A stretch of DNA of 64,000 bases, taken from positions 7,936,001 through 8,000,000 of the forward strand of contig OZ004609.1 in assembly GCA_963924565.1 (NCBI GenBank), written 5' to 3'. The notes beneath the pieces were generated by a model that saw nothing but the letters and a program-made list of their open reading frames with translations, was not told the DNA's origin and made no database searches. Positions 1 through 64,000 of the stretch are shown piece by piece. The first letter of the stretch is position 1, and every line of letters begins with the position of its first letter. Made by a program: the position numbers and the translations under genes. The stretch comes from Ascidiella aspersa. Taxonomy: Eukaryota.

Positions 1-51
1 TGATTAATATAATTATATATGTCCACGGTGCATATAAAAAAATTGGCTTAC

Positions 52-3000
52 CTCATTTTGATCAAATTCCGCGAGAACTTCCTTAAAGTGCATTTTTATA
101 TCGTCTTCTAGCTTTTGTCGAATATCAGTAAACTCCTTTTCTGGTTTTTGATGATTGATGAGTTCGTCGTATTTCTTCAAACTTTTGTTTTCATTAAGCT
201 CGTGTCGTTCTTCCAATTTTTGTCTGTCTGATATTTGAGAGATCTAAACATGTTTGCGATGGTCAGCCGACTAAATTTGCTTATTGTATAATTATGCCCT
301 AAATTTGTTTTCGAAAGATATCTTGTTTTGCTGTTATTTTATATGGACCAAACGTTTATTTTCGGGACATATCGTGTTTTGCCGCTGTTCTCTTTTGGGT
401 AATTTTGATATGTTGCAGAACGATATTAAATAATATGTTTCAGAACGATATAAAAGCAAAGTGTAATGTAAATCATTAAAAAAATTAACCTAGTATATAA
501 CCCTATTTATAATAACCCAATTACTTTCCCCCTACCTCTCCTGACAAAATATACAACAACCGCAATCGCTATCCACTCTAGTTTCAAACACTGTTTTTAG
601 TTTAAAAGATGTGCCATTTCACTATAGGCACATACCAAATACGTGTAAATAGTACAGTGTTTTCTGAAGGTAAAAATAACCTAACCAAGGAACTTAAATG
701 TACGCAAATCATCTTAATTTAATTGGTTATGTATACTACTTACATTTTTTTTCATTTCTTGTTTATATTCGTCAAATGCTTTATTCTTTGCTTTTATGAA
801 CTCGTATCGTGCATTTTCCTATGACAAAATTTCAAAGAAATGTAAAACTTCGTTGGTAGTAAAACTTTGCGAGCAACGTTCATACACGTCCCCATGCTTT
901 TTCTATACCTCTTTAAGCTATAGATTAGCTAAAAAACAACAAGCTTTACACATGTTTTTGCTATACATTAAATCAAGATGAAATGTGGCTTGGTGACATC
1001 CTATATTTAAGCCGATAACGGCTGTTTCGTTGGCATACTTTTACCAAAATTTAAAAATAACATGAACCGCTCGAAAAATGCATGTATTAAGAGTTTTGAG
1101 AAAAATAATCGGATATTAGTATGTTAAACATTATTTTTGTTGAATAAAGCTGCTTTAAGTTCGTAATGAAAAATAAAGATGTTTAGGTGAGGTGAAATAA
1201 TTTACATTTACAGGTTTGCATATACAAAAACAGTGATTTTGAGATTACTTTTAATACATGTTTTTACAAGTTGATTTAGCAAGATTGCAAATTATTCGTA
1301 AGTGTAGTAACCTTTTTTTTATTATTCCGCCCCAAAATAGAACGGAAGTAACTATCAATATCTTCATTGAGGCTTTCACGGATCTCTGTAAATTCCTTGT
1401 TTAACTTCTTTATCTCAACACCGTTAAATTCTTTTTCACTTTTAGACTTGAGTTGCCTATGCCTGTCCTGTAAAATGCTGTCCTCTTCGTAGAATTCAGA
1501 TACCTAAACATGTTTTGTGATCACCGGTAACAGCACAACTAATTAAAGATGCTGTTGCAAAAACAAAAACGATTCCAAAGATTTCCACTGCAACATTTAC
1601 AAATAAAAACACATTAAGGTGCCTTGTTTTAACAAGAAGAAAACAAACAAGGAATGACTGAACAACTCTTAGGAGGTTCTGTGATTTGTGCGACATAAGG
1701 TTATTTTTTGCAATACTGCATTCCTAAATATATTTACCTCGTCATCTTGTTTTTGGCAATATTTATTGTAGACGTTATTCCTTAATTTTTTCCACTCATT
1801 TAGAGCATTCTCCTGCAAGAAATATTTGCAATCATCATTGTAATTCACCAATGTTATACATTTTGAAGTTTACTTTTTATAAGCGACATAATATCGACTC
1901 CAAACTGGTCAGTCGTATAATATTCTAGCACAGCTCAGCTATTTATGGTAACAGAACAACTGTTTAACTAATGTATTCCACATAAAATACAGCAATTTTA
2001 TAGTGCCTATATATAAGTGTTGGGCAACATTAGTCTGAATAAACAATGCGCCACTGTACGAACTCTGGCGGAATTTTAATAATTTGAACTTAGTGATACA
2101 AGTAACTTAATAGACACTTGTTGTTTTTTTACAACTATTGTTTGCAAATGTGTATCTAACAATAGCTCTATATACCTGGAAGAAATTGGGTAAAGCTTTT
2201 GCATGATTTGTGAAAAAAGAAAATTAAGTTAATAAAACGTTTAATTTCGAAGAAGACGTTATGCTCAAGTACACGATCAGTATTGCTAAATTACGTAAAA
2301 ATGGCAATTACCAAGTAACGCTTGAGAATAATTACTTAACGACGCGCTAAGCCTTAATGGTCATAAAAATTATGCAACAAAAAAACTTTTCTAAAAGCTT
2401 TGAATTTTCGTCCAATTAAGAAGCCTAAATATTGTTAATAATACAATAAATATTCAATCCAATTGCACAAAAGGAGTTTCGCAATATGGAATCCTCTTAA
2501 TCTAATTGAAAACAAACGAAACCATATGAGCCTAATAATTTCAATACTTCAAGTAAAACAAACAAAAACACAATATGGTTTTCTGGTGGAAATTTCAACC
2601 TGCCACTCTTTTAATTGATCACGCCCCTGAAAAAAATTGGGTAAAGCAATTGCGGGTTGTCTTCTTTGTTATTTCGACAAAAATATTATTGGTTTACCTT
2701 ATGATCACAATTGCGCTGTTTAACATCATCAAAGTACTCATCAATTTCATTTTCGAGATTTTCACGAATGTTTTGAAAATAATCTTCTGGACGCTTGCTG
2801 GCCTTATCGTCGTAATCTCGTAACGCACGTGTCTTGAATTGTTCGTGCTTTTTTTCCAAACTTTCCGATTCTTGATAGTTTTGAGAATCCTAAATTTTTT
2901 TGAAAATATATGCAAAGTCGCACATACTGATTCAAAGTTACGCATGCGTTAAAATTAATGACGAAACTTTTTTTATATTGACAGTATTTTAGGTAGAATA

Positions 3001-6000
3001 GTACAATCCTAGCAGATGGTATATATAGCTTTGTAGTAGATATAAACAAGCAAACGATTTAGTTCTATCTCAATCCAAACGATTAAGTGCTATCTCAATC
3101 CAATGGGCAACTACGTAATAGTGATAAACACCTGAAAATTTATTTTACATTTTTGTACGATATATGACGATTGAATAATTGTCAATAACGACAAAAAATG
3201 CATTTTTGCAATTTTAAATCTTTTTACATGAAGATCTTTCTTGGGATACTACTTCCTGACATCATTAGTTAACTGTAATCTACCTTGTCGATACTTTTTC
3301 GGTAACGGGCGTAGGCGTCGTTCTTTGCTTTTTCCGACGTGTTTTGAGACTTTTCCTGAAACAATAGATTTGTTAAAAGTTAGGAATACTTTCTTATGTG
3401 CTTTAGCATTAAAGTTCAGTTTACCTCATATCTTATTGAGTTAATGCTATCAAATCATTAAACTCAAAGCTCTTGAAAAAACGTTTGAGTTGCTCTAAAA
3501 AGCATGTTATTCACCCTAACTCAGACAGATATATCGGGAATGATCGAGTAAATTGAACATAGTATTAGAAGTTGTTAAAGGACGTAAACGAAATTTCTAG
3601 TTTAACTGTTACAGCGAGAAACGTCATATGATTTCTATGTAAATGAGCAATACCACTTTACTGTTCTAGGTCGGCAGACTTATGGTGAGTAAACACGAAA
3701 TTCTGACGAGAGTTCCTAACCTAAAATGCGTGTTCATTTTAAATGTATGTGTTACGTCACTTTTACGTCGTGGCGCTCATGATACTGGTCACGTACGGGT
3801 CGACTACTGTATTACACTAAGGGTTTAAATAGGCGCCTGCATCCTTAGAAACTCCGGCATCTAGAAGTTTCGTCACATCTTAATCGGCTTTGCAGTTGCT
3901 ACTTGTACCGGTTGTTGTCGAACAGCCGAGACTATTGGTAGCGATCAACTGCTGTGTCTATTTTAGTGTGTCAGGCTCATCAAGCCGTTAGCTATCGCAT
4001 GCTTGTATGGATTTGACGAAGCGCTTAGTTTATGTGCCTGTCGTCTATAAAACATTTCTTGCTCTAATGTATAATTGCCAGTCGTAAGTCAACGTTGGTC
4101 AGTTGCTTGTTGTAGAAGTACCATCGGTTAAGTATACTAAATTTATTAGCATGTCGTGTTGTGTATAGGTTTAATTTACAAAATAACTATGTAAAATGAT
4201 GTTGATGCATGTAATATATATTTACAAGTATAATTGAGTGGCTTGTGTTTTATTAAGAACATTGAGCAGATTAGTTACGAAGAACAACACGAACTCACGG
4301 CGGTTTATGTCAAACAATAAATAGGCAGAATTAGCTAGTTAAGCTTTTTTGTAGAATTAACTAATATAGGACATAAAGCCGCTACAGTATGCTGTAAATC
4401 TATTTATGTTAATTTTATAATGAAGGGACACCATTTCAAATTAAGGAAGATTTCGTAGCATTAGCACGATTAAATCTAATAAATGTGCCTTGTGATAAAA
4501 GTACTGGTATTGTAAATTGGGATTTATATCTGCAAAATGCAAAGATTTTTTCTCTGTTACTTAAATGAAAAACTTTACTTCCTATTACCTTATTTTTGAT
4601 GTTGTGCTGCTGAACAAACAGAAAGTGCTTATTAATGTCTTCTTTAAGCTTTCGTTGAATCCTTTCAAAATGCTCTTTTGGCTTCTTATTCTCGATGCGA
4701 TTATTATATTCTTGCAATGCTTCAGACTGAAGTCGCTCGTGATCTTCTTTTAAACTTGCTTGACTCCGATAGGTATCACTCTCCTATACCCATTTAATAT
4801 AATCCATTACCTTTGATTTGTGATAAGCACGGTTTTCCATTATAAGTAACTTATAAGGTTTGTTTTTTATGGCCTAAAATAGAAATCAGTCCATGTGAAA
4901 AAATATATAACAATTTGAAAGCTGAACAATCCAAAATAGGAAAATATAATTGAATAAACGTTTAAAATCTCATAAACAACCTCATTGATGTTTCGTTGAT
5001 AGAAAGTGAACGCTTCGCTCCTTGCATTTTCAAAGTCGTTTTGTGCACTTTCCTTCAAGTAGTAAAAAATAAATTTCGTGTTACGTGGACTTGTCGAAGT
5101 AAATAGTTAAGTTAAGTTTGGCCAATAGGCGATAATGCTTGTTTGTGTGTTATGAGGTCGTCAAGGCACCAACTCATTTAACCGTGGAACGTTATTTGTC
5201 CTTGAAATACTTTATACGTTATACAATTTCCCACCGCACGCTGTTCGTTCCATCCTTTTATTTTGACGAACTCGTTGTCGAGAAATTCGTCGAGGTGCGA
5301 TCGACATTCCTGTGCGAAATCTTCACCTCTGTTCTGTACAATCAGTTCTCGCGCTTTGATCTTGTTTAGTTCGTGTTTTTCCTCGAGACGAGATAGTTCG
5401 GTGAAGGTCGAGCCGCAGTCCTGTAAAAAACAAAGAAAAATAAATATTTGGGCCAAACGCCTATTCATCTCAACACCAAATCGATTTGCACCTTGTATCC
5501 CTATATGATTGAATATATATATGCACATATATATTGCAAAATATTCTAAAAATTAAAATTGAAAGTCAAGTATGCTAATCATATAATATAAGGGATTAAG
5601 GAATTTGGTACAACAGTTTTATTTAAGCTGTGGAATGTTTATAAGATGCATGAAACCATTTTCAAGACATGTATTTCGTTATGCTTGATAGCTGAGAAGA
5701 ACTGTAAAACGAGTTTTTAATTTTTTGTTTGTTTATTTTGATGGTGGCAATAACATTGAAAAAATGTGTCCCTTTAGGAAATCGAAGCCAAATAAAGGTC
5801 AGGCAGCGTTGGTAACTTTGCCCGAAAAATACAATATCGATATTTAAAGGAAGATTTAGCTCGAATTTTGCTACTCTTAAAGGCGATAAGGTTTATGTCA
5901 GAAAGATTTTCTTACGCCTTATAAAAAAAACTAAAATGTATTCAATAAATGCTGTATACACACACGCATCAATCGGATGGGAAACTAAACAAAAAGGAAA

Positions 6001-9000
6001 TGAATACCGCTATCTTGACAACAGTAAGTGCTAAACAAACAGGAATATGTTGTACACAAAATGAGCTAACTACCCCATATGTGCTATTTATTGAAATCTT
6101 TTAAACGTGAAATAAGGAACGTACATGGGCCGGTACATATTTTAAATTTGAATTAATATCGGTAATTTTTTCAAAATTGCAAGAAATACCACTGGTATTT
6201 AAAACGATGAATGCGTTCTTAGTCTTACTTGTATCATTTGAGAAATGTAACTATCCTTAGCTCTGTTCATCAACCCCAAAGTCTGGTCTTCAGCTCTTTT
6301 CTGAAAACAAATTGGCTTTTAAATTTAACTGTGAATATCTAAAAATTCCTGATGTACATCAAATATAATGTTTGCAAACGATGAACTATTTAATGTAGAA
6401 TACAATTTATGAGTAACATAAAAACGAATTGCTCTGTTGCCGGAATGTTATTAGCAGTGTTTAAAATATATCCTACAAACCCTAACATGGTTAATAAGTT
6501 TTATACCAACAAATAAACAATTTTTCAGGTTTTGAAAGGCAAGTACGGGCTACTAAATTTGTGTTAGAAGCAATGTTTTAAAAAACTGAAAACGTAAAGA
6601 CATTAACAGTTTTTACAAACTGAAGAATTACGTGCGACCAGCGCCCAAAATTTTTATGTCAAACTATTGAAGTCAATCAAATGGATATCGAAAACCAATA
6701 TATTTACTTTATTAATGTCGTTGGTTTGCTGCATCTTTCGTTTCTCTTCAGCGATTTTTTCCAGGAGGCGTTTTCGCTCTTCCTCTCGCTCTGGATTCCC
6801 TTCGTCGAACTCAGAAGAGTCGTCGAACATTTGCAGTGCGCTTCTCTGCGACGACTCGTGAGTGGCGTTGAAAGCATGATCCTCCAAGAACACGCCCCGG
6901 CATTTCTAAATAACAGCAAAACACTTTTCCAACTTGAAAGTTCAACAAGATAAACGCACTGTATGCTTTTTATTGTTGAATTGTATAGCTGTTGGATAAA
7001 TGAATCATAACCAAATCATCTGGATAAAATGTACAATACGTCACGTCTCTATTATCAAAAGTAGGTAATTTATAATAATCAAATTTTTTCGCCTTAATTA
7101 TTTAGGATTGCTAATAAAATGATAAGATATGTTTTACGAAAGCGACCTGCTTACAAAAATTTAGCGCTCATTCTCTGCTGAACAGTTGCAGGCTAGTGTA
7201 GCAAAACGCTAACAAAGCAAAATTATACATTCTACACTAGGATTTCTCAGGTTTTGACTTCGATTTTTTGCGGGCAAATGAGTTAAAATAAAAGGCGTTT
7301 TATAACACACTATCATTTGCTTTTAATTTCTGTTTTAGTTTAGTAGGCCACTTGTACGATTTTTTTATTTTACTTGCGCATGTGTTTGGGAAAGAGAAAT
7401 TTTCTCAAGGTTAGAGAGTAATTTTCTCAAAAGGAAAGAGAATTTTTCTCATAACGTAAATTTGTGACGTGTTATCTAAAATTTAACTTCCCTTGTCCTT
7501 ACAGCAAACATCCTGAAACCACATTAGTTGGACGACATTCCGACCAAACAGCTGCCAACACGAGTTTACTATCACCTAGAAGACATTAGGCAACATCCTA
7601 CAAAATCCACATTTATATAAATGTCCCCACCTGTTCCATCCTTCCGACGTAAGCAGTGATGCATTTACTTGTTTCTCTTTCTAATCGACGTCGCATTTCA
7701 TCCTAAAAAATATAGCATTGCATTAATGTCACTCTTAAGTAAAAAGGTGGTTGATATGTGTACGCAGGTCCATTAGAGTGCAGATGAGTTCATGTGAATT
7801 TGGTTTTGTGCATGAGTTTGTATGAGAACCTATAAATGCGAGCTCGTGCGTGTGTGTTCTAGCAAAATCGGGGATCATCACAATAAAACGAAACCTGTTA
7901 TTGATTTTTGTTTGTGAGGAAAGTTTAATCATTACCGGATTGCCGTTATAATACCATGACAAAAACAATTGTACCCGTTTAAAGTAACATTCCGTCCGAA
8001 TCTGATTGAGCTGCTGTTTCATGCGTGTGGTCAGCCTGTTCGTAAAATGGTCAACCAGTTCTGCAGGGTAATCTTTGGTCTTTTGGTTGTACAAGCTGAA
8101 TGCGACTTCGCGGCTCTTTTTATCCGCGTCGCGCAAATCTTCTTCATTCATCATTTGGTCACCGATATCCTGTTTATTAAACACATAATCAGGGGGATTG
8201 TAAAAGGTGAAAGGGCATTCGGCAATACCACACAAACTACCTTAACTATTATGGCTTACTTTAACTAATACGTTAGTGCCAAAATATATGGTAGGTATCC
8301 TAGTATTCTTCAGAGTGTTTTGAGAAAATATTTCCAAATGGCGGCTTTCATAGTTTGATAAAAGTCTTTAAATTGAAAATGTAACTTTGCCCAGAATTTT
8401 ATCCAGACTCTACTGCCGTGTGGACTTCGTGAGTAACATTTTCACAATCTATAAACGAAACGCACTCTCTTACCCTTGGTATGAAACTGTTACGTGTTTT
8501 CTGTACAGTAAGCGGTCGCAGGGGGAATAGCCGTCACAAAATCATGTTAATAAAAGCGAGTATTTGGAGACATAATGTGAGAATATTTTGGATACTTAGT
8601 CTGCCACGTGTTTTTATAAAACAAACTTTTTCCTAACTTAAGAAAAATAAACGAAAATATATTTGACTCGTTACATTTCTCTTTACTTGTATCCTATTTG
8701 CTTTTCTCTTTTACTTGTATCCTATTTTTACTGGTTTGCTGGATAATGAGTTTTCCTTAGAGTAATAGTTTTGTGAGGACAACGCCTTATTCCCTAATTT
8801 TCTAAAGCCATATCTAAACACAAACCTTAAGCCATCCATAGAATCAAACATGGTAAATACCAAAAGCTTTTTTGTTGGATTTAACCCAATGTCTCCCTAC
8901 TATATTAGAAGAGCGTCAATGCTACGAAAAGGGCATTTTTTATAACTGGATTCATGGGACATCGAATTTTGAAGCCTATATAGTTATTTATCACTTTTTA

Positions 9001-12000
9001 CTAACAGTTCGAAGATTGGACGAATATTTTTCGGTAGCTTCCTCCACAGCCTCGCTAATGCAAATCTTCATAACATTCTGAAAAAAGCGTTAAAGTATGT
9101 TTTTTTGTATAAAAAGTGTAAAATAAAAAAAGTTAATAATACCGTATAATGTTGCACTGAATATGTGAATAATAGAAATCACCTTGACCCTTGCAAGATA
9201 AATGTCGACCTTAATTCCTGATCATTAACAGCAAAATAATCTAGCAAAGCTAGCAATTCAGGTCAGACACATTAACCAGATCTTAAAAAGATATATATAT
9301 ATTTCGCCAACTAAGGCATCGTCAGTATATCTTAATTCGAATGGAATTAAGATATACTGACGATGCCTTAGTTGGCGAAATATATATATATCTTTTTAAG
9401 ATCTGGTTAATGTGTCTGACCTGAATTGCTAGCTTTGCTAGATTATTTTGCTGTTAATACCGTATAAAGTAAAATCGAAAACTGTGTTTTGATTTTGAAC
9501 AAAGACAATCTCCAAAACTTTACAACTTTGATTGTGATTGAAATATGTTAAAACACTAGCCTACCTGCCGGTGGAAATTTTCAGAATGTAATGACTTGAA
9601 CTCCTGCTTTATAAGTTCAGCCAATTTCTGCTTGTATTTATCCACAATTTCCACAGGACAGTTTTCGGCCTTTTGCTCGTACAACTTAAATGCGGCTTTG
9701 CTGCTCTTGTCATCCGCTTCGGTCAAATCCTTTTCGTTCTTAGCTTCGCTGCCCGCGACCTGTGTTTAAAACAAGCAACAAAGAAGTCTGTATTACCCAA
9801 TCACTAACAATTAAGCTTCTGTTGACTCTATGCTAGCAAATTTAAATCTTCATAAAAATCCTAATAACTGCGCAGTGCGTACATTAATTTAAATGCTGTA
9901 AAATACATATGTTAACTCACTTGTTTCCACACAGATAAATACATTTCCTTAGCTTCCTTCACAGCGTCGTGAGCACGATGTTTGATTACATTCTGTAATA
10001 AAAAAAGAAATTTATTTTTTCATATTGCAGGTTTGTCCTAAATTGAGATATGAAAAAATTGTCCCAAATATTTTGTAAGCTTTTGTGAGTAATTTTTGTG
10101 TTACTGATTTTATAGTATTGACATACGCAGTAGGTTTTCTTTGCTATTTGACTGAAGAAAAACACTCCATTTGGTATTGTCCGTTGGCCAGACAACAAAT
10201 ACTTTAATAGCGTTATTACGCCTGTTTTAAAAGCAGTGTTATTATAGTTTGTTTTCTTCGGCCTGTTTTGTTGTTTTCAAATAAGGTTGGTACATTTATT
10301 ATTATCATATATCCAACCGACGCTGTTTCACTTTAATGTTTTTCGAAAAGCTTAATTCCAACAAAATTCGATCAGAAATTTTTACCCAAAATATAAAATA
10401 AGAGTCGATTTTATTTTTGACTTTTATTTCCATTTTTGAAATACCCTACTTCATAAAATACCTGCTTTATGTAGAGTTGTAGACTAACATTTATGAAAAT
10501 AAGATCGGTTTTAAGAACAAATCGTTAAATAAAAGTTTTAATTTTACGCATTTTTTCTATAGCATTTGTGTAAACAAAGAAAGGGCAGCATGACCTTGTT
10601 TAACGATTGTTTTCATTATTTAAATAGCTGCTGTCACGCTACTAAGTGAAATACATAATAGTTTACCCTTTGATTGATATTTTCCGTCTTAAACATCTTG
10701 AATTCAATTTCTATTCGTTCAGTGAGTTCGATTTTGTGTTTCTGAACGAACTCGTTTTGACAATCTTTGGTGGTTTCCTTAAAATGGCCGAAAGCTTCTT
10801 GGCGGAACTTATCGTCTGCGCCTCCCAAACTCTTTTCGTCTAGAAATTGACCCTTCGAGAACTGTGGAAAGGATTTGTATAAAACATGGCATTATTAATG
10901 AACAAATGATATATGTTTTATATTTATCCTAAACATACACATGAGTTTAAGAAAACAGCTGCAACCAGAAATTTAATAAATTGGTTGCTTCTACAACGAT
11001 TGCCACAATTTTGTTTACTCAGTCTTGCTAGTAACAAATTTTTAGACCAAGAACTATTTCTATTTTATGTCCATATATCAAGTAGTTACTCTTGTTATTG
11101 TCTTTATGGTTAAAACGTGAAACTTAATCTAGTAAATGGAACAATTAAAAGTCGCTGCAAATTTGTTTTTGAACAGGACTACAACAATTTGTTGATTGGT
11201 TTAATTACGACTGAAAACCAAATAGAATTGATTGTGCGAGCATACAGCTATTGTCGTAGATATAAGTTTACAATATTTCGTAACAAAACAATTAATCTTA
11301 AAAATGACCCCGCCTCGATTCAATTCGTGCTTAAATAGTAGAAAATCAAGGTAAATCAATTTCATTGAATTGATTTAACTTGTTAAAAAAAAGTTAGAAT
11401 CAGACTCTTGGGACATATAAAAGAGTACACTTCTCAAAACAATAATAGCAGTACCAGCGCACTTCTTGTGAAAATAATGAAAAAAATAGGAGCAATCAAA
11501 AAAAATATAGTTGGGAGAACGTTTTGTGATCTTTTTGATGTTATTTTAAAACATAAAATAGAAGATGTCATCAAAATAAGCTAAAAACTCATTCAAAAAA
11601 AACCTTTGCATTTACATATAGTTAAGAACAAAAATATTGGTATTCATGAAATAATTTGGATTAAGACGTTATATGTAAAAATCCATACGGTAGTAGGTAT
11701 CATTTTGAACGTTTCGAATAACTCTTTATTTATTTTTAACAATTGCAGAAGTTTTAAAACGTTTAAATTGATATGTAGTTCTGTATGTGTTGTGGTATTC
11801 TTATCACGCTTATGCTACAAAACTTGGATTAAAACTTGTAAGAAATGTGGTTTAGGTGGAGCCAGCGATATACCGGTGCCCAATGTTTATTAATCCCTAA
11901 ATTTGGTTGAAATACACATGTGTTTTAAAAGCGTTTTGTCGTCCCATTGAAGGTGTCACCTCTGACAAATAACATCGCTACAAAATTGCAAACAACCGAC

Positions 12001-15000
12001 TCCAAAATAAGCAAAACATTTTGGTAGTCACGTACTCACATCTTCAAAGCGTGTTTTATACATTTCTGCAGCTTTCACTACCAGCTCGTGAACACGGCTG
12101 TCCATTATGGTCTGAAACAAATTTGGACAATAATTAACGAAAAGCAATGCAGTGTGTGTCGTCTTTGATGGCCCACGCAAATTTTCAGTAAATGTATCTT
12201 ATTTTAGCCCGTGACTATATAAAAGTGTTTTACAAAGTAGTTCGCTAAGATTCATCAGGCCTTAGGACTAAATGCGACACATGTATAACGGATCCTGAAC
12301 CTAAACGATCGCGGAATCATGTTGTTATGTTATGGGGAAAACTTTACTTGCGTGTTACGTTACTTCTTTTTACTTTGTTTACAGGTTTGAAAATGATATT
12401 GCCAAACTAGGTATTAGCCATTTTAATTTTTTAAAGACATTTGAAAACGAAACATGTAATGCTGATTTACCCGAAGATTGTAATTTTTGTGTTCAAAACT
12501 TTGATAATTCATTTGTAGGCGTCCGATCAGCTTGTTTCTACGTTCCATCACAAACTCGTCTGGGCAATCTTTGGTGCAGTTATCGAACAGAGTAAGAGCT
12601 GCTTCGCGGGAGATTTTGTTTGATTCAACTAAACTCTTCTCATCCATTATTTGGTTTTTCTCCAACTGGGATAAAAGCATATTTTTTTATAACAAACAGC
12701 TCAGGATTCCACAACGTTAGAACCACTTGTGATTCGTGTGTGTGACGCATAGTAAACAGTTCAATTAGTCTATTCAGGGGATATAATTCGGGATATATTA
12801 TTTTGTCTTAAAGCGCCTTTGTTTAGTTTTCGTTGTAGGATCAGTTAATCGCACAAGATTGCCATCCATGGTTTTCAGGAATATATGGCACCTATTACGT
12901 ATCCAATAAAAAATAGAATTATTCTTCTTCTCTAAAATGGTGTATAAACATGTTCCCCTTATTTAAGAAGCACCGTTCACGACACGACTATTTTACTGTG
13001 CGCACCATACAGGCGATTCAGTCAGCCGTAGGATGATATAAGTGGGCGTATAAGCTGCAATCAACTCCAACCATTTTTAAATCTCGTTTTGGATTTAATG
13101 CGACTAAAGTTTTACGTTGCTCTTTTCCAAGGTTGGTTATGTTTTCACTGATAGCACTTTAACGAAGTTTAATTTAATAAAGTATAAAACCAGTAGCCTA
13201 TATAGCGGAATTTATAAATAATTACAGATTAGGTTTCCGAGTCTACTCTGGCCATTTTGAATTTCTTGGTAAAATGTTTTTTATTTGTGTTTTTGGTTAT
13301 ATTTTACGCTAAATAAAGTACAATATTTTGTATTAGTGACTTACTTTTTCAAAACCTGATGAATATTTTTTTTCAGCTTCGGCCATAACCTCGTAAACTT
13401 GGTTCTTCTTTTGCTCCTAAAAGAAAAAATTGTGACTATATGTTTAATTTAAATAGTATAATTTTAAGTACGAAATTTCATTTAAAAAAAGTTAAAAAAA
13501 AAAAAAAAAAAAAGTGTAACGAAAACAAGTAAAGTTTTTTCAATGAATTGTATTTAAGTGTAATTTCTCATTGACTAGATGGATAACTAGCACACAGTCA
13601 TGGCAAAAGATTACTCTGCGATTACAAAGTGGCCCAACAAGCGAATTTTATAGCTTACTATTTTCGCAACATTTGTTTGCTTGTGGATAGCAAACAGTTC
13701 TTGGATTCTTTTGGTCAGTTTTTCCTTGAACTCGGCTATAAACACTTGCTCTCCCAGTTTGGGAAGCTCATCAAATTGCCTCAGAGCCACGTATTGACTG
13801 CTTTCGTGTTTTTCTTGAAGGACCGATATATCCAGGAAGCTAACTTGGTCCAAATGCTAAGTCAAGAATGTTGACAGAAGAATAAATAAACTTGACGGAT
13901 AAGCTAGCAACACGTCAATAATTAGAAAAATTAAAAAAATTAAAAAAAAAATTAACAAATACGCTGTTCGATAAACCTTTTCCCTGGTTATTAAGCAAGG
14001 GGAAAACTTCGATTTGCCAAACCTGATGCATTTCTTTTGAATATGTTTCCTCACATCGACGTGAGATGATTTGTATTTCTGCCATTGCACTTGCCTAAAC
14101 AAAACAAAAGTGTTAAACAGAAAATAACTGATGTTTCCAAAAATATACCACACATTGAAAATAACCATTACCTTTTTGAAAGGTCAGCCTGCATACTCAA
14201 ACTTGTTTCATACGGAAGTCATTTGTTTACTTTAACCGTTTAATAGCGTTATGCCGAACGCTGAATACAATAGAGCGCTATTTTAAGCATATTTGAGGCG
14301 CATCATTGTAACTCCGTTAAAACACATAATGTTTGCAATATAAGTAATAGCAGGATTTTTAGTTCGCGCTTTTAGTAATTACAGGACAACACAGGTACCT
14401 CTTCAAACACTGGTGCTTCAAACATTCCAGGGACCTATGGAGAGACACTAAAATAAATACTAAAATATTTTTGTGTAATATCGGTTGTGTTCGAATTGTT
14501 CGTTTGTCGTTTTCGTTGGTCGTTCAAGACCTCAAATATATGTATCCCAAAAATGGTTTCATTTGGTGACCCTGCATACTGTAGCCGATTAAGACCCCCA
14601 AATTATTTGTAACCAGTTAATTTAACGTCTTACCAGCCATGAGTAATAGTACCTGTGATTCAGAGTTATTCAACAGAAGATTACACACAAGAGTACATAC
14701 TTGTAAAATGGTTCCGACTTTGGGCATTTTTCCAGTCCTAAACACCTCGAAGTAAGTTACAATAAATTTGATCAGATCTTTTCCACATAGAATGCTTCCA
14801 TTAACTTCTTTAATGACGATATTTTCGGGTATGAATAAATGATCTACAAGGTCTGGTAATGTTTTCAGAAACTTCGGCTTTACCTCTGTAAAATTTAGAA
14901 TGTTTTAAGTTTGACAAACATTTTTCATCATTAAAAAAATATTTTTTTATTTTAAGAGTTATAATTGAGCAAACTAAATTTTCAGTTTGGCAAAATTTTA

Positions 15001-17237
15001 TTTAAATAGCGAAACTCAAAGTTAACTCTTGTCTTTCAACATAAGTTACACTATATATTGCAATTTACCGTTTAAGTACAAACAGCCTCCCTGACTTTCT
15101 CCTCGTTCGGCAACTTTCGAACCAGGAGGTGGCAACAGAAAGCAGGAAATGTTAGCATAAGAGTTTTTCAGAGTTTTTCTAACTTCTTTTACATCTTTGT
15201 GTTGCATCTTTGTGGCAAGTAATTCGACCAATATTTTACTACCAGCGCTTAAGCCATAACCTGTGTCAGTGTCTTGCCAATCACGCACCAGAAACAGCAA
15301 GTTCTAAAGAAGTTACATGGCTTTTCAAAATTTAGGTGTTAATGAAAAAGTTCAAACCAAAGTGTGTAGGAAAGAACGTACAGAAAAGACACTAGGTATT
15401 ATTTCAAAATGTCAAAACCATTCGCATATTAAGAAAAAACATACCTGGAAAGGATTTCCTGTCAGCTGAGATTTACGCGCTGCTTTTCCGTATTCTGTGA
15501 ACAACTATCGTACAACCGATAGGTTATTCCCGTGATAAGTAAATAAAACTAAATTTGTTTACCTGCAAATGCTGTAATGTGTCTTCCTGTACCTGGTGCA
15601 TGACGTTGTAGATTTGCACGGAACTTATCATCGTGCTTAAAGCGAATATGACTGAACAACCTTCAACCGAAGTAGAACTGTCAAAGGCCCCCTGGGTGTC
15701 CATCAGAAACACGGCTACCTGTGAAATCAAATCGATGGAATGTCAACTGAATCAAATGGATCGAATGTCAACTGAAAGGTTGACCTCAATAGTTTCGAAA
15801 CTGAAGGAATATACTGACATTATACGTCGTCGTAATTAAGTCGAATTTACATTACAAACCTAAAACTTAATTTCCCCGCTGAAATAGTGGTTAAATTAGC
15901 CTGTCATACGCAAACTTTTACAAACACGCTAAGTGTGCAAACAGTTTTACCTTGCCTTGTTCGGTTTTGATGAAGAAGGGTTCGTCCCATATCCATACCC
16001 CCTGCGTGTCGCTTTTTCTTCCACCCCTCCAATTAAAGCCTTCCTTTAACTGCCCTTCTTTGTTATCGAGCCAGTTTTGCGGCTACAATGTAAAGCGATT
16101 GGTGTAAAGTGGATGTAGAACGCGCAATAAATATTGCCTTTATGACCACGGTGTAGCACTGGTTTGCCTTGTTTTTCATCGAAAATTCGATTTTTTCAGC
16201 ATTAATACATTTTGGTCGCTAAAATGGTGAAAATTGAAAGGTCTTTCACCATTGCTATGCAGCCCCAAGCCATTATCGTTGGCCACTTACAGTAGACTTT
16301 TCTTAACTATACAGATATACACATTTAATCACATTAGTAGTTTTTTTTTTCACATGGCGAAACAAAGTTTTGTGGTTTTTAAGTGAATAAATAATATTGT
16401 TACGATGTTACATACTGTATGTGGGTTACTGGGAAACATTTTTCAAAGCGGGGGTTAAGAATAACAAATCTGTCATATTTAATTATAAATATTGGGTAAC
16501 GACTATCAACGATATTTTGCATTACTAACCTGTCCTTTCTTCTGATACCACAGGTAGCGAAGAAAAAAATTCAGCATGAATGATTTTCCTTTGCGGAATG
16601 CGCCAGCTAATGAATACACAGCAACTGGGATGTTGGCAACTTGTTTAAACACCCGCTTTAGCTCGTCTGAGTTTATTTCGAAAGAACCATCGTCATTTGG
16701 TCGAACAATTTGCACAGCCTTGTGGGGTTCTGTGTTTTCATTGCCTGCTCGAAGGATAGGTTAGCAAGCTCTACTCAAAAAATAATTGAATCTAAGTGAG
16801 GCATAATAAAATTTTTGAACATCTGCGAGTGGGGAGCAAAATGTGTCATGTTCTAAACAATAGAATATTTTGTTGATTACATTATTTGTTTCATTCTCAA
16901 TCTAGAAAAAAAGACAAAACTTATTGCTAAAAGCGTAAAGTCAAAACTTATTGCTAAAAGCACTCCTCACAAAAAAACATTAGCATTTTATTTTGTCGCC
17001 GTCGTAGATTTTTACGGAACTTATTGCAGCAGATCCGATGTCCATGGTCAGCGTTGGCTGTTTCGCATTTTAATACACTTTATGTAGCATTGTTTTGAAG
17101 TACAAAAGGAAATCTCAATTTTATAAAAATTGTCTCATTATTTTATTTTACTTACCGCTTTTATTTTCGGCGTATGCCATAGACGATGTGCAATCACTTT
17201 CCGACGAATATTCTTCACATTCTGACGTTTCAGACAT
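52..17237 (-). CDS. Giant atlastin/GBP-family GTPase with at least 11 tandem three-helix-bundle repeats (3' end beyond window edge)
   Basis: GTPase exons: 17237-17156, 16744-16530 (G1 [10 protein letters not shown]), 16082-15951 ([18 protein letters not shown]2 Thr), 15718-15563 (G3 LMDTQG; [15 protein letters not shown]), 15504-15445 (LFTEYG), 15303-15069 (G4 LFLVRDW; CFLLPPPG), 14885-14701. Then 11 exon pairs: 14094-14023+13856-13659, 13416-13345+12665-12471, 12111-12040+10861-10667, 9992-9921+9759-9565, 9077-9006+8169-7975, 7702-7631+6905-6708, 6300-6229+5420-5235, 5052-4981+4783-4589, 3355-3284+2889-2698, 1812-1738+1503-1312, 818-744+243-52. All are GT-AG, in frame and stop-free; the last visible exon ends in a GT donor. 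Confidence 0.92.
9150..9454. mobile_element. Truncated Penelope-like retroelement insertion (inverted pseudo-LTR)
   Basis: Flanked by 13-bp direct repeat TAATACCGTATAA (9137-9149 and 9455-9467). An inverted duplication plus minimal hammerhead is typical of PLE insertions. No RT or GIY-YIG ORF is present. Confidence 0.6.
9224..9458. repeat. Perfect inverted repeat (115-bp arms, 5-nt loop) in an intron of the atlastin-like gene
   Basis: 9224-9338 is the exact reverse complement of 9344-9458; loop GAATG at 9339-9343. Confidence 0.97.
9349..9394 (+). ncRNA. Minimal type I hammerhead ribozyme motif (mirror copy on minus strand at 9288-9333)
   Basis: AAGATATA-CTGACGA-T-GCC(TTAGTT)GGC-GAAA-TATA-TA-TATATCTT: 8-bp helix I, CUGANGA core, 3-bp helix II, GAAA, 1-bp helix III capped by palindromic UAUA, UH cleavage site. 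Confidence 0.8.
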
Positions 17238-17895
17238 GGTTAAATCAATTGAATGATCAATAAAGCTAAACACATTATTTACATGAAAACTAATAAATAT
17301 CTTATTTAAACATCATATGTTGCTTGGTTATTTTATTCCAATGGGCCGTAAATCCAAAGGCCCGTATTTATCCCAATGGGCCGTTAACATTGGTACAAAT
17401 CTCATTCATTCCCTTCAGGTTGCAATTTAATTTAATATTTTTGTGGGACACCAAAAGTGAAGTCTCGTGCTTCTAATTGAAACGCGAACGCTCGATGAAA
17501 CCCCCATTGCGAGGGCCAAATGTAATGATTCCTCGCAGCAATGTTTGTTCCCTTTGTTCACTAATGTCTCCATACATAATTCTATACTTTGTCTTACTCT
17601 GAAAATGTCATTAATTGGAAATCGTAACCATTTTTACAGTAATAAAAATTAATTGCAACATATATTTTCCCTGTTTTTATAAACTAATATATGCTTCGCC
17701 ATTTTGCTTATAGTAATAGACAAGTCATCTCTATACGAAGCCTATACATGTTCCTTTCATTTTGTACTCTTCCCAGAAGAAGTTCTCACCAATTGGCGGC
17801 AAATCGTCTAGTCGTTGTTATAAAAAGGGCAATTGCGAAAACAGGTTTGGGCTTGTCTCAGGTGGTCCTTCTTCTTTTCGTTAAAAAATCTCAAT

Positions 17896-17908
17896 TTCCG
17901 GGAATTCC
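17896..17908. promoter_or_regulatory. Overlapping STAT/GAS (TTCCGGGAA) and NF-kB-like (GGGAATTCC) motifs upstream of the atlastin-like gene
   Basis: TTCCGGGAA at 17896-17904 overlaps GGGAATTCC at 17900-17908, about 660 bp upstream of the ATG. Short motifs; function unproven. Confidence 0.35.
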
Positions 17909-18641
17909 TGTTTTTTATTTTATGATAGTTACCCAACGCGAGATGCTGGACCAAGCTCAGGTTAAGTTACGAGTTTATTTACTGGGCGGGCTACAGTTTA
18001 TTCAAGTGACTTGGCTTAGTAATATAATTCAAACTATTTGCAGCACGTCCAAAGCAAATATGCCGAGGCAGAAGTAATTTTGCAAATTCGTCGTTGCACA
18101 TTAAAATTGGCCAATTCGGGTAATTCATTTGTGGAAAACAACCTTGTTCTAATTCAACCTACTAAAAGATGTGTTGCAAACTTATAATAACTAAGCTCAA
18201 TTCAATGTAAATGTTTACGGGGATTATTATCTGTCCGAATAATTAGGCGAATGTTCAAATTGTTGCACTTGAAAGATCCCTGATTATAGTTGTTTTGTTC
18301 CGATCTGCTTTTAAATATAAGGTAAATCTTATCTTCATTCTTTTATTGATTAAGACCGATCCTTGCATGTTGGACTTGACCTTTATTAAAAAATTCCCAT
18401 GACAAGTCAAAAGAAACAGCTCTGCTTCAAAGAATTTAAATCGTCAATTTGCTACATAATAAGATAATTGTACTAAAGCAATGCTTTTCAACTTTTTTCA
18501 CGGCCACTCAAAAACGTAGCCTGGATATATTAGCCAAGTTTTTCAGTATAATAAGGAGTGATTTACGTCTTATCTCCTGTCCGAAGACTTTTTTGCTGGT
18601 TTTATTATCATATTTTCCCTCAGTTTCTTTTCAATTTAAAC

Positions 18642-19198
18642 CAGGGGCGGGCAACGTGCGGCCCGAGGGCCGCATGCGGCCCTTTGCCATTTTTTGTGCG
18701 GCCCTTCACATTCTTCCAGATATTTTTCCCTACATAAGGTAATTTTGTGTGCACCAATGTTGGGACTTTTGCTCTTTCAGTTTCCTGTGGGAAAGTGCGA
18801 TGTAACCCATAGGCTACACCGCTGCACTAATGCCGTTTTAAACTCGAATGGGAAGCATCTATTACAAAACAATCTTTATTCATAAAGCTTTACTTGTGTC
18901 ACGTTGGTATGTTTAACAGCTGGTTTTGAATTAAGGCTGTTAAATAGTTTGCGTCTATACACATCTGGCCTGGAACCAAACATTGACAAGTTGGTTCAAA
19001 ATATCCAGCATCAGCCTTCTCACTAACTTCTATTTGAACATCCACATGTGTGATTGCTATGATATTTCATATTCGCTTGTACTTGTGTTTTTATAGTAAA
19101 AACTGAAAATACCCATTAGTGTTTATTTGATATGCGGCCCTCCTGTAAGCATTAAATTTCCTAACTGGCCCTTGTGTTGAAAAGGTTGCGCGCCCCTG
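18642..19198 (+). mobile_element. Non-autonomous hAT (Charlie/Buster-type) element with transposase C-terminal remnant
   Basis: TIRs CAGGGGCGGGCAAC / GTTGCGCGCCCCTG; 8-bp TSD ATTTAAAC on both sides; GCGGCCC subterminal repeats; ~18940-19026 reads LNSLRLYTSGLEPNIDKLVQNIQHQPSH*. Confidence 0.9.
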
Positions 19199-19929
19199 AT
19201 TTAAACTGTTTAGTTTCGACAACTATTTTTTCCTAATGTAAAATTATTACGTGATAGTTACATTTATAACTATTTTAAATGATTTCAGAACAGTTTTCGA
19301 TTTTTATACTTAAAAGCTATTGTTAACTGTATAATGCTTAATAGGCTACAATGGTAAACTTGAAATAAAACATTTTTTATCGCTTAATAATTCAATCCAT
19401 TCATGTCCTTTAAAATCGTAAGCCTTAGGTCCAAATCTCCGTTATTTGCCTAACTTAACATTCCTTGTAGAGAACTTTAGGTTAAAAAGGGATTAAGTTG
19501 ATACAGCTGGTTGGGAATGATGTGATTTACAAAGTTAAATGAATGGATTAAGTAAAGGATTGAATTTATTTTGATTGGGATCTTAAATTATTCGTATGAA
19601 TCCAAGGAGGAATTGTTGTATTAATCCTGTTGAATAACTTGTGAAAAACAACAAGGCAGATATATAAATAAAAGCCAGGTTTAACTTTTATACCGCTAAT
19701 AAATGATACTAAAAGCAAAAAACAAACGAACGTTTGCAAAATGCCCATAGATTAAAATTTTAAAAGAAACGAATTGAAATGTTGCCGCTATACAGGCTTA
19801 GGCTTGTTTCAGCAGTTTTTCACTTTGGAATAGCTTTGTAATCGAACTTTTTCTTGTCTACTACAAGTTTCGTTTAAAGTTACACAAATCATCTTACGAG
19901 CTTGTAGTTAATTTTTACGAGCTATACGA

Positions 19930-21145
19930 TAGTGTTCCAAGGGAGGTAATAAAATGAGATGGAATGGTTGCGACAAGCTCGCAAAACAAGATCGGGAAAT
20001 AAATTAAATTTGATCCCAAAGTAGGCTGAAAAATGGAAGCTGCTTGCGGCCAATACCCCCTGACAACTGTATTGTTGTTTTCAAAACTAAGCCTTTTGTA
20101 AAAATACCCGAGCTGGGAAGTGATTCCAAAGCAATTTCTTCAAGATCTTATACGATTAGACGTAACTTTGTGCCGTCACCCGTAGTGGTCGTAATGACCT
20201 AGCAGGTGACAGTGCTTGTGATAAAGGACAGATGCTGGAAACCAGGACATGAACCCCCGTGCACTGTTTCGTTGGACTATAAATGCCATTTTTGTGAGCA
20301 ATATACAAATCTATTCAATATGCATAAGGCGTCCAAGTATCTCTTCATTGTAAAAGTTTTATCCAATTAACTTTAACAGTTTGTAGGTAGGTTATTTTTG
20401 TTCCATCAAATTGTTTCACCAAAGCATCTGTGGATCTTTGCTGAAACGGTTGATTTTGTTCAGTAAAAAGTTTGGGACATAATATCTTAATATAATCATA
20501 TATTTTTGGGCGGCACGCCGGCATATTATATTAGCCCAAACGAAGCTGTGCCTTTGTGCTAATGGATTTTTCTTACAGACAAAAAATAAGGTAACGGCTT
20601 GAAATTTCTTGGTAGCAAATAAAAACAATGTCCTCTACTTATGATAAAACTATAGGGGTGGGTTTGGGGCTTAGCAAAAGGTTGTTTAGATTCTATGTTG
20701 TCCGTTTAGGTCCAATTCCGACACTTTTAAATGGTATTTCGTTTGTGTCTTAATACGATTTCTAGGTATGACTATCCTAATTCGTTTTATTCCAACAATT
20801 ATGCAATTATAATATCGGTCTTACTGCTTGAGACCCAATTTACAATCCGTGCCGTTGCTCGTGAAGTTAAATACCAAAAACAAGTTTGGGCTTGTCTTCT
20901 TTGTTGATTTGGGAAATACAAGTTCCGGAAATCGTTTTACGTCTTCGTAAACCAGCTCAAAGCTATATATTCGGTGTATTCAGGTAAAATGGGCTGCAAT
21001 AATTTTTTTATATTGTCTGAGTCAACAAAAGCGGCGCCCCGATGTCTTCCACTTTGTTGTTCGTTGCGGAAGGTTTTCACAAATTCCGCAAAAGCATAGT
21101 TGGAAAATATTTCACCGAAGTTAATCTTGTCCTTGATGTAAGCCT
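19930..21145 (-). pseudogene. Possible decayed ephrin-like (cupredoxin-fold) coding remnant, copy 1
   Basis: Frameshift-separated RHSFVWAN and PKIYDYIKILCPK (~20553-20470) resemble ephrin N-terminal motifs; ~21143-21040 differs from copy 2 by three synonymous changes; stops and frameshifts present. Confidence 0.3.
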
Positions 21146-21385
21146 AACCTACTTTATTCAGTTGTAAGTTTGTCGTTATTGCTTTATAAAACGACTTTAC
21201 AAAGACCACTTTTTTTAAAATATGTTTAAGTACATATGGTTCATTAATGTTTGCTATCCTTGTAATTTAGCTACTGCATTTTGATAAGGACAAACAAAAA
21301 AGTGCCATTTCTATCAAAACAGCTCATGAAATCTAACGAAATGCATCACATTCAAAATACTAGGTAAATCCAAATCAGTACAAAT

Positions 21386-22386
21386 CAGGGGTTCCCAACC
21401 GGGGGTACTCGTACCCGTTAGGGGTGCGAGATTGAACATCAAGGGGTACGAAGATCCTTGGGCCACAGAGCAGCTTTTCGAACAGATTTAACAGTAGCCT
21501 ACAGTTTTGTTTTGGAATTGTAAATTACATAACGCCATTACGGTCTTTGCATTGACAAAAAAAATCAATTACTACAAACATTTGTTATTATTTAGTAAGA
21601 AACCTCATTGTCTTACAACAATGCGCTATTTTAACTGCACTGCCCGTCTTCAAGAGATTGAGAAATGAATATGAATTCACTTGCTGTTAGCAATCAACAG
21701 CCAATCACAAAGTTACGAACAAAATGCACGGATAATGTCATTCAAAATACTGTTGCCGTAAATCTGCTACAATCTGTTCGCTATTATTCACCTCTGGCAC
21801 TAGAGTGTAAAATACAGTATTTGGGGGCACACAAATCGTCCTGTGGTATTAACCGAACAATTTACCAAACAAATATAGACATGGGTCTAGAACAGTGCTC
21901 CGCAACCTTTTTTCACTTGCGGCACACCAATAGAGATAAATTAATTCGGCGGTACAGCTGTGACATATATGACGATCGAAAATAGACAACCTAAGAAAAT
22001 ATTCTAGGCAGGTCGAGAAAACGGAACGATTTATATTTAAACGCGTCAAAGGCGCCGATAAATAATTAGACGAATTAAATTTTTTTGTCTTCTGATTTTG
22101 CCCGTTTTACTGTCTTTCCAAAATATCTTAAGCCGGACAAAGTCCTCAAAATACCAGCCCTTTGAAATAGCGGATCAAAAAACATTCAGGACTTTTAATA
22201 GCATATTAGAAATAATAAAACCTAAAAATTGTGCTTTGGATTGTTTTGCCCACTTTATAAAACAATACCAAAACGCCAAAAATACATTTACAATGCTATT
22301 TCATGGTTTTCGAGCTTGTGGAAGAAACTCACACTAGTGGAAAGTTTGAAAATAATTGCTGGTTATACTTATACCTAAACGTAACA
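21386..22386 (+). mobile_element. Truncated copy (left ends only) of the nested hAT MITE pair
   Basis: Left TIRs CAGGGGTTCCCAACC at 21386 and CAGTGCTCCGCAACC at 21893; both are cut at the duplication junction near 22386. Confidence 0.85.
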
Positions 22387-23059
22387 AAATAACATTTATA
22401 ACTATTTTAAATGATTTCAGAACAGTTTTCGATTTTTATACTTAAAAGCTATTGTTAACTGTATAATGCTTAATAGGCTACAATGGTAAACTTGAAATAA
22501 AACATTTTTTATCGCTTAATAATTCAATCCATTCATGTCCTTTAAAATCGTAAGCCTTAGGTCCAAATCTCCGTTATTTGCCTAACTTAACATTCCTTGT
22601 AGAGAACTTTAGGTTAAAAAGGGATTAAGTTGATACAGCTGGTTGGGAATGATGTGATTTACAAAGTTAAATGAATGGATTAAGTAAATGATTGAATTTA
22701 TTTTGATTGGGATCTTAAATTATTCGTATGAGTACAAGGAGGAATTGTTGTATTAAACCTGTTGAATAACTTGTGAAAAACAACAAGGCAGATATATAAA
22801 TAAAAGCCAGGTTTAACTTTTATACCGCTAATAAACGATAATAAAAGCAAAACCCAAACGAATGTTTGCAAAATGCACATAGATTAAAATTTTAAAAGAC
22901 ACGAATTGAATTGTTGCCGTTATACAGGCTTAGGCTCGTTTCAGCAGTTTTTCACTTTGGAATAGCTTTGTAATCGAACTTTTTCTTGTCTACTACAAGT
23001 TTCGTTTAAAGTTACGCAAAGCATCTTACGAGCTTGTAGTTAATTTTTACGAGCTATAC

Positions 23060-34388: not shown

Positions 34389-37166
34389 TCAGGTAAGTAC
34401 TGCTGGTTTTTGATTGTTGGTTTCCCAAACTATACCGTTGCCTTGAGGAAGATGGGTGGAAGGCAGCAAAACTTTACGAAAAAATGATCTGAAAACAATA
34501 CTTGGGTGAGGTAATATAACAATACTAACTTTAATCAACATAAGCTTAATAACCATATTTTTAAACAACCACAATAAAAGTTCTAAAGCACAATGCCCCA
34601 AGATTGTTGTGAGACGTAGAACAAAAATCAAAACCCATACAAAAGTATAGGAAGCATATTTTGAACGTTTCGAATAATACTATATTCATTTTAAATCCAT
34701 TTTGCAGTTCAAAACCTGGATTCGAAAGTTAGGCATCAGATTCTACCGCAGGAAGATACGTGAAAATGATACTTTTGGCAAGTTGACGGATATTAACCTC
34801 AATCTTGCGTAGAGTGCTCCTGACTATTTCATTAAAGTGGCTTACACTAAACTTTGGAGCACAATGGCTGGAGGTTGCAGTTAAACATAGACCGAATACG
34901 AAATAACTAAAGTATTGTTCGGAAAAGTTAAAGTAGGAAGTTTAAGGGAAAAACGACACCAAGGTCAATATTGATTTCACATCTCTATCTTAGAAATGCG
35001 TATTTAGTAATCTCTTTACGTAATACAATGTGTAGCTTGACATTAATTACTTAAGTGGTAAGCCTCTAGTTTAAATTGGGATATTTTTACTATAGTGAAT
35101 TCCCTTGTTTGTTTTGTTCATTTGATACATATGCAATGTGCAATTGAATTTATCGTTAATGCAGATAATTTAAGCAACGCAAAAAAATGTTTACTTGTAA
35201 GAAGAAAACCCGAGTAGATATTTCCAGTTCTGCAACAGCCCGAGGTGGTAGGGGTTGACAAACTTTCGTCCGAGCTTTTTCAGGCGTTTTCTCTCGCGGC
35301 TGTTGATCAGCTGCTCAACGCTGGTCTCACCACAAGAAATCAGGTAGAAGTGCCAGAACGTGAGACAACCCAGAGCAACAGTCACTGCACTGCCCAAAAG
35401 CAATTTGGTTACATTAGGTACGGCTTTATAAAGTAACATCAGATTGTTGAAAAAATAAATAACGAGTTATTCGAAAAGTTTAAAATGATACCTACTTCTG
35501 TATGGGCTTTGATATTCTTATCATATCAGATCGTGAAGCAGTTTAAGGTATAGCTGCGGAGTCGGTTAGGAACAACCCGATTTAAATTCCGGCCACAAAA
35601 TGAACCAAAGTATGGATTCGGCCAAAAAAATGAATCAAGTCCGACTCCCGAGTTCAGAGTACGACTCCGGGCAAATATGCGATTTTGTCGAGTCCCGAGC
35701 CCGGCTCCCATTAAACAGCATGTAATACTTCACCCATTTAGGTCACAAAAATGAGGTGTATATTAATAAATACACACCACCCATATGGGTGTTCGTCTAT
35801 TTCACAAATACATTGTTGCAAAATTTTCGAGTATTATTCCACCTTAACAATTCGCATAGTTTGTGGCCTTTTTCGTTTCGACATTCGGTACTGCGCACGT
35901 CGGACTCGGGACTCCGATAGTCCTAATTACTCCCGTCTGACTCCAGCAAAACAAATCAACTTTGTCGAGTCCCAAGTCCGACTCTGACTTCGCACCCGGG
36001 TAAGTGTCCATATGCATCCTGGGAAAATATTTATCCGAAAATTCGAAATCGACTTTGAAGTTAGCTGATTCTTATTAGTTATTTTTGTGGTTTAAGTGAC
36101 CTTTGCTTAACCTAATTGATTTCCCATCGAAAACGAAACTACGGTATGCCATTGGACAGCCATACTTTTCCAAAACAGTGTGCATTTGTCAGAATAACAA
36201 ACAGGTAATATACATGGCTTCGTTGCAGCAGCTAAAAAACTACATATAGAGCAAATAAATGTGTTATTAGACTACATAAAGCTCCCTAGTAGGAACTTAA
36301 GGTGGTTTGCTGCTTTGCTTGCATCATAGATCAACAGATTTGGTGAGTCTGCGATGGCTTTCGGTGTTCTAATTATACGTAAGCCGTAGTCGTTGGTCAT
36401 AAAGCAGCTTCGAAGGGCTAGATCTCAGCTATTAACACTCATTTGTGCGAATGTTTCATGGGCATATACATTTATATTTTTTGCGGCCATTTTGTGACTG
36501 CATATTTAGCGTTTATGTTTATGATAAAAGGTGGGGTATAAGCAATCTGCTTCACTTACCTGCATAAAATCCAGAGAAAAACTGTTCCGCTGTTAAAAAA
36601 ACGATCTCTATTGGCACACAGCCCGGCATTTTGTTGAGTACGAAACAAAGCTACAAATAATAAAGGAATTAGCTTCGTTTGACGCCTAACAAGATTTTTC
36701 ACTTTACAGTCTTTTCTCAAAGTAAAGATCATAAAAACTGGTACTTGAAGAAACCGAACTTGTAAACTATGTTATCCAATTTAAATTTAAATAGGGTTAA
36801 AGTTTGCTTACCTTGATATTATTGCCTCTTATGTCATTAATTTAGAAAGATAAGCAAAAAAAAGGTCTTATAAATCTTGTTTATAGCCTCAATTAAACTA
36901 ATCTACGAGTACATACTTCAGATGATTAGGTCAATCGTAAAAAAACGTCTACAGTGTTCCAGTTAAATTACCTTGGTTTGTTGTGTTGTAACCAAGCATT
37001 GAATAAATAGAGTCTTTAGCATAGGCCGCTTTATCATAAAAGCGAAAACAATCGCAAAAAATGGGCCACGACGAAAGTGAAACGTAAAACGTTCCGAGCA
37101 ACATAAAAGTACAAAAGCAAATGAAGTAGCGGTGATTGTAATGGCCGACACATCCGTTCAGCCAAG
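34389..37166 (-). pseudogene. ZDHHC16: Partial duplicate of ZDHHC16 (exons 4-7 only; frames and splice sites intact)
   Basis: Exons 37166-36972, 36650-36560, 35389-35195, 34488-34389; no copy of exons 1-3 or the DHHC motif. Confidence 0.8.
35552..35999. mobile_element. Degenerate MITE with GGAGTCGG/CCGACTCC subterminal repeats (truncated copy at ~41875-42229)
   Basis: TGCGGAGTCGG at left, CCGACTCTGACTTCGCA at right, several internal GACTCC/GAGTC motifs. Confidence 0.55.
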
Positions 37167-37276
37167 CTGTAACAACAAATATAATAAAACATGGTAAAAT
37201 TTATACTTTTCATTTAACTTGGGTGTCATGCTGAAAAGACACATAAAGAAATACTGTTCTGTTTATAAAAGATAAG

Positions 37277-37440
37277 CAATGAAACGCAAAATTAATGGAA
37301 GTGGTCTATGAAAATAGGAAATAATGCGGTTCAAGATGTTCTTTAATGCCAGCCTTTTAATAAAACGCAAAATTAATGGAAGTGGTCTATGAAAACAGGA
37401 AATAATGCGGTTCAAGATGTTCTTTGATGCCGGCCTTTTA
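37277..37440. repeat. 78-bp tandem repeat, 2 copies (also ~44288-44451)
   Basis: AAACGCAAAATTAATGGAAGTGGTCTATGAAAA.AGGAAATAATGCGGTTCAAGATGTTCTTT.ATGCC.GCCTTTTAAT occurs twice. Confidence 0.9.
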
Positions 37441-38124
37441 ATGTCGCGAGAAGTGAACATCGGCTGATAAACCACAGCAATAAGCCGAAAAAAGAGGCAT
37501 TTTTTATGTTTATAAGCATATGCCTTTTTTCCATTTTAGCTTATCGAGCCTCTTCTCGCTTTAATTTGCTAGCTTCATGAAAATTTGTTTACCCCTGGAT
37601 AGACCATGATTATGATAAATGAATGCGACAATTCACATGTAACCGGGAAAGTATTGTAACGGATTGCATAACATCTTTTCTATGTATTAAGTTTGGCCGC
37701 GTGAACTTCAGAATATTGATTGGGAACCATAATAAACAAGCTTAATCAGCAGATTTTATGATAATATTTGTGATGTAACAGGCAAAAAAAATGCTTATAG
37801 CGTGTTGTAGTTTAATTAGTGACACGATTAAGGTTTCATAAACGCCCCTAATGTGGGTTTGGCGCTCTCTATTATTAGAAACTACACAAGATTAATCGTA
37901 TTACTTGTTCTCACGCTTGGATCAGATGCTTCTAAGAATGACACAAGCTAAAACAGCTTTAAGTCTCGTTATTTAAAAGAAAATACAAATACTTTGGGCA
38001 TTGGATCTTAAACGCACCCCTTGGCCCATATCATAATAGAAAATAAGTATTAAACTGAGTTCAGGATAAGTTATTCTATTTTTGGTATGATGGTATGGGC
38101 ATGCTTTTTCGCTGACCCACTTTT

Positions 38125-38638
38125 TTGTCGTGCAGGCGCCTCCCCGACACCACCAAGTGGCGGTTTTGGTAAAAAGTGCGGATAAACATGGCGGCAACAA
38201 ACGCCAGCGAGAGATCTGGAATAAAGAGGTCGAAATTTAACAGGGTAAACACAGTTGTTTCGTGATCATTGCTCAGCCTGAACTATTAACAATAGAAAGA
38301 TATGCTCGATTGGCCTTTTAGAGGTTGTAGGCCTACAAAAAATATGCTTCAGACAAAATAAAATATTTGTAAGACAGACTTTTTAATTTAAAAAGTATAG
38401 TACTGCAAAAAATTAAAAATTTGTGTATTTTAGGGTAAAGAGAACCTGGAAACGTATCAATTGCACAACTGAGCATGTAGAAGCAGAGTTTTCTTACAAA
38501 GAAGTATAAGAATGTAGTAGTCTTCGTCAAATAGTGGTTTTGGGTGTGGCCTTGTATATGGAAGGGTGGCATTTTCGCTGGAAGTTGTTGGATGAAGATG
38601 TAGCTTTGTTAGCGTGAAATACCACAGAGACCTCTGCC
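38125..38638 (-). pseudogene. Duplicated ABCC4-like pseudo-exons carried in the right copy of the 6-kb duplication
   Basis: ...KPLFDEDYYILILL / YLSLAFVAAMFIRTFYQNRHLVVSGRRLHDK, truncated at the duplication junction. Confidence 0.7.
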
Positions 38639-40698
38639 CTGAAAAGTTCCTGAACAACATTAGGTCAGGTTATGAACACTTATAAGTGTTAGGTCGAATA
38701 TTTCAACGTTACAGAAAGAAGTTTGCCATTTGATATAATATCATAAGGTTTTTGGTTTGTGTTTTATATGAACCAACCAAAATCCTCAAATATCCTCTTA
38801 TCGCATATTTAATTATAAGCCGATCATCCATATACAGAACTTTTATTATTTAGTAAAGATTTTTTTTGTAAATAACAAAATCCTACCCTATTTATCGATT
38901 TTCCATATTTAGCCTATAGGCTACGTTTAATTTTTTCTTTTTTCTAACAGTTTTCAAAAAAAATAGAAAGTTAGTTGCGATGGCTTTCGGTGTAGCAAGC
39001 TGTAATAGTTGGCGTAAGAGCAGCTTCAGAATATCTAAATCACAGTGTGTTTTGCGTATCTTTTACAGAAAAGTGTTGTTAAAGTTTAATAAATTTGAAT
39101 AGAAGTTCTGGAACCATGTCCATTTTGTTACTGCCGGAATAAAATTGTAAGCAATATGGGAGCACAATGCAAATTCCCAAAAGACTATACACATAAAAAG
39201 TAAAAAAATAATTTATTTGCGATACAATTATCACGAAATATGTAAATGGTTATTACATGACAACTTACGGCATAATCGATTTTTCACTCTATACAACAGG
39301 CATACAAATCCCTCTAATTGAAAAGCGCCTTCTTATTTAAAATAGATATTAGGCTTTGTGATTGTAGCATTTAACATGAAAATTACTCCATTTTGCCTAA
39401 TTTGACGTCACTATACAGGTGACCGTTATCCACGGACGCGTTACCAAGCGCCGAACTGTTTTTTCCGCGTTTCGCAATTCATTCTATTTTATGCATTCGA
39501 CTTGATATGTCTTACTGATTGCGGCTTGAATCACCGCTTCATTATATCGTGTGTTTCTGAGATTTGTGAATATACTGAACAGGCAATAACTACCGTGTAA
39601 AGTGATTTTTTCTAGAGTTCAAGAAGCGAAGGATTAAGGACAGGTATTCTAGCAGCCTGCTTCTTTGAGATCAGATTCAAGGACGTGTAAGAGACACAGG
39701 CAGCTGTCGGCTCTCGTATTAAGAGCCAGCGCCTTCTTAACCGTAACTACAGCTCTCTCTTCGCTAGAGTGATAAAGGATACCAGTAGGCCAACAACAAA
39801 ATTCACAACAAACATAAAACAAGTGGCAAGAAAGTCTATTTTTGTTAAGTTTTATTTTCAGTCCGTTTTGAGAGAATCATCCAATTGAACATCTTCGGCT
39901 AAATTGTTTTCCTAACTATTAAATGCATTTTTCCGCTGCGCGCAATGTGTCCCTTATTTTTAATATTAAAAAAGCCCAACATGGAAAGAATAATCACAGC
40001 ACTTCATACCGCCCATCCTAGTCCTAGGCTACTGAATTTTAATATGAAGACTAGCACTTTCGCCCTGGAAGTTAATGCTATTTCTCAGTCCCTGCCTAAT
40101 TTAGCAATATTCATATTCAGCAGACTAATTTAAATCATGCACATTGCTTGGCAAATGTGGTCTGTTAGTAATTTTTATATTTACAGGTTATTCATTGCAG
40201 TCCCAACCAACAGCTTTGCGTACCAAGGCCAGCATAATTTAAAATGGCGTGTAGTTTTTGTTGGCTTGTAAATTAAAAGGCCAATCCAAGTGTTTTAATA
40301 AGTAAGAATCGACTATTTTTGAGCCCGAAAGCCCATATTTTGCTCATGTTGTGCTACTACTTACAAGTTTGTGCCTTGACCTGGCCTTTCCAGAACTAAA
40401 AGCATTAAAAAAACTCTGAAAAAAATCTGTGTTGTTTGTTTGTATAATCAAGTATTGCAAATTTAATTAGTAATCTGAAAAGCGACACATATGCAATAGA
40501 ACCGAGCGACTTGGTTCTATTTGGACAACATCGTAACATGGATAATACTAGCCAATGAAACACTATTTCTTTAGGCAAAAACAATTACGAAAATCTTTAG
40601 GCTGTAAACACAGTCAAAAATGCAAAAAAAATACAGATTTCAAAATACAGAACAACGTGAATAAAAATAGATAAAATAAAACTCTAGAAACGAATGTG

Positions 40699-43600
40699 TC
40701 AGGTAAGTACTGCTGGTTTTTGATTGTTGGTTTCCCAAACTATACCGTTGCCTGGAGGAAGATGGGTGGAAGGCAGCAAAACTTTACGAAAAAATGATCT
40801 GAAAACAATACTTAGGTGAGGTAATATAACAATACTAACTGTAATCAACATAAGCTTAATAACCATATTTTTAAACAACCACAATAAAAGTTCTAAAGCA
40901 CAATGCCCCAAGATTGTTGTTAGACGTAGAACAAAATTCAAAACCCATACAAAAGTATAGGAAGCATATTTTGAACGTTTCGAATAATACTATATTCATT
41001 TTAAATCCATTTTGCAGTTCAAAACCTGGATTCGAAAGTTAGGCACCAGATTCTACCACAGGAAGATACGTGAAAATGATACTTTTGGTAAGTTTACGGA
41101 TATTAACCTCAATCTTGCGTAGAGTGCTCCTGACTATTTCATTAAAGTGGCTTACACTAAACTTTGGAGCACAATGGCTGGAGGTTGCAGTTAAACATAG
41201 ACCGAATACGAAATAACTAAAGTATTGTTCGGAAAAGTTAAAGTAGGAAGTTTATGGGAAAAACGACACCAAGGTCAATATTGATTTCACATCTCTATCT
41301 TAGAAATGCATATTTAGTAATCTCTTTACGTAATACAAATTGTAGCATGACATTAATTACTTAAGTGTTAAGCCTCTAGTTTAAATTGGGATATTTTTAC
41401 TATAGTGAATTCCCTTGTTTGTTTTGTTCATTTGATACATATGCAATATGCAATTCTGCATGCGGCGAATTTATCGTTAATGCAGATAATTTAAGCAACG
41501 CAAAAAAAATGTTTACTTGTAAGAAGAAAACCCGAGTAGATATTTCCAGTTCTGCAACAGCCCGAGGTGGTAGGGGTTGACAAACTTTCGTCCGAGCTTT
41601 TTTAGTCGTTTTCTCTCGCGGCTGTTGATCAGCTGCTCAACGCTGGTCTCACCACAAGAAATCAGGTAGAAGTGCCAGAACGTGAGACAACCCAGAGCAA
41701 CAGTCACTGCACTGCCCAAAAGCAATTTGGTTACATTATAGGTACGGCTTTATAAAGTAATATCAGATTGTTGAAAAAATAAATAACGAGTTATTCGAAA
41801 CGTTCAAAATGATACCTACTTCTGTATGGGCTTTGATATTCTTATAATATCAGATCGTGAAGCAGTTTAAGGTATAGCTGCGGAGTCGGTTAGGAACAAC
41901 CCGATTTAAATTCCGGCCACAAAATGAACCAAAGTATGGATTCGGCCAAAAAAATGAATCAAGTTCGACTCCCGAGTTCAGAGTACGACTCCGGGCAAAT
42001 ATGCGATTTTGTCGAGTCCCGAGCCCGGCTCCAAATAAACAGCATGTAATACTTCACCCATTTACGTCACAAAAATGAGGTGTATATTAGGAAATACACC
42101 CATATGGGTGTTCGTCCATTTCACAAATAAATTGTTGTAAAATTGTCGAGTATTATTCCACCTTAACAATTCACATAGTTTGTGGCCTTTTTCGTTTCGA
42201 CATTCGGTACTGCGCACGTCGGACTCGGGTTAGCTGATTCTTAGTAGTTATTTTTGTGGTTTAAGTGACCTTTGCTTAACCTAATTGATAGCCCATCGAA
42301 AACGAAACTACGGTATGCCATTGGACAGCCATACTTTTCCAAAACAGTGTGCATTTGTCAGAATAACAAACAAGTAATATACATGGCTTCGTTGCAGCAG
42401 CTAAAAAAATACATATAGAGCAAATAAATGTGTTATTAGACTACATAAAGCTCCCCTAGTAGGAACTTAGGGTGATTTGCCCCCCTTCAAAATGCGACCA
42501 ATCGTCATAGAAAATCCCTATTTTTCTGTTGAGCGTACGATTTGAGGCTCTATTTCCACATAAATTCAGGCAGTTAGTTAAATATTGCCCTGAATTAAAA
42601 AAACTTAAAAAATTCATTGTCCTGAATTTAAAAATAACTCATTCACTCGACCTATTGTTATCTTTGTGACATCATTTCTTTTTACAATATGTTAGATTCC
42701 TCGCCACCCAACGTGTGGCACGGATGCCGGGAAGGTTGTTCAAACGTATAGCAAGCGCCTTGCTTGCGTATTATCCTATGTTACGTTTATTGTTTTGTTT
42801 GCGAGCAGTGATTTTGCCTGGTTTAGGACAGTGCTCCCACTGCTCTGCAACCGGTGTGCCGTGTTACTTGTGCTTCAATTTTTATTTTTTAATCAGTCGA
42901 ATTAACGCGAGAAATGTACAATTTTTAGGACTTTGACTGGCTTCAAAGTTTTCAGAAAATCTGAAAAAACCGCAAAATCAGAAGATAAAGGAATGTAATA
43001 CGTAAAATTTTCGGCGCCTTCGGCGCATTACATTATGGACAATAATTCACACAAAAGTATGAGATTTAAAAGCTCATTACTTTATTACCGAAAAAAAAAC
43101 AACCAGTGATACCAAAGGAATAACAAGTCATGTCTGTGTTGTGTCAGATATTTTGTAAATATAAGTACTTCATTATTTTGACGAACTTCTATCAAAAAGT
43201 TCATGATCGGCGCATTACATTATGGACTGTTCCTTTTCTAATGGCTGCCCTTGATATATGCTTCCCCACTTCATTTATTGAGCTACTCGCATGGGGCTCG
43301 CCATTTAAGTATTGGGGACGTAACACATTTGACATAATGTACAAGCTTTAATAATTTATTGTGTTGTTGAAACTTGGTGTTTTTCATTAAAAGTTAATAA
43401 TGGGCCAACGCCATTTTTTTACTAATTTAGTGGGCCATGAGCAAAAAAAGGTTGAAAACCCATGCACTAATGGGCATACAAATTGAATTTTTTAGCGGCC
43501 ATTTTGTGATTGCATATTTAGCGTTTATGTTTATGATAAAAGGTGGGGTATAAGCGATCTGCTTCACTTACCTGCATAAAATCCAGAGAAACACTGTTCC

Positions 43601-46600
43601 GCTGTTAAAAAAACGATCTCTATTGGCACACAGCCCGGCATTTTGTGGAGTACGAAACAAAGCTACAAATAATATAGGAATTAGCTTCGTTTGACGCCTA
43701 ACAAGATTTTTCACTTTACAGTCTTTTCTCAAAGTAAAGATCATAAAAACTGGTACTTGAAGAAACCCAACTTGTAAACTATGTTATCCAATTTACCTTT
43801 AAATAGGGTTAAAGTTTGCTTACCCTGATATTATTGCCACTTATGTCATTAATTCAGAAAGATAAGCAAAAAAATTGTCTTATAAATCTTGTTTATAGCC
43901 TCAATTAAACTAATCTACGAGTACATACTTCAGATGATTAGGTCAATCGTAAAAAAACGTCTACAGTGTTCCAGTTAAATTACCTTGGTTTGTTGTGTTG
44001 TAACCAAGCATCGAATAAATAGAGTCTTTAGCATAGACCGCTTTATCATAAAAGCGAAAACAATCGCAAAAAATGGGCCACGACGAAAGTGAAACGTAAA
44101 ACGTTCCGAGCAACATAAAAGTACAAAAGCAAATGAAGTAGCGGTGATTGTAATGGCCGACACATCCGTTCAGCCAAGCTGTAACAACAAATATAATAAA
44201 ACATGGTAAAATTTATACTTTTCATTTAACTTGGGTGTCATGCTGAAAGACACATAAAGAAATACTGTTCTGTTTATAAAAGATAAGCAATGAAACGCAA
44301 AATTAATGGAAGTGGTCTATGAAAACAGGAAATAATGCGGTTCAAGACGTTCTTTAATGCCAGCCTTTTAATAAAACGCAAAATTAATGGAGGTGGTCTA
44401 TGAAAACAGGAAATAATGCGGTTCAAGATGTTCTTTGATGCCGGCCTTTTAATGTCGCGAGAAGTGAACATCGGCTGATAAACCAAAGCAATAAGCCGAA
44501 AAAAAGAGGCATTTTTTATGTTTATAAGCATATGCCTTTTTTCCATTTTAGCTTATCTAGCCTCTTCTCGCTTTAATGTGCTAGCCTCATGAAAATTTGT
44601 TTACCCCGTGGATAGACCATGATTATGGTAAATGAATGCGACAATTCACATGTAACCGGGAAAGTATTGTAACGGATTGTATAACATCTTCATTATAGAG
44701 AAAAATAATGCGAAAAGATGTTTTTTAATGACATAAGAGCTTTATTTAAGCCTAAACCAGGGATGTCCAACCTGAGGCCACATTGCGGCCCGCCGGAAAG
44801 TTTTGTGCGGCCCGCTAGTCATTTTCACTCCCAAGTAGTAATAAGTAGTAATAATACTCTAAAGGCCAATACTAGGCCTATACCCGTTGTGACTCTGCGG
44901 CCCACTATAATAAAATGTTGGACATCCCTGGCCTAAACGTTGCACTACGTGGCGCTACACGAGACTAATTTTTTCTGTTTCGAAGCATAGAAGTTTTTTT
45001 CTGTTGTGGCGTGTCGCGCAGCTTCTTGCTTAAGACGGAGCACTGTACGAGACGTTGCTCTGTCTCTCTCCTGCTGCATATGAACGTATGAATATTTTTA
45101 TAGAGTCTTGTTTTTGATTAACACTTTTAATCAGACGCTAAACAAAAGAAGGGGGACGATAACCCTTACTTTAAGAACCACTGTGTAAGTAAGTATTTTA
45201 ATGAAATAATTTGCCGTCGGTCATTAAATTTAATCCTAATTTGTTACGGATTGACAAATTCAGAGCTTGAAAACGAACTTTTATTAAAAATTAAGAGCTT
45301 GACAACGAATTTCCAATGAACATTTACAGCTTGACAACCGATTTTCACTGAAAATGAAAAGCTTAACAACGAATTTTTAGGGCGTTTGTGTGTCGATCAG
45401 CCCTCACGGGGAAGCAAATGACACTCACAGTGGCAAACGGGCGAGGAAAAAATCACAATGCTGAACAGGTCATTGGTGTAGCCCGCCCTAATTAATCCAA
45501 TGTCACAGCTAATAAACCCAGTCAAACTTACGACAATGATGATCCATCTTTAATCTGCAACGCTTGCAAACTGAGCAGTGATGGGCGCGAGGCGGTTTGG
45601 GGCAAATACATTTCTTGCAAATTGAAGTTACTGGCATGTTACTAGACGCCTAGAGCAATAAAAATTTCACATTAAACAAATCAAAATAAAACAATAAACG
45701 ATAAACTTAAAAAATTAATTAGACTTAAATTGTTGATTTCCAAAAAAGATGGATTCATATTATGTATATATATCATAGGAAACTACAAATTTTGCCCTTT
45801 AGAGGTATAACAATATATCTTTAACATTTTTATAATTGGCACAAATTAAAAAATTAAATTCCTTCATTGTGATGAAATATAATTTTAATGTTAGGACAAA
45901 CATTAAACAAATAAAAAATAAAATAAACGGAAAGTTTGAAAAGTTTTTCAAACTTGCAATTAGTTTTAAATGCACTGGAAACACACAAACTATTTACAGT
46001 TATATATTCTAGTATGCTGTAATTATGAGTCAATAAAAAGTACTACTTCAGTAAGGCTAGATTACAGAATACAACACAAATGTTGATTACTTAACAAATA
46101 AATAACCTATTTGTATACAAATAGACATGCATTGTTGTCTTGTACAAAAGTGTGCTGGTATATTTTGATTTGTTGACTGCACTGCAAGCTCAAAACATTT
46201 GAGAACTACTGGCTTAGGGGGTTCGTTTAAAATGTTAAACCCCTAACATAAAGTTGAATATCTGAACAGAAAACAGTAGGCAATGGTACAATGGTCATTG
46301 GTCATTTTTGGACTGACTCCCACAGAACCTGCATAGCTCAGTCAGTAAAGCAGCCACCCCAGTATGGCAAAGGTTGTGAGTTGAACCTTTAAGGCAGACT
46401 AAATTTTCTTAACCTTCCATTGCACTACTAGGGCAACTGATTTTCGGTTAGCCTTTTCGAAGACACCCCATATATCGATTAAAGAGTTTACCAGCATATT
46501 GTTTTAAAGAAACAAATATATTTTTGTGGGTTCCATTATACATATCTTAAACAACACTAAAAATGCAAACAAAATGTTTTATGTCAATATTTTTAACCAG

Positions 46601-47791
46601 GAATATTTTTTAACCTTGTGTAAAACAAAAAAACACAGATTACTTAAACACCTAGTATATATACTAAAATATGATTATTAAAACATAACACTGCAGTAGT
46701 TTTTATTACAAAAAAAGGAATACTTACACTCGGGGGCACCCCAGGCTCCGTTCGCACAGCTTTGTAATAATTAAACATGATCATAACAAGCAGGTAATGC
46801 CCATATAGCAGGTGAATGTAAGCATACGGTGCAGAGTGAGTTGTAATTATGTAGGGCATCACATTCATGTAGAACAACGTGACCACAGATGTTACAAGAC
46901 ATATCACTGCCGTCACAAAAGCCTGCACGAAAATGAAAACAAAACATAAATAAGAAATCACAAAATTTCTAAGAATTCCATTTCATACAAATCTTGTTTA
47001 TAGCTATGTTTTAATACAGCGTTTATGCCATAAAAACAGTTGAACATTTAAAGTAAGCACAATGTGTGATAATCTCTTTTAAAATATTTCTGAAAATGTT
47101 GTGATTATATTTCTTTCATGCCCCATATAGTAGTTTAATAACTTTTTCCAACCCTTATTTTATGGTACCATACAGAAATGAAAAGTAAATTGTTCTGCAT
47201 CAAAATCTTCTCAGGGTTTATTATAGCAATAAAGGACAACCTAGAATTGTAAATAGTTCATCAATTGTTATCTAGTGGCAAGTCTACAAACAGCATGCTA
47301 AGTTGGAATTTACTGCTTTACAACAACGTGACAAACTGAATGTGTAAAACAGGAAGATATCTCCTCGCCCTTATAGGAAAGAAAACTATGGCTTTAAATA
47401 TGGAAAATCTAATTTAGACTTTCTTGCCTTAATCAAAGTCGTTCATTCATAAGTTCTAGTCTTTAAGAGATCTCTGTTAAAGACAAGAAGTTATGTATGA
47501 CTGACTTTGAATAAGACAAGAAAGTCTTAAGTATATTGGCTTTATAAAAAGTGTGTGATTTCGAAAAATATGCAAATGTTCATTGATTAGCTCTATAGCA
47601 ATTTACAGCATACTCACCACTCCAAACCATCTTATTGCAAAATCAACAGAATAAAACAGAGGCTCAAACATTGACTCCGTGGTGGAGTCGAAAGTGTTAT
47701 GGGTCAGCGATTTGTAGCAGAGTCTCCAATGCGCGAAATAAGTTCGGACCGGTGGAAGAAATGAAAGAACATGACAATGAATCTTTCGCAT
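40699..47791 (-). CDS. ZDHHC16: Palmitoyltransferase ZDHHC16, 7 coding exons, ~355 aa
   Basis: Exons 47791-47618 ([17 protein letters not shown]), 46922-46728, 45649-45532 ([29 protein letters not shown]), 44178-43984 ([15 protein letters not shown]), 43662-43572, 41711-41517 (GETSVE..NPYHLG..NW), 40798-40699; phases consistent. Confidence 0.93.
44758..44930 (+). mobile_element. Short hAT MITE (173 bp)
   Basis: TIRs CAGGGATGTCCAAC / GTTGGACATCCCTG; perfect 8-bp TSD GCCTAAAC. Confidence 0.93.
46327..46399 (+). mobile_element. Degenerate tRNA-derived SINE head or pseudo-tRNA
   Basis: A-box-like TAGCTCAGTCAGTAAAGC and B-box-like GAGTTGAACC at tRNA spacing; cloverleaf imperfect. Confidence 0.4.
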
Positions 47792-48576
47792 TATTATTTC
47801 ATACTAACAAAATTGTTGATCCTTAAAAAAAGATTTATAGGATGTTTTAGGAAACTGCAAATATATAGGCTACAATTTTGCATGTTAGAGTGTATAACAA
47901 TATATATATGCATTTAAACCTTTAATTGGCTCAAAGCAAGACTGATATTAGAAATTTCATTTCTTTCACTTTTGTAAAATTTAATTTGGAATGTTAAACT
48001 ACTAAATTTGTAAGTAAAAATATTGAATTTGCCACTAAATTACATTATATTCGCTAATAACCTTAAAATCAGAGAAAATAAAAAGATACTTTAAAAAACT
48101 TTAATAAAAGAAATATCTGTGTTGTATCTGCTTTTTAACTATTTTCACATTTTTTTTATTTACAAAAGGTGGTATTTATTAAGAAAATAAAGAAACATAG
48201 CACCCAACTTTTTTTGGAAAGAACATGGAAAAATTATTCGTCTAAAAAAACACCAAAAAGTTATTGCACATTAGTAACACTGATGAACTCAACTTTAAAT
48301 AAACAAAAAAAGTCTGCGGCCTTATAACCATTCACTTTGGAAATTATAAAATGGTGGCTTTAAATTCAAACAGTGGGTAGAAAAGAAATCTATCAAACCG
48401 CATAAAAGCAGGGAAGCATAGCTTGGTGTTCCTGGAAGTAAAGAATGCATTTCCTCCGTAATAACTAGGCAAGTCAAACAGTGACAATATTGAAAGCAAT
48501 TAGAAGCTTTAGAAAGCAATATAAGTTAACATAATTCCCACAAAACAATGAACGACCAGGATATATTACTTTTTAT

Positions 48577-48906
48577 TAGAGATAGACCGATATCACATTT
48601 TTTGGCCGATACCGATACCCGACTTTTACAATTGTGTCAGCCGATACCCAATACCAAATTTTAATATAGCTGGAAAATGTTCAAAACTTCAATTTATTGA
48701 AAATAAAAACTAAACAACTTTTAGTTTATATAACTTTAATAATTATTTAACTATTAGTTCACATTAACTTGGCATGATGCTAAAACCCGATTTTTTTTTT
48801 TTATCAAAAAGTAGTTTGTTGCACAGGAAAAATTCTACCATATTAATATTAGAGAAAGTTTCGCCTACAATAATTATCAGTAAACTGATATATCGGTCTA
48901 TCTCTA
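48577..48906 (+). mobile_element. hAT MITE
   Basis: TIRs TAGAGATAGACCGATAT / ATATCGGTCTATCTCTA; perfect 8-bp TSD CTTTTTAT; CCGATA subterminal repeats. Confidence 0.92.
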
Positions 48907-49014
48907 CTTTTTATGGTGACGCTCTGTGTTAAAAAACAGCAATTTACTCTAAAAAAAATTATAAATCATACAATAACATGCATGGTACTGAAGATGAATT
49001 CTCGATAATAAAGA

Positions 49015-51817
49015 TTACAGACCGTTATAAAGTGGCATACAGACTGGACTTGCAGCGTGTGCACCAGCATCTTGAAGTACACCACCTGGTGAGCAACGCC
49101 AGGGGTCCCATGTAGCTTTCTGCCAGTCGTACAGCAACTGGTGAAGCTGACCAAATGCTGCCGAATTATTTTTGTCGTACGCAATGTTATTTTTTTGTAA
49201 AGGGTCACTTGTCATGTTATACATTTCAAACTGACTACGGTAATAGTAAGCCTTCAATGTTTTAAACCAGTGCAGATCTTCACCTGCTCGAGTTCGATTG
49301 AGCAAATCTTGGAAAGAAGGAGCTAGATAGAAATCCTGATCAATTGGAAATGGCATAAGGTTGTTCAGGTTTTCAATCAAAGTTAAGTTGACAACTCGAA
49401 CTGATCTCATTGGGTAATACATAGTGATTTCATGTAAGGAATGACTGCCAAATACAGTATTTCTCTGTGTGTCTTTTAAAAGCGACTTTCCAGTCAACTC
49501 TACCTTTCTGTTGAATAGTTTGTATTGTGGATATTCCAATGCAAACCAATCCAAAATGGTCGGTGTGACATCTAACAGGGACATGTAATCATGTGATATT
49601 TTACCCCAACTAGGTTTATCATAAGGGGAAGACAGAAAAAAAGGTTCAGTAGTTCCTGAAGCATACAAATTAGTCCTTCCATTTGGAAATGGAATACCGT
49701 TGTCAGATGTAAAGATAATCAAAGTGTCATCAAGAAAACCAGAATTCTTCAATGCTTTCATAATCAAACCAACCCCTTGGTCCAGTCTTGATATGGTTGT
49801 ATATTGTACGGCAATATCTTCACGAGATGCAGGAGTATCCTGAACAAAATCTGGCACAATAACCTCATTTGGGTCATAGTATTCTGGCATCCAGTCAGGG
49901 ATGTCACCCATTCCTTCTTTACGATTTCCAAATTTCTCGCAGAAGGCCCCATATTGTGGGTGAGTGTGTCCACACCTATGTGGGTCATGAAACCCAATGT
50001 AAAGAAGAAAAGGCTGGCTTGAATTCTGGCCAGAGAAAAACTTTTCTGCCAATTGCTTGATGTGCGTAATGTTGCGACCGACTTGTAGAATTGAGTTGTT
50101 TTCTTCTGTTTCGGCAAAGTCAAACGGGTAAACTTGTTCCGGTCCAACATGCTTTTTTCCAATAATTCCAGTCCGAATTCCACCTTGCTTTAGAATGAGC
50201 GACAAACTTTGAACATTCTCAAATGAATTGAAGTGGTGGTAGCCATTGTGCAGTCCAAACATCCCTATAAAAATAGCTAATTAGTATTGCTTGTTGGTCG
50301 ATAAATTCTTTCTTAACATTAAAACTGGCTTTGAATATATACAAGATGTTGGACAACTAACACTAGAAAAATTAGTTGCGTTTCTTATGTAAAATTAAAT
50401 CTATGTTACTCGCTTTTATACTAAACAACAGTGCTGTGAACAAGATACTACTGAAATTATTATAAGTCCGAGTGAAGTCATTAGCATTCAAATTGAATGT
50501 TAAACTACGCAAATCTATAAAGTGATCTTAGCCATAAAACTATTTTAAATATTAAACAACAGTGCAGCCTAATGCAAGTAAACTGTTTTACATGAAAAAA
50601 ACGTAATGACTAAATTTTATAAAAAAATACATAAAGCAAAAGCCTCTAGAGCAGTGGTTCTCAATCTTTTTGTACCCGTGGCCCCTTTTTGAACCTTTCA
50701 AATGGTCGCAGACCCCTTACATTTTTCTCGTGGAATATCTGCGTTTATAGTTATTTTTAATAATTCAGTATATCTGCCTATAGTGTACCTATGTTGAATA
50801 AATTAACAGACAACACCAAATTACTTTATAACACGTCTATTTTAAAGTGATTTCTGCTGCTGCATCTCCAAGGCAGTCTTTTAATGCGTGGTTGTGTTTT
50901 CGATAATGCTACAATAGATAAACGCATGTTATCTTTTCCAAATCCAGTACATGGAAACTGTAATAATCCTCCCATTCATTTAACAATCTATTAGTGTTAA
51001 ATTACAATGGAGGTGTTATGTCATACTCAATGCGATTTGTTATGTCATAATGCGATTCACAGCATTTTTACAGTGTGATTTTATCACTTACCAAAATTGT
51101 GATTAGGCATGTATCCCAGCGTTAATTATTTTATTAAAGGTATATTTAGAAGTTTTTGCGGACCCTCTGAAAACGTTTTGCGGCCCCCCAGGGGTCCGCA
51201 TACAGGTCCCCGGTTGAGAACCACTGCTCTAGAGGCAAGCCTTCATCATTTAAGTTGAAGTTAATAAATGGACCTAAGTTGAGTTACATAATTTTGTTCA
51301 TAATGGAGACAAGGACATAGCATTCTGTGGCAGGTGCACGCCCGTTATTTTACTGAAAAATTTGTGTGAACATGTGAATTGGTATATATCGCACTTAAAC
51401 TCTGTATAAAAGCTAATTTCCAGCCTAAGATGTACAAAAACCAAGATTACGCAAATGCACACCTGCACACCGCAGTTGGTGCTACACACCTGAAATCTCG
51501 ACGTGAAGTGCCACAGAATGCTGACTGGCCAGCAAGTACTAACCATTTTGATGCTGAGGTAATCCAGTTAAGATTTGAGAACGACTTGGCGAGCAGCTGC
51601 TTACTGTGGTGAAGGCCTTTGTGTAGATTTTCGAACGTTCAGCCAGCGCCGAAATATGCGGGGTTTTAATCACATTATTGCCGTACGTGTTTAATTCGAA
51701 GCCCATGTCATCGGCAAGTAATACCAAAACATTTTGCGCTAGCGACAAAGTAGTCTCGCCCACTATAATAAGGCTAGTGAGTAAAAGCGCATATAGGCCT
51801 AGCTTGAAAACGTACAT
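49015..51817 (-). CDS. SGSH: N-sulphoglucosamine sulphohydrolase (sulfamidase), 2 coding exons, ~507 aa
   Basis: Exon 51817-51544: signal peptide, NVLVLLADD, sulfatase motif [17 protein letters not shown]. Exon 50264-49015: [39 protein letters not shown]. Confidence 0.96.
50652..51226 (+). mobile_element. hAT MITE in the SGSH intron
   Basis: TIRs CAGTGGTTCTCAATC / GGTTGAGAACCACTG; perfect TSD CTCTAGAG. Confidence 0.93.
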
Positions 51818-52019
51818 TTGGTCGGTACAAACTTTTGAAAGTGTAAAATTGTTAACAAAACTAGCGTGTGTTTTTAACTTTGACAACTTTCTCTAGCGTG
51901 AAGTTGATCTATGGATGGAGCAGCACGGCGAATAGTAACTATTGGAGCGTGACCTTTAGGCGGCGCTTTGTGGGAGAAACTATTTTCGATAATTCAGTAT
52001 ACCATATCATGACATAAAA

Positions 52020-53174
52020 CAGGGTTGGGCTTAAGCACTCGCCCACTCGCCAATGCGAGTGCAAATTGCTCCAGGCGAGTGCTGATTGACACCTACTCGC
52101 CCGACTGGCGAGTGGCTTCGGCGAGAAATTTAATTAGTTGGTGTAGGACAACTTGTGTTAAGCACCACTGATAAGCGAAATATTACTTAGCGCCAGTTAT
52201 TTCCTTAAACGCTAAGGCGCAAATACATTCAACACTACACAATTAGTAAGGTTAATGGAGGTCATGTTCGAAGCCCGTAATAAAGACTCTTTGTCACGTT
52301 TAAAAACATCGTTTACCGGCTACAATCAAAGACGTCATTGCTGCAGTGGTAATTAGTTATGAGATTTATTGTTTAACTTAAACGTTGATAATTTTTAAAT
52401 GTTTAACCCAGTCGTTGAGGTCTTTGGAAAAGTTTATTGGACTTGCGATGTACCCAGCGATAAGAATTTTGCTTTTCTGTATTTATTGAATTGTTTGCAT
52501 AAGAAAATTATAGGCAATTGCTGCAGTTTTTGGACACAAAAAGTTGGAATACAAATGTCTTATAAAAATATTTGTAAGCAGTGTTTTTAACATGTTTTGA
52601 GGGAGCGAAATGGCCCACTGAACATTACTGTATTTTAAAGTATGACCTAATGTGTAACTACAGCTAGTCTGCGTAATTATGTTGTTACGATTTCTTAAAG
52701 TCCATAGCGGTCAACCAAGACAAAATTATTTGCTGTTCAACCAGTAACTATATTGTTAGGCGAAATTTGGCGTTTTGTTTGCGGTGAAACGTCCTTCAAG
52801 CACAGAAAAAACAGATAAAGAAGAAAAGAAAGCGCGAGGCTTTTTAGAAAAAAGGAAAACAGGCAGGCCGTGGCTACTAAATTGTTAGTGTTATTTTTTT
52901 ACTAAAGATTGTAAAAAAATATTTCGTCTAAAAAACATTGTTTTAAGCGTAAATTTCTTTATGGGTCAATAATTTGGTCATTCATACATGGAAATTAAAA
53001 CTAATGTTTACGTATAGAAACTGTAAGACAAACCCAAATAAATGACCGCGCTAGGACGGAAATTTGCAAACGGCGTGCCAACAAATTTGGCGAGTGTTAT
53101 TTCGTCTGGGCGAGTGTAGATTGATAGCCGCTCGCCCGCCTGGCGAGTGTCAATTTTTGCTTAGGACAACCCTG
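52020..53174 (+). mobile_element. Non-autonomous TIR DNA transposon (hAT-like)
   Basis: Ends CAGGGTTGGGCTTAAGCA / TGCTTAGGACAACCCTG; clustered CTCGCC/GGCGAG repeats at both ends; TSD only partly recognisable (TAAAA). Confidence 0.75.
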
Positions 53175-53445
53175 TAAAATTAGGTTTAAATTTGGAGTAA
53201 AAAGTTCGACGAATGCACTTTCGCTCAGAAAAGTTTCGATATTTGAATTCTTCAGATCGGACCTTCTTAACCAGGTGCGCCGCGCTAAGTAGAAAAATTA
53301 TCTAAATTAATCTATATAATATAGCCTACAAATATTATAACACGCCATCCGATCAAATGCCGCTTTCACACATGATAAAGGGTGTGACTCCATTTGTGGG
53401 GAAGAAGGCCAGGCACATTACACTATCCGTAACATTACTTTATAG

Positions 53446-53765
53446 CAGTGGTTCTCAACCTTTTTTTCACTGCGTACCACGTCGAGCTTCTATGATCTTG
53501 GTGCGTACCAACAAATTGTTGAAAAACTCAACTTTAATAGATTTGCATAGATGTTCCGGAAAGATAACAGTTCCTATCGTTAAAGAAGCATAACATATTT
53601 AACTCTACAATCATTATAATGAATGTATAGTTTATTACAATAAAAACATGCTTAATCTTTTGGTAAAACTGTAATCTTACTTAAAAACATACTGCGTACA
53701 GCGTACCACCCAAAATGACTTCGCGTACCACTAGTGGTACGCGTACCACAGGTTGAGAACCACTG
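53446..53765 (+). mobile_element. hAT MITE
   Basis: TIRs CAGTGGTTCTCAACC / GGTTGAGAACCACTG; flanks share TTTATAG; GCGTACCA repeats. Confidence 0.9.
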
Positions 53766-56075
53766 TTTATAGTAACATGGTAAATTACCTCTGCTTTTTT
53801 CCAAGGACAAGTTTGCAATAAATGTGGTAAACTTAATTTCCTCATATTTAAAACTTTTGCCCTACCTTGAATCGCAAAAAGGCGTAATTTGGGAACAATA
53901 TTTATTAAACAAACTAACAGGCCATTAGCGCATCTAAACGATACAACAAACGTTTTTCATTTTAAAAAAGTGAAACCTCTGGGATACTTTCCATAAGCTT
54001 GAAACTCAACTTAGTAAAATGAAATACATTCGCCCGGTTTGCACTTTAATTTGTTTGTCTTGGTTGTTGTTGCACAAATTTATCTTGGTTGGTCTTCCAA
54101 AATAATGTTAGAATATTAAAAGTACAAAATACAAAGTTCGACTTAATGGCAGCCATAAATCTTCTCTGGTTAGCCAGGTTAACCGAGGCAAATCAAAGAG
54201 GACTTTATGCGGATGGTTTTAGGACTTAAAATTCGTAAAATTAGATGATAAAGAAATACAATACGGAAAAATTTTGCATAAACAAGCCCTTCGCTTTGAC
54301 AGCATGATAGTCCAAAGTGTTTACTGTGGTTTCGAGTATATTTTGTAGGCCCATGCCGCTGTTCATTTTTAACCCTGTAGGTGTGCCGCAAGTGACGAAA
54401 GGTTGCGGACTCCTGCTTTAGGTAGATTAAGTTTGTTTACTTCGTCAAATGGCTCACGGTTAATGTTCAATTTTTAAAGATTTATAATTATCACCGACAA
54501 CATAGAATTCTTTCCCTTAAACATATCGTACAGAAAACGATAATAGTTGAATATTTTTTATTAAACCCAGTAACACAACATTTGAATGAATTTTTATAGG
54601 AGAAAATGTCAACCAAGCTTTCATCTAAATCTCATTTATTTTTAGGACAAAAGTGTGCTATTACACATATCGTTGCTTTCCAGATATAGTTTGTAGGTCT
54701 ACTGTAAGCCTGTTTATTTTTTTTCATAACGTAAATTAAGCCACAGAGTAGCAGTGAAGCAACAGTCAACAGATAACTGTTCTAGGTTTAAAAAGACATA
54801 AATTCCGCTAGGTGACGATATAGAAACGCTAAATAAGCTAGACCAGGGTTTCTCAAGTATCTATAAGGCATTACTTCTAGCTAGGCGAATGTACAGCTTC
54901 TGGACTTATTCGCGTTTTGTTCGAAAGAAGACCTCGGGAAATAACTCGTCAAGAAAATCGAACGGTCCCGCCTCTTCATTCGTTTAAATTTTGGCATTCG
55001 TTCGCGTGGTAAATAGTGTGCTGCCAATGCAGAGGCGTAGATTAAATTCATTATGACCGGTTCCCATAGGTTGACGTATTTCTAGGGAGTCCTTCTTCAA
55101 ATTGATGTCAGTATTCAGTAGGAGGTGGGCAAGGCTTTTGTTTTATATGTCAATAGTGACTAACAAGTAACAGCTGAAGTGCTGAACTCTGTGTGGAACC
55201 GAATGCCTCTATCGCGGTTCTGTCTGTGATAAATATAGGATTAAGGGTTCGAATGGGGACCGTATACTTACTGCGGTGAATCAAGTAAGCCAATTTCCTG
55301 AATAATTTTGCTTCCGCTCCTGGTGACAATCTCTGTCGTTCACAAAACAAAAAACAGCAAACAAGTTTCAATGGTTGCACGGTGTATTGGCCATCACAAA
55401 AAGGCAACGTTATCGTGAATTTGATAGGAATAACGAAAACATATGATAAAGCATCATATAGCTGTCTTGACGAAAATGCATCGACGAATTTCAGTAGCCA
55501 TACTTAATAGGAATCACAAAGGGCGAATAAAAAAACGAACTTTAAGGAAAAATAACAAGGACAATTTGGTCGAGGCAAAACACAGGCATTTTACTCCCTT
55601 GAAAAATAAATTCGTAGGAGATTTATGCTGGACGACTCAAATTAATTAAAAAGTGCGGATTAGGATGTTTTAATATTGGGTCGCTTTTGCTCAGACTGTT
55701 AGTTGGTCAAAATGCGTGGCCTAAACACATAGGACACGGAAGTGTTTAGAAATTTCTCTAGGAACAGAAATTTCCTACAATATTTATGTGAGCCAAGAAT
55801 TTTACAAGCATTCCATTCACTACAATGGGGACGTAAGACATAAAAATGAGTTTTTTACACAAGGGCTAGCTTTTCAAAGGTTAATAAAGCCACATTTTCG
55901 CAGTCTTCAGTTTTACAACAAAATTGATCTAAAATCGTGCGAGTACAGAGCCCCAAACAACTCCAAGTACCATAGTAGAAGGCCACATACATTAAAACCA
56001 GTTAACAGCCCGGCAAAGCGACCGTTGGGGATGTTAAACGCTTGTGTTTCGCCCCTCAAACTGCAAAACAAAGTC

Positions 56076-58551
56076 CTACGATTGGCGTGCGGCCGAATTC
56101 GACTTTTCGATGACGATATTCTGCGCGATCGAGGCGATATCGATGGCCCGGCGCCGTGCCTTCTCCTGGGCGCCCTTGACGCACTCCTTGAGGCCGGCCT
56201 GGTGCCCCTGGGGCATCTCGGCGCCCTGCAGCATAGTGACGTAGCCAAGGTGAGCCTTGTTCACGTTGGACTTCCACCGTTGTAGGCCGAACTGGCGCAG
56301 CACGCGTCGGAAACCGGTTAGCGAGGAGTCGACCCAACCCTGGCGCTGTATCGACGTGGCCGATGTACTTGGAGTTTCGGCAACAGGCTGCGCTATCGTC
56401 ATACATTCTTGGACGTCCTGGCGTTTAATGGGGGCGATAGATGAGTAAAAAGTGGTAGCTTTTCTAATGCAACGATTGGCATTTAACAAACAGATGACTC
56501 CTAATGGTTCAATCACAATGTCTTATGTGTATACATAATTATTATTGAGTACTTCAAAGTTGGTTGTGATATTGAATGCTGTAATTTGGGAATATGACGT
56601 CATATTAGTGTTCAGGTAGTGCGTTAAATGTAAACTTTATCTGATGTCTCAACTTTTGACGGCTATAAATTCCCTATAACTGGTAATGGTAAGAACATGG
56701 AATAAATATGCATATGTATTTGTTGTGATTAAGTAGTTTTGTTAATTTTAGCACAGGTCAATACTAGAAATAGCCCCAGAAGATTTATGTATTCTTTGCA
56801 AATAACAAATAATTATGTATGAAATTTAGTTCTTCACAACAATGCACCATGGTTGTATTTGCAAAATGTTATTTTGGGGTCAGTTCCTGTGTGTCAAAAG
56901 CATTGTTGTTGTTAAATGCGACCCTGTCAGACATAAATGGTATGTGTTCTTTGTGTGTTTTTTTTCCTCGCTTTATTGTAGACCCGAAAATAATTTATAA
57001 AACAAGTGGGACATGAGCTGAAAATTTTAAGAAGAAAATAACATAACATACGCACATACACAGTGAGCATTAGACTTCACATTTTTAAACATTCATCGTT
57101 CTTAGTCTTTAGTTATGCTTTATAATTATTATTCAGTTATAAAGCATCTATTATTCTGCACTTATACTACCTTCTATCAGCGAATTGTTTATATTAATCA
57201 GAGAAGTGTTACATTAGAAAGAATCGTGACTGCACCAGCGTACCACAAGAAACATGGGTAAACTAATCCTTGAATTTTTATGGGGGCCCGCAAAATATCA
57301 AAATCATTACAAAGGGTCAACCAGTCAAATTTTTAGAAAAGTTTGGCAACTGCTGGGCTACTAAAACAAAAGTACAAATTTAGACCTACCATCATATTTC
57401 GGTAGCCAACATTCCAGGAATAGACCTTCATTGTCTTGTTTATGGGGTCAACGATTGATTCTTCAACTATATGTACCATGTCTTTTAGATGCGACTTGAA
57501 AATCAAATTTCCCCATTTAGGCAACGGATTGGTTTTACTTAAAATTCGCCGGCTGTACAACAATCCGTCTGGAGTGATTTTTCGATCGACTACATCTTCG
57601 CTCAAGACATGCTGGCTGTTAAATGAAAAAACACTACAGTAATATCAATCAACTTTAACAAATACATAATCAAAAATGAAACAAATTACCAAAATAACAA
57701 TACAAGGTATAACTGAAGAACTCAAAAATTTACAATCAATAGGTTGGTCTCAATTTTACATGTCTTTGTTTTTGTTCAATGGTCTAATTTAGTTTGATGT
57801 AAACAAGTTTAATAGAATTTTTATAAGTTTAATTCACAACACCACAGGGTTGCCACTTGCCACACATTTTTTTTTGTTTGAAGTCTTTTCAAACAAAGTA
57901 GTCAGTTTTAATCGAACAAATCAGGGTGTCCCGATATCTAAAATAATTATACAAAAAATATACAGTTAAGACTGCGTAGTCAAGATAGTTTCGGTACCTT
58001 TAAATAATGGGCTCTTTTAATAAAAAATGGTACACACTTTTTGAAATAAAAATAATTATTAAACATTTTAACCGTTTGGGAAGCACATAGAATTTTTGAA
58101 TCACTTTGTAATGTACAAATCAAATCAAAGAAAAGTCAATGATGACAAACACTTCTCATACATTTGACTTTAAAAATTAGCTATGAAATGTAACAAATAT
58201 TAATGTTTAACAAATTAGTTTGTCTACTCATTTAGTCACACAATTCTTTTCCATATTATCTTTGGATACTGGTCATCGCCTGAAAAACTACAAATGCCAA
58301 CTTAGGAAAATTGTTTTTTTTAAGAAATGTTATATAACATTTTCATCATTAAGAAACAGCCAAAATTTACTGATACCAGGAATCGGCCTGAGCGAAATAT
58401 CTGCCAATATTATCTATATTGGCATAACTCTAAAAATCAATTGGTATATCCACCTATACTGATTGGGGTACTTTTTCCAAAAGCAAGACACCACATCATC
58501 CCAAGAAAAGTTGATTATGTTTAAAACAGATCCATATTTTGAAGAATCCAT
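56076..58551 (-). CDS. PRELID1: PRELI domain-containing protein 1 (Ups1-like mitochondrial lipid transfer protein), ~221 aa
   Basis: Exons 58551-58454 (SWDDVVSCFWKKYPNQYS), 57615-57390 (HVLSEDVVDR..LYSRRILSKTNPLPKW..VEESIVDP..YSWN), 56417-56076. Confidence 0.9.
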
Positions 58552-59854
58552 GTAGTTTTAGTAGTTAGTTTATTAGCCTATGAAACCATTTTCTATAAAA
58601 AAATGTTAAACACTCTGGTAATGTTTTCAAAAGATTTGCGCCAAGCAACGTTGTTCAAAATCTAGTCAGTGTGCCATCTGGTGTTCTGTTTGCCATAGTT
58701 ATTTTACAACAAGTACCATGATGACATTGACAGGTCTTTTGCAGAAGGTTTAGTATACATAGGAAGTAGCAAACATTTAACAAGGAACTTTGAAAGTTAT
58801 AAATGCAATCGATGAATAGGGATGTCCCAGCATATAATCCTTTGGATTTGAGTCTTAGAAGTGTTAAAGTCCTAATGCACTGTTTACAACTGGCAACTGT
58901 GGAAAGTATGGCAACTGAAGCCGCAAGTTTTTTTCAACCTAAATCATTACACCTTTCAAAAGTGCACACCTAAAAAGAAATGGAACTGCTCCCCAAATAT
59001 GTAAAATGCTTGTGCAACATATGTTTACAGTGCAATGGAAAATCATAAAGAGCACTTGGAAAAAAGTGTACCCGAGGGCTGAGGTGCACTTTGTTACCTT
59101 TGTGCACCCGGTCACCCGTATTTTTTTCTGCGTTGCACCTGCGAGATCTCATTGAAATCTGCAATACTTTTCAGAATGGATAACGGTTAATCCTTGAAAA
59201 TGATTTTTTTGTTAATATATCATTTTAATGGCAAGAAATCATACGTAAATTGCAAATCCACAAGTGACAAGTTTGGATAAATGCCTAATACTGTGTTTAA
59301 ACAGTTAAGGATTAGGCCTGAAAAGTGGTTATTTAGTAAAACGTTTTCCGGGCATGGATTGACTATCATGCCAATTAAATGCTATTTATGATATGGCTTA
59401 TGTTAAATGCAATGTTCTTTCAAAATTTTCTTAAGTTTGTTTATGTTGTCAAAACAAGAATAGCATTGATTCAAATGTTAAGTTCCAGTCTTGGACAAGT
59501 GCTTTCTCTGGTCAACCTTGCTAGGCCACATACCCTACACAAAGCCAACGGAGAACACTCAATTTACTAAAATCGACACTCAATTTACTGTTTCGCAACC
59601 TAACTATTATTTTACTAAAGGGCGTTGTTTTCTCGGGGTAAAAGGTCGCGTCATAACATTTAGAAAGCTTAGAACGAAAACAAACGTGTGAAAAGTCACG
59701 ACCCCCAAGTGATAATTTTACACATAGAAACCTGCCGGACACGCACCAACGATTACAATCTAACCGTATAGACATCTTATACACAACCTATTTCGCATAG
59801 TGTTCGTTTCGGTAAAAAAAATCACCGAGTCGCCGGTGAAATTTATTAAAAATA

Positions 59855-60922
59855 ATGTCGGGGAAACAGTTTCCAAGCGGTAAGTTATATTATTCGTTTT
59901 AAATATATTATGGACCTTAACTACGTGTTTGACAAAACGTAATTAATTGTGAAAAACTTGTGTCAAAATTTGTCTGAATTTGGAAAAGATTCATATTTAA
60001 TTGCATTAAAATAAAAACATATTTGAATGCATGAATGTTTCAATTTATGAACGTTTCAATTAGTTTTGTTTACAAATCAAATCATTACAATAATTCGTTA
60101 TAAAAACTGTAACATGTTCAAATAAGTAACCTTAAGGGCCAATTTATAATTGTTGAATGTTGATCAATAGCACAATTAATATGCTTTACTAAATTTTAGG
60201 AAGTCAACCATTTGGACAGGACCAAATTCCACAAAGCAAATATGCCGACCTATTGGCGGTCATTGAGGAACTAGGAAAAGACATAAAGCCAACTTACGCA
60301 GGAAGCAGAAGTGCCAGCGATCGACTAAAAAGAGGTCACAGCAGCTATATGTGTTTTATTGCATTATGAAAGTCACCTTTTTCGTGTGTATTTTTAACAT
60401 ATTTACTGGGGACAACACTTCTGTAAAAGAATGGAAAAACTCTTTTAATTTTTGCTTCTGTAAAAGAATGGGAAACTCTTTTAATTTTCTAAACAATAAA
60501 AAAGGCATCAGCTGTAAACTACAAATAGTCTATTTAGTTAGCGCCTGTTTATTTTTATCTGTTATAAATATACTGTGTATTTTGGAAGCCTTCATTGAAC
60601 AAACAGAATGAACACCCAAATAAGAAAAGCTAGCATTAGGAGAACTCCCACCAAATTTAAAGGTAATAGATTTTACAAACAATAGTCTTCTACATGTCAA
60701 AAGAAAAATAAATGTGCTTTAAATTGATCTTTGTTGAAACTCCTTATAACATCTTTAATAATTTGATATACATGATTGATAAAATCTCTTCATTGGAGTT
60801 GTAGTCTGAGAATGTTTTCTTAAAAAAAATATGTAAACATATGCTTTTTTGCAGGAATCTTACATGCAAGGGCACTTGTGCGAGAATGTCTTATTGAAAC
60901 AGAAAGAAGTGCAAGATCATAG
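59855..60922 (+). CDS. CDK2AP1: CDK2-associated protein 1/2 (DOC-1), ~75 aa
   Basis: Exons 59855-59879 (MSGKQFPS), 60200-60334 ([35 protein letters not shown]), 60855-60922 ([22 protein letters not shown]). Missed by the ORF track because the exons are short. Confidence 0.92.
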
Positions 60923-62221
60923 CTAAATTGTTGAGTGGCAGAAAATGCTGTCAATCACGAAAGGAGAGCTTTCAAAGACTGAAATCTGACTACAGTAGGT
61001 TCAACATGAACCTAGGTCAAGTTGTTGTTTTTAACGACTAATGTGTTAAGCTATTTTCTCAGCGCAAATAAAATGTTTGGCCTTCTGCATTATTTTTGAA
61101 GTATTTCTTATTTTTTTTGCTTGTCCAGTCAAATTAAATCTTTTTAATGTTAATAAAATGTTTTATCCAATATTTTTTTGAAGATATGTTGGTGTTATAT
61201 ACATAATTTCTACTGTTTTGCTTTAATGATCAAGACAAGATATAACTTGCATAAAATATTGCAATTTTGTTGCTTTAAAATTTAAAGTTTGTTCAATATA
61301 TCTCTTGGAAAAATACATACTCATAATGAGTCATAATATTGACCAAATAATTATTTCATGTTGCTCTAATTGTTTGTTTAACTGTCCAAGTAATGGCTAG
61401 TAAAACTTAGATTTTTAAAATGTTAAATATATCACAGTTATATTTAACACAATTTTTTTAAGTATTTGAAGGAGGAAAGCAGTTCATAGAAATATTTCAG
61501 AAATTGAGTCCAGTTAAAATAAACCATTTCCTAGTTAAGTATGTAACTTTTGAAGTTGTTTTAAATTGTTTAGATAGTCTGTTTCCAAAGTACATCAGAA
61601 TAATATCCTTGGTACGAAAGTCTGTTTAATTGAAGAACAATTTTTAATGCACATTGGCTGGTACAACACAAAATAATTTGATTACAAGTAAAAAATTGAT
61701 CATGATTAACAAATACATAAAATACATTGCAACTAAGTTCGAACAGAAACAAATATGAAAAACATATTAAATAAACAGAAAAAAACGAGCAACACACAAA
61801 TAAATTCTTAAATTTCGGTGCTAAACTTATTCATTATTAATCATCTTTTTAGGTAGAAAATTCAACTGCAAAATAAAACATTAAAAAAGGCTGCATATAC
61901 TTTTTTGTAATGCAAGCTACTCATTACATTTGAAAAAATATATATATATATTTAAGGAATAATATCCATAAATGTATAATAATAATAAGGCAATGGACCA
62001 TAGTATGTAAAACCTCAAAATAAGTAATTAGTGCACCATTTAACCAGTATAAAGTATATTCATCACACAACAGTACAAAACTGTGAGGCATCACTTATAC
62101 ATTATATTGAAACGAAGTGTTGGTAGGTAATTACCGTAATTATTGTGCATTAAAAATAAAATAGGTTGCTATTGCATATAAATAAAACAAAACTATAACA
62201 GGTGAACATTTAAAGAAAAAG

Positions 62222-64000
62222 CTACAATTTCGCTGATTTACTTAAAACTGTTGATGATTTGCATACCAGAATTGGTACTCTTATGAAAGTTGCAATCCTG
62301 TTTGCAGTCTTTTGAAGCTTGGTGTAATTTACCACTGCCACTTTTTGATTTCCATTCTAAAATATAAGCAAACAAATTTAGTTACATAGGCATAAACACA
62401 GATAGCAGCTTTGTATATACACTCTAACAAAAACTTTTTTTAAATGGTGATATGACAATCTCAATGTTTTTTTAAAGAATGTAGATATTGTTTATCGCAG
62501 ATTAATGTTACGAAAAGCAACATTTCTTCTGCTAAAATGACATGCCTACTATTGTAAAAAAAATTTGTCTTTCTTGTATATTAGACAGAATTTAAAGTGA
62601 ACCACTTCTGTTTAAAAAAATAATTATACAGATTTGTTTATAAATACACTGGAGAGCAGGATTGTTTTATTTACAAATTTCTCCCAAAGATTGCAAATCA
62701 CTGGCTAAAGGTTCACCTTACTTACCTTGTGAACAATTAGGTCTTTTGAATCAACAAGGGCGTGCACACAATTTGAGATAAGATTTAGTGACAGCATTTC
62801 TTGTTGAACACCGTCAGTTTGCAAATGTCCAGCAATCCACCGCTGGATCTGATTAAAAAGAAATAAATTAATTAATTTTTTTCCAAAACTTTTAATGTCA
62901 AACCTAATAGTCTTTTGTGTAAACTACTGATAGTGCCAATCACTATAACCACACTTTACTGCCTTTTAATTTGTGCAACTATTGTTAAATGCTTAACATA
63001 TTAACACACAAATTCGGATTATAACGAAAATATATATAAATATATAAACAAACACCAATATATGGTGCTGAGTACATTAAGGGCATTTAGAGGATTGGCA
63101 AATCATTACTATTTCAAAACACTAGGTACATTAATCAATAGAAAGTTTATATATGTGATTTATATATATAGTGGAAAAATCTCTGAAAAAAAAAATTGTA
63201 ATACCTGTGAGGGGAGGGTATGTAACTGGTTTGAAGGTGACATGTTCAGTAGAAATTGGCAGCACATCCAGTAGCCTGAAAGGAATAGGGTGAACGTGGA
63301 TCGAAGAAAAACAAGCAACCGGTCTGCATGCTCTTCGATGTGGTACAAGCCACCATTTTGAGAGGTAATGACGCCACATTCTACAAGAAAGTTAATTCCA
63401 TTATTAAAATCCAGACTGTCTTTTACCGGCTCGAAAATGAAATCTTTCTTGAGAAGCTGTTGCAGGAATGTAAAGTCTTCTTTGAGTACATCTGGCTCGA
63501 TGAACTGTTTGGTAGGTTCATGTTGTTTAAGCTTATGGATGGAAAACGAAACCAAAGCCGGCCGGATAAAATTGTGAAGCATCTGGTTCCGGTAGTTGCC
63601 AAGCATGATGTGGTTCACCGTTTCTTCGATAACAGATGAATCGAGGAGACTTGACTTCATGGAGCCCTTTACCTTCGACTTGCTTCCAGCGACAAAAATT
63701 TTATCAGCTTTGCGGGGGTCGGTGTGCGTTTGTAGGTGCACGACATGTTGAAAGCGATGCAAATTGATGAGGACTATTTCGCGCATGGAACCTGCAGGCC
63801 ATATCACTGCAACTCTGCATTTGCCAAGAATCTGTCGGAACCAAAGCATTTCAAGCACAAATCTATCTAGAGAAATGCCCTGGGGATGTTGGGAGAGCAC
63901 CACAGCCATCGCTGCCCAAGCGGTGAAGATCATGTTTTGTTGCTGCCTAAGGATAAGTGTGTACCCGAGCAGTTCCATGTTTTGTTGCTCAGTGTTTGAC
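62222..64000 (-). CDS. GNPAT: Dihydroxyacetone phosphate acyltransferase, 3' part (5' end beyond window)
   Basis: Exons >64000-63205 (YRNQMLHNFIRPALV; FTFLQQLLKKDFIFEP), 62848-62726, 62356-62222 ending in the peroxisomal PTS1 signal AKL*. Confidence 0.9.

Follow-up and report, generated by a model that had tools for sequence, protein, structure and literature searches.

The window analysed here, a stretch of 64,000 nucleotides from the genome of Ascidiella aspersa (contig OZ004609.1, positions 7,936,001 to 8,000,000), contains most of a gene on its minus strand that comprises 31 exons and encodes a protein of 1,443 residues ending at a TAA stop codon. Its ATG is located at position 17237 and the eleventh of the long cassette exons reaches its 3' end at position 52, and the boundaries assigned in the first-pass annotation (52-17237) are thus exact. 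Canonical AG/GT sites and open frames are found across all 31 exons. A GTPase part of 7 exons (window 17237-14701; 1,065 nt or 355 codons, uninterrupted by a stop) precedes a repeat region, of which the window holds 11 units of 86-90 aa with a total of 977 aa. Each of these units is composed of a 24-25-aa exon (A) and a 62-66-aa exon (B), all 22 being bounded by AG/GT sites and in phase 0. The array had been described as at least 11 tandem repeats still in frame at the window edge, and a twelfth unit of 111 aa, including a tail, is indeed found together with the stop codon 0.8-3.8 kb past that edge. The features of the gene, in window coordinates, are:

17156..17237, minus strand: exon 1, ATG at 17237, acidic N-terminus, phase-1 donor AGCG/GTAAGT
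16530..16744, minus strand: G-domain exon with the P-loop GAFRKGKS (G1, arginine finger); Pfam GBP E 3.6e-9, Atlastin-1 35-96 E 5.8e-11
15951..16082, minus strand: G-domain exon with WRGG...SDTQG (G2/switch 1 Thr); Pfam GBP E 3.8e-6
15563..15718, minus strand: G-domain exon with DTQG (G3/switch 2); Pfam GBP E 1.6e-18, Drosophila atlastin 115-166 E 3.2e-17
15445..15504, minus strand: 20-aa G-domain exon, defined by its splice sites
15069..15303, minus strand: G-domain exon with LVRDW (G4 RD) and a phase-1 donor; Pfam GBP E 2.2e-7, Atlastin-1 213-282 E 2.3e-12
14701..14885, minus strand: final G-domain exon, defined by its splice sites, ending in the linker to the first bundle
13659..14094, minus strand: unit 1, A1 14023-14094 (24 aa), B1 13659-13856 (66 aa)
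12471..13416, minus strand: unit 2, A2 13345-13416, B2 12471-12665
10667..12111, minus strand: unit 3, A3 12040-12111, B3 10667-10861
9565..9992, minus strand: unit 4, A4 9921-9992, B4 9565-9759
7975..9077, minus strand: unit 5, A5 9006-9077, B5 7975-8169
6708..7702, minus strand: unit 6, A6 7631-7702, B6 6708-6905
5235..6300, minus strand: unit 7, A7 6229-6300, B7 5235-5420
4589..5052, minus strand: unit 8, A8 4981-5052, B8 4589-4783
2698..3355, minus strand: unit 9, A9 3284-3355, B9 2698-2889
1312..1812, minus strand: unit 10, A10 1738-1812, B10 1312-1503
52..818, minus strand: unit 11, A11 744-818, B11 52-243
-768..-839 (L003:9161-9232), minus strand, outside the window: unit 12, exon A12
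-3536..-3796 (L003:6204-6464), minus strand, outside the window: unit 12, last exon B12, 87 aa, stop TAA

An in-frame methionine at codon 20 of exon 1 could be the true start instead, and this later methionine is retained in a paralog whose exon 1 carries a stop after codon 12. At the other end of the gene, exon B12 does not carry a GT donor as the other cassette exons do and terminates in the tail GWFKKIKHRLFSLPQLRLHTVSNS, with an open frame of equal length found in a paralog. The pairwise identity between units ranges from 15 to 42%, and all of them are open, which, in combination with a profile that is specific for atlastin middle domains, places the repeat array far beyond chance. Splice sites and the organization of relatives suggest that all twelve units would be spliced serially into one transcript. 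We conclude that the locus harbours a real gene, which is new in its length, while its kind is already known from annotated relatives.

The 355-aa region contains all the motifs of an atlastin-type G domain in intact form, as claimed initially: GAFRKGKS with the P-loop arginine, SDTQG with the G2 threonine, DTQG as G3 and the RD of G4 in LVRDW. The P-loop arginine is used by atlastins and GBPs for dimer-dependent GTP hydrolysis. Four of the G-domain exons pass the Pfam cut-off for GBP, the only family obtained in the scan of these exons, and no RHD3-type G domain or stalk was detected. For the G-domain exons that were compared with solved structures, nearly all matches are atlastins (E 1e-10 to 3e-17), RNF112 (E 2e-5) being the only non-atlastin and no GBP structure being found among these matches. 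A comparable result was obtained for the stalk, where the profile of the long B exons, searched against solved structures, matches atlastin middle domains only (E 2e-5 to 1e-3), including Drosophila atlastin 356-414 (E 2e-5), ATL3 358-412 and ATL1 385-440. The position of unit 1 corresponds to that of the single atlastin three-helix bundle. At the level of sequence, the twelve units are thus shown to be copies homologous to the three-helix bundle of the atlastin middle domain. Their proposed identity as three-helix bundles and the assignment of the protein as a lineage-specific long-stalk GTPase of the dynamin superfamily, within its atlastin/GBP branch, are both supported.

Insight into the geometry of the stalk comes from the fold of a single exon and the model of a homologue. 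Exon B1, when folded alone, forms helices at residues 10-30 (21 aa) and 33-65 (33 aa) with a pLDDT of 81. In the AlphaFold model of the Styela protein P0044, whose G domain is about 36% identical to that of the gene studied, helices of 53-63 aa alternate with helices of 20-27 aa in the stalk at a pLDDT of 80-90, in a prediction that is based on a shallow alignment, with a pTM of 0.35 and low modelling quality in the G domain. The best structural matches of this model are atlastin-1 and atlastin-3. From these two predictions we infer that helix 3 of a unit and helix 1 of its successor form one continuous helix (33 + 24 = 57 residues). Such bundles would be strung like spectrin repeats and form a rod of roughly 55-60 nm.

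The C-terminus, which according to the first-pass annotation was to be sought beyond the window, is defined by the TAA after unit 12; neither a transmembrane hairpin nor a CaaX box, both named as options for this region, is found there. The hairpin is absent down to the stop codon, in line with the original reading, with a top 19-residue Kyte-Doolittle mean of 0.29 over the 24 stalk exons, and no hydrophobic exon was found after the last unit and ahead of the stop. The protein terminates in HTVSNS and thus contains no CaaX box; nor is there an alternative cassette-like last exon with a CaaX end across 8 kb downstream. Instead, the protein ends in a basic tail of 24 aa, GWFKKIKHRLFSLPQ, with a net charge of +5 and a hydrophobic moment of 0.47, which is only moderately amphipathic, at a moment that does not stand out from the remainder of the protein. 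The tail begins with GWFKKIKHRLFS, which shares 8 of 12 residues with the equivalent GWLKRINHRLLS of a paralog. GBP_C (PF02841) was detected neither in the last G exon and units 1-3 (E <= 1) nor in the whole genome (E <= 0.001), where an exon-wise search constitutes weak evidence.

Canonical atlastins, such as human ATL1-3 and the Drosophila protein, share the G domain and a three-helix bundle directly following it, but contain a single bundle with a two-helix membrane hairpin and a long cytoplasmic tail behind, compared to twelve bundles and neither of these elements in the gene studied. Canonical atlastins are further characterised by an amphipathic helix at the C-terminus, by which the bilayer is perturbed. 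Closer in architecture is an unnamed group of multi-bundle proteins from Styela, insects and a barnacle, in which an atlastin-type head is followed by at least two serial bundles. The annotated proteins P0001-P0004, P0014 and P0022 have heads with a match to Pfam GBP and 2-11 serial stretches with a match to the repeat profile, with 11 in P0003 (1,571 aa) and fewer in P0022, P0002, P0014 and P0001. The group includes uncharacterised RefSeq models of Styela clava of 1,000-1,784 aa, such as LOC120335724 (1,784 aa), XP_039260676 (1,571 aa, 11 matched units) and LOC120336941 (1,101 aa), and multi-unit proteins named 'atlastin-like' in Bactrocera, Ceratitis and Planococcus and 'atlastin-1-like' in Amphibalanus, with 3-5 units in the insect and barnacle proteins. 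The G domains of the multi-unit RefSeq relatives are 36-43% identical to that of the gene studied, and the Styela heads carry a GBP-like YRTGKS P-loop in place of GAFRKGKS. Their C-termini differ, with a tail-anchor transmembrane segment in P0003, P0002 and P0022, a CaaX box (CTIL) in P0014 and an amphipathic basic tail in P0044.

GBPs such as hGBP1 form the sister branch of this GTPase family. They are soluble, their GTP hydrolysis is stimulated by dimerisation, and their helical stalk is long and accompanied by a C-terminal anchor of lipid or basic type; their genes lie in tandem, fast-evolving immune clusters. Their stalk combines a middle domain with alpha12/13, whereas that of the protein described here consists of one bundle duplicated in tandem, without GBP_C on the exons tested and without the C-terminal CaaX box of the membrane-targeted GBPs. 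Several three-helix bundles are also found in the stalk of Sey1p, which like RHD3 is a membrane-anchored fusogen, and rods of the spectrin family consist of serial three-helix bundles with continuous linking helices and have no GTPase head; both are analogies only, with no sequence relationship detected, Pfam having returned GBP only. Functional data for proteins of this type come solely from BmAtlastin-n of Bombyx mori, a cytoplasmic, hairpin-less atlastin paralog with antiviral activity that restricts BmNPV and microsporidia (PMC4926086; reviewed in PMC9005921). By its published description, it resembles the present protein in having a G domain of the atlastin clade, a middle region that is long and helical ('coiled-coil') and no transmembrane segments, but it is of insect lineage and measures 770 aa compared to 1,443 aa, and it probably represents an independent expansion. 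With this published case and the same build annotated in a barnacle, in insects and in Styela clava (1,000-1,784 aa), the initial view that the architecture was undescribed is not supported.

The genome contains at least 50 such G-domain loci, which are organized in tandem clusters. A set of 31 paralogous exon copies contains no stop and retains every splice site; exon indels are in-frame only and introns are gap-rich. Compared to tandem copies, dN/dS amounts to 0.38 in the G domain and 0.65-1.12 in the stalk, where values near 1 also fit relaxed constraint. Within the family, the stalk evolves fast, and the number of cassettes and the C-terminal anchor are variable. A canonical atlastin is encoded elsewhere in the genome by an intronless 539-aa ORF (C2:4449162-4450352). 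The canonical atlastin P0023 is closest to the G domain of the gene, with 46% identity summed over exons.

We favour, with moderate confidence, an explanation where an intact, atlastin-derived GTPase gene has exchanged the hairpin for a very long helical rod, and in which the protein would act in long-range crosslinking or coating, possibly as part of a defence response. GTP-driven head-to-head pairing of G domains would join two rods and the basic tails would grip a membrane or another polyanionic surface, and the protein might in this way act over a long distance, crosslinking or coating its target instead of fusing the ER. As a hypothesis, cell-autonomous defence, analogous to that of vertebrate GBPs and silkworm BmAtlastin-n, appears the most likely role in view of a family that comprises at least 50 loci, duplicates in tandem and has a fast-evolving stalk with variable cassette numbers and anchors. 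A more specific version, which we consider tentative, regards the protein as a GTP-gated molecular ruler with dimerising heads, where the spectrin-like rod of about 55-60 nm is tuned in whole-bundle steps and sea squirts would have rebuilt a GBP-like pathogen coat or long-range tether from atlastin. Evolution, perhaps together with splicing, would set the length of the rod through the phase-0 two-exon cassettes. Unit numbers considered in this context are 12 here, 5-6 in neighbours and perhaps up to 16-17 in an adjacent copy.

The cassette array might also constitute a menu from which alternative splicing picks subsets, at the extreme single units, to produce proteins that are much shorter and variable in length. 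All 24 cassette exons are in phase 0/0, and skipping of any subset would thus preserve the frame; moreover, the Styela RefSeq isoforms X1 and X3 differ by a clean block of exactly 190 aa, about two units, and Bactrocera isoforms range from 593 to 817 aa. Annotated relatives, however, hold up to 11 units in series, and the units here, at 15-42% identity, follow strict A-then-B pairs, mutually exclusive exon pairs being unusual, while the last unit is built differently, without a donor and with a tail added. We thus regard this organization as unlikely, with some skipping of cassettes being likely and strict exclusivity unlikely. Slightly less probable still is a housekeeping protein without immune role, serving in structure or tethering, for example as spacer of organelles or the cytoskeleton on an atlastin head. 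Although the G domain is nearest to a canonical atlastin and spectrin-like rods are typical of scaffolds, housekeeping genes are seldom organized as tandem arrays of dozens of paralogs in which the number of cassettes and the C-terminal anchors vary and the stalk dN/dS amounts to 0.65-1.1, and the role in the ER is covered by the separate intronless atlastin. Decay does occur in the cluster, where a neighbouring copy has lost unit 10, has its exon 1 interrupted by the stop after codon 12 and contains an exon of just 80.6% identity, compared to 93-100% in other paralog exons. That the gene studied would itself be a young pseudogene, untranscribed or decaying, is nevertheless highly improbable, since its 31 exons are all open, its splice sites and GTPase motifs are all intact and 77 exon substitutions relative to a paralog include neither stops nor frameshifts, while the introns hold many indels.

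Atlastins are known as fusogens of the ER that combine a single bundle with a membrane hairpin, and GBPs as proteins that form immune coats. In the gene described here, the atlastin scaffold has been stretched far, with the hairpin dropped and the bundle multiplied twelve-fold by duplication of exon cassettes. At the genomic level, the family has the hallmarks of genes for host defence, and the exon-wise and thus weak search of this genome detected no GBP-type helical domain; Ciona, according to a cited paper, has no GBPs, and it has been asked whether atlastins assume GBP functions in invertebrates without GBPs (PMC9005921). If the rod and its role in defence are true, the gene would be a candidate answer to this question and a clean case of length evolution through symmetric exon cassettes, and the family would provide rods that are naturally graded in length (5-6, 12 and perhaps 16-17 units), by which the relation between stalk length and working distance of a dynamin-superfamily GTPase could be tested.

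The twelve-unit GTPase gene on the minus strand of the window could be followed to its true end in the adjoining DNA (Ascidiella aspersa assembly of 75 contigs, 308.6 Mb in total; sequence composition about 34% GC). Its exons were assigned by combining stop-free segments with two small profiles, derived from clearly recognisable copies, and by examining the splice sites. The resulting model comprises 31 exons, with AG/GT at all of them, and a predicted total of 1,443 codons. Seven exons encode the GTPase head and sum to 1,065 nt, equivalent to 355 codons with no stops, and the remaining 24 form the stalk.

Exons of the twelve-unit GTPase gene and location of its tandem paralog (window positions; negative values lie beyond the window edge on the 3' side of the gene)
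17237-17156, minus strand, head exon 1, with the ATG at 17237
16744-16530, minus strand, head exon 2
16082-15951, minus strand, head exon 3
15718-15563, minus strand, head exon 4
15504-15445, minus strand, head exon 5
15303-15069, minus strand, head exon 6
14885-14701, minus strand, head exon 7
14094 (A1) to 52 (B11), minus strand, the eleven A/B units within the window
-768 to -839 (L003:9161-9232), minus strand, exon A12, in adjoining DNA
-3536 to -3796 (L003:6204-6464), minus strand, last exon (B12), in adjoining DNA
-13100 to -42400 (L004-L007, G000:C3:7886001-7926000), minus strand, tandem paralog

In the stalk, short A exons of 24-25 codons and long B exons of 62-66 codons alternate strictly in 12 pairs, which are joined in phase 0 at both ends and carry pyrimidine-rich AG acceptors and GT donors, except for the last exon, where the usual donor is missing. 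This exon begins like any other B exon but, with no donor in its usual place, continues for 24 further codons to a TAA. AATAAA or ATTAAA sequences are found about 370-520 nt beyond the stop, which is uninformative at 34% GC. The first-pass annotation had correctly placed the ATG at 17237 and the visible end at 52, with 355 aa of head and about 980 aa of repeats of about 89 aa, and had asked for the C-terminus beyond the window edge, where unit 12 and the TAA are now located. Database and structure searches were carried out with single exons, and joined exons served only for counts of length and stops and for codon comparisons. A search with Rfam at the gathering score in window positions 1-17400 returned no family, at a threshold that minimal hammerheads can escape.

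In the head, four of the exons score above the Pfam cut-off for GBP, and the motifs include LVRDW. Three head exons searched against solved structures match atlastin-1, atlastin-3 and Drosophila atlastin with E-values from 1e-10 to 3e-17, and the sole other protein matched by these three exons is RNF112 (E 2e-5), with GBPs absent from their matches. With all its exons counted together, the head shares 46% identity with P0023, an atlastin of the canonical type, and 36-43% with the multi-unit relatives.

The stalk, proposed from the sequence alone to be a rod of three-helix bundles, proved to be built from copies of the atlastin middle-domain bundle. A unit profile built from the eleven B exons of the window was searched against all solved-structure sequences, where below an E-value of 0.05 it matches exclusively atlastin middle domains (Drosophila atlastin 356-414, E 2e-5; ATL3 358-412, 7e-5; ATL1 385-440, 8e-4), in regions corresponding to helices 2 and 3 of the bundle. 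The B exons are mutually 15-42% identical and, judged by their sequences, the stalk units are old. Exon A contains an invariant tyrosine. Its profile, which at 24 aa is too short, found no atlastin among solved structures (best match ribosomal uL3, E 0.56); its assignment as helix 1 follows from its position, with A1 located where helix 1 of the atlastin bundle stands, and from the fold of relatives. When folded with the other ten B exons as alignment, exon B1 is predicted to form two helices, of 21 and then 33 residues, separated by a turn of two residues (pLDDT 81). As proxy for the rod, we folded P0044, a Styela clava homologue of 1,101 aa, with seven paralogs. In this model the head is poorly defined, and the stalk (residues 320-1060, pLDDT 80-90) shows alternating helices of 53-63 and 20-27 residues. 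The best structural matches of P0044 are atlastin-1 and atlastin-3 (28% identity), followed by RNF112 and then by GBPs (14-18%). The sum of helix 3 (33 residues) and exon A (24 residues) is 57, which fits a spectrin-like arrangement where helix 3 of each bundle would run on as helix 1 of the next. From the helix lengths, we infer a rod that would measure about 5 nm per unit and 55-60 nm for twelve units.

The absence of a transmembrane hairpin, initially noted up to the window edge, extends to the stop codon. The mean hydropathy over 19 residues does not exceed 0.29 in any of the 24 stalk exons, and we thus find no membrane segment. The protein end also lacks a CaaX box, and an alternative last exon encoding one was not supported, since the next 8 kb contain chance C-xxx ends only, none of which is joined to a cassette-like exon. 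The C-terminal tail, GWFKKIKHRLFSLPQLRLHTVSNS, carries a net charge of +5; its hydrophobic moment, at 0.47, is moderate and unremarkable. A paralog keeps the last exon as an open frame of 89 codons, with a tail that begins with GWLKRINHRLLS, where 8 of the first 12 residues are identical and the remainder diverges. The C-termini of relatives are diverse and include tail-anchor helices, CaaX boxes (CTIL) and basic amphipathic tails. Multi-bundle proteins ending in CaaX (CTIL) or a single tail-anchor helix are P0014 from Amphibalanus amphitrite (641 aa) and P0003 and P0045 from Styela clava. The occurrence of CaaX or tail-anchor ends across relatives indicates that the membrane anchor was replaced repeatedly in the family. 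The structural reading of the predicted gene product, which would be an atlastin head on a twelve-bundle rod lacking an anchor if all units are joined in one mRNA, is well supported at the level of the genomic sequence.

The initial view that this architecture is undescribed did not withstand comparison with other species. Searched against 1.84 billion proteins, the repeat profile found 33 matches only. These include proteins of Clavelina and Ciona savignyi, and ascidian proteins are among the annotated proteins closest to the repeat region. P0003 (XP_039260676, 1,571 aa) contains 11 profile-matched stretches, and 'atlastin-like' proteins of tephritid flies, a mealybug and a barnacle contain 2-4. 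With the head of P0003 as query, Styela clava models of 1,023-1,784 aa were retrieved, all uncharacterised; isoforms X1 and X3 from this species are set apart by exactly 190 residues, which corresponds to about two units, and cassette skipping is thus at least predicted in relatives. The searches returned no Ascidiella aspersa protein, and the twelve-unit gene is therefore absent from the protein collections searched. Full-text literature searches returned no account of atlastins with three-helix bundles in tandem. Among published proteins, BmAtlastin-n comes nearest, a cytoplasmic protein of 770 aa that restricts BmNPV and combines an atlastin-clade head with a 'coiled-coil' middle region and no transmembrane segment (PMC4926086). 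No Bombyx homologue was found in the best 120 matches of P0022, another annotated protein used as query. In light of the same build in RefSeq and of the published hairpin-less insect relative, we rate the gene, on present sequence comparisons, as an unusually long variant, rather than as unprecedented.

In the genome, a GBP-type G3 exon occurs at 50 or more loci, which are clustered on C3, C6, C1 and C2. B-type exons are restricted to C3:7.66-7.95 Mb, C1:34.27-34.40 Mb and an intronless atlastin-like ORF on C2. Neighbouring family genes contain about 5-6 units each, and the twelve-unit gene is the longest intact member seen in the genome. A search for GBP_C found no match in the genome, a weak negative as it worked exon by exon. 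The intronless ORF (G000:C2:4449162-4450352, plus strand, 539 codons) contains a full match to the GBP G-domain profile (291 bits) and one B-type bundle. It probably represents the genome's canonical atlastin and, being intronless, contrasts with the intron-rich expanded family. Between two atlastin-like genes, an isolated ORF resembling the C-terminus of ABCC-type transporters (…VLSDGKVVELDSPHNLL…; L003:1523-1693, window -8307 to -8477, minus strand) may be a fragment. Two long ORFs at window 49015-50262 and 51539-51886 (minus strand) resemble, by eye, a sulfatase of the N-sulfoglucosamine sulfohydrolase type and would form an unrelated neighbouring gene.

A tandem copy begins about 13 kb downstream, followed by a further partial copy. 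The 31 paralogous exon copies contain no stops, retain AG/GT throughout and show a single indel, of 3 nt; introns are 85-97% identical to those of the tandem copies, with many gaps. Nei-Gojobori estimates of dN/dS against the tandem copies are 0.38 for the head, and 0.65 (copy 2) and 1.12 (copy 3) for the stalk. Together with the intact exons, these values argue for a protected frame and a stalk sequence that is free or pushed to change. In the tandem paralog, the G domain is intact and units 1-9 are retained, with unit 10 lost; paralog exons are 93-100% identical to those of the twelve-unit gene, apart from one of just 80.6%. The paralog continues into another round of units 6-12, closed by a last exon of its own, and could contain up to 16-17 units if all were spliced. 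In its exon 1 the frame meets a TAA after codon 12, and a later ATG is preserved. The last units and the last exon of the twelve-unit gene also recur, inverted and incomplete (about 90% identity), at G000:C3:7846377-7854924 (plus strand) with no G domain nearby; this copy may be either a fragment of a gene or the end portion of a very long family member on the plus strand that starts near 7794457.

GBPs are reported not to have been found in Ciona (PMC4926086), and a review has asked whether atlastins assume GBP roles in invertebrates without GBPs (PMC9005921). As a reasoned hypothesis, the twelve-unit protein would function either as a GBP-like defence GTPase or as a long-range tether.
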